This document shows positions 1-64,000 of a stretch of 64,000 bases of DNA, piece after piece. The notes under the pieces are model-generated. The model searched no databases. It was not told where the DNA came from and saw only the letters and a list, made by a program, of their open reading frames with translations. The position numbers and the translations under genes are program-made. Each line of letters starts with the position of its first letter. The stretch's first letter is position 1. Source of the stretch: Dimorphilus gyrociliatus. Taxonomy: Eukaryota > Animalia > Annelida. The stretch spans positions 806,001 to 870,000 of the forward strand of contig CAJFCJ010000015.1 of the NCBI GenBank assembly GCA_904063045.1, given 5' to 3'.

Positions 1-3000
1 ATTAACATCTGATAGAAGAGATAAAGCGTATTCCAAAACGTCATGAAGTTCTTTGCGAATTTCTTGTGGTAGATTTACGTCTCTCAACAAGGCGAAATTA
101 TGAATTATCCTATGAACAGTCTTTGGTGATAAAGGAGATGGGAATGAACTATATCGATATTGATGCAATGGCGCCAGCCTTATAAATAGACAGTACGCAA
201 AATTTCTAACCTTCAAATCAGGATTTATAACCAAATAATTCCAAACCCAATCCGACATTCTATTTTTAACGAATAATCTAATAGTTTCAATTTTTGGCAC
301 CATTTCACCGAACCACTCAAGTACATGTATGGGGCTTTCTGATAACTTTGACCATAAAACATTTTGGACAGCCGCCTCACACTCTTCCTGTTCAGATAAT
401 AAGCTTAACATTTTTGAAAAAGGGCCAGAAATTCTTTGTTTCATTCCTGTCATTCCGTTTACTAATGTTTTTATTACCCGGTTTACGAGGTCTTCGTCAC
501 CCTGAACCAAAGACAAGATCAATTTTAAAATATGCCGACCGTTTGCCCCATCTCTGATAACTCGGCTTAAAAATATGAAATCCTCTTGGTAAAGTGCTTT
601 AGTATCGCTATCGGTTAGGGTTAGTTGAGAGTCTAATTCTTCGCGGCTATCGTCGACGAGCATCACAGTTAAAAGAACCATATTATCTAGAGAGGATAAT
701 CGCTCTCGTTCATCTTCTTCGTCATCGTCCTCATCACTAGAATGTACTTCCATAATATCTGGCGAGATTAGTGGCAAATTTGGTCCTATAATGTCGTTGG
801 AAGGCTTCTTTGTTGCCCTTTGAGCTGATCTTCTCAAGTAAAAATCAACGCAGTGAGAAATTGCGCAATTTTTCCTCATAAATTCTGCTTCTATAGGCCC
901 AAGACGAACAAAATCGATAACCAAAGCAAAATATTGGCTCATATGTTTGCAATAAGTAGCATTTTTTACGTGTAATAATTCTAAAAGACTAAGTAGGAAT
1001 TTCGCTAAATTTGATTCTCTGTCATCTGAAGATATTAAACGTTGTTCAGGCATTTTAGCAACATGAACGACAAGTCTTTGAAATATTTCCCTAGTGATAT
1101 TGTTCGGACATTTTAATAAAATTTGCTTAGGCCACCTCATATCATCTTCAACAAGAGTAACAAAAAACCAATCCGATGTTTGCAAGCTCCTCGTTAAATG
1201 TGAGCTCAAAGCTTCTACCCATTTCATCATGTAGGTCTTTTCCCTTGCGTGTAGAAGAATATCCATTACAAAAGTACATAATAAACGAGCAAGAGATATG
1301 TTTAATTTTGTGCTAGATGGAATAGTATGAGCAACAGTCGTGCACATATCTTGTACAAATTGAAAGTATCGAGTATCAAACAAATGCTTTTCTCTTAAAA
1401 ATTTCATGTTATCTTCCCAGATCCAATCGGCCAGCTCAGAGCTTAGTTCAACTTGACACTTTTCAACTGGAGCATTCGGTAGAATACGTTCATAAAATAG
1501 CATATAAGCGCTATTTGATTTTTCGTATGATAGATCCATATATTTTTCATGTACGGAGTCATATGTCTTACTAGTCATATGACCACCAAAGCATTCGCTT
1601 GCCATATGTGCTTGATCCCATGGTTTTACTTCGGAATCGTTAAACATAAACCAAGCAGGAGATGATGGATATAAGTTGCTTTCGTCGCTTTTTTCTCTAC
1701 ATTTATCTCTGATAAATGAGTAATAATGACCTCCTTCAGCATTTCCCGTATGAACAGTTACTCCAACTAGCTCAAATTCAAAATTTTCAGTATCTAATGG
1801 ATGTCCATCGTTTTCACCAGTTGTTGAATTCATTAAATTACATTCCATGTATCTAGACATATCCATTTTCATCGGAAATGAGAAATGAGTATTTATCTTT
1901 TCTTTAGTCATCGTTAACATATTAAATGTATATCGCATTATGTTAAAGCATAAGTATCTAGGCAGGGTTCTAAAACAAGCTCGCTTTTCCGCCCTTACTT
2001 TTTTCTCGCAAACTGAACATGTATACATATTATCCCCATCTAAAACATCTTTTATAGTTACTTCGTCTAATGATTCATACAGATTTTTTCTTCCCTCAAC
2101 TTGACATCTAACGGTATAAAAATCTTCTGTAGTCCGGCTAACATGACCACAGTCCAATGAAACTACATTGTTGCTAATAACACCTCCAAATAAATTTTTA
2201 ACAGTAAGCTTTAATGTTTCATCCATTTCTTCCATTTTGGATAAGAGATCAGCAAAAAACTCACTCATGTCTTTTTGTTCAGTGGTATTCAAAGGTTGTC
2301 TATCCATCAGATAGACTGAGCATAAACCCTTTGGCGAATATGCTTTTCGCTCAGACTCCATCAAAAAAGCATACATCTTTTGAATTTCTTTCAACGAGGC
2401 ATCTTGTGAACAGCCGAATGACGTTTCCAACAGGGCTTTGCGAACTTTTGGCACCATATAAACATGTTGCATACATGTGGCTAAGTAGCAAGTTGCTCCT
2501 AAATTAGTTAGTCCAACGTAGCCACAGCCAGCTCGAGCTTCCTCAAGAGGGCATAAATCCCAACCAGTAATTGACTGGGAAACGGTGGATTGTTCTTCTT
2601 CAACCTTTTTATGTATAAACATGAAATTCTCTTCACTCTCGAGCATCATAGCCATTAACAAGTTATAAGCTGCATATCTAGCAGAGTCTGATTTGCATTT
2701 TGGTAAATTTCTTGATTGCTTGTCGGGTAGTGCAAATAAACACCAAAATACGTATTCTGTGAGTTTTCTACCTTCCTCTGTCTCTTTAAATGGTGGATTC
2801 ATTTTAGCAATAACTTTAGAAATATTTAAAAGTCCAATAAGTGATTGATCTTGAATAGAATCGTGTCTTGTTTCAATTATTGATCGATTTTGAATTAAAT
2901 TTGATATTCTTTGAATGACTTCATCCAAGTTCAAACCTCCCCATCCATTTTTCCATGATTCTCTTACGTCTTCATTTCTGATTCCTTCAACTAAATCTTG

Positions 3001-6000
3001 TAACAGTTTAAAAAAATCTTGACAATTTGGTCCCAAAATGTCAGAGTCTTTATCCTGACATTCAACTGGTCTTTGCCTTTGTACAGGCGGCAACTTGAGA
3101 GCATCGTCCAAGCAATTGAGTAATGCTTTGACAAGAACTTTTATAAAAGAATATCCACAGTGTCCGTGAGATGTCTGTCCCATACATAGAGCATATAAAC
3201 CACTTGTACTTTCGCGCCTAACGGTTGGCTCTGGTTCAAGAATTAATAAACGCCTTAACCAGGAAGATAAATTACCTTCACAAAAAGCTTCCTTATCCAT
3301 AGAGCACAAGCACCACGCATTGAGCAACTTGAATGTAAAGTGCACTAGACTAGAACGTGTAGGCGAACCTAATTGCCAATCGTCTTTCGTGGCAGTTACA
3401 TCGTATATAATTTGTTTAAGTTTTTGAACAATAACTTTTACGTCAACAGATTGAAGAACTGAGTCTCTTAGACGGAAAACTTTATTTTTAAGTTGCCTCC
3501 TTCGCCGAAAATCCGCCTCGTCATCATCGTGCATAGCTAAATGCGAAAGAAGCTTTAAAAGAGGAGCCATACAATCCTGTTGCCATTCGCTCCAGATACC
3601 ATTTTCATCTAACTTATGGAGCTCTTCGAAGAAGAGCAATTTGATAAAGTGTTCAAGACCTTTCGCATCAATAAACTTTTCCTTCCAACTCTTTTCATTA
3701 GTTTTCACTTCTTGTTCATCTGATGATTCTTCTTTCTCAGTATTATCAATGACTAAATCAGCAGATCTTTTCAAAGCTAATAAATTGAATTTTGTAGGCT
3801 TGGATAGGGCATCAATAATATTTAAAGCGTAAATTAATCGATGAGGGTTCCTCGCGTCTAAAAGATCATTCCAATTGACTGGTTCTTTCAAAGAAAGTAG
3901 TTTTTTTACAATGAATGGTTCAGTTGGGAGAACACATAATAATTCTTGAATTGCACTCGTAACTCTTCTGGCTAATAGATGTACACTCTGATCTGGTGAT
4001 TTCCAGCTTGCTACGGCATGAAGAGCTTCAAATAAAAGGTCAAACTTATCTATCATTAATATCTGGGGTAGTCTTTTTCTTGGAGGAACAAGAGGATAGC
4101 AATCTGACTTTGGTCCGGAAGAACAGACCAGATGTACATTGACTGTTAATGCATCAGAAAGTCTGACTTCTGATAATGTTTTTTCATCTGCATCATAAGA
4201 TATTTCCCTATTATGAACAATAAGACGAACAGGTACGACTAGATCAGGACTTCGACCCAGCTGATTTGCAATCCAGGAGGTGCAATCCGCTCTTAATTCT
4301 GCAACTCTGTCCATGTTGCTTACAACAAACGTATGTCGTATAGTTTTATTTTGTTGATGAAGATTGGCACATACTTGTAAGTGCATTTGCTGACCATGTT
4401 TACCGTAGACAGCTACTCGATGAACAGGAACGCCTTTTCCCATTATTGACCAAAGACGTAAGGTATAGGCATATTGAGTACTAACGTGGCATATATTCAT
4501 TTTTAATAATTGCAAGACCCTATACAGCTGAGGTAATTTATGAGGTAAATTATCAACCGAATGTCTTATACACCTCATGCATCTATTAATTAGTGCTTCT
4601 TCATATTCTAGATTATCATCAGCCAGTCTGTTGTTAATGCATGTGATAGCTTCTTCTGAGACACCAGCGTCGTGAGCTTCAACAGCTATTTTCCAAACGT
4701 GTTCCATGTGCTCCATTCCCGTACTAATACCTTCTTTAAAGGCTACTCTCATTAATACTGTATACAATTGCAAACCTATCATGGAAGTATGCTCAATCGG
4801 TAGAGAAGGGATTTTTTTCTGCAGCAAATGTTCAACAGCTTTTGAATTAAGAGAATGTTGGGAGCGAACTTTAATTTCATTTAAAAACCAATTTAAGCAT
4901 TCATTTCTGGTATGGGGATAAAGAGCCAAGGCATGCCATATAATGTCAACTCCTTGCTCAGTTAAGGACACATTTGGATCTGTTGCTGTTGACGAGAATA
5001 TAAAAGTTAAAAAAGACATTCTTATATAACCGTTTGTTTTTTCATCATCTACATCCCAATCCGAGCTTAGGTGTTCCCTCCAATATTTTATATCATTTAG
5101 GACATGCTCTAATAACTTTAGCTCAGTTAAAGCTCTATGTACAGCACTGTAAATCGCTATTTTTGTTTTGTTATAGCTCAACAACTTCTGCAGGAGTGGC
5201 AAACATATACAAACAGCTTTATGTTTAGCGACATTCTGAACGAAAGCCCTGATAAACTGAGCTCTAATTGTTTGTCCTGTAGATAGAAGTAATGTTGATA
5301 AAACTTTTTCAGCTTCCATTGTTAGGGCTTGAGGTAAAACCTCATCCTGTAGTAGATCCCATAAAAGAGTTTTTCCTTTGGCGGTAAAATCTTCATTTTG
5401 AAGTCGTTCAATTGCTAATGGTGATCTTGATCGTTTGCTAGGAATTTTCTTCGCTTGCTCTACTGTTTTTGGAATTTCTGTATTTCCTGCAGGAATATGT
5501 TCCAAGAACTGAATAGAATCTTCACCGTCAAAATCGTCCATGTTTTTAGGCGATCGAGTGTTGCCTCTTGAAGAACTACATTCATAGTCATCTTCATCCA
5601 TTTTCAGCTCAGTTGTCGCGATCATATCATCTCTAAATGTTTCCTTTCGTAGGTAATCTTCTACATCTGAATCAACTGAATTAATATTCACATCAGGAGT
5701 ATTATCTCCTTCGCTATCTTCTACCATACTACCAATCGACGAATCTGATGCAGCATTAGGAACTGGCATAAGATGCCAATGCTTCCGACACTTTCTAGGA
5801 TGTAAGTCTGTTATTTCATCCTCTTCATCGTCAGCATCCTCATCGTCATCATCATTAGCGTATCTTGTCCAAATATTCTCTGTTAAGTGAGCCAAAACCA
5901 TGATTGTTTGTTCGGTATATTCAGAAAGCGAGAGCTGAGATAGAAGAGTATGCAATTTTTGAGCTAAAGGAGGACTTAGATGCCTTACTACAACCGTCAA

Positions 6001-7219
6001 GCATTCATATACATGTCTAGAACAATGTCTTTGTTTTATAGACTCCCAAATGCACTCTAAATGATCAGAGGTTAGTTTACCTTCAGCAACCACATGTTGA
6101 ACGATCATTGTACTTTGTTTAACTACTTCTCCATGAACATTAGGGCCAAAAGTGTACTCTATAATTTTCTTATCTACTATCCAGTCAGCAATTCTAGAAT
6201 TCATCCCCGTTTCTGATTTATCATCACATTCATTAGCCGTTGATATGTATGAATTTATGTTTGCAACTGCAGATAACCGTAAACTCAAAGTCTGTGAAGT
6301 AAAATACTTAAGAGTGACTTTTAAAGCTAATTCATCATATTCATATGGCATACTATCATTTACAGGCTTTATAGCCAACCAAATAATATCAGCAAGACCC
6401 TTTGCCCCAGCTAGTTTCAAATCGTCTTCCGACAACTGACAGATATATTCTATAGCAGGTTTCCTAATGCAGTCTAAAAGTTGTTGGGCAGAAGCCTGAT
6501 TTATGTAAGAACGAAGATTATGCACCAAAGTAAAAAGTTCGTGAATAATTTGAGGGGGAACTTTAGAATCCGTTCTCAGGTTTGCGAAAAATCCTCGTAT
6601 AGCCTGCAGTCCGCGCAATTCATAAAAATGAACAATATTACGGAGAAGCATTCTTGGAATATCTCTATCAATCAGAATATACGAATCGCAATAAAGTAAC
6701 AAAGGTTTGTCTTCTGCATCTATATTATTAAGCTGAATAATATCATTCACTCCAGCTGACTTCCGTTGAGTAACATAAGGGTAATAGCGAATTGTGAAAA
6801 TAGTGTTAAGGAGGTTTAGGCTGCTTATCAAAAGATCATAGTCAATTTGAGGAATCTCTTGAGACGAACAACTTCTTAACAATCGGACAGTTTGAGCTAT
6901 AAGTTCTCTTGTTAAAGAGCTAGAGCGCTTTAGATCTTCTGCATTTTCTAATTCGTTGCAGGAGCAACCCATCCCAGGCCAACCATTTAAAAATTTTATC
7001 AAATCAAGCACCCTTGCGGGCGAGAGATTCATCCCACGTTCATAGGAATCATCTGAAATTTATATACATTTTTTTCAAGTCGTGATTCTCAACCAAAAAA
7101 AAAAACGAAACAAAGGATACTAGATATCGAAACGAGAAGTGAGCGATAAAGGGGATAATTTTAAAATACTCACCGATTCGAAGAGCTGTTTCGAATTGCA
7201 AACAAGTTTTGCAAACCAT
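1..7219 (-). CDS. USP34: Ubiquitin carboxyl-terminal hydrolase 34, 5' part; runs off the left edge. Exon 1 7174-7219, exon 2 7052 to <1
   Basis: Minus-strand translation gives Cys box GYVGLTNLGATCYLATCMQH (~2460-2530), QKDMSEFFADLITKMEE, VISNNVVSLDCGHVSRTTEDFYTVRCQV and His box ELVGVTVHTGNAEGGHYYSFIRD (~1700-1775), matching USP34 as I recall it. N-terminus MVCKTC resembles human MCENC. Intron 7053-7173 is GT-AG. The frame at 7050 equals the frame at position 60. Confidence 0.95.
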
Positions 7220-8192
7220 AACTATAAACTCTTTGATCCGTACTCATACAACGACATCCGCTCTTGTAAGCCCTAGAAATTTGAAAGAATCTCTAAATGA
7301 TGCGGCTATTTTATGTTATTTTACGGAAATCGTTTCCCGGATGTTCAGTGGTATACGTCTCAACAAGTTGAAGTAGTTCGAAAAGGGAAGTCGAACCAGT
7401 TTAAATAAAACTACGAAATGCGAGGTTTTAAAGAACAATAACAAATTAAAAACTCTAGCTACAACCATTTTCATTGAAAAAAAGGGAAGTTTTACGAAAA
7501 TTAATATTTCAGTGATTTTCCTTAAATTCCTTCAGAGCTTAAAAATATTTTAATAAGTCTTCATAGAATATTGTGATTTATACATAAAAAGATGCATTTT
7601 TGGAAAAAAATTGTTTATATCCAGAGGAACTGATTATTTGCTTTGAAATAATATATATGTAAATTCAAACATTTTTAGACATTTTACTCAATACACTCTA
7701 GAGTTATAAAGTATCTTTACAACTTTATACCATAAGAATATTGTTGAAAATCGATTCATTACCACGGAATGTAAAAGTTACGATCGAGTTTCAAAAGCAA
7801 TACAAATTCCTATATGCCTAATGGCATATAAATAATTTATGATACTAGAAGATGATATTATTGTCAGTTTTAATAGGCATTTTATTATGTTAAACTTTAT
7901 TTTGGTTGTAGTGTTACTTGGTTTTTATTCAAAAATTTAAATATTCTTTTTCTTGTTTTTAGATACAAACACACTTTAAACCTATAAAGTTATAAATATA
8001 TCATAAGAGGATAAAATTTTGTTGGTTGCCTCTAATATGAGATGACAATCATGTGTGTTATCATTCATTGGGAATTGAAACTTAAACAATTCTAGATGCT
8101 TTAAAATACTTTACAAATAAACCAATGAATATTAAATTATTTCTATATATCAGTGTCCTTAATTCTATATGTATAACTTAATTAGAAATAAA

Positions 8193-8195
<3 letters not shown>

Positions 8196-8226
<31 letters not shown>
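8196..8226. repeat. (AT)n microsatellite
   Basis: About 15 uninterrupted AT units; similar tracts at 53223-53255 and 63808-63835. Confidence 0.95.
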
Positions 8227-8229
<3 letters not shown>

Positions 8230-9618
8230 TATTTCTTCCGATTTAACAGAAATTTATAGATAATTATAATATATTTGACAAAATATTAACAAATAATAAT
8301 ATTCATTCAAAAGTTAGAATGAATAAGACTCTTTTTATATAATAGTAAACAAAACTTTTAATATAAACATAAAACGATAATCAAAGAAATAAACAGTATG
8401 ATTAGACTATAAATGATTATAAATATCATTGTTCTTTTTCACTACTCTATTAAAATTACGTTAGTCAATTGTTTTTTAATGAAAAGAACCAATTGTCATA
8501 TTGCGATGTTTTTCGGATAAATTAAGAATTCACAATAGAAATTCTAAAGGAATGTATTGGGAAAAAACAGTTCCAATTTGTTTATATGCAATGTATTTAT
8601 AATTTTTTCATTAAAATTAAAAGCATTGTATCTAATGATGATAAAAAATAAAAATAAGAAAATAATTGAAATCGATAAGGCAGACAGAATAACTAAATTT
8701 CGTAAATAATCTAGTTTTAACAGCCTGGAATAATTAATAACAAGCGTTTTATTAGCTGAAATGATAAAAATTACCTTATTTTAAATAAATATTAGCAAAC
8801 TGTTAATATTTTTGAAAGATACAAGGAGAAAATAGGCGAAGAGTGAAAAATTTTATAAAATGAGATTCGAAAAACTCTCATTTCCGGTTTGCAAAATGTT
8901 TTCGTAGTTTTCCGAAGTATACAAGTCATTACAGCAATCTCGGCAAGGAGGATCTATATCATTAATATTTCTCGGGTTCATCAAATAATAGGACACAATA
9001 TTAATGTATTCTTGGCTCTAAAGGTAATCAATAACCTTACTATTATTTTGTATAGAAACTGTTTAGAAAATGTTCCTTGTCTAGGAACGAAACATTACAT
9101 TCTTTCACACCTCTCAATTAAGGTATCTGTATCTTTTAAACAAACAAAAATTCTTCATATTGGCATTCTTATGTTTGAATTTTAACAATATATCGATTAA
9201 AGTTACCAATATCAATATATATCAATACTTTTTATACCTGCCCTTTCTCACCTAATTCGTAACTTTCCAATATTTCAATATTTAATTATCGTAATTGAAA
9301 TAATTATAAATAGCAATTATATTATAAGCAACAACAAAAATAAAACGAGAAAGCCAACTTTTTAGAGCGAGGTGCCGGTTACTCTGAAATTGTTGAGAAG
9401 AATTTCGTTAGAATATTACTCTCTAAACTATGAAAAACTTGTATGATTAACTTGAAAATCTCATTCTTTTACAATTGATTTAATCAATTGAACTAATCAA
9501 TTTAGGTCAATTTTTCTCTGTGAATTTATCTATTTTTATGGAAAGTATAGTTGCAATTTATCATTATTCACAGATATCAGTTTCAAAGGAAAAGCTATAA
9601 TAAAACTTTAATTTGAGC

Positions 9619-11115
9619 ATGAAGAAACTTATAATAAGTCTTTCTACAATTTCCATTTTGTTGCTGTTGGTCTATTTATACAATACCAAAATCTTTCGTT
9701 CGAATAAAGATAATGGACCCCGGCTTAGAAGTCAATCGTTGATTCCTAGAGGTAAAGATACTTAACATTTTTATAGCTGTTTTCAATATTATCATTTGCA
9801 ATTTTTAGTGCCGGTTCATTGGCAAAAGTCCGACTTTTTGAATATGTATGCCTTTTCCGCCTTTTACGATGATCGCTCTACGTTGCAAGGTTCTAAATGC
9901 ATCCGAATTGTTGCAATAGCAGAGAAGAAACTAGTTGAGAAATCTGCTCCTTATTGTCATATAGTATATGAAAAAGGTCTTCCAGATATTGTTCAAAGTC
10001 GACCAGCTGATATAGGTGTAGGTGTTTCCTATAGAGGATACTGGTTCAGAGAGTATGTGTTTGAGTGCCCTCTGCAAAGTAATCGCCTACCTCTCAAAAT
10101 ATTTCTTGCTAATAAATCAAATCAAAGAACACAATGGTCAATTCCTGTTGAGTTTCCTCAGACACCTAAAATAAAACAGGTATGTTTTTCTTTCTCTAAT
10201 TAAAACTTATTTTATACTTTCTTAACTATTTCATGGTGACAACAGGACTTTGCCGTTTGTGTGATATGTGCGTTTTCGAAATTTAACCCTTCAAGAGTGC
10301 TTGAATTTGTAGAGATGCATCGCCTCTTAGGTGTATCTCAAATATACGTATACAATAATAATCTAGAACCAACTACACACAAGTTATTTAAACAATTACA
10401 TGAAATGGGGAAAATCGATTTAACTGATTTCAAAACAGGGTTCTTTGAAACTCCAGCTCCTTCTCATGCTTATTACGCTCAAGTAAGTTGAAAATATAGT
10501 TCAAAGTGCAAACATTTCTTTATTCTTTTCTTTCTTTTCAAGGCGTCACCTGCTGTCAACGATTGCATACTTCGCAATATGTACTCTTATAAAAAGTTAA
10601 TTATTGTCGATCTAGACGAAATAATCATTCCAAATCAAGGGTTAAATTATAAAGATATGTTAGAAGCGATAGATAAAAAGTATCCAAGAAGTATAGAAAC
10701 CAAATCATATCATTTTAGGAATGCTTACTTTTTTTCTGATTTTGATAACTTGAAAAATAAAAGCGATACTAATAACGACAGCAAAGAAATTGCTACGTTT
10801 AGGAGATACAGAGCAAAAGTTAGCGGTCCAGGATATTCAATTAAGAGTATTATAGATCCGCTATCTTGCTATGGAATGCATAATCATTTCTGTTGGCATA
10901 AAACGAAAGCGGCCGATGTACCTAACGAATCTCTGGACGTTCCAGTTGAATTTGGTACGTTACATCATTACAAAAAATGTCATTTTGATAAAGCTAAATG
11001 TGCCGAAATAATCAAAAATCCAATAGTAGATGAATCTGCTTTGAAATTTAGGCAACAATTGTTATTAAATATGAATAGCACAGCTCAATATTTAAAATTA
11101 AAAGATGTTTTCTAA
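9619..11115 (+). CDS. Glycosyltransferase family 92 (DUF23, galt-1-like) type II membrane protein, 4 exons
   Basis: Signal anchor MKKLIISLSTISILLLLVYLY. GT-AG introns at about 9752-9808, 10180-10245 and 10483-10541 join ORFs 9796, 10261 and 10579 in frame. Motifs RVLEFVEMHRLLGVSQIYVYN and VNDCILRNMYSYKKLIIVDLDEIIIP (DxD) are typical of GT92. Confidence 0.85.
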
Positions 11116-11220
11116 GATGAAGTTATATTTTGGCTGTTTGAAAATTTTAAGATTTAAAAAGAAAACCATGAAATTTTTTGAATACACGTTTTTTTTTCGC
11201 TTAAAGAATTCATTGATTTG

Positions 11221-12121
11221 TTACCATAGTCTAGGAACGAGTCGCTTAGTATTTTTCATATATGCAATATAGTCCGAATTAGTACCCCATTTCTTCCAAC
11301 CTTGCTTCTCCAAAAGTGGTATTCCACTTACTTTAGTTAGCAGGATAGCGACAAGAATAGGTGATAAGACTGAAATACCTTCTAAACCTCTGAAGGATGT
11401 AGAAGCACAAACGTATGCTCCACACCATATGACGATTTCACCAAGATAGTTCGGATGACGAATTACACTCCAAAGTCCTACGTTGATAAATTTATTCTTA
11501 TTTCTTGGATCGTTTCGGAATACTGTTTTTTGATAATCCGCTAATGACTCGAAGACGAAGCCAAATATGAACATAACAAATCCAGCTATATCACTACCAG
11601 TTATTGGACGAAGTTCATCGTTCTCTTTCAGATTTAGCAGGATAGTCGGCAACAAAGTTACAAAACACCATATACCCTGAATAGTCCAGAAAACAGCCAT
11701 TCTTTTCGGATTTTGTTTGGCATGCTTAAACCTTCTATCCTCGCTTTTCAAAACTCGAAAGAACAAGAAGAGGCCCAATCTGATAAAGATTTTTAAAACA
11801 TTTCACAGTTGGTAATTTATTTTAACTAGAAATTTAATTTAAGAGAAAAAAAACCTTAAGGCCCACAACATTGCCATAAAGCTAAGAATATTCTGCCTAA
11901 GCGAAGGTTCTTCATTTTCTTGTAAAGATATGTATACAAGAAGAAAATTTGTGATGGCACCTAAAAAAAATTTGAGTCCTAGTTATTACTTGAATAGTAT
12001 TTTGGAATTATTTACCGCAAAGATCAAATAATTTTTCGGTTTTCAATAAGATAGAAAAAATGCACCCTACAGCTTGTAGACCAAAGTCAATAGATAGCAA
12101 AAACATTAAAGTTCCAGACAT
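11221..12121 (-). CDS. DUF1295 / steroid 5-alpha-reductase C-terminal-like multipass membrane protein, 3 exons
   Basis: MSGTLMFLLSIDFGLQAVG...KTEKLFDLCG spliced to WALRLGLFLFFRVLKSEDRRF...ESLADYQK...GLWSVIRHPNYLGEIVIW; canonical splice sites. Confidence 0.88.
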
Positions 12122-15100
12122 TGTTTTTAAAAACTTGTAGAATTTGTCACGTTGAAATATGATTAGAAAAAATAATGTGCATTATCTGTACAATAAGTGT
12201 ACTGCTAGATAGAGTTGCCAACCAATCAGAAATTGGATATATATATTCACTATGACTCGTCTATTAGGGCGATAAAATAAGTTTCATTAGGCTTTAACAT
12301 ATATTATACAAGCGTGGACACTATACAAAAATTGGAAGAAAACTCGATACAATGTTATATTTGACTGAAAGATATTGATGATTCTCCTCACTATTTGAAT
12401 ATTCATGTTTTCCCTATTTGAACTCTATATGCATCAGTCTTTTCTATATTGATTTGAAGTACCACCTGGTGGACAATTTAGTTATTGATTATACAGGAAA
12501 GTACTACTTGCTGCTGACAAAAAAGATGCAATAATGAAGAATAAGAGGCATCCATACAATTTGATGAGTTTTCAAATGAATTTATTACCTTTTAAAATAT
12601 TTAATTTAATTAAAAATATGTTTCTTCTAAATTAGAAAAAAAGTAATAAATACAATAATTAGTTAGTTAAAAAGTGTAATAAAATACATGAGTTCTAACT
12701 ACTTTTAGTAATAATATAATATTTCCAATTTTCTATTAATTACCTGCATAAATAAAGTATTTTTATACTTTATTACTTTCGATTATTTGTTATATCTTTT
12801 TGCCAGTTTGTACTTGCTCTAAAATGTATATCTAAAAAGAAAAAATGAACAAACTACCTTCAAGTGCAAAAGAAAAAAAAAGAACATTTTTTCTAAACTC
12901 TTCTAAAATTCCAAACTTGGAACAAAAGTGTAAAAAAAGGAGAAAAAAAGTTATTTTATAATAAAAGCCAACAAAGACGAAGTAAATAGATTCGAGGTTT
13001 CAATAAGAATAGGAAAATACAAAGAAACGACTACGACCGGTAACAAAATTATATAATAAAATTGATTATTTATTTAGAAGATAATAAAAATAGCGCCATC
13101 TATACTTTCTAGAACAGAATATATTTAATTAAAAGGATTCTAATTAAAATCGTGTTAAATAGGCTTAATATAGTATTTTAAATTATAACGAATTATAAAA
13201 TATGAAATTTATACTATAATTACTTTAAAAATAGACAAATGTGCTATACAAAGGTTTTAAATAATAATAAGCAAACAATTACAATAAATATAAAAAGTAA
13301 TAAAATATCTTAATATATTCATTTTTTTTGTCTTTATAGCCTTTATTGACTATTAATATAGTTTGTTACACCTTTGTCAAGTATTATTACCTTTGAGAAT
13401 ATACTTTTGTCTCTTAAACAAAAAATCAAGAATATTCTTTTCATATGAAAGATAAAAGAACTTTGCTACAAAATGATATAGATGTGCTTTTTTTGCTCAT
13501 TCATCATCATAATCTTCTTCTTTTCTATCTCTCGCACTCTCTCTATCTGTCTATCTCTCTCTCTCTCTCTCCTCTTTAGGACATACAAAAGAATAAAAAG
13601 GTATAAGAATCTCTTTCAAGTAAATTTTTGCTATATAAAGAGCACAGGAGAAGGTTTTTTTGTGGTTCTAATGATTTTTTCGTTCCTTTTTCCCTCTTTA
13701 TTACAAGTTGTATGACAACAATTAATTCTCTCTTTTTATAATGATTCGCTAAAAGTCTATAGAATAATGCTGTTATTGATTACATTGACATTTAATGTTA
13801 AAAAAATTTTTTTATCGATCTTAGAGAATCTCTAATAATCAAGTCTTCAAACGTCAGATCTTGGGATAAGATAAATAGGGTTAGAAATAACAAATCCCAA
13901 GCAAAATTGTAACTGATATATACATTCGAAATACTTTGTCAGGGCCTGAAGAATTTTGTCGTAAAAGGCTATGCAAATAAGTTTGTGTAGTGTAACCAAG
14001 ATTAGATCCTTTTTTAGGCTTACAAGGCACCGAAAATGTAAACCAATATTGTTCTAACTAAAGGGTTAAACCCGAGCAAGGTCTTCTTTTTCTACTCGCC
14101 TAGTCAAAATTCTTGCAATAAAAAAAAACTCCAAACATTAGTTTATTCCATCTCTTAAGGCCGAAAGAGAGGTCATTATCCCTTTAGCCAATTTCCCCCT
14201 TAAAAAATTCTCGTCTAACTTGGTGAGCGGATCTATTGGTGAGAAAAAATTGAATATTACAACTAATGAGCTAGCTAGTAAAAGAGATTACGGTAAATGA
14301 TCTATTAATCATGAAAACTGCTACCTAATTCCAAAAAATCGAAGAGTTTCCTATTCCGAATCGTCGACGTGTTTAATTCGACCGTTGAATAACAATAAGA
14401 AACGGTTTTTTTTCCTATACTAATCAGTATTTCTTTCTGTGTATGTCTCTCTACCCTCCACCCACCCCCCGCCCTTTTTCTCTGTGTCGTTTTTTTTGTT
14501 TCCTCTCATCAACTTTGTCTTTGTCCCTATTTCTCTTCTATTTTCTTATTTAGTCACTCGTTATACGAATTAATTGACTCAGGTACTAGATACACTAATT
14601 GCATGCCTTTTTCTGCTATCGTTCGCATAGGTACATGCCTTGTGTAGAAAATCCGCCAAAGGAAGGTGAAACTTCTTAATTATCTCTTTAAAGCTTTGCT
14701 TGTCGTTTGTTTGAAACCCGATTCATTCTATCGTATTTATATAATTTATCATCTTTATTGTTTTTCAAAGGAGGGAATTAACGCTTATAAAGTACGAAGC
14801 GTCTAAAATTCCAGCTCTTCAATTTTTTTCCTTCCTCCTTTTTCTAATAGTTTTCTCCATCAGTCGATAAAGATAATAAAGGGAAGAAAAGAACGTCTCT
14901 TTAGTCTGTTTGCTTTTTCTATGTTACATATACTTATCGTATTCTACGTATTTATCCGTTCAAGCCCGTATTAACAAAAGTTTCCGTTTACAGACTCTCC
15001 TAAGATCAAATAGAAGCCTGTTTACCACTCCCTTGGCTTTCTATCAGCGCATCGAAATAAAGATCGATCGTTTTACTAATTTTTCGCTACTACTAAGTGC

Positions 15101-15693
15101 ACTACTCCACCAATTTATATTACGTAATAAATTTGATTACAGAACAAAAGAATATCTTTCTTTTTTCAGTGTGTATATTTTTTTTCTTTTCTTTATTTTC
15201 TACTCTTTTCCTTTATTTTGAACACCATTCTTGACTCGTTAAAAGATGTATAAATACTATTAATAATCATTCGATAAAAAATCATCATACCGTAAAACAA
15301 ACAAAAAGACAAAAAAAAAAAAATGAAAATTAACAAATTTTCCTGCCTTATTTACAGAAGTACTGCAAAAAAAGATATGCTTATATATACAGCACAGCAC
15401 ATTTTATATTTATATGTGTATGTATAGATATATCGATATACAGCACATATATAAATATATATATATATATAAATATATGCACATATTTTTATACAGTAGT
15501 TTAATATTTATTTCTATATACACATGTATATAACTGTAAATATATATCGTAAATAAATATAAAGTGTACAGTGTATATACGAAAGTATATGAACAAAATT
15601 TATAGCATAGTGAAGCAGTTAGTTGTGGTTGTTTAACTGTAATTCCTATTTTTGCACCTCAATCGAATCTATGAAAGAGACATTAACGAATTA

Positions 15694-18600
15694 TCACACT
15701 AGGCTTACTCCACCATATATTCGTTGAGGTACGACTTCTTCGTGAATACTATACAAAGGGTGACGCATTTCAGTGCTCCTCTGATCCCGAAATGTGACTC
15801 GTCTTGTTGTGGGTATATGATTGTCATTAACAGGCCTGAGAACAACTTCTGTAGAACACTTGGTGTAATCTGAAAAGTCATTGGGTAGAGAATGAGTAAA
15901 TAAGTCGCAGAGAGGAGGAAAGAAATATTTAATAAATACCTCTACTATTGGGGGAATCGCTTTCGAGTGTTCCATTTCGATTCTCCCCCTCCTCATAACT
16001 TCCCCTTCCTGAATCGGTATCCCGTTCTTTTACAGCCAGTTGATGGGCGGATAAATAGACGTCATTACTATGGCAGTTATCGCTGGGAGTCTTTATAAAA
16101 TGCATATCGCCCTGCGGAATAAGGATAAAATTAGGGATGCGTAATTAGATATATTAGGGTTTTTTTTCTCATTCTTTTTATAGACGCCAACCTTATCGAA
16201 ACTGGTATGCGAAGAGCCGCTGTTCCTTTCAATACATTCCCTACTCAAATACGTCACTTCCTTCTTACTACCATCTAAACGATCCAGGGGTGTAATCTCC
16301 AACTTTGGAGCGTTTTTTTTCTCTCTTCGACTCGCACACAATAGATTCCTTCTAATGAGCACCGTTATTGTGATAATAAGAATAATAATGACGATTGCCG
16401 ATGCTACAACGACAATTATTATCACAGTAACGCTAACTTCTGAAGGTTGATTTGGTTGTGAGTGTGAGTTGGCAAATGGTATGGACGAGTTAATTAATAC
16501 GTAGACATAAACCGACGAATTCAGGCTCGGTACTCCTGAGTCACGAACGACTACATGAAGAGTACAATTCCGATATACAATTTCCTTTAGAGAACTTTTA
16601 ACGAACAAATTCCCACTTATTTTACCAATATCGAAATACTTGCATGAATTAATAGCGCCCCATAAGTATGATATCTGTGAGTTTAAGCCCATGTCATTAT
16701 CTCGAGCAGTTACCGTAAATATCTCGTAATCAACAGGGGTTCTTGAAGAAATGGGAAAAGTTTGTCCGTTTTTAGGATAACTTAGTATTGGCTTGTTATC
16801 ATTTTTATCGCCAATTTTAACGATGACAAGGGCGGTATCAAATTGGGCAGCATTCTTGGAGCTCGTTGCTCTGACGAAAAACCTGTATTCATCCTTTACT
16901 TCTCTGTCGAATTTTTCAAGGGAACTTATCGTTCCCATACTCGAATCAATGTCAAAGTTAGAAAATTCCTCTAGTATCGAATAAATCGGATAGTCCCCTA
17001 AATCCTCATCTCTAGCTGAAACTCTTCCGATTACTTTTAGAGGTTCCTCTCCTTCCAGCAAATCGAAATGGTATGTTTTATTGAGAAAAGCGGGTTTCAC
17101 ATCATTCGTATCGAGTACTTTTAGAAAAACGGTAGCCGTTCCGTTTCGTCTCGGCTTTCCTTTGTCAAACGCCCTTACAACAAACGAATACGAATCTCTC
17201 TCTTCTCTATCTAGAGGGTAATTAGATCGAATTTCTCCGGATCCTTTCTTTATTCGAAATGCGTTCGATTTATCACCTTCGATTCTGTATTCAATATCGG
17301 AATTGGCACCTTTGTCTAGATCGGTAGCCGTAACTTTAAGTAAAACCTTCTCAACATTATTATTCTCAGTAACATTAATTATATAGTTGCTTCTTCCGAA
17401 AATTGGAGGATTATCATTTATGTCTTTGATGATAACTCGTATCGTCTTATATCCTTCTTGTTTCTGAGCGTCTCGACAGGTTATTTTAACAATGTCAGTT
17501 TCGTCTCTTTCCCTATCGTATTTATGTTTGGTCGTAATGCGATATTCTTGCCTATATTGTTTCGACGTAGAGCTGCTGGCGGAGTCCTCCTTAAATAAAC
17601 TAAAACGTTTGTTATCCAGGGAACAGGTCACTTCGCCCGTTATTTGTTCATTTGGATCTTCAACCGTTAGATAAGCAACAAATTGCTCAGTTGAGGTTTC
17701 CTCTAGCACCTCGGCGTAACCTTTTATCGAGCTGTCCGACATACGATCGACCCGAATTTGAGGCGGATTATCGACAGCTTTGACGATAACGATAACCTTA
17801 GTTTCCCCTTTTCTCGACGGATTACCCAGATCGGTTGCCACTACTGTTAACTCGTATTGTCCGCTGTTTAACACGGATTTAAGGGTGATTTTTCCATTTG
17901 TGGGATCGATATCAAATACATCGGAAGGCTTTGAAAATGAATATTTCACTTGACCATTTCTACCCAAGTCGATATCTTTTGCTGTTAGCTGAATAATTTC
18001 AGTATACCTTTGCGTATCTATAGCAACGTTTTTTCTCCATTCACTTTTCTCAAAAGTGGGATAGTTATCGTTCAAATCAGTAATCGATATATTTACTTTC
18101 ATTGATCCTTCATTTTTTCCATCAGTTGCAATAATTTTTAACATATAATTGTCAATCTGTTCCCTATCCAACTTTTCAATAACATTTAGTTTAACCTCTT
18201 GACCGTTCGCACTAAGATGAAATTTCCCAAAGCCGTTTTCTAAACGATAGCTTTTCACCCCAAATTTCGGACTGTCTAAATCAACTGCCGGAGGTATTAA
18301 TTTAGTAATATTCACTTTACTTTCGGGTATTTCTAAAGTGATCATCCCCGTTGCAAATGTAGGCGGTGAATCATTGATATCGATAATGTCAATTTTAATC
18401 GATTTAAAGATTTTGTTGATAAGTATTTTTAAATATACTTGACATTCATTACTAGATCTACAATTGACCATTTTTTCCCTATCAATTTCCTGTAAACTCT
18501 CTATATTTTTCGTGGTTGGGTCGACTATGAATGGAATATGCTCGGGTGATTCTATAATCGTTAAATTAGCCGTTTTGGCAAGAAACTGAACGTCTAATTG

Positions 18601-18735
18601 TTTCGATATATTTTGCAGCGTTATGACACCCCTCCTGCCTTCGACTAGATCAAAATGCAATTTGCGGTAGTCACATAATACTGTTTTTATCAGGAAGAGA
18701 AAGAAGTAGAAGATTCGCTTATTCCAATTAATCAT
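15694..18735 (-). CDS. Protocadherin, delta-like with 7 cadherin repeats. Exons 16192-18735, 15940-16090, 15694-15869
   Basis: Signal peptide; Ca-binding linkers DINDSPP, DLNDNYP, AVDNPP, DINDNPP, DTNDVKP, DKNDNKP; TM VSVTVIIIVVVASAIVIIILIITITVLI. In-frame GT-AG introns (101 and 70 nt) add a cytoplasmic DTDSGRGSYEEG motif and a C-terminal -GVSLV* (class I PDZ-type). Confidence 0.92.
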
Positions 18736-21700
18736 GGTTCTTACAAAAAAAAAATCAAAAAATTTTAAGTGTAGAGGGCACCATAACCGTTTCTCTTTCT
18801 CTTTCTTTCTGTTTCTTTATCCCTTTTATTTGAGGGAAAGCAGATCTGTGGAAAATGAAATGTCGAATAAATATTACACGGTAACTTAATGTGTATATAA
18901 CTAAAGTAATATATACAGGGTATTAAAAAACTTATCAAGGTTATTGGATATCTTGTTTTATATGCCTATAATTATAAGTTATAATATTTTTATGAAATAT
19001 AGGAAAATTTTTCTTAAACTTAATCTTAAAGTCGAATAATTATCGAACTGCGAAAAATCCACGTAGAATAAACAAACTATAACAAATGTTTGCACAAATG
19101 ACAAAAAAAACTTTATAATATTGATATAATATCAGATTTTATAAGGTTTTTACTATTCGAATCGATCATGTTGAAGCGATATTTAGATAAATTAGAGCTT
19201 CACTATACATTCATTTCTTTCTTACCGATTATTCAATAACAAAGGCATAATCCTTAATGTAAATATTAGTACGATAAGTGTTTTTGTTGGAACAGCTTTC
19301 GGAATTCTTTATCAGTTGAGGCAAAGCTATAAATTATTGAATCCTCTCTACCCATCACCTGCTCTCCTATTTAAGCTCTTTAACACAGCATTCGATTACG
19401 AAAGTAGTTCACCAAGTGTTTACAGTATGAATTTTCATACTGCGATGCGCTGAAAAGATCGTTCAGCAACGGTCAACCGATATAGACTTAATGGGGAAAG
19501 CTAACATAGGCAGATGGAGAGGCTGTCAGACGACAAACGAACAAACCGAGTTCAGTTTATCTAAAATGGACTCGACACTATGCATACAGAACAGATTAAT
19601 TAATAGATTTTTTTGTTATTGTTGATTTCTAATTATTAAACAATACTCTTTAATTATTGATTCATACCTAGCGTCTTCACATCTATTTTTAAATAGAGTA
19701 TATATTGAATTTATCCGTTAATCTTTTATTGCAATGAAAACAATAAACTAATGAGATGCGAGTGGAAGAAGAGTGGAATGAAGGATGAAAAGGAATTTTT
19801 TAATGCCGGCTCGGACGTAAGATTTAAGAAACTTTTACACTTGGTTGAATTGTCGCCCCGTAACTTTTCCTGCCCAGGCAGCTAATTGGCTGCTAACAGA
19901 AGTCACATGGTACACTTGCCATATGCGCGACGCGTTGCATAATATCCGTGTCTAGATGTAATTAGGGAGTAGAGAAATGAAAAGAGAAATTGATTGCGAT
20001 GCGGTAAATAAACTAGAAATTATGTTGCGCAATCGGCGCCCCTTAATTAAAGGGGATCGCAAGACAACAGGCTATTTATTCTTTACTCAACCTCCCAACC
20101 CTTCGCTTTCTTTTGCATCACCTTTTCAATACAATCCCTTAACTCCGACTACCCCCTGCTGGCAGAATGAAACGCGTGCCTCGCGAATAATTCGGACAAA
20201 CAGATGTTCGAAAATTGTAGCAAGTACTCTCCTACAGCTCGCTCGATACGACTATATGAACACTTTGAATGTGATCGATAACTGATTGATTGCTTATGAA
20301 AGGACTGCGGAATCATTCTAATCTTAAAAGGCTTTTTTTCTTCGGGCTACAACACTTGATCACTTAACTTTTCTGCTTGCTAAAATCTCTTTATAATTTA
20401 GTAAAGTTGAAAATCAATTCCAACTTTCCATCATTTACTTTTACCTCAATTTCATCTTTTTATAAAAAAAATTAAGAGGAAACACGTCAATTTCCTGCTG
20501 TGAACTTTGCCCATGTACATTATATTAATTAGTTCTATTGTTCGGGCGTTTCAAGGTCGAGAATGGATTCGACCCGAGTTTTACGCTCTTCTGACCAGGT
20601 ATATAAAACCACATAAATTGCGAAACAGTCAATTGAATTTGAATAGAATTTTATCAAGTAGATGCAGTACACGTTCAAGTGTACGAACAGATGTTATTTT
20701 CCAAGATTTACGACTATCCCGTATACCTAAAAATTTCCGTTAAAAAAAAAAAGAAGCGTTGCACTCTAAATCCAAATAAAAAAGAAACAACCAGCCCGGC
20801 GAAAAAGTTAATAAAGTAATAAGTAGCGAAAAATTCCTTAGGACGGAATAGGAAAAGAGCGATGGGATTTGGGCGGTAAATCGACTTTATTGTTTATCTT
20901 ATAAGCCATATTATATACAAGCTGTTAGTTAATTTATAGCGAAAATAGGCTATTGTTCTGAAGTGTACAAATTAATCATTATCTCTATTGTTTTTACTAA
21001 AAATCTTCATAAGTTTTATATACATATAACTCAAGTGAGGGCTATTTTTCACACTGTCCCTTTTCTACCCTTGTGTGGGTGTCCTTCTCTTTTTCAATTC
21101 CCTCCTTTTTTCGTTATTTTAATACAATAACATATTTATACGTGTGCTTCCATTTAAGTCGTTCTTGATAAAAAAGAAAGAAGAGAAGTGGGCGGCAAGG
21201 AAATATTAGTGAAGAAAAAAGGAAAATTTATTAACGACCGGGGTACGTATTTGAATAATTCAAGAGAAAAAAGAAAATTAGCTTAGTCTGATTTTTATTA
21301 AATGGGTGTAAGTTGAAGTAGATTAGGAAGACAGATAATGATTTTAACGAAGTCCTTTATCTCAACCATCTTAATTGCAAAACGTTTTTTTTATTTCATT
21401 CTTCTTTCTATCTTATATTTCCTATTCTCATTCTCCTTCTTTCTTCACAAAGGAGAAAATTACCACTGCTATAATAACTATAAATTAACCATGAGAAATT
21501 CTTTATCTTACGTGAGTAGAAATACTTTTGGTTAGGAAATTACAGGAAATTATCTTTACGAATCTTTCTCTTATATCCTTTTCTGGAATTTACACTATGT
21601 AAATAGATGGGCGGCAGAACCAACTTCTAAACGCGCACCTCACCTTCTATTATGAAAGTACATACAAAGAATCTATATTCTTCTTAACAATAATAATAAT

Positions 21701-22056
21701 AACAAGGTCTGTTGTGAAAGGTGCGTTTAGAGAAATTAGGAAACATTAACCATAAACCTTAAAATATCCGACCCAGCAGGACAGTTGCAAGGTCATTTAT
21801 AGTGATTTTGTTAAAGGTCGTAAATTTCTTTTAGAGTTTTGACAAATGACTGTTCCACGCCTATAACTTATCTACGTAATAAAACTCGCATAGAATATAA
21901 ATATATATAATATAATTTATATATAAATAGATAGGTTAAAAGGTAAAGAACACAATGGATTCTGTAATTGAAACATTCCTTCATTCTTACTAATATAGTA
22001 ACAGGGAACAATCCCGGTACGACACTTCTTAGAGAAACCAGCGAAAGTTAGTATAT

Positions 22057-22134
22057 AGAGGTAGTAGAGAAGAAAGTTGAGGTCCCATGGTGATGTTTCG
22101 CGTGCTCAACTTTTCCTTCTTTCTTACTCGCTCT
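22057..22134 (+). ncRNA. Candidate let-7-like pre-miRNA hairpin (uncertain)
   Basis: The 5' arm AGAGGTAGTAGAGAAGAAAGTT is identical to let-7 at 15/22 positions, including 2-11; it pairs with 22105-22129 (about 22 bp including G:U). The basal stem is weak. Confidence 0.2.
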
Positions 22135-25100
22135 TCCTCTTCATTTAGTTCTTATAGAAAAATTAGGCGTGACAATCGTGCTCTGGATTGGTAAAGGGAG
22201 AGTCGAACACTAACCTACGTTCGATAGTTCATTCGATATGGTCTTTCTACCCCTTTCCTTACTCAATATAAAATGAAAGCACCTGTAAACACTTTCGATT
22301 TATGCCTATTTTACGCGTACGCCTATATATATAGATATACTGTATACAATATTTAGAGAAAACTTTGGTATACTAGTAATGAACAATAAGTCGACTGTAT
22401 TTAGGTAAAGAATGAAGAAGTGAGCAAAAGAAGAGAGAGGAGAAATAAAGAACTGAGAGCAATAAGTCAGCCGGGGGCGATTTTGTCAAAAAAAAATTCT
22501 CTATTACACCTAAACTCTCTTCAGATATGGGCCGTTTGTTATCCGCATTGTATATAGAATCAGTTCTTCCTATTATATTAAGCTTAAGATATACGAGAAA
22601 GAAAGAGAGCGGAAGAGTGGGAGGAGTTGACTGTAAAAAGAAAACTTTACTAATAGCTCTTCTTAATAAAAGCTTTAGTTGGTAGAGCTGCAGTCTTCGG
22701 TATCGAGTTATATACATTAGCTGAATACATATAGGGCTAAGGGTAAAGTAAACAGACCGACCGACGTCCAGTCAGTGGAAAGAACGCTTGCCTTGAGGCT
22801 TTTATCTTACCTTATCTTGGGAACGGCTTGTATATTTTAAACATGAAGTTTGAGAAGAGAGAAATGCCGCTCTTTCTACTCGAACCAGGGAATTGTCACT
22901 TATCGGCTCTTTTCAAAGCTTTAGGCCATGTTAGTAAGCTATTAAGTATTTAGCACCTTGAAAGTAAAATAGTCGAATAACTCGACAACTTCAAATTAGT
23001 CAATTCCCTTCGACTACTGTTATAAATTTTAAAATACATATAAATAGTATATAGGATGAAAAAATAAATAGGTTTAAGCCAATACATCAAAAGAGGTGTG
23101 GGGAACAATCGTTATGATATAAAATTCCAATAAATGAACATGTGCGTTATTAGGTAGCAACAAAAAGCGCGGTAAGATCAAAGAGGCTTTCCTAAAGGTT
23201 ATAAGAACAAACAGAACGTTGACGAATAATTTTACGGCGTTATTAGAAGGCGATTATATGGTAAGACCACGTCAACAAAGCGTCCTTTACGGGGATTAAT
23301 TATTGCCAAAGGCCGTATACACGTACACATATAGAATGTTCGAATGTATAGACGTCTAAATGCACCCTTAAATCGTGTATAAATTCGTTTCGGGCGTCAA
23401 GAATAAAGCGTAGAACTTTATCACCTGCCCGTAATTATATAAGGCGATTTCAGCCCCAGGCTGGATATAAGGCAACATTTGGCGGTCGGGGGAAATAGAA
23501 TCAACCGACGTCGAGCAATCGAGAGTCGATAGACGCCGGGAGGTCGTCAAAATACCCCGGCTGACACGACTCCCAACTATGTTGAACGGTTATTTTGTTT
23601 AGTTGAGGTGATGGGAAAGAATAAGAGAGAAGTTGTTCTATTATGAGGGCTTAACTTTCCATTGTTTTTTTCTTTTTCTTACTGCTCCCGCTTACAAAAC
23701 CAGTAGGCTAGCTGAGCTGCTCTTTTTAGAAACTCATAATTTCTCTTCTTTTTTCCCCTCATACTTCACATAACTTTTTCCTTTTCTTTTCATCTATTTT
23801 TGCAGAGCCGTTTTTCCATATAGGCTAAGCAATTATGCCTCGTAATTGTAACGCGACTAGTAAAGCGGAAGTTTATTGTTCACAATGTAAAAGCAACGCT
23901 TAATCTATTATAATTAAATCGGATACGTTATTATGGCGTAAATGAAAAAAGTGACGCATAGCCACTAATGTTATTCGGTTTTAAGGAATACTCATATCCC
24001 GATACATATGTAAAAAAATAACTTGCTGATAATAGTGATAATAGCAATTATAATAAACAAATAGAACAAATATGAAAGTAAAAGAGACGCCCCACCAACC
24101 CGGCCTTTTCTCATTTCCCTAACCATGGAGACGGCATGACTTTACACTTACTAAGCATTAAAGCGAACGTATAAACTTAATTTACGAAAACGTTTCCTAT
24201 CGATTACAAATTACATCTAGAAAATCATTCGCATAAATATAAAGGTTTTGTATAGCTATATATAGACCTAATATATTCTTCTTGCTTATCCTTTTCCTAT
24301 CGAAGTAGTCCCATCATTTCTTTAGACTAGTCGCTAGTCTGTCCACCTTTCTGTCTCCCTATTTCTCACTATCCCCCCTTACCTTAATAATTCACAGTAG
24401 TATCCCATTTCCAAAAGTACAAAAGCGGCTCGTTCAAAGACCAAACAATACTTGGTTACGGCCGAGTGAACTGGTCACACAAATTATCAATAATTCATAA
24501 TTTTTCGTGCATTTATGCAAATGGCACGGCACGCGAGGCGGATGTAATACAAGGCTTTTAAGAAAAACAATGGGGTCGTAGAAGGCCGCCTTTAAATCAT
24601 AATTACCGATCGATACACATTTAAGAAAATAAAACTGGACATAAAACACGCTACTCGATTGATCTCTCTCACATAGAGGGCGTTAAATGAGAAGGAAAAA
24701 TAGAAGATGGGAAGCTTAGTGAAAAAAAGTGCAAGAGTATGTGCCGACCAATAGAAAACAAGAGTAAAGAAGAGTGAAAGAGAAATAGTCAATACAATCT
24801 ATAAAGTTGATTCTAGTAGACGTTCAAATATTCTTTCTATTCTTTCGTCATGGAGAGGGTATCGATTTGTCAGCCTATACATTTATAGATCATATGTCAA
24901 TGATTCAATCATACATCTGCTAAGATTTAAAAAAATTGCTTGAGTATAGGATGAAAACTAAAATAAAAAAGAGGAGAGGATGCGAAACATGACGCAGCTG
25001 TTTCGTACTAAACACAGGAATAAAAAGAATTTTATCTCTCCTTCGTTCGCTCTCTCACTTTTTGTAGTCTAAAAGAGTTGAGAAGAGAGAAGAAAGGGAG

Positions 25101-28100
25101 AGAAGATAGAAGAACAAGAAAAACATAATGTATAAGAGAGAAGTAGAGGGGCTCAGCGCGCATTTTGCAACCTCTTCTACCTCAATATTTGCAATGTTTA
25201 TATACGCACACGTAAATGTATTATCCCTATTGAAAATGTCATAATAGTAAACAGAGAGAAAGAAAAGAACGCTTGAACGAACGCTTCCTTTGTGTATGAT
25301 TAGCGTCTACTTTTTGACGATTTGCTCGCGTGACGTTCGAGACGCTTTATGACGGCCGGAAATAGATTCGAACGTCAGTAAAGTTTGACGCCCCTCTTTA
25401 CAATTCAATATGGTCAGTTGAGATGGAGAGATTTATGGCGTGCCCTTCAAGTATAAGAGAAAGGAATAGGGGTAAAGGCGAAGGGTAAAGAATTACATTT
25501 AACCGGTCAAAGACAAAGGTTACACATATTAGAAAGACCTACACTGAAAAATTCGAAAGGTATTATTTACACCTGACTAGACTTTCTTATATAGATCTAT
25601 TCAATTCACGATTCGAGCAGTAATATATGGGAACGTTATTAAAAATTTCGAGTGCTTTTTTTCTTCTTTTTCATTTCCTTCTCAGTCTCTATTTTCATCC
25701 TTACTTCTTCCCTTTCTCTTGTCCTTCTTTTTCTTCGTTTTATCCTTGGTGTGCGTCTACATAACGCCGCATGCCAATGTCAACATAGCACCAGTCTCGC
25801 ACCAGTGATGTGGATTTGAAGACCGGAAAACCGTCAAGCACCGGCTTTTCTATTCACCTGCCAGGTGTTCGACCGCTTTTTTCAAAAAATATATCTTATG
25901 TGTTAAAGCAAAAGGTCGTCTAGCGTTCGAAAGCGAATAACGCACTACAAGGCGTCTAATTGAATTAAAGATCGGCAATGTCAAATTACAATTGATAAAA
26001 GCCGACTTGGCGTTGCGATAAACACAAACAATTACGTCACGCTATATCGACGTTCGTAGTTTTTTTTCTTTTTTTCAATATTACGTAATTTCCGTTGTGC
26101 TTAGAGAATGAGAAAAGCCTTTAACTTATCTCTGCAAGACGTCACTTGTCACACGTGGGCTTCAAGGTGGTAAAATTGAAAGCGATGACACTTGATTAGA
26201 CAATACGTAGCAATGGAGATAAAAGTAAAATTTGATTGCATACGTAGCTAATTGTTAAAGAGTTTTCAATACGTAGATTAGTGTTCGAACAGTATAAAGC
26301 CCCCACTCAAAAATTGACGGACTAAATCACTTCTATCGCCTTTCACGATCTGACACTGTTCAAGCAAAGTAAATGTTCCCGTAGCGAAGCCTTTCAGAAT
26401 CTTGTGGAATTAAAATCTCGTGCGAAATGACGCGGATTAAGGCCAGAGTATTGTTGACTCGCCGAGGGATGCAAAATTTTCTATTCTAACCCAATACGAA
26501 CCCTCCTAGCACTTTAATTAAGATTATTGAAAAAATAACAATTAAGAATAAAAAATAAAGGGGAAAAGGGGAATTCTCATTATTTGTAATACACCGCAAA
26601 AATGTGTAGGTGTATAAATATATATTTATATATAACTAGCATATACATGTTTACATTTCTCTTTCCCGCAGCGATAGGAAAAGAGAGAAAGAGAAGAGTA
26701 TTGTTTAATATATGATATTAATCAGATTAAGCTAATACGGACAGATGGTGCGAAACTGTTCACGCAAATTTGAAAACAGCTTTTCCTTCTTTCCGTATCC
26801 TTATCTTAAGTCCTTTTCTCTGTCTCTCTCTCTTTGTGCGAGATGCGAATAAAAAGACTATACACAACATTAAAACCTCTTTATACTGCACATTATCGAC
26901 CGTGTCTATATTTAAGCAGATACAAAAGATTATGACGAACGTGCAGTCAGTCTATAAAACGCCGCTGATCCATAATCAATGTCCTTAATCCGATACAGTT
27001 GTTACAGACGTACTCGATGTAATAATATTGGGTATTATTAGTATGAACAATGAAATGTCAGAGAATCTCACACCCTCATTCATAACTTAACTCAATACCA
27101 TGTTTTATATAAATTACAAAACAACTTCCTCAAATATTAACGATAGAATATAATGGAAAATGGAATGTATATGAGTAAATATAAAAGTGGAATGTATATC
27201 CAGAGACATTAAAAACGCACCTACATAATATATTTGTAAAATATATATTTATATATATATATCTCTGCTATATATAGTATTCAATTCGGTTTCCCGTTTT
27301 GAATATTTACCTTTGGAATTAGTTTGACGCATGATAGAAAAGAAGGGAGGATGTTGGAATAACTAAAATAAGGTGTTTTCTATGTATATATATCTGTATA
27401 ATAAAGCCTTTTTGATATATCAAGATAACCTTTCCCAATGATAATTGCCTATCTTCTGGACCCGAAATTTGAGTGAAAATTTATCTTAGCGACACATGCT
27501 CGTAATTAAGTAAACTATACAAATGCCGAAATGTGATAATAAACAATGGTATTGAGAAAATGATCGACTACGGGAGGCAGGAAGGTGGAAGAAATAATTC
27601 TTCTTTTTTTAACGAATAAAAGGGATTAAAGTGATTCCGTTCAACTTATTTATATCCTTTATCACTTTAATTATGACCAATAGTCGCTAAACCTTTAACA
27701 TACTACTTATTAAGCAATCGGATTACGTAAAAAGCGCATATTTCCGTAAAAGTAATACCGCACTTAAGTGTTTTAAGTTTTTTAAGGGCTGGGTTCTTTT
27801 TTATTTTTTAAACAGTTTAAAACTTTTAAAAGCTTCTCGCCCTTTGAATAAAAAAATTAAAGCAAAAGGCCGCCGCCCACTCACGCCTTTTTACTAATGA
27901 TAGAAAAAAAGGAAGAGAAAGGTAGACACATATAGAGAAAGAGAGTTAGGGGGTGAGAGAGGTAGGAAAGTACAAACAAGTCATGGGAATTAATGGGCCA
28001 GGGCCGAATGTAAAAAATTGATAAAATCAACCCCCACAAAATCAGTTGCATACTCGCAAAAGAAACTCGTAGTTTGTTTTTATAAGATTTGGCACAAGGT

Positions 28101-29648
28101 GCATAAACAACATTATCTGATAGTTTGATTGCATGGCTTCGAAATAGAGGGCTATCATTTGGTAACTGAGTGAGTGATGCTCGATTATTATAGGCTGTTT
28201 GATTAATGTTTCTTATAAAGAAAAGATTAAAAAATAATCTTTCTATATACTCTTTTGTGAATTTAATGATGCCCACCCAACAAGTAAAGCACTTTTGTCA
28301 ACAGATCCTCTGTAGAAAAGATATCCTAGGCCGAAATGAGCTTAAATAGAAAAAACGGATGACAGCTTCTATCTATGAACGCGACACGTATGAACACCAT
28401 TTTTTTCCATTGATAAATTTTGTTGACCGAAGCCATTTAACATCTACAAACTATAGGAAATTATATTCCAAAGATTTATATATATTTATATATAAACCAC
28501 GAGAGTAAAAGTGGACATATCACGTTACCTTCTACATCATGTGCTCTTTTCTCATGCCGCCTACATGTACACATAGAACAATTAACAAGGCGCACTTATA
28601 GCAAGATCACGTTCAATTATTCGATACTAGTATAGTTTTCTCAATGTATATGCGATTGATTTTTTTTTACGGCTCTTCTGTTGTTTTTTTTTCACGCGTG
28701 CATTTCCCTATTAATATACCGACAGGTGAGAAACGAATTAATATGTATATATATAGATATATACTTGTATATATTCATACATACATATATCAACGCTTAC
28801 ATTATCAATTAGATGTTTATTTATGTGCTTGCATTACTTTCTATTTGAAAACGTCCAAAGTTAGATTTGTTATTTTACAGCCTTTTATTTCTTTTATGTA
28901 AAAAAAAAAAAAGAATATCTTCCTTTCGGTTTTGATGTGAAATGTAATTATGAATAATAAAAAATTTTGCACGTTGCATGCGTCACTTTTGTACACACTA
29001 TGTTATTATTAAATGACGGAAATCTGACGTTAGGGAATTTTGTAATAAAGCTATGATTCATTTTTTTTTAAAGCACGTATCATTAAGACGGTATCAGTGC
29101 GCGATTAGACGTTCTATTGAAAAAGCGTCTACACTAAATTAGGCGTATGTTTCCTAATTGGTAGTCAACTTGTTTTATACATGCAATAGCTTTATCAGTT
29201 TTTATCGAACGTTCCATTAGACGTTCTGTCGAAGCCAGCAATTAAATTAAGTTTGCTGTTTCTATTTCATAGTACCTGGATAAAATATAGATAGAATAAA
29301 ATACTAACCTTACAAAAACACTCCTTTTTTCTTCTATGAAATATAAATAGTCTTTTCCTTTAAAAAATGTATTAATCCGTTGAGTTAAATAAAAAAGGAA
29401 TAAGAATGTTTTTCTTTGATTCCTTCTTCTTCTTCTTCTTCTCCTAATATATAGATTTACATAAAAAAGTTTATGTAAGGTAGACTTCCCCTTCGGACAA
29501 TTCTTGCACCTGTCGAGCGTTGAATGAAAAGGGAGAGAAACTTCAAACGAGTAGAATAATGTAGAATAGAACCGGCGGTAAATTTTTTACTTTTCGCGCT
29601 TTAAACGTCACTCTCCGAAACCTTATAGGCGAACGATTGTTGACCGTC

Positions 29649-29661
29649 GCGCCACCTGGCG
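29649..29661 (-). promoter_or_regulatory. CTCF-like motif (CGCCAGGTGGCGC on the minus strand) in a CpG-rich patch ~29.5-29.95 kb
   Basis: Consensus match; lies between the protocadherin upstream region and the HAO promoter. Confidence 0.55.
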
Positions 29662-30946
29662 AGAATTCGGTGAGACAATTTTATTAGGCGGGCACCGGAT
29701 CCCATTGAACGATTCCGTCCGGCTAACGGCGCCGGGAAACCATAATTAAATTATAGGCCTATTAGAACTGGCGCGAAAATAATTAGGAAGATAGAAGCAG
29801 ATGCATTTTTATTGCGGTTTATAAGACCCGTTCGATAAGTAAACAATAAGAGGACGTCTCTTGAATGTTTACCCGCGTCAGACGCGGTTAAAGTGCTATT
29901 TACACCATGTGCTGCGCGTTCAAAACAATATTTTATGAATAAACATTAAGTTTGAGTTGGTCGTCACGCACGATCGATAGAAATCGAAGAAACTCGGTGT
30001 TATTTCCTATAAAAAATTATATTGTAAACGAAATCCTCTCCCTATACCAACTAATTATTTATTCGGCTTTGATAAGGAGTTTGCATGCCATCTAACAATC
30101 AAAATAGTTAAAATATAAGGTAAACTAAGTTTTTCCTCTTTCTTTATTATCATTCTTTTAAATTAACCTAGTAGTAATTAAAATTCCCAATGCGTAAAAG
30201 GTTGAAATGAAATAAATGATTAATTGGTTAATTAACGTCTTTAACCGACGTTCCGCCACGTAAATTCAACCAATACTCATATATGCTTTACTTCCTTTTT
30301 AATTTATTTTTATGTTATTTTATTATTTTCTCCATATTTTTTTTTCACTTTCTTTCCTTATCATTTCCATTCTTGTTGGGCACGTTTCTCCGGACGACTC
30401 GGGAAATTTGCGGACAGTCGAGATGTTTAAACACGTGACTCATGTACAATGTAACGTTTGCGTGCTCGAATTTGCAGATCAACACTGACATCTGTACGCA
30501 TCGTCGGCTTTTATTACGCAACAATTCATTGGAATTTTAACGACTTTATAACCCGCTTGGAAAACTTCCCAATCGAAATTCGATACTCTTCGAAATCGAG
30601 CGTAAAACGAGCAATTTTGAGTATAATTCACTAAATAAACTGCATTCCCGCATAAACACTCAGTTCGTCTTTTATTCAAAGTAACGGATCGAGATGTTCT
30701 GAAATACACAATAAATTTTAATTATAGCTATTTTGTTGATAAAAAAATTAAATATAAATATAAGAATCACATGACCCATTTATCACGTGGTTGCTCAATT
30801 GTTCCGAAGGTCGAGGCTGCTTGTCCTTTTGATGATCTTCGGTAATTGAGGCGTTAGGTTTTAATTTGTACCTGATTTAGCGTAACGAAGCTTATTTTGT
30901 TTATTTTTCTACAAGGTTTTTAGCGGAAGTTCCCCCAAAGGTTATA

Positions 30947-32469
30947 ATGGCCTGTGTAAAAGATTTCGAGGACTACGCCTATAAGTACTTACCTAAATCT
31001 GCTTTAGATTATTACATCAGTGGCTCAAATGACGAGCAAACAGTCAATGATAATATTAAGGCGTTCAAGAGATATAAAATAAGACCAAGAATATTACGAG
31101 ATGTTTCTAACATTGATACAAGTACAACAATATTGGGATATAAAATATCTTTTCCCGTTTGCATCGCTCCAACAGCAATGCACGGCTTAGCTCACGACGA
31201 GCGCGAGATTGGAACGTGCAAAGGGGCGTTTCGAGCCGGAACGGCCTATACACTAAGTACCATAGCTAATTCTTCAATAGAGGAAATTGCCGAATCCAAT
31301 CCAAATGCTTTAAAGTTCTATCAATTATACATATTCAAAAAGGATAAGAGCGTAACGGAGGAGCTTGTCAGGAGGGCAGAAGAAGCCGGCTATAAAGCTC
31401 TCTTTCTGACTGTTGATTCGCCATTCTTCGGTAAGAGAATAGCCGATGAAAAGAATAATTTCAAGACACCAGCCCATCTAAAGTAAGTTCTAATTGAATT
31501 TTAATTATAATAAGAGTCACAATAGAAATAAATTAAATAATCTTTATCTACTATAATTTATTAGAATGGCCAATTTCGAGTCATTAAAGGGATATTCTAG
31601 GGACGGTGTTAGCAAAAATTCCGGAAGTGGGTCGGGACTAGGTGAATATTCTAGGAGGTTATTTAGTTCTTCTGTCACCTGGCAAGATGTTATTTGGCTA
31701 AAAAATTTTACTAAATTACCTCTTGTACTAAAAGGAATTTTGACCGGTCAGTTTAATTATCGCCCTCCTATTCAAGCGACGATTACAGGCGATTTTCGCA
31801 CATTCCAGCCGAAGAAGCAAGAAAGGCAGTCGAAATTGGAGTGAGCGCAATTGTCGTCTCGAATCACGGTGGAAGGCAATTAGACGGTGTTCCTGCTTCG
31901 GTTAGGCCTACGTCACAATTTTTATCATTATTATTATTAGAACCATTAATATCATTAGCTTGTAATAAAAAACTAAGCATCTATGTATTTACAGATTGAC
32001 GCCCTTAGGGAAGTTGTAAAGGCTGTACAAGGGTCGAACGTTGAAGTTTACTTGGATGGAGGTGTTCGTTTGGGGACTGACGTTTTTAAAGCCATTGCGT
32101 TGGGAGCGAAGGCCGTTTTCATTGGACGCCCAGCACTTTTTGGCTTAGCGTACGATGTTAGTATTTGTTTACAAATAGGAAGTCTCAACTTCCTGTGGCC
32201 CGTATACTTCCTATCTTTTTCTTAATCGACCTTGTCAATGATAACAGGGAGCAGCAGGTGTTGAAAAACTATTAAACATACTGAAAGAAGAGTTTAATAC
32301 GTCAATGGCTTTAGCCGGTTAGTTAATATAATATCTTCCCCATAGATGGCGTTTGATAAATTTATCAACTTTTTCTCCCTTATTTCTTACAATAGGTTGT
32401 CGGAACGTGAGAGAATTACAAACCGAAGAGTCTTTAGTTGTTCACGAGTCTTATTATTCAAGATTATAG
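30947..32469 (+). CDS. HAO1: Peroxisomal (S)-2-hydroxy-acid oxidase / glycolate oxidase, 6 exons
   Basis: FMN alpha-hydroxyacid oxidase motifs [66 protein letters not shown]. The last exon ends HESYYSRL* (PTS1 SRL). HAO1 versus HAO2 orthology is not resolvable by eye. Confidence 0.9.
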
Positions 32470-34260
32470 GCCTAATGAAGTGGATGCATGATTCATTATT
32501 ATAAAATATGATTATCAAATGCCCAGGAAAGCAAAAAAAATTAGTATTGCAACATTATTCATATCCCTATAATAGAAACATAAATATTCCTTATTAGTAC
32601 ATCAATCACATCCTAATCTTTTGAATAATCTCCCTTATCTGATTAGCAAAAATATATATATATATATATATTTGTATTCAGATAATTATTATAAACAGTT
32701 AATATCATTCATTGAAAAAAAAATCTAAATAGTCATAAGGATAGCTTACTTAGAGTAGGATGCATTATACATAAAAGTAACGAACCGAATGCATCTTCCC
32801 ATAGTCATTAGTAGGCGTCGAAAGACTTTAAAATATTCATTATCTTCCATTTCCAAACACTAACCTCCTTTTTTTTTTATCTTTCTTACTTAAGTTTCTC
32901 TTATAGTCAATATACTTTTCTTCTATCTTGCGATAAAAACATTAAAGAATGAAAGTATCTAAACAATACTTTTACTGTTCTGCTATAAGTCTATAATATA
33001 ACTATTTAATGACAACAGAATAATATAGTAAAAAAAAAACAACCCTAACTATAACCTCTTCTCAATGTAGCGATTCACACAATGAACTACTTTCATAAAG
33101 AATAATTGATAAAGAAAATATATGAAATATAGCAGAAGAAGAAGACGAAGAGGAAGCAGAAGTATAAATAGACAATAGATGTATATACTATATTCTATTT
33201 CTTCTCTCATAAACTATAAGAATTATAAAGAAGTTAATTAAAATTATTTATATTATAAATTTTACTTGGAGAAGGAGGAAGAGTTCAGGCTCAGATAGCT
33301 TAAAATCGAACAAGAGATCGAGGGGAGTAGTCTGTTATGTTGTTAAATCTTTTATTATCCTTTTCTAATATATAATAGAACTATTGAAAGATTTTTTTAA
33401 GGAATACTGTAGTTTTTTACAGTATAAATTTATACTTGTATTTCATGACTTCTATGATAAGAGTCTCTCCGCTTTTTATATATCTTCAACATTTTGAAAA
33501 TTTTACATGCTATAAATATATGGCGTATCATATAACTGTCGTATTTGGGTCGTGTTTCATAGCATTGAAAGTGCCACCTTTAGGCCCGGCCAATATGATA
33601 TTTGTTTATAAATGGAATAGGTCACGTGATCATTATTATTTATTTATAAGAGCTGCCTTATAAGGAGGGGGGCCTATCGTCGTTAGAAAATCACATATGT
33701 ATTTTATATATGGAGTATACACAGTATATTATATATATATATATACGGTTTATAGATAGATATATCTTAGTTTTTCTTCTCTAAAAGGGCTATTGTTGTT
33801 GAAGCTACTTTGATCATTCGCCGAAACTAACTCTTCTTTGCAAGCTAGTGAAGCTGTCTCTTTTTGAAGGTACTCATTTCATTCGATTTTATATATAAAT
33901 ATATTTGTAGGCGTTTTGACTATGCTTTTTCTGCCACTGTAGACGTTAGATCAATCATTTATCATAGATCGAACTTATTTTGAAAAATGGTATTGCTAAG
34001 TAGGTCTTATCGCAATTGAAATTTGAAGACCTAACTCAAGGGAAAAACTTTGTTGACAATGGTAGAGACTTGTACACTGTTTAGGTCAATAGTTTTAGTG
34101 ATAAGGCGTATTTTGTCTCTACTTTCCAATTACTTTAATTTCATTTCTTTTGTAAATCTATGCATTATATAAATGTATTAATGGCAAATATATTCTAATT
34201 GAAATTTGACAAGTATTTAGAGAGAGGGAGGATAGAAAATTCTAAAACACAGAGCTAACA

Positions 34261-34287
34261 GAAGAAGAAGAAGAAGAAGAAGAAGAA
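34261..34287 (+). repeat. (GAA)9 trinucleotide tract about 40 nt upstream of the CABIT-like ATG
   Basis: Direct reading. Confidence 0.9.
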
Positions 34288-34329
34288 AGGAAGATACATA
34301 TAGACAATAACCAAAGGTTTATTTCTAAG

Positions 34330-36738
34330 ATGGGCTCTTCATTCTTAGAAGAAGATCTTAAAGATATCAAATGGAGTGATCAACTAGCTAGACCTCATGA
34401 TTTAATAGGTTTAACCTGTCCAATGTATATCTTGGTAGAGAATGGAGGTGACGCTGATTTAGGATTAGAAAAAGGACAGGTATTCATGGCTTTCTACTCT
34501 TAAAAAAATTTTGTAGGCCTTTGTAATAACTTTGTAAACTATTGTACAGGCAAATTTTCCATTTACGTATGATCTATATACTATATATACAGCATATCGA
34601 ATATATCCCTATGTTTTCTACTAGATAATCCGGATAGACAGCTGGGACAAGCAAAAGAGGATAATCATTAAGGATAAGCGTAACAGATATGTATCAGTAC
34701 CACGTGACTTTCCGATGAAATTTCTAGTTCGAAATATTCAAGAAAGCTCACTGAAGAATAATCGTCGAGGTATAATATTTGTTTAGTAATAAATATAGGA
34801 TTTAAGGTTCAACTTGAAAAATTTCATGTATACAGCATTAAAGCCATGTCCCAGCACTAAGCTGTATCATATAATTAAAAGCTTTTTTACTGGTAAGCGA
34901 CTAGAAGTTGAATTTGACTATTTCGATCCCTGGATTTTTCGGGTCGGTGGCGAACAAACAAATAGTAGAGATTATGGTTCAATTTACATTGAAAATTTGG
35001 AAACTCCAAACGGTTGTTTTGGACCTCTGGTTACAGAGCATTTCCTGAAAGGATTTTTTATTTTAAAACGTAATATTTTTTTTATTACGTAATAATTACT
35101 TAACTAAATTAACTTTCTCTCCTTTCCTTTGTTCTTCTTCTAGAAAATACCTTCTTAAACATATCAAAATTTGCTATTATACCAACGACAACCAACATTA
35201 TGTTAAAAGTGGCGGACGGTTTTGAAAACGACGAAAATGGTCTTCGTTGGAGGTCGTTTTGTTCTACCCACTCGAAGACTTTAGCGAGGACGCTAAAGTC
35301 GGATTGGTTTAAATTACCTGGCACGTTAGGTATGCATTCTCCCACACAATATTTATATACATATATTTGTATATAACAATTGCATAAAAAGTACTTTTTT
35401 TATATGTAAACTTATTGATTTTAGATATTTTGTTGCCTCATATATCAACACTTACGTCGAATAGCCTATACACTGACAACGACAATACGGTATTTGATGA
35501 AAATGGTAACAACGAATCAACTTTAACAAGGAATTCAAATTATGATCAGAAAGTGTTCAATTATCATGAAACTCATAATTATCATGATAGAAATAGGCAA
35601 AATGTTCATAACGACGAAGCGGCTAATGAATTAGCTGTTCTCACTATCGAAAGCGAACGAATTTGCGTAGACGATACCGACGGTAGAAATGTGGGAAATG
35701 GACAAATAAGAAAGAATTTTCAGGCTGAAATTCATAATACAAAAAGTTCCAATTATAAAAATGTTGTAACTTCCTCTAAGGCCAATGGAATGAATTCTAA
35801 AGATGTTTATAGGCCTACAACTGATCGAGGAGTAAACACGGAAGAAATGGCCAATGAAAGTAAAATGGGTAAAATACATACTTCGAACATAGTTGTTGAG
35901 AATAGGATGGAATCCGCAACATTGCCGAGATATGTACAGAAGAATAACGTTCCTCCTCTTCAAACCACTTATGCTACTTTGCCTAAACAGCAAGTACTCG
36001 GCATTCCTCAACAACAATACCAATATCAATCCAACCAATACCTAGTTCAATCACCTGCACAATTAACACCAAGCCCGAGTCTGAATACTCTATATGTACT
36101 GAAACCGATTCAAATATTACAGAATCCCGTACAAACGGTGCAGATGGGCCCATATCAATCTCCAGCACCCATGCCTATACCACTTTCTTCGCCAAATCCG
36201 AGAGAGAATGGGGCGGAGACTTTTATTCAACACTCGACTCCAAGAGTGAAAGAAATCGTAAAAAAATCCTCTGGTTCTGGAACGAGACCCCGACGTTCGG
36301 TATAATTTTAAATTCGCTTGTTTAACGACATTGACAAAATAATTTTTAATAAGGTTAAACAAATTTAACTTTTCTTTTAAGGAGAAAACAAGACGACAAT
36401 TGGAAGTAAAGCACGTGAAAACAAGTTCGAGATTTGATAGAGGGAAAGACGAGGTAGATCGTCCGAGAATTATTCACCTAAGTGAAAGTAGTTCCAAATT
36501 AGCAAGATCTCCTCCTCCTCAACCTAAAGATGAATTACCCTCGCCTATCTACGATCCTAGACACGAGGCAGATATTGCGAGCGATAGGATAAAAAAGGCC
36601 GAGGAGAGAGTGGGCAAGGCATATAAACGGTTAGACTCAACTGGGTCAGTGAGGTCGTTGCGACAAGTGATGACAATGAAATCTGAGAAAGATTCTGATA
36701 GTTTTGTGGACGCTGATGATCGGAATATTGATTTTTAA
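34330..36738 (+). CDS. Uncharacterised protein with a CABIT-like N-terminus (GAREM/THEMIS-type) and a long disordered Q/P-rich C-terminus, 6 exons
   Basis: Exons join in frame via GT-AG: MGSSFLEEDLKDIKWSDQ...LEKGQ | IIRIDSWDKQKRIIIKDKRNRYVSVPRDFPMKFLV | ORF 34814 part | ~35144-35329 | ORF 35415 | ORF 36400. The CABIT resemblance is by eye only (confidence about 0.45 for the domain call). Confidence 0.7.
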
Positions 36739-36910
36739 TATACTTTAAATGTTCCACTTTCCTATCGCTTATAGCATTATCATTATTATTGTTATTATTA
36801 TATAGTCTTCTTCTTTTTCTTCTTCTTCCTCTCCTTTATTTTATACCCTTAAGAGCATTCTAAATCTTAAAAATTTAGACAATGTTTTTTACACTTTAAT
36901 ATAATGAAAC

Positions 36911-36923
36911 TAGCGCCATCTAT
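36911..36923 (-). promoter_or_regulatory. CTCF-like motif TAGCGCCATCTAT, 90-100 nt upstream of the racemase ATG; identical 13-mer at 13091-13103
   Basis: Exact 13-nt repeat at two intergenic sites; its reverse complement contains TAGATGGCGC, the invertebrate CTCF core. Confidence 0.55.
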
Positions 36924-37012
36924 CGATTCTGCAGATAAGATTTCTTTTTTAATATTATTCAAAGTTTGTGCCTGTAGTAGTGAAGAATTTAAAGGAAATA
37001 CAAAACAAGAAA

Positions 37013-38020
37013 ATGTCGTTATCTAAATCTTTTCTTATTAAAACAATAGAAATGCATACGGGTGGTGAACCTGTAAGAATCATTAAAATGGGTATTCCAG
37101 AACCCCATGGTTCAACTATACTTGAAAAAAGGAAGTTTATGAAGGAGTTTTACGACGATTATAGAAAATATCTTATGTTTGAACCAAGAGGTCATTCAGA
37201 CATGTATGGAGCCCTCTTAGTTAAACCTAATCACCCTGACGCCGATTTGGGAGTACTTTTTATGCACAACGAGGGCTATAGCACTATGTGTGGTCATGCA
37301 ACAATCGCTCTTGCCCGTTACGCAGTTGACGAGGGTTTAGTGAGCGTTTCCGAAAGTGGATTTACCCCAGTCAGTATAGAGTGTCCTTGTGGTCTTGTAA
37401 ATGCATTCTATGATAAAAACAGTGGAAGGTCGTCATTCATTAGTGTGCCAGCTTTCCTTTACGAACAGGATGTCGTAGTGCCCGTTGGAGGTTCTATTGG
37501 AGATGTAAAAGTTGACATCAGCTACGGTGGAGCTTTCTACGCTCTAGTTAATTATTCTTCTCTAAATTTGACACCGGAAACAGCAAATACTGAACAAGTA
37601 CGTGCTCTAGGCACAACGATAACCAATTATCTTCGCCAAAACTATAAGGTTACTCATCCGGAAGAAGACGATTTAAGTTTCATCTATGGTACCATTATTA
37701 TCGATACTTTATCAGAAAACAAGTCTACGTCTAATGTTTGTATATTCGCCGAATCAAGTATTGATAGATCCCCATGTGGTAGTGGAGTAACGGCTAGAAT
37801 CGCTTGTTTGGTGGCAAAAGAAAATATAGGTCTAAAAGAGGCTGTAATTTTTCGCAATAGTCTGACAAAGAGCGAAATGATAGGACAAGCTATAGAACGA
37901 ATGAAGTGTGGTAAATTCGAAGCTGTAAGGGTAAAGGTTGAAGGGCGTGGTTTTTATAGTGGACGCTGCGAATTCCAATTAGAAGACGATGATTTACTTG
38001 GAAAAGGTTTTCTTATATAA
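37013..38020 (+). CDS. Proline racemase family enzyme (L3HYPDH-like), single exon, Cys/Cys active site
   Basis: IEMHTGGEPVRI, LMFEPRGHSDMYGALL, FMHNEGYSTMCGH, VDISYGGAFYA and IDRSPCGSG motifs; uninterrupted ORF. The first ATG is at 37013; the ORF track starts at an upstream GTG. Confidence 0.93.
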   Translation: MSLSKSFLIKTIEMHTGGEPVRIIKMGIPEPHGSTILEKRKFMKEFYDDYRKYLMFEPRGHSDMYGALLVKPNHPDADLGVLFMHNEGYSTMCGHATIALARYAVDEGLVSVSESGFTPVSIECPCGLVNAFYDKNSGRSSFISVPAFLYEQDVVVPVGGSIGDVKVDISYGGAFYALVNYSSLNLTPETANTEQVRALGTTITNYLRQNYKVTHPEEDDLSFIYGTIIIDTLSENKSTSNVCIFAESSIDRSPCGSGVTARIACLVAKENIGLKEAVIFRNSLTKSEMIGQAIERMKCGKFEAVRVKVEGRGFYSGRCEFQLEDDDLLGKGFLI

Positions 38021-38123
38021 ATAGAGTATATTAATATAGAGATGCTTGTATATACTTTCTTTTCATATAAAACACAATTATGTTTGTCATAATTAAAATA
38101 ATAACAAGTTTTAATAAAAGCAG

Positions 38124-41100
38124 TTATTCGTGGAAAGAAACTTGAGTTGTTTGCTTTTGTTTTTTGTCAATTGGCTTTAATTCTTCTGTATCTTCGATCT
38201 CTTCAACCATTAAATTCGGATCATGAAATTCTAAATTAAGTAGATCATTAGCGAAATAATGAGCGTCTATTTCTTCGGGCAAATAATTTTCCATAAAATC
38301 TCCACCGACATCGGGATCGATAGGATTCGCCTCGCATCTGGCACCTTCTGCTGCCCCTCCTAATAAAGTAACGAAACATTCTACTATTTCCATTTCCGTC
38401 ATATGCTCTCCTCTCTTTTGCAATAAATCGATAAGACGACGGCGAGCTATTGATTCATTTTCGTCCTCTAATTTTTGAAATGAATTTAATAGGGAGTTCG
38501 CTTCTACCCCGAAAGCTGGTCTATGATTGACGTATACTGAAGAAAAAAATACAGAGATTACAAGTTTAAACGTCTATTTAAAAGAGATTAGACGCTTACG
38601 TAGTATAAAGTCTTCGAGTGAGCATCTCTCCTTATATTTTCCAGTTTCGACATACATACTATATTTTAATTCGTTAACCATATCCTCTATCTGCTGTTCA
38701 GTTGGAAAGAATCCCATTGCTCTCATTACGTATGGTATCTCTGATAAGGGTATTGTATCTGTTATCTTTCTCCTTTCCATCTTATTAATTCCTTCTCTAT
38801 AAACCATAATCAGTTAATTAATAGAATATAGTTGTTAGTCTGATTAACCTACCCTCTAATCTGTGCATAGTAGAAATAATCTTCAAGTTCCTTAAACAAC
38901 TGACCTTCTCGTCCACCGTCAATTAAACCGTAGAACGGATCCAGGTGCTCTCCACCTAATAATAGCTGAGCTTCACAAGCGCTTTATAAAGAGGAAGTAA
39001 TTAGTTAAAATGCTGCAGTAAATGATAGGCTTTCCTTACTCGTAATTCACTCTCCACATGTGAACTATCATATCTTCACCGCCGCATGAAAAGATGTATT
39101 TCCCATCCATACTATAGCAAAAATCGTGGACTCCGTGCGGGTGGGCAACAACAGCCATTGCTTTATGAGGATTACCGTCTAAAGGAACAATATGAATACC
39201 TAATTTATCGGAGGACATAAAAGTCATAAATCTCGAATCTGGCAACAATTTCATCCTTTCAACAGGCGACCCAAATGTGGGTGCTAATATCGTTTTACGG
39301 CACATTTTAGTGGTGACATTATATAACTTGAATTTGAACTGGTCGTTTGCGGTAACAAAGAATCTTTCTTTTGTAACCGGAGCATATTCAGTTAAACAAA
39401 GAGCCCTTGCATCCTGTTCAATCTTATCTATACTAAGGATCTTTAAATCGTCCCTTTTACTATTTTCAAGATCATATTCCACCAATCTTCTATCCATTCC
39501 TAAAGTAAATAATCGCGCCTCATTTTTATCAGGATGTTCGGCAAACATGATATCGGCAACGGGTTTTTGGTGAGCTCTATATCGTCCAATTAATTTATAA
39601 GGCGACTCTTGAACATGTGTTGCTTTTAGAACAGTTGTTGTATAATTAATATCTATACAAGCAAGATAAGATCCATCCAAAGCAAATGCCACCTTTGTTA
39701 TTTGGCATTTGCAAAGACGCAATTTATCCGCGCTAGCATCGTCCAAGCTACTTGATTCAATTAGTCTTACATAACCAGTGGCAAATCCCAAAGCTTTTTA
39801 ATAACAATCCTATTAATTATTATGCAAATTATTATTGATTTTGCTAACAACTTACCAATCAAATGACCTTTAGGGTGAAAGGCCATACATTTAATTGCGG
39901 GGTTACTTCCCTTAAATTGACGACTAAGTACAACTTTTCTGTTTTGTTGAGTCGATTATTTCGATTATTAAGAATTTTTAATAAATTTAATTAGGTTAAT
40001 TACTTTGTCTCGTAGTCCCACACTTTTAAAAGGCCGGAATCGCACGCTGCGGCTATGTAAGGCCTATAAAAAATGAATAATAATTTATAATAATACTTAT
40101 ACTCTTTAATTTTCGTTTTTTTTTACATTTTCGGGTGAGTAGCTATAGCTCTAATATCCGTTTCGGCCTCTTTAGATATTACTCTTAACTTTGATCCTTC
40201 CGCCTCTACCATACCCATATATCCTGAGTAGGTGGAAATGGAAAAATCTCTTGTTTTGAATTTTCTTGCAGCTATTGTTGCATCCGGAGGAAAGTTGCCA
40301 AGAGGCTCAGCACTGTGATAAAGATGTATACACATATATTTAAAAATAAACAAAATGGACGATTGCAAATATTTCTACAGGTAGGTATCAAGAGAAATCT
40401 AAGTGAATGAAATGATACAAATAGGCCTTTAAAATGATCTTTTAGCAAATTGCACTTTTACAACTTAATATATGTATATAGGTGATACAATAGAATAATA
40501 AGCCATCAATCTAAATAAAAAATTGAATAAATTATAGAAAATCATAAAAAATGTGAATAAATTACAATAATAAATCATGTGCTCATGAATATTGCTAAAT
40601 TATCTTCCTTTTTCTTTACTATTTTTTATACATTAAGTGTAATTTTGAGTGCGTTTCACAAATAGCTTTACTGCTTTTGATTGTTTGTTTAACTTACGGT
40701 TCTTTTTCTTTTCCGAAAAATACTTTACTGAATTAAAATATGATTATTATACATATTTAAATGATATGTTAATATATGTAAATCTCTTAGTTATGCTAAC
40801 TACACATAGTAAATTAATTTATTTCTTTATATTATACTTACTATCTTTCATCTTCAGGATCGCTATTGAATAATAAAAAATAAGAATAGATAATATATAC
40901 AGGTAGATATTTATAACTTACAATACTTTAAAATCTGGTGAATATGCAAATGAGAGAGATAATATGGGACCCAATTCGAAATTCGAATACCACATCATTA
41001 GCTTCATGTTATTATCGAAAAATTTCACATGACCAGCCTGATCTCCAATAACAATAAATCTGGATAGAATTATAGGGAAAAAGATGTCATGAATGGATTA

Positions 41101-44100
41101 AGATAATTTACTTATCATCACGTTAATCTACCAAAAAAAAGAACTAAAAATCTCTTTTTAATCAGCTTAATCTATTCTTTTTAGACTCGTAATCATATAT
41201 ATATAAAAAATAGGATTAATTAAATCTTTAAGCCATCATCTAAGAGAACTATTAGGGATCTATTTTATGTTTATCTTTGTCTCTTTTTCCGGTTTTTTAA
41301 ATACTAATTACTTACTTTTTGCTATAACTAAATAACCTGAATATATTGAATATATTTATAGTGAATAAATTATGCAAATTATATAATATTTAGTATTTGA
41401 ATGATAAGAAAGCAAAATAAATTACGTACCCATCGCAAAGTGTCATAACGGTTATTCCCTTTTCTTGTAATTTAATTAATTTTAGTGCCTTTTTATTTGG
41501 TGTCGGTTTGTAGGTCACTAATTAGTTAATTTATTCATTGGTTATGAGTATTGTGGAATATTTTAAATAGATTATACTTTTTGTAATTGGAGCATTTGTA
41601 TCCCAAACAACTAGATTACCAATAGAGGTTGCTGTCAATGCTCTGGTCGACGATTCCAAAAATATAGACTGACTATAGTTACCAACAGGTTTTCTAAAGT
41701 CATCATTTGTCAAAGGTGGAGCGAAATAGACGATTTCCGTACTATCCTGTATGTTTGAGAGGTTAGCATGAGAGGACAGGGATTATTAATTATTATGTTG
41801 GATTATTTTTACCCATTTGTAAAAGATAACTTGAGTTTCGCTATTGGATACTATGTGATTAACATCGAAAGGATTGAAATAGAGAAATGTTTGCAATCCA
41901 TAAGTTTGCTCTAGTGTAGCCGTACAAACAGCTTGTTTAGATTCAACAGTCCAATCCCAAATAGCCAATGTTTGCGGGTGTGAATGACTCAAGGATGCTA
42001 TATACCTAGAATCGGGTGTTATGGCTAAAGCGGCAACCCCGCCGTCTGGATGAGCATCAAATATCGTTTGAACTGGTATTCTAAATAGATGAAAGAACTA
42101 ATAATTTATATAATTCATTGATGTATAATAAATTCAATAATATACCCAGTGTTAGTATCCCATATTATTATCATACACTGTTTTCCGCTATCGGCGGTGG
42201 CTAACCACCTTTTATCTCTGCTTATTGCTGTACAAGATATATTGTTGACCTTCAAAGGAGAATGAAAAAATAGTAAAATAACGATCAATTTTAAAAATTT
42301 AATTAAAACTATTTCTAATTTCCGTTACTTACGTGACCCTGAAGAATTCGTTGCTTATTATTAACCACATCATAGAGAACGCATGAATGACCACAGGCGT
42401 ACGCTATTAATTTTCTTTTATTCGTTGATAGATTTAGTAATTTCACATTCTTATTTACTCCAAAACACCAGTGAACCGACTAGTAATTAAGTAACTATTT
42501 TATATAACTTACTCATACTTTATGTTATTAGTTCCCTTACCATTGCCGAGGTTTTATCATCCTCCTCTTCCTCTTCTTCAAACGTTTCCTCAGCCTCTAG
42601 TTGGGGAGGTGGTGGAGGGGTTGGTATCTTCTTCTTAGTCTCCTCCTCTTCCTCATCCTGCTTCTCTTCCTATCGTAATACATTTATACAATTAATTACT
42701 CTCGTCTAAACAGAATTTTCGCTTTTTTCACAACTAGGTCAAACCGTATTAAATATAGGTTGATTATCAATTGTTAATTCATTAATATTTAAACTATTTG
42801 ATTGAATTGAATTGTGGGAATTTTTAAAAGTATTTGAATTATTGGCAGATTCTCTCTCTAGGTCGTTTATATTATCACTCAAGGTTAACTCCTTCCTTTG
42901 GTTGAACCATGGCATATTTGCACCTAAATCTTTTGTTATTTTCATTTGCTTTGTAATAGTTATTTCTAAATATTCATTTAGCATCTTTGTAACTCTTTTT
43001 TCTGCCTCCTTATAACAACTAGAAACATATCGTAAATAGGCTAAAGTAGGTGGAATGAGGCCAACGTCTACAGCATCTACAGCTGGTATCATACCAACTT
43101 CTGTCTGGCTTAAACCAGACATACAGTCTAGGTAACAAGACGCTCTGTCTCTATTAAATATTGATAGGAAGTGGTCGTCAACTGCCCTTTGAATATCTTC
43201 ATTACTAGTTGATAGTAGAGCTTTAGGGGGTTGAGTACTAGATCTATTACTTTTCGGTAACATTGGCGTGGACATGACAATATTCGGGAGATTTTCTTCG
43301 AATTCATCTTCTTGATCTTGATGTCTTGATAAGGATGTACTTGCCTATATTTCTTTTGTTATTGACTACTGACATAATGAAGAATAAACGATTACTTTAA
43401 CTCACCTTAGCTGGAGGAGATTTCGGCTTATCACCTTCCGCTCCCTCATTTTTAGCTTCTTCTTGATTTTCTTCTTTTGCCTCTTCCTGATTATCTTTTA
43501 CAGCCTCTTCTTGATTCTCTTCTTTTACCTCTTCCTGATTTTCTTTCACAGTCTCTTCTTGATTCTCTTCTTTTGCCTCTTCCTGATTATCTTTTACAGC
43601 CTCTTCTTGAGTCTCTTCTCTTGCCTCTTCCTGATTACCTTTTACAGCCTCTTCTTGATTCTCTTCTTTACTCTCTTCCTGATGACCATGCTCGCTAGTT
43701 TCCTTATCTTCATTTGGCTTAGACTCATCTCCAGCTTGAGCTTGTTGAGTTTCTTCTGATTCTACTTCTTTTGTAGCTTCTCCACTTTCATCGGCGGCTC
43801 CTGCGGATTTTTCATCTTTTACTTTCTCTTCTGTTTCTTCGGGAGCAGTTTTTTCAGATTTTTCCCCTTCGTGTCCTTCTTTTTCTTCGTCTTTTACATT
43901 CTCACCTTCTTCTGAGGTTTTCTTTTCATCTACCTCTATTTCTTCTTTTGGTTTATTACCATCATCTGATTTAATATCTTCCTCCGGTTTTGTATCATCA
44001 TCCGGTTTTTCTTCATCCTTTGACTTATTTTCCTCGACTTCTGCACCTTCTGTAGCTTCTGCTTGCTTTTCTTCTTGATTGTTTTCTTGTTCAATTTGTG

Positions 44101-44647
44101 CTTCCTGTGTATTGTCTGCATTTTCTACAGTTCCTTCAGTTTCATTACCTGGAGGCTCTTGAGGAGCTCTCTTCAGAGAGTCAACATTTTCACTTTGATT
44201 TTCTGCAGGTTCAGTAATATTTTTACTATTGGACTCTTTATGATTTAAATCTTCTTCAGGTTGTCCACTTTCTGGTTCTTGTTTGTCCGGGTTATTTTCT
44301 GTATCATCTTTTAAATCATGTTGTATTTCAGGCTCTTCTGAGACGGGTTCTATTTCCTGTTTATCTGCTTTGGCCGAGCCTCGTGAACCTCTGCTGGCCG
44401 CTGATTGTGGTCTGGAAGTATTTCCGGCGCTTTGAGGTCTAGAAGATGGTTTCGCACTAGATGGTCTAGAAGATGGCTTCGCACTGGATGGTCTAGATGT
44501 CTGCTTAACACTTTCCGCTTTAGCAGAAGTAGGCCTTGCTCCTTCTTCATTTTCTGTTTTGTCTTCAGTTACAACTAAATGGAATTGTTATGAATAGAAT
44601 TTCAGTGTAATAGAAAAAATAGCTTTACCGTCTTTAACATCCGACAT
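38124..44647 (-). CDS. CFAP251: Cilia- and flagella-associated protein 251 (WDR66): long acidic N-terminus, WD40 repeats, C-terminal EF-hand-like region; many short introns
   Basis: [10 protein letters not shown]...[13 protein letters not shown]...[54 protein letters not shown] and [27 protein letters not shown] match WDR66 as I recall it. ATG at 44647 (MSDVKD|intron). Confidence 0.9.
43457..43686 (-). repeat. Coding tandem repeat in the CFAP251 N-terminus: 24-nt units (NQEEAKEE / NQEEAVKD) alternating in a 48-nt super-period, about 9-10 units
   Basis: The plus strand shows recurring ctcttcctgatt / ctcttcttgatt blocks every 24 nt; translation is in frame with CFAP251. Confidence 0.9.
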
Positions 44648-44900
44648 AATTTTATTCCGTCTTAATCTAGTGAAATTATTTCTAAAACAAATAACAAAAG
44701 ACAATTTGAATCCATCGGGTGGTAAACTATCAAATTTTTTTCAATTTTACGGCTTGATTCATTAAAATTTGTAATTAAAACACTTCAAAATTGATATTTA
44801 AGTTACAATATACTGACTATCAAAGAAAAAGTAACGCCTTTTTAGAGAATTTCTTGTTAAAAACTTGTCTTACATTCAACCGGAAGAAGTATTTTGATTC

Positions 44901-44936
44901 GTAACTATAGGCAACGACATGTATCGCCATCTATCG
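44901..44936. promoter_or_regulatory. RFX X-box-like site (GTAACTATAGGCAAC) next to a CTCF-like motif (CGCCATCTATCG) in the 345-bp divergent CFAP251/Ly6 promoter
   Basis: The reverse complement GTTGCC-TAT-AGTTAC fits the X-box consensus with one mismatch; it lies about 255 nt upstream of a ciliary gene. Confidence 0.6.
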
Positions 44937-44992
44937 GGTACCTGAGCAAGGAAGCAGACGACGTTTACCTGTAAAGGTACAAGTTTTTAAAT

Positions 44993-45530
44993 ATGCAAAA
45001 TTCATTGTCCAGTTGGATTTTTACCCTGCTTTTAGTTGCGTTGAGTATAAATATAGGTGAGTAGGTCATAATTACCAAAAAATAATCAAAAAATAATAAC
45101 GGATTCAATCATATTGAATTTAGCTTCGTCCATTAAATGCTACTCATGTCATAGTAGTCAACCTGGTTGCGGAAAGGATGTAAATATACGCTTTCAACGC
45201 TGGAAATCTTGTCAGAGCACTGGAAGAGGGGGAGGTGAAAATTTTTGCGTCAAGGTTTTAGAAAGACGTGACGGAGAAGAGTACATAACTAGGGATTGCT
45301 TAATGAATCTTAGATTGGACACTAGACATCGAACAAGAATGCCTACAATCCAGCGACACGGCTATTGTGAATACGCTCGAAATGACGACCCGTGGACGCC
45401 ACTAGATAAATCCGTTATCTACTGCTTTTGTAATGATTATAACGCTTGCAATTCATCGCCTAAAGGAGTTAACTATTCGATGAAATTAGCATTATTCTCT
45501 GTAGTGTTTGTATTATTATACGCCATTTAA
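44993..45530 (+). CDS. Ly6/uPAR three-finger, quiver/sleepless-like, probably GPI-anchored protein; 2 exons
   Basis: Signal peptide MQNSLSSWIFTLLLVALSINI, intron ~45057-45123, then IKCYSC...GC...C...FCVK...RDC...C...YCFCNDYNACN and a hydrophobic tail. Confidence 0.85.
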
Positions 45531-46462
45531 TTCAACCATTTTGCATAGCATCTTAGGAAGACAATATGAGCGTTCCAATCTCCTGGATCTTCAATAAAAT
45601 CCCATTCTCTGTTACTCGTATATATTATCCTACCGAATTCATCTCGATTGTAATATACCTATGGAGTAAACGAGCAAGTTATGATTTATTGCAAATGCTT
45701 TTTGTTTAAAGATTATCATGTTTTCTTTTTTTTTTAACCTTGTTTTTTTTATACATACAAGAATATTTTAATACAACCTATTAGAATTAAGAAAACCTCT
45801 CTATTTAGTCTAGACTTACGTCATTATCCTCTAATTCGTATTCACTATTCATCGCGTGTAATAAATCTTCACATAGATTATCTGCATCGGTAGTCCTTTC
45901 GTCGGAATCGCCGTCATAATTCAACTTTCGAATTTCAGAAACCCTTATCAATACAAAATATATACATATATATGAATATATACGGTATATATATATACAT
46001 ATAAGCCATTTTAGTAATTTATAGAGTAGATTAGAGATTAAATAGCTTTATATATCTTTATATAATCTAATTTTACCGAATATCTAGACAACCAAACGAT
46101 TCCATATTCTCATCTCCGCAAGTAGAATTCTCTCTTGTGAAAGTTTTACAGCTAACTTCCCTACCCTTAATGGTAGTTTTTTCCGGAAAACTCTTGATAC
46201 CTTATAGATAAAATAGACGATAAGAGTTGAAATTAAACGCATATATTGTGGTAGATAAAAAGTAATCGGACAGTAACAAAATTTAGACAAGCTTATTCTA
46301 AAACATATCATATTTTTCCTATATGTCTGATTACATCTTGTCAGCCACAGTGTAGAATTTAATCTATATATAAATATATATTTATATACAAGGTCCAAGT
46401 AGACAATATCCATAAGAACCAAGTTCCAAGAGGATCAGTGATAATATGAATATAAACTTCAT
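45527..46462 (-). CDS. Unannotated secreted orphan protein, 150 aa, 4 exons (46390-46462, 46077-46200, 45820-45943, 45527-45658); not in the ORF track
   Basis: Exon lengths 73+124+124+132 = 453 nt; three GT-AG introns (189, 133, 161 nt) with matching phases 1/2/0; no internal stop; signal peptide MKFIFILSLILLELGSYG. Confidence 0.75.
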
Positions 46463-46900
46463 ATTTTATTACGTCGTTCTATTAATGTGTATAATTAATT
46501 AAATGATGATTTGTTCACCTTGTAAGTTTTCAATTCTTTATTTAAATTTTTTATCAATACGCTATCTAATATTTTTGGCTTTTTTTTCACTAGAATATAC
46601 TGAGACAAGGAAGGAAAGAAAGAAAAAAGGAGGGGAAGGAGGGAGGAAAACAAGAGAACGAGTGAGATAAGAAAGCAAAAAGAAGAAAACAAATATTTAA
46701 AATACTATAGACTTCGCAACATGATGATTTCTCACAGATGATAAGCTAAATAAAAGCTATAAATTAAACGAAATAGGCTGTGGTATACAATTGTAATTAG
46801 ACGTGTTTTTGTTTATCATGAAAATGTTCAATATTCCTCCTTAATGTTTGAATATATTTTCGTTTTAGTTCTCTCTTCCCCGTCACCCCATTTTCTTTTC

Positions 46901-47564
46901 TTACACCTTTTTTGGCTTCAACGTTGTAAAGGAAATGTACAATCCAAATATTGTGGCTAGTAGAATTGCTGCAACGAATAAGCCTTTCCATACTCCCATT
47001 GGAATCCACGCACAGATAACCGGGAATTGCTGTTCGAATGTTTTCTATAAAGAATAATTATTAAATTTGTTCTTAATTAATAAAATTATAACAGCTAACC
47101 CATCCACCGTTGCTAACAATCCACAGGCCTAATCGATTGATGACGATATCGGAAAGAATGTCGGCAATTGCATCTGTACAATCATCAATATTTACCCGGA
47201 GACAACCTCTAGCCAAATAGGAGCAAAAGGAATACAAAGTGACTATTCGGCCCCAAGTGACAACTTGATCGTCGAACATTTGTGTTGCAATATTATGTAT
47301 AAGTTTTAATTGACTAGCATCCTGAATATCTAAAGCTTTAACCATATCTTTAAGCATTTGTTCGCGATCCTTAATCATATCGTCCACCAAATTCCGCATA
47401 ATTTGTATCCTTCTATTGCGAGGCTGAGGAGCGTCTTGGGGGCATGCGACATAATGAACAACATCTCGGGCCAATTCTTTAGATTGGTTACGAAATGTTA
47501 CAGGAAGAAAGTTGCCATTGAGAATTACTCTCTGATTAGGTCCAACATCAACGTGAATACCCAT
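46901..47564 (-). CDS. Bcl-2 family, Mcl-1-like protein with C-terminal TM anchor; exons 47100-47564 and 46901-47044 (202 aa)
   Basis: BH1 VTWGRIVTLYSF; BH2 LWIVSNGGW|KTF with a 55-nt intron after GGW (the conserved Bcl-2 family intron position); tail GLFVAAILLATIFGLYISFTTLKPKKV*. Confidence 0.88.
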
Positions 47565-47879
47565 CCTATAATAAAGCAACAATGAGCGATAATAAGAGAA
47601 CTTTCCAAGCATCAATAACATTGACAAATTTTGCAGTCGATTTTCTAGGATATAATTTTTATTGTAAATTACCTAAGCAAAAACCTTTCAAACGTAAAGT
47701 CCAATTTGCCTCAGAATCATATTTCTTTCGTAATAAAAAGTTTCATCAGAGATTAAGAACGTTTTTCGACAAATATTCTATACCTACTTCGCAAATCCCC
47801 CCTCTCTCTCCGAATAGTATGGAAATAGAATTATTTATCTTTTCCTTCTGCTCTCCCCCCTCACACTTTCCACTGTATT

Positions 47880-47891
47880 TGCGCATGCGCA
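47880..47891. promoter_or_regulatory. Perfect NRF1/erect-wing palindrome TGCGCATGCGCA upstream of the Bcl-2-like gene
   Basis: Exact 12-bp consensus in a CpG-poor context, about 315 nt upstream of the ATG. Confidence 0.65.
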
Positions 47892-49090
47892 AGTTTCTCT
47901 CTCCCTCTCTGCACTGCACTGCACTTTTTTTTATATTGCAGCGTTATTAGTAACTTTGTTGCAGAGGAAATTTTATACTCTTAATAAAGTATTAAGGAAA
48001 TTTATATTAAGGTCAACATTAATTGAATTTTACGTAATTCTAAACTTTTTTTAACTAATAATTGACGAATTATATACTTTTTTAATATAATAATGTTTTA
48101 AAAACATATATTTATACTAAATATAATATGTATAATACTTATTTAACAATCTGGTTAATAATATACTAATTGAGTAGTTATATTGTGTATTTGTACTAAG
48201 AAATAACCACAATACCATAATGCGTATTAATATAGTTTGTACTGTACGCTTTTCCTAAGTTCTCCTATTTCCGCTAAATAGGCCTTTCTACTTTTTTTGT
48301 GCGGGTATTTCGTCCAATCAAGACTAATCAAGGGTCATGTGATCTAGTGAGTTAGTAATATATATACATGTGTTTTTTACTCTCAGTTAGCGGTTTGGTA
48401 TTAAATAAAAGCTTAGGCAAAAATTATCTATTTTTCATTAATTTTTAAACATAGAAGTACAACTTAAAATATAGCAGGTAATGTACTAATTATTTATACC
48501 TCTTTTTTAGAATATATTCTAAAAGAATGTTCTTTTAAGAATGTTCTCTTTTTAACTAAACCCTATGACCTTTTAACCCTTTAACCGTCGAAAGTAGAAA
48601 CATCATAGGTTGATGAATCATTTTCTTTGCCTCTTAATAGCTTTTAGACGATATATAAAAATATAAATATATAATCTATATGTTGACTCTTTATACATAA
48701 TTTTTTTAAGTTCTATTTTCTCTATATTTTATAGATTATTAATTGAATTTTATCCTATTGAAAATGAAATAAATATGAGTTTTATAGTTAAAATTATATA
48801 GGAGAAATAGTACTTAAAATAACACAGCTGTAACCGTGTTGAATATATTGCTGTTTTGCAGCAAAGCACGTACTGACTTTTTGTTTCTTTAGCTCTTCTT
48901 TTTTTATTATATCGGTATTGGTTTTCTTTTGTAGTTATTTACTAATTTTCTGTTTAACTTGGAAAAGTTAATAGTTTAGAATAAACAATATATTTAAATA
49001 TATACAAATTATAGGGGTATTTTTATCATTGTTATATTTTATCTTTAATTTTATTCAAATAGGATTAATACTGCTTGAAAAAGAACAACA

Positions 49091-51514
49091 ATGGGTGGAA
49101 AGCAAAGTTCAGAGGCAAAGGCCGAAGATAAGTCGGTAAGTTGGAAGAGAGATTTTTCTTTCTTATTTATTTCGAACTAGTTTTAAACCAACCATTGGAG
49201 TTATATTGAAAAAAATACACCTAAAAATTCTGACAGTACTCCGTATATTTGGCCTACTTTTAACTATTATGTCTGCCCTATATACATATAGGCTAATGTA
49301 TACGATGCTCAAAGCACAACAACTATTTTTTGTACTTTGTTATTAAAATTTATGTACAGATTAAAAAGAGAGGAAGTTTTCTAAGTAAGAAGAAGGTATA
49401 TATATATATGTATATATATATGTAATAATTGTAGTAATATCCTATTCCTAGTTGTTCTACTTCGTTGTTATTACGCCTCTCTTCATCTTTGCTTAATCAT
49501 TCTTCATTCCCTATATGTAGTTAATATTATTTAGAACAATAAGGAAATGAATTCGATCTATCTATTAAATTTCTTATAAAATGTAGAGAGGAAAAAATCT
49601 CCTATATTATCTTTCAACTAGGTCTTTTTTTGTTAACTTGCTTTTGTTTAAAGGCCAAAGCAACAAACGTTTCAGTAATGAATCACTTTCTTCAATTGTA
49701 ATATTCAATCATATATAAATGTTGAATTATTGAACAACCATAAAATCTACATACAATTGACAATATACTTTATGTATATCGTATATCTTTATTTAGATAT
49801 ATGATTCTTTAGATTTTTTATTGTGCAGTCTAAAACCTTTTAATTAAGCTTTTTCTTTAATATTGTATTCAAGCGAACAGCTTGAGATGCTATTGATCAC
49901 TCTCTCGTCTTTGATAACTCTCTTATATGCATATATCTATCTTTGCACTCTTATGTGTTACATACTTAATGATTACAATTTTATTTTTTATGATTCTTTG
50001 ATTTCTAAAATGATTGTAATTTTCTTTTTTTTTTAAATTTCTTCTCCTATATCTTTCTATTCGCATGAAATAGACGGCTAAACCCTCCGATGCTTCGAAG
50101 CAAGAATCGAGTGTTGATAAAAAGGAAGAAAAACCAAAAGAAGAAATTGTTGCCCCATCTACTAAGAATACTGAGGAATCACCTGAAAAGTGTGTTGAAG
50201 TAAAAGAAGATGGTGAGTGTAAAGGTACGACTCAAGAATCTAAACAATCAGACACGGAAGTGAAAAAAGAAAATGTAAGCGAACCTGAACTCGAATCGAA
50301 ACCTATCGAAAATGAACCTGTTAAAGAAGAAACAAAACCCGAAATTGAAGTTACCAACGATGAACCTGTCAAGGAAGAGGAGAAACCGAAGACTAGTCAG
50401 GAAGTTGAAGTAAAATCCGAAGATATTGAAGTCAAGGAAACTAAAAAGGAAGAAGATAATGTCGAAGTAAAACAATCAGAAGAAGTTAAAGATGGGCAAA
50501 AAGAACAAGCTGAATCACAAAAACAACCGGAACCAATTACTAGCAGTGATATTGATGATGTTGCTGAACAATTATCAAATGTTAAACTGGAAGAACCGCA
50601 AAAGACTAATGAACAAGCTGAGCCAATGACTGTTGAATCGGAAACCGTTAAGGAAGAGGAAAAAGTTGAAGAACTTTCCGACAAGCCTGATAGTGAACCT
50701 GAACAAGAGTCTGTACAGAAAGTGGAGTCTGAACCTGAAACCGAGCAAGTACCGGCAGCTGAACCTGAAACTGAACAAGAGCCTGTAGCTGAACCTGAAC
50801 CTGAGAAAGAAAAGGAATCGGAAGAGGAACAAGCAAAGGAAAAAGACAATGAAAAGGAACCAGAACTTGAAAATGTATCAGAACAAAAAAAAGAGGGCGA
50901 TGAAAAAGAAGTCTCATCGGACCAGGTCACGAACGGTACTGAAGAAGAAAACGGCCTTAATGGAAAGGAAATATCGAACGACGCAGATGAAAATACAAAT
51001 GGAAAAGCGACTGAAGAAACTGAAAAAATAGAAGACGTTTGTGATGAAATCACAGAAGAGGTTTATTAACAAGTTAAATCCTGAATTGAACTATTTAAAT
51101 AAGCGTTTGTATAATTTTATATAGGCAAAATCCGTTGAATTTACTTGGGAATTAGAAGCGGAAGAGGTTTCAGTAGCCGGTTCATTCAATGGATGGACAA
51201 AAGTACCCTTGGAAAAAGAGTAAGTTACAGATATGAGAATTCTTAGCAATCGACTAATTTAAAAATTTAATTATATTCCATTAAAATCTATAGAAATGAT
51301 AAATTTGTTGTTAATATTAATCTTAAACCTGGAACTTATGAATACAAGTACTTCGTAAACGATCAGTGGCTCAAAAGAGACGACTTGGTAAGTTATATTT
51401 TAAAAAAAACTATATCCATCAAATCAGTTTCAACTTTTTCAATAACCTATTACCCAATTCACTTTTTAGGATATGAGCGAAAATGAGGAGAATAACATAA
51501 TAAAAATCAACTAA
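49091..51514 (+). CDS. 421-aa protein: N-myristoylation motif, ~340-aa acidic disordered linker, C-terminal AMPK-beta-type CBM48. Exons 49091-49135, 50074-51060, 51125-51219, 51294-51387, 51470-51514
   Basis: MGGKQSS (G2, S6); spliced C-terminus SVEFTWELEAEEVSVAGSFNGWTKVPLEKENDKFVVNINLKPGTYEYKYFVNDQW...ENNIIKIN*. All exon phases are consistent. Confidence 0.85.
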
Positions 51515-51738
51515 AGAAGAAACAACTGCCGATTTTACATTTGCGTTGATTTTCATAGTCTTTTTTAATACAGATCCCTTCAAAGAATCCTATGCATTAA
51601 AGGAGACAGTATTAAAACAAAAAAAGACTTTCTTATTTCCTTGTAAATATGACTTATATACAATTAAAAAATTAAGTTGAATAAAGAGAGATTTAAATAA
51701 TTTTGAAATTAAATGAAAATTATTTTCGGCTTTAAAAG

Positions 51739-53219
51739 CTACCAATATTCATCGTCTTCTTCTTTAGCACCAAACTTTGACTGACTTGACCTTTCCAATT
51801 TATTTGCTGGAATGGGTTGGAAAGTGCTTGTTTCGTGAACTTGTTCTTTTCTCGAACGTAGACGATTACCATCAACAGGACTAGTAATAGGTGGAGAAAA
51901 GTCTTTCTTTGTTTGTGCCACTTGTTCAATTACGTTCAAGTAGTGCTCAGTATCTTTAAGGTGGGCCAGCACGGAAGAAAGGCGTAAATCGGTGCTGGAG
52001 CACCAAGCTGGCAAATCATTCGTACTTTCAGTTTTAAGAAGAGAAGTAGAAGTTCTAAAAAATTGAAATAGTATAGAAAAAAAAGGCACTCATTGAACTA
52101 ATTAAAATACTTACTCTAAAGTTTGAGCTAATACTTCAGCTTTATTTCGACATCTTAGAGACAGTTGTTGAATTGACGAGATTATAGTAGTTTCATTTGA
52201 TGGCTATTATAGGGGAAGGGAAAAAAGTAAAAGTTATTGATATTGTACAAACATTAGTCATTAATAGGAAAAGGTAATACTAAAGTAATCATTATATAAA
52301 AAAAGTGCAAAAATATAAAATAGAAAAAAATACAGCTTTTAGTGAGAAGTATGGGAAATAAAAGAGTTTGGTAGGTCATTTTTTTGTTTTTTTTTAATAT
52401 AATATATATGATATATTCTTTTCACTAAAAAAAGTAGAAGCTTTAAGCCAAACAGTGTACAAATTCCGTATTAAATATTTGCAGTGAATAAGAATCAAGT
52501 GCCTTATACTTGTACAAGGAGCATTATTAATAGAGAATTGACAAGTTTTCTTTTCTTATCAAATACTATCAAAAAAATATATTTTTTTTATAAGAAAGAA
52601 AATTTATCAAATTAATAAAGTAAAGAAAAGTGGAAAAAAGGGAGGTAGGGAGGAGGTGGCGGTTGTATTGGTGGTGAACCGAAGAAGAAAGAAATACTTT
52701 AAAAGAGGGGAGGGAGGGGGCAAGATAGGTCAAAAGATAGATATGTAGAATATTTTGAAATTAGAAAAATATTTTTTTGTATTTTTCTTTTTCCAATCTT
52801 TGCTCCTATCTCCCCCTAAATCTCCCACCACCACCACTGCCTTTCCTCTCCACACATAATTTAAAAAAAAATGCCCAATTTTTATTTCCCCATAATAAAT
52901 AATTAGAAACGAAATAAATCTGATTAATACCAAAAATAAATAGTCATAATATAATCAACATATTTCTACAATAGCCAACTGAATTAGTATAAATTTTAAG
53001 AAGCAGCATAAAGCGCTTTCTATGTTAGCAAACTAAATCTAAATAATGAAAAAATTAGAAGCGAGCCATAATATCCTTTATTAATCTATTTAATAATAGT
53101 TTTTTTTATGTATTGTACAATTAACTAATTCATTTTCTGCCTATGTTATAATTTCACCCGCATACAATTTACTATTATTGTACGCGTACATGACTTTATC
53201 CATATACAATATATATATA

Positions 53220-53261
<42 letters not shown>

Positions 53262-56200
53262 TTATTTATACTAATATATATACTAATATATATTTATAAA
53301 CGCATAAAGCATGTGTTTTGAAAAATTCTTTCATTATTGCAAACCTGAGACGAGAGGCTACGCCTAGCTCCGCTAGAGGGCGCTCTAAACGCAGACGACG
53401 TCGAACTGATACTGTGTAAGCTCTGAATTGACGCCTGTTTTATATGAGAAATGATAATTCATATAAGTGTTTATAGCCGTTGCGAAGGTAGTACGATTAA
53501 AGCATCAAGTAATAAAAACGACAAACGTGACACTTCAAGAAAAAATAATAATAATAATAAAAAAATGAATGACAAAAAGAAGTTATTATAAAAAATGCTA
53601 AAATCTACAGAGAGAGTAGAAGGTAAAACATACCTGAGTGGATATTTGTAGGGGTGAATCCCTTGAAGAAAGTTTCGATAGACCATTAGAAATTTCTGCT
53701 GATAACATACCGATAGACGTTGAACCGTCAGCTAGGTTTACTTTGGCAGCTGGCTCCAAGAATGCTGAATTATTTTCATCAGATGATAATGAATTATTAG
53801 AATGTTGAAATTTTAAATTTCTCGGCGTCTTTATTTCTGTATTGTTATCAGGTGTTATTCGATTTCTGGCTTCTCTTATTGCTTGGCGAGGATCGTAACT
53901 TTTACGACGATTCCATAGTTCTCTTTCGTGAGTTTTTGGTGACGTTGATCTGCTGTTTGATTGCGATCTAGATTGGCTATTTGCCGAAGGTGCCCTGGAA
54001 GACTTTTGTGATTTGGCGCTAGGTGGTCTAGATGATATTGTGCTATTTCTTTCAGCCTTCTGAGCTATTCTAGCCCCCATTGAAAGGTCAGTTCTAGCAG
54101 ATGCCCTGGCTGAGTTAGGCCTAGAAGGCGTTTTTTGCTGTTGCTGCTGTTGTTGCTGCTCATTCTTTTTCCGTCTTAACTCATAAGTTCTGTTGGTCGA
54201 TATTGAATTCGAGACATCATTGTTTTGTCGTGCTCGTCTGTGTAAGCGGGGGCTATGGTCACTGGCTTCAGAGTCACTAAGGCGAAGATTTAGCTTTGGA
54301 GGAATAGATTTAGACCGTGATCTTGATGAAGACGAGTCCTGACTTTCACTACGTAGAACTGGAGTCGCTTTCCTTGTGACCTTAGTATTTTTTTCTTCTC
54401 TAGACCGTCCTCTATAGTACTCTTTGGACGAGTTGGTATTCCACGAATTTCTACTCTGTTCCTTTCGTGGCGTTGGTTTCACTCTAGTTATTGGTTCAGT
54501 AGAAGATTCCCTGGGCGTTAACGCCTTATGATTATACGATTTCGGTCTTTTCTGGACTTCGTTTGTCTTTTTTGAAGTCGTAACAGATTTATACTCGCTT
54601 TTTTGTTGTGCGGCTTTATTATGGCTCTTTCTAGGTGTACCTATATTGACTTCCATACTTTGTTTAACAGCTGGTGGAGGGGGGAGAGGAACTCGAGGAG
54701 ACAAAGGAGGAGCAGGAACTTCATCGGGATCTATGTCGCAAACGTCAGTATCCGTGGCCTCTCCGTCATCGTCAACAAAAACTTCTTCGATAGTATTCTG
54801 CAAGCTATTGGACAAATCTTCCAATTGTTCAGAGACACCGAAAATATTGTCGATATTATCTCTTGCTATTTGTTCGTCTGTATTGTCGCGATTCACTTCT
54901 ACTGTATATGTACCAGCCTCGCTCTGGCCTGCGTCACTCATTGAATCGTCGTACAATTTCGATTCACTATACAATTCACGTTCGGTCGGCGGTCCCTTAG
55001 ATTTTCGACTAACGGGCTCTGATACAACCGAGCGATTGGTAGGCTGCGACTTTAGCAATTTATTCACTAAGTATTCACTATCGGAGGCATGCGATGGTGG
55101 TACAGACTTTTTCTTCGTGAAAGTTCCAGTTCTTTGTTGATTTGACCTTGAAATACTTTTCGTTTCTGGAGATGGAGGCTCATCCTCCTGTTTCTTTGGA
55201 CGAGAACGCCTTTTCAAACGAGCTGGAACGCAATCTTGCAAACTTTTATCAGTACCACTCTCATTTAAACTAATTACAAAAGCGCTAGAAGGTGGCAACG
55301 TAGGTGAAAGAACCGGCGACAAGGGAGGCGAAATTTCCATTTTGACCGGTTTAGTTGGAGATGCATCTACATTTTGACGGGGTTGAGAGAATCTCTTCGG
55401 TGGACTCTTCTTCGACTTGGTTGATGAATCAAAATTAATAGTAAAAGACGTAGCCGCCATAGGACTCGAATCTTTCTCCGGTGGACTACGAGAAGGAGGT
55501 TTTGTTTCTTTTCCCTCTTTGGATAATGTAATATTATCGTTATTATCGAAAATGGCTTCCTTATCCTTCGTAGGTGTCTCTTCCTCTTCGTCCTGCTCGC
55601 AAGCAGGCGTAATAACACCGCCACAACCTGTTTATTCAAATAACATTAGCCATCGTCACTAAATCTCAACAAATATTACGGAGTTTACTTAAGAAAAATC
55701 AAATTACCGTACCAACTTGAAAAAAACCGGCTTAAAGACCCGTTCGATGGGTAAAATAATAGACAACAATCAAATACTGAAAAAGAACACCACCGAAAAT
55801 AACCGCCTACTTATACAGCATTATATAGTATATAGCATATAACTGTACACAGCATTGCTAAACGCATCGGCCAATTTACAAGCGCCAAATAATAGGCTTA
55901 AAAAAATCGAGAGGCTGCCTAGACTGAGAAAAAAGAAAAATAGAACGAAATGCGAGATTAGGAATGTTATACGCGCCTCTTGGCCGATATTTTTAGGTAA
56001 AGGCTTTACTACGAAAACTATTCCTATCTTAAAATATTGAGAATCCTACTAAGATTTTATAGAAGAGAAATTATAAAAAACAAAAACAAAACTAACTCGA
56101 TAAACTCAATTCTTCCCCTGGACTCGTTGATGCGTCGACTGTACTAACCATACTTTTCGTAACAGCTTTACTTTCGGTTGAACTTTCCGTAGTTTTTACG

Positions 56201-59200
56201 TGCTGCACGTTTACTCCGTCATTTTTACAATTTAGACTGAACAATATATCATCCGGAATAAGTGGTAGTTTTCTCGTAGGAGGAATTTCTTCATTCAAAG
56301 AACTAATTGCATTGTGTATTCGACGTTGTATTAAATCCATTTCGTTTTCGGGTGGCTTGCTTTCAACCTGTCTTGCCCTTTCCATAGACTGGTCGTAATA
56401 AGGGCTACGGTTGGCCGAATAAAAAAAAGTGCTCCTTTCCGGTGACCCGTAAAAGGGAGGTTGATAAGTCCTGTTACATCTAGACGATGAAGGAGGTGTT
56501 GGGACCTTGTCGTCGTAAGATGGTCGGTGTCTTAATAGTTTATTCGGTCTGGACGGAACGTGTTGATCAACAATAGTAAAGTGACCACCGTCGGCTTCTT
56601 CAGTATGTTGAGTGTCATATGATTCGAAGCATGGGGGAATATACTCTATCGGCCGATTACTTGAGATATTTGTTGGTTGCTCGATGCTGCCAACTGATGT
56701 AGGAATTGAGTATTCTCCTTTAGTTGGACTTCCACCTGCCTGGTTTGGACGAATATATTTAACTATAATTCGACCTGCTTCACCAGAGGAATTACGAGAT
56801 GACCAGGGAGGGATATGATTTCTTTGCTCTTTATGAAGGTCACCACAAAAAGGGGAACCAGTGGCCGAGGAGGCTGATGAGCAAACTGATGCGGTATAAT
56901 CGTCGTTTGCTCCGCAGGTGTGCTGCAGTCTGTTTTCAGCTAAACAGCCCTACAGCGTGGGAGAAGAGAGAGAAAAGAGAGCCAGGTGGAAAACCAGGTG
57001 GGGGGGAGAGAGGGAGGAGGGGAGAAAGAAAGAATACCAAGGTAATATTGTTCTTTTATATTCGAGAAAATTTATTACTTACAGAACACTCAGCCGGCCT
57101 TTGAGTAAAATAGTGGGTTGGGTATTGGACATTTGGATGCATTCTATGCTGATTAGTCCAAACTTGACGACTATGAGTCTCTTGTTCGGACGGTTTTGGT
57201 TGTTCTCTCCTTATATGTTGCTCCATTCTAAATAAAGATGGGTCTGTGAAATACAGATGTTTACATTCCATTCAAAAGATAGGTCGTAAAAAATATCGTA
57301 AAATTAAGCGCAGCTTGCTCTTGAATGGAGAAAAAAAGAAACATCCAAATTGATATAAAAAAAACAGAGCTGACAGTTTTCTATGCACAATGCTATACAG
57401 TTCAAACTCTCATTCACTTATAATTCAAAGTATTCCATTTCAAGAAAGCATAATTTGTTTGAAAGAGGAGGAACGACTGCTATAGTCACGTTAGATTCCA
57501 CTATGTTTGAATGCTTTAAATAGTTTTTTTCCCACTTTTTTTTCTTTATTATCAATATTAAACACTTTCAGTATTTTTTTTTTAAACTCAAAGTTCAGAC
57601 TTCTATTTCGAACATTCCTACTCTCTCAGATAAAAAAAATCGTTTTTGTTAAGGAACCCTCTCCACCTTCTCTTTTAGTTCTAATAAAAATTAATAATAA
57701 TGAACTCGCCAGAAAATTATAATATATAAGTGTATACAAAATATTGAATAGATTGTGAGCGTCAATGAAATTATTTGTTAGTGATTTTTAATGAATTGAA
57801 GTTTTATAAAGAAAAATATATAGAAAAAGCATATTTATCCTATTGACTGTCAAGCGCTTAAATCGGTAATTCAACTTTATTAAAGAGCCGTAAAATATGG
57901 AGCCAACTATACTATAGATATATTTACATATTACATTTTTATTAAAGTTCTTTTCTAATAAAAAGAAAAAGCGAAAATTTTTACAAAGTTTATAAGAGTT
58001 ACTTTTTATCAAAATTTCTTTTTCTACATTTATAAAGATTTATAGAATATAGTTGAATTATAAGTATCCACTGTATATATCGATTGTTTATCTAACAAAA
58101 GACTGCTTACCGTTACCAATCTGGAGTGTGTCATTATTATTCAATAGAGAGAATGTAGAAGAACAGATTGCCGAACCGTTGACAAATGTCTAAAATTGAA
58201 AGTTCACAGTATCTTTTAGAGGTGTTTTTTTTAATAATTTGAGAGAAAAAAAGAGTTTCATATTATTTTTGTATTATTATTTAAGGTAAACTTACGCCGG
58301 CTTTACTGTTGAGATCTTTAACTTTAAACTTTCTATGGTAAATATCGTATGTCAGAACGGAATGCTTCTTCTCAATAGATTCCGTCTGTTATTAAAATAT
58401 ATTGAAAATAGTAGGTTAGCAAATATTCGGTTGAATTTAGTCTTTTCATCTTTTAAATGAAACTTTAAGGAAATCGAGAAGTAGGTAAATTAAAAAAAAA
58501 GGTAAACAATGGTAAAAGAATGAATCCTAAACTACGCTAACCACGCGTTAGCCAAGACATTCAGGACAAATATTCACGACGAACTGAGAATATTCACACA
58601 ATAGAGTCAGACACACGAGGTATATAATACTATAGGGCGACGGTATCCGGGGCGCGCGAAACTATTATTCACTATCCACAATCAATCGAACACGTGCTAA
58701 AATTTGAATACAGTAGTTCATTCTTTCACCGTTTAACCTTTCTTTCTGCCATTTTTTGGAAACTTCTCACCTCAAATAAAAACTACAATCAATTACTTAC
58801 TAATAATTGGATATCGCAACTTGGTGATGATCCAAGGAATAATAAAGTGGGAGGATCTACAGGTAATCTTAAACCTCGGCGATCGGCCGATGCAACATCG
58901 ACAAGAAACCAATCGGATTCTTCCGGCATCAGTCCATCTTCTTCCTCCTAGCGGAAGGAGATTTTTAGGTTAGAAAAAAAATAACAAGAAATAAAAGGAA
59001 GAATAAATAAAAAGAATTTCCGCTGGAAAATGGAAAATAAACAAATGATTTATATAATAAGATATATAAAATTATTCTTTCACCATCAATTGTTGAAAAA
59101 GAGAGGAACAGTATAAACAATAACAAACTAGAAATATAATAATAATAAAAAAAAAGCCCCATTTAATCCTTGCAGAAAAATCTTTATAGAGAATTTATTT

Positions 59201-59814
59201 TGTTCAGAAATTATGTAAATAGAATAATAAATTATTTTACGATTTACTAAATTCACTATTACTTAGCCCAAAAAAGTTTTACTCTTTACCTATAAGATTG
59301 TTCATATTTGTATATTTATATATTTATATATATATATATATATATATTTACATACATTGTCCATAGGATTAAACTTAATATCTACCCTTTTTATCTGTCT
59401 TTTATGTTTCTCTTCCAATGTTCTTTTACCTCAAGTATAAATATTTCCCTTAATCATTTTACTTTAGGAATATTTGTTTGAATAGGAAAAGCGCAATCCG
59501 CCATAGACAGGTTTAAAGCCAGGGGGAAATGAACCGACAATGCTGCACTATTAATGGGAAATTTTAATAAAAGACCAGCAAACCCAGCGTAAGCAAAAAT
59601 GATTTGGACATAAAATAAATGAGAAAATTTCGTCTCATCGTAATTCAATGGCTACCTCATTGACTGGTGATAAAGCCTTAATATAGTCTGCATCAGAGGC
59701 TTCGTGTATATTTTCTTTGTTCTTCGATTCCATTGGAATTAACCAACCTTTCTCTCCAGAATTCAGTGAAAATTTTAACGTTAGAGAACTCTTGTAGAAC
59801 TGAACTGATTCCAT
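51739..59814 (-). CDS. CEP170: Centrosomal protein 170-like with N-terminal FHA domain, about 10 exons
   Basis: FHA exons WFLVDV...LRLP...LFLGSSPSCDIQLL | TESIEKKHSVLTYD...VKDLNSKAG | TFVNGS...LQIGN. The core motif SEAGTYTVEVNRDNTDEQIARDNIDNIFGV matches the recalled CEP170 [30 protein letters not shown]. Terminal exons at ~52135-52202 and 51739-~52054. Confidence 0.85.
53370..53383 (+). promoter_or_regulatory. Canonical CTCF-like motif CCGCTAGAGGGCGC in a CpG-rich patch of a CEP170 intron
   Basis: Matches the CTCF core consensus; surrounded by AT-rich intron. Confidence 0.6.
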
Positions 59815-61557
59815 TGCTTGGGAAAATTTTTAAATGCTATGAATAATAATCGGTTTTGCAGCCTCTCCTGCAAACGTACGTCGTCAATCGATTGAATGTT
59901 TGTAGGCCTGATTTAACAACGACGTTCGATGAATCATCATTCTCGTAGTTTTGTACGATTTAAACTGCCGTTCAAACCTACTAGAACGCGAAATAATCAT
60001 CACCACTGCTACACACACACATTTACAGCGAAATCTTAGTCAGCATAATCTTCTTACAAAAGAAATATTATTTGCTTACGATCTTTTATGGAATTTATCT
60101 ACCTCTCTAATGGTTATGTTACAAATTTCGATGATAGAACAGACGAACATATATTGTTAAAACTCTTTAGCAGAATATCACTGTGATAATAACATTTTTT
60201 TAAATACCTTAAATACCGTTCCCTTCTACTTAAGTGTTGCGATCATAATAAACATAATTTTTAAACGATAATTCAGCACTTTGGTCAGTCGACGGGTACG
60301 TACCACTGGTTTTTAGCAGAAAAAATAGACAAGAGAATACAAGGTTGGTTTCCCAATTATCGCTCAACCAACAGAAGCGCCGCCTCTGTTATACAAGAAC
60401 AACTTTTTTTCTTTCATCTATATGTCTATATCTATATATATTTACAAAAAGAGGAAAGAGAGAACAGAATATTTAAGGTAGGAAATTTTATGCTTTTAAA
60501 ACAAATTCAATGTATCTCTTAATCTAAAAAAAAACGAGAAATATAATAATAATAAAGATTATTCAATTCATTAATATTACAATTATGAAATAATTAAATA
60601 TCAATAAATATAAATTTTTATTTAACTGTTGCTTGTTAAAATACAAAAAAAACTATTTTAAAAATAGTAATAGAACCTCTATACATAATTATTAACTTTT
60701 ACCCCTAAGGAAAAAATTCATAAATATCATATGAAAAATTTCCCCTCTTCTTCTTTAAATAGCTTTTAAAAGAATTTGAAAATTGCTTTGGGTTATTTCA
60801 TTTCATATTAGCTAGAAAGATGAAGAAAAGGAAGAGTGGGGAAAGGGGAGGGGATAGTAATTTAATAGACTAAAGTTAATTAGAATAAAACGTAAAATAA
60901 AACAACTCGATTTAAAAGTTGTATAAATTTCAACTTTAACCTTTCACACGAAATTGTATAAGTTTTGATAATATATATAATTATGCAATTTTTCTTGTAT
61001 AATGATTAAATATACGTGACACTAATTCGGAGCGATGAACCCTATTTATTAGCTTTGGAGAGATGTGTGAGACCCTCCTATGTATTAACAAAATAAATAT
61101 AATTCCTTTATCGGCGCTATATATAGATTTATAATTTAAAATATTGAACAAGAAAAATATGGTGGACGATAATCAATGAATCAACCTTGTCTGATTTGTC
61201 CTACCAAAAGCTAATAAACACAATTTTTTATAGTAGGACGAACCATATTATTCAATATAAACTGGTTAATAGATTACTATTTTACGCGAAATACGTCCAG
61301 GAGAAAAGAAGTATAATCCCAAATCTCTTTTTAGGACCACTTTTAAACTTCTTCTATATCGTCGAAACGTGCCGAAAGGAGCTCGAAGACTAGTGGAATA
61401 TAAATAAAGAGTAAGACTTAAATGACAATAACAGATTTGTTTGATCGTTAAACATAATTCGTAACCACCAGACGGCGTCATGCAAAACTGACAATACAAG
61501 ACTAGTAAGTAGACGCCTAGTAGACGCCCGCTATAAGTACGTGCACATTAAAAACAC

Positions 61558-61565
61558 TGACGTCA
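61558..61565. promoter_or_regulatory. CRE palindrome TGACGTCA about 30 nt upstream of the PKD start codon
   Basis: Exact CREB/ATF consensus in a CpG-rich proximal region. Confidence 0.4.
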
Positions 61566-61593
61566 CAAAAACATTGTATACCGACAGAGAAAG

Positions 61594-63610
61594 ATGCAGC
61601 AAGATAATAATGGTTCTTGTCCAATCTTCTATATTCAAATCGGCTTGGCAAGAGAAGTTTACCAACTGGAGCCAAATATGAACATGCAAACGTTGAAAGA
61701 CATTGCTTGCCGTTTCGTCGATGCTAAGGTAAAAAGCGCTAAGCGAACCACCTGTTGCGGTCAACAGCAGAAGCGTCGTTTTACACCCTTTACTTTCGCA
61801 AAATCGTACTTTTTAGAACTATCTAAGTATAAAGATATATGTAATAATATAAACAATAATAATCAAAAAACTGTTACAGTAGCATATATTTACAGGTGAA
61901 ATGTATACATCTCGAAGTTAGTTGAATGCTGAACGCGTGATAGCGCCCCACCCAATCATATAGATATATTTCTCTCTATGTAAAATAACTCTATAATCTT
62001 GAATCATTTTAAAATTTATTATACTTGATAGATAGACAGTCTCTACTTAGGAAACTATAATCGTATTAAATACAATTGGTATCTTAATGTCTTAATTCTA
62101 TTGACTGAAATAACCAACACTTTGAAGTGTGACCAACGGCTTCTAATGTCAAAGAGCTTTTAAAAGACTTTCTTTTTTTTTTTCCTTATTTTCAAGGCTT
62201 TAACTGTTAAAATGACTAATCAGCGCTTTTTTTTCTTTCTTTTTTAGTTATCCTGTTGTTATTTTATTTATGTATATTTATAAAAAGCGACAACTTTATG
62301 TATATAACAAAAAAGAAATAGCTTATAGCATAAGAGTTTACGCGTATTACTTATCCTTCCGTTTTTCTCTTTTTTTTTTAATTCTTAGTATAGTTCTTTT
62401 TGAGAAGTAACTACTATTCATTCGTATTCAATTTTTCTATAGTTGAGTCATCGCTTTCTGACTATCGCTTCAATTGTTAATAATACAATGTATTTACCTG
62501 TACATAAAACGCGCAATTAGGCGTAGTAAAATAAACAAAATAGAATTTTCTCATCGTTATTTATCTTTTACTCCCTTCATCATTTGAACTAAGTAACCTC
62601 CTAAGATGAGCGAAGAAGAGCGTGTTTTTTTTTTTTTTCTTTAGGTACAAGTAGATAGAGTCTTAGAGGCTTAGTTTTTTTCTCTCTTAACGGTAAAAAT
62701 TGATATAATAGAATGAAAATTATCTATATTTTATTTTTTTTTCATTTTTGGAGACGCGCTCTTTCCAAATAGAGTACAATTCGTTTTTCTCGGTTTGATT
62801 ACGTTTCAGAATTATTAGATTTCTGTTATATATGTTGGAGTATATCACCATATTCTCACGTTTATTTACGAGCCGCTAAACTCTCAATATAATCTAGTTA
62901 ATTCTGGTTATAATTATACATCGCTGGTTACCATCTTCCGTTTTAGATTTTATAGATAAAGAATACATTTAATTTCCGTAATCGTAATAAAGTGAAGAAT
63001 GTTAGGTAGATGGTTACCATAGAAACCATACTGCACTTAGGCAACGTTCGGTTTAGGTCTTTTGACTAGCTTGGCTTCATCTAAAGCTACAAGTACGTAA
63101 TTAGAATTCTCATCAATAATTTACCTTTAATTCTATGGTTCCTTTTTTTTTTTATAAATAAAAATCAACAAAAAAAAGTGACATAATCTATAATCATTTT
63201 TTTTCTTCCGATTGTTCCAGTTTCCGGAACATGGCCTTTATAGTTTACAAGAAAGATTAGTTCTTTTTAAACATGATAACTCAAATTCGAATATTTTGCG
63301 CCTTATTCAAGAAGCCTCAGAAGTGACTTCAAATTGTTTAGTGGAGGTTGTTCTCTCTTCTTCTACAACTATTGAAGAATTGTCAATTCGACCGCATAAT
63401 TTGAACATTCACTCATACAAATCGCCACATTTTTGCGATTTCTGCGGAGAAATGTTGTTCGGATTAGTGAAACAGGGTTTAAAATGCGATTACTGTGGCC
63501 AAAATTATCATAAACGTTGTGCCTACAAGATTCCTAATAACTGTACAGCAGCAAAAATAAGAAGAACTTCAACGCAAGTCAGCTTAACTCACAACCCATC
63601 TGTGAATCAG
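61594..63610 (+). CDS. PRKD: Serine/threonine-protein kinase D, 5' part (exons 61594-61728, 63221-63610); continues beyond the window
   Basis: FPEHGLYSLQERLVLFKHD...VEVVLSSS...IRPHNLNIHSYKSPHFCDFCGEMLFGLVKQGLKCDYCGQNYHKRCAYKIPNNC is the PKD ULD + C1a domain. Confidence 0.93.
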
Positions 63611-63804
63611 GTATTTATCTTTTTTTCCTTCTTTTTTTTATACACTATCTATCCATCTTTTTTTTTACTCCTTTTTCCTTCTAATACGCATTAAAAATCT
63701 TTTTTATGGAAATATTTTGTGCGAAATAAAGGACGCGGCGATCGGCGTAGTTGCTGCTCCATTTTCAGCCAAGTTCCTTCAAAGAGACGACAGCCACTCG
63801 GTAC

Positions 63805-63835
<31 letters not shown>

Positions 63836-64000
63836 GATATGTACTTGTACATATACTGTATATATTTTCTATCCATTTTCTCTTATTTCTCTTTTTCTCT
63901 TTCTGTTTGTCTGTCTCTCTACTCCCCTCTCCTCTCTCTCTCTTCCTTCAACATAATCCCTTGTTTTTCCCCATCAAAATTCCTTTCCGTCTTTCATTCC

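Follow-up and report, generated by a model that had tools for sequence, protein, structure and literature searches.

Racemases and epimerases of the Pro_racemase superfamily work with two opposed acid/base residues, a two-Cys pair that carries out 1,1-proton transfer, and throughout the superfamily the catalytic residues lie at helix N-termini (PMC4113996). The dehydratases instead carry a non-catalytic Thr in place of the second Cys; for the syn-dehydration of trans-3-hydroxy-L-proline (T3LHyp) one base is enough, its conjugate acid assisting loss of the 3-hydroxyl, whereas epimerisation needs two (PMC4113996). Both reactions are carried out by some members in which two residues are catalytic. 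The Cys/Cys pair is found in the proline racemases (ProR) of T. cruzi and Acetoanaerobium (1W61, 7PB3), in the bifunctional Thermococcus litoralis ProR/HypE (6J7C) and in bacterial 4-hydroxyproline epimerases (4J9X, 2AZP), and the Cys/Thr pair in human L3HYPDH and in the archaeal T3LHyp dehydratase of T. litoralis (6R76/6R77). Moreover, the passage of PMC3958920 that cites Visser 2012 describes a Thr-to-Cys mutant of the human enzyme that gains T3LHyp epimerase activity.

Within the window (the whole stretch of 64,000 nucleotides that was analysed) lies a gene of this family from a worm, in which the two catalytic positions are both Cys. An earlier, sequence-only reading had made this claim, and both TGT codons were re-read exactly as it gave them. 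The features of the gene are as follows.

37013 to 38020, + strand: L3HYPDH-like gene of the Pro_racemase family (ORF, Pfam PF05544, match to human 7qpo, AlphaFold model)
37286 to 37297, + strand: MCGH motif with Cys93 (TGT 37289-37291), invariant in a 15-sequence alignment
37763 to 37786, + strand: DRSPCGSG motif with Cys255 (TGT 37775-37777), read directly; the Thr of the dehydratases is replaced
38113 to 38118, + strand: AATAAA, a putative polyadenylation signal 93 nt past the stop, proposed from sequence only

Direct reading gives an intact ORF of 335 aa on the + strand, from ATG at 37013 to a TAA ending at 38020. The database gene model (P0001, 322 aa) begins 13 codons downstream, at Met14 (window 37013-37051 being the part left out). 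Position 37013 is probably the likelier start, because the first 13 codons, including the MSLSK N-terminus, are conserved in a related species. A chance ORF was ruled out by the match to Pfam PF05544 (Pro_racemase) over residues 12-333 (E 3.9e-93, 312.5 bits against a cutoff of 27), which covers profile positions 2-324 of 325.

Among solved structures the best match is human L3HYPDH (7qpo; E 1.8e-96, ~50% identity over the full length), in agreement with the earlier assignment to animal L3HYPDH-like proteins; the Cys/Cys pair is genuine. The AlphaFold model (pLDDT 87.6) has the pseudo-symmetric two-domain alpha/beta fold, with TM scores of 0.86-0.91 to 6r76, 7qpo and 1w61; its best folds are 6r76 and 7qpo (TM ~0.9). 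In the model, Cys93 and Cys255 lie at the N-termini of two central helices. Cys93, directly ahead of helix 94-106, is the predicted conserved general base, and helix 256-268 begins right after Cys255. In the alignment to 7qpo, Cys255 faces the human Thr of DRSPTGSG (Thr273). Therefore the Cys-Thr catalytic pair of the dehydratases is absent and the Cys-Cys pair of proline racemase proper (EC 5.1.1.4) is present.

Apart from residue 255, the aligned pocket is that of human L3HYPDH: Tyr65, His95, Tyr225, Phe245, Asp251 and Arg252, with Tyr65 corresponding to human Tyr76 and Tyr225 to human Tyr241, the two tyrosines named in PMC9309405. The human enzyme shares further the MCGH motif, the fold (TM 0.90) and the CPCG cysteine, the partner of the catalytic Cys in the open form of the human enzyme; it differs in Thr273, and the worm gene is intronless and carries replacements at near-invariant sites. 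The T. litoralis dehydratase is the top Foldseek match (E 1.3e-42, TM 0.89, 42% identity) and has the HNEGYSTMCGH block also seen in the worm, but is archaeal and Cys/Thr. The Cys/Cys racemases and epimerases share the fold and the opposed cysteines at two helix N-termini, and the 1,1-proton transfer that they perform would be possible in the worm enzyme; however, they are only 23-34% identical and belong to other superfamily branches. ProR has Phe for Tyr65 (the aligned DMFG of A. sticklandii ProR), and PMC4364671 reports Phe at this position, ligand site 1, as peculiar to ProR-like enzymes. HypE has His at site 4 and Cys/Tyr at site 5; in the worm, site 5 is Phe245 and not the Cys/Tyr of 4-hydroxyproline 2-epimerases, while the mapping of site 4 is uncertain.

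Of the NCBIfam models, the T3LHyp dehydratase model NF045511 comes first with 321 bits against a cutoff of 540. All six further members of the family that were scanned, from a frog, a shark, a scallop, an annelid and two bacteria, score 335-372 bits and likewise stay below this cutoff, and the worm's score below it is therefore uninformative. The proline-racemase model NF010576 scores below the dehydratase model (264.7 bits, cutoff 556), and the models for 4-hydroxyproline 2-epimerase (EC 5.1.1.8) were missed (NF010578, 228 bits against 376; NF052296, 147 against 450; NF010577, 135 against 442).

In a dehydratase, the first Cys (here Cys93) would take the alpha-proton of T3LHyp and its conjugate acid would help the 3-hydroxyl to leave, with an inert Thr on the opposite face. 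In the worm, Cys255 stands in place of this Thr and could deliver a proton to the enolate intermediate from that face, which would make the enzyme a natural counterpart of the human Thr273Cys mutant. Because there are two cysteines in an L3HYPDH-type pocket and the human Thr-to-Cys mutant is a T3LHyp epimerase, we infer, with confidence about evenly divided for and against, that the worm protein interconverts T3LHyp and cis-3-hydroxy-D-proline, that is, acts as a 3-hydroxyproline 2-epimerase, possibly with residual dehydration; both outcome and substrate belong to this prediction. The engineered enzyme offers the closest comparison, a single-residue difference on the same scaffold (PMC3958920, in its citation of Visser 2012), although that is a laboratory mutant and the worm gene a natural one under purifying selection.

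The sequence-only reading had predicted a true racemase/epimerase. The Cys/Cys pair, in an intact and transcribed gene under purifying selection, speaks for that prediction, but the pocket is of L3HYPDH and not of proline racemase type. Its statement that the human mutant gains racemase activity does not agree with the passage of PMC3958920, in which the activity gained is T3LHyp epimerase. Of the two products that it envisaged, D-proline and D-hydroxyproline, the latter is favoured: with Tyr65 rather than Phe and an L3HYPDH-type pocket, cis-3-hydroxy-D-proline is the likelier product. The use of Cys/Cys as a racemase/epimerase signature holds in so far as the pair is employed in this way by known enzymes; however, it is compatible with dehydration, which needs the first Cys only. 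Given the bifunctional members of the superfamily, the partition between epimerisation and dehydration is not readable from sequence. Moreover, replacements at near-invariant sites, namely G101A, V133Y, V140S, A200G, L224I, T230I (within the YGTILTDG block), G232T and F289M, are common to the worm and a related worm species; across 235 other members of the family, conservation in these columns is 94-99.6%. Such shared replacements predate the Cys switch, and T230I, G232T, F289M and others could alter specificity beyond what the human enzyme predicts.

The related species provides the closest comparison for the switch itself. Among the matches listed, the nearest database protein (P0002; 335 aa, 83% identical) is encoded by an intronless gene from Logan assemblies of another sample set, and the two loci are collinear over ~10 kb (window 33.5-43.4 kb against L002 1-10.6 kb). 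The relative has DRSPTGSG with codon ACC (Thr), against TGT here. Between the worm gene and this syntenic orthologue dN/dS is 0.083 and dS ~1.3; the two worms belong to different species, and purifying selection acts on both genes. Since Thr is present in the syntenic orthologue, in bacteria and in most animals, Cys is the derived state in this worm, and the switch is a recent one. The pair is a clean natural experiment: two proteins 83% identical, at one locus, differing in a catalytic residue. A third, closer relative was also seen (run X6), in which the upstream gene has 86-92% nucleotide identity, against 78-83% for L002, and different intron sequences; its contig matches 35201-37131, ending inside the enzyme gene and short of codon 255.

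How far Cys/Cys is spread among invertebrates had been left as a question by the sequence-only reading; the form proves to be widespread in animals and the worm is not singular. The best 120 matches of the worm protein comprise 104 with Thr, 14 with Cys and none with Ser at the second catalytic position. Extending these matches by two further word searches gave 237 L3HYPDH-type sequences (194 Thr, 43 Cys, 0 Ser). Cys is present in all eight of the cartilaginous fishes (sharks, rays, skate, sawfish and the chimaera Callorhinchus) and in every named bivalve sampled (scallops, oysters, mussels, clams, a unionid and Solemya). It is found further in the gastropods Patella and Haliotis asinina, in the echinoderms Lytechinus and Holothuria, and in two cnidarian-like metagenomic sequences and a teleost-like one. 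These animal proteins belong to the same subfamily and have the same DRSPCGSG motif as the worm protein, but stem from independent switches on the tree and are 49-53% identical to it. All are automatically annotated as dehydratases. Solemya velum has two adjacent Cys/Cys copies on one chromosome (P0003, P0006; locus tags 014074, 014073), one of them a 560-aa model whose score resembles that of a tandem or fused duplicate.

On an IQ-TREE phylogeny of 75 sequences, built after removal of the trait column, there are 11 changes of state (bootstrap range 11-11), 10 of which are forced by well-supported branches. At least 10 independent Thr/Cys switches are thus required on this tree. An ancient, distinct clade of animal Cys/Cys paralogues was rejected, as the Cys forms are scattered over these 11 changes. 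No second paralogue, with Cys/Thr, was seen for this worm among the best 120 matches listed per protein search, a search that the sequence-only reading had proposed. Across 10 independent Cys/Thr pairs, no alignment column changes consistently as a compensating second site would. A change from Thr to Cys takes at least two nucleotide substitutions and passes through Ser, which is absent from all 237 sequences; a recurrent switch of this kind, with no Ser intermediate, looks like a selected functional toggle.

The alternative that survives best is that the enzyme is still a dehydratase, in which Cys255 is tolerated and near-neutral and the role, recycling of collagen-derived 3-hydroxyproline to proline, is unchanged. 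The first Cys alone suffices for dehydration (PMC4113996), the remaining pocket is unchanged and bifunctional enzymes exist; no acceleration is seen on either branch of the worm pair (0.10 against 0.13). Some Cys/Thr flips are also very shallow: Haliotis asinina has Cys where H. cracherodii has Thr, and one Thr form nests among Cys-bearing clams in the tree. Flips as shallow as that within Haliotis could equally mean that Cys and Thr are nearly interchangeable in vivo. Neutral drift, however, sits poorly with two or more nucleotide changes per switch and a Ser intermediate never sampled, whole clades are fixed for Cys, and the engineered human enzyme is described as an epimerase where PMC3958920 cites it. 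We therefore consider an unchanged dehydratase somewhat unlikely. As an observation apart, the two Haliotis proteins (P0132, P0062) have 45 differences and may be orthologues or paralogues.

Returning to epimerisation, the worm gene represents a naturally occurring Cys/Cys form within a known enzyme family and is one of many in animals. As one instance of a wider pattern, its value lies mainly in the Thr-bearing orthologue at the same locus. Our tentative proposal, to which we give a little less than even credence, is that animals turned 3-hydroxyproline dehydratase into 3-hydroxyproline 2-epimerase at least 10 times, with fixation in cartilaginous fishes and bivalves and a recent switch in this worm. 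The residue that decides between dehydration and epimerisation, according to mutagenesis, differs in roughly one in five of the sequences sampled. If the Cys/Cys forms are epimerases, the annotation of hundreds of genes would be wrong, and animals would have an enzymatic D-hydroxyproline route that is on no pathway map. An unrecognised metabolism of D-hydroxyproline (or D-proline) would then be hidden behind dehydratase annotations. Our literature search, which did not extend to Visser 2012 itself, found no paper on natural Cys/Cys L3HYPDH forms in animals, and these appear never to have been characterised.

A different question is where the gene came from. Horizontal transfer from a marine alphaproteobacterium into the worm lineage would account for its lack of introns in both worm species, among neighbours with many short introns, and for its strong divergence. 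The phylogeny sets the worm pair on a long branch beside Sneathiella-like bacteria (88/91), outside the bilaterian clade (99/94). However, AU tests reject neither a placement of the pair with animals (p 0.72) nor one with bilaterians (p 0.25), and the very long stem (0.98-1.45) makes long-branch attraction likely. In identity, bacteria (51-53%) are no closer to the pair than animals (49-51%). The indel patterns are mixed on the whole, and two of them speak against transfer: the worm protein lacks a one-residue deletion near column 313 that is common to five alphaproteobacterial-type rows, having the animal-length form, and shares a deletion of 4-5 residues near column 155 with the annelid Owenia. 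Retroposition or intron loss would give an intronless gene too. Transfer is hence doubtful and in our judgement unlikely, although transfer, retroposition and rapid evolution with loss of introns are all compatible with the data, and the functional inference is the same under each.

Marine alphaproteobacteria (Kiloniella, Sneathiella and a MarineAlpha bin) do carry L3HYPDH-type proteins (P0010, P0017, P0018, P0025, P0232 and others). The Owenia protein has ~66% identity to metagenome rows labelled 'proline racemase' and ~64% to the MarineAlpha bin. In the trees, bacterial L3HYPDH-type sequences interleave with cnidarian and bilaterian ones, a hint of inter-domain transfer at some point in the history of the family.

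With regard to function, a broad proline racemase/hydroxyproline epimerase making free D-proline would resemble the bifunctional T. litoralis ProR, in which one Cys/Cys active site accepts proline, 3-Hyp and 4-Hyp. The Cys/Cys pair is consistent with such an activity, as is Phe245, where proline racemases also carry Phe. Site 1, however, is Tyr65 as in L3HYPDH and not the ProR-specific Phe (PMC4364671), the ProR structures are only 33-34% identical, and the NCBIfam proline-racemase model (265 bits, cutoff 556) ranks under the dehydratase model; we regard a broad racemase as decidedly improbable.

The 3-hydroxyproline 2-epimerase that we favour is encoded by a transcribed gene. Contigs of four public runs were compared with window 35200-40200. 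Run X1 dates from 2017, and its study and organism label differ from those of the assembly's likely source. Its contig of 5221 nt skips GT..AG introns at 35325-35421 and 36298-36381 in the upstream + strand gene, and CT..AC introns at 38536-38600, 38796-38853, 38981-39040 and 39793-39856 in the downstream - strand gene, and is therefore RNA-derived. The features around the enzyme gene are as follows.

36381 to 36738, + strand: last exon of the upstream, intron-bearing neighbour (GT..AG joints; ORF 36400-36738; collinear with the related worm locus)
36839 to 38536, no strand assigned: stretch spanned without a joint by the spliced, RNA-derived X1 contig (contig alignment)
38124 to 38536, - strand: last exon of the convergent downstream neighbour (CT..AC joints; ORFs; collinear with the related worm locus)
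39039 to 39791, - strand: WD40 exon belonging to the downstream neighbour or to the following minus-strand gene (weak Pfam matches of THOC3-, WDR- and EML-like type)

Over 36839-38536 the X1 contig is unbroken and has 0 letters differing from the window, and the enzyme gene is thus transcribed and, as first read, intronless among intron-rich neighbours. The contig is chimeric over three genes and shows presence of RNA and lack of splicing, not transcript ends or expression level. The source DNA contig (X2) is identical to the window at the gene. The sequence-only reading had named ACN at 37775 as evidence that would count against it; no read or contig examined, RNA-derived or DNA, has ACN at this position, and the codon is TGT in both the X1 and the X2 contig. 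That the second Cys is a sequencing or assembly error, or the gene a dead copy, has a negligible probability, given that the source DNA contig and the independent RNA-derived contig are identical, that TGT differs from the relative's ACC at three of three codon positions, and that the ORF is intact with dN/dS 0.083. A pseudogene was rejected on the latter two grounds. Contamination was likewise rejected, the gene being contiguous with spliced neighbours in both DNA and RNA contigs and in ~10 kb synteny with the related species.

Run X10 (2024), which bears the species label of the likely source, matches almost nothing of 35200-40200 at >=85% likeness, giving short spurious pieces; a wrong label, a cryptic species or a different kind of library may be the reason. 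The neighbouring exons were searched singly, and the last exon of the upstream neighbour gave no Pfam match. The WD40 exon at 39039-39791 keeps ~90% amino-acid identity in the related species. A CT-rich low-complexity stretch (36769-36838) lies between the stop of the upstream gene and the enzyme gene. The X1 contig crosses the upstream + strand gene, the enzyme gene and the convergent - strand gene, thus three genes on both strands. Since the stop codons of the enzyme gene and its convergent neighbour are only ~100 nt apart and one contig runs over all three genes, the transcripts or their UTRs overlap in this compact genome.
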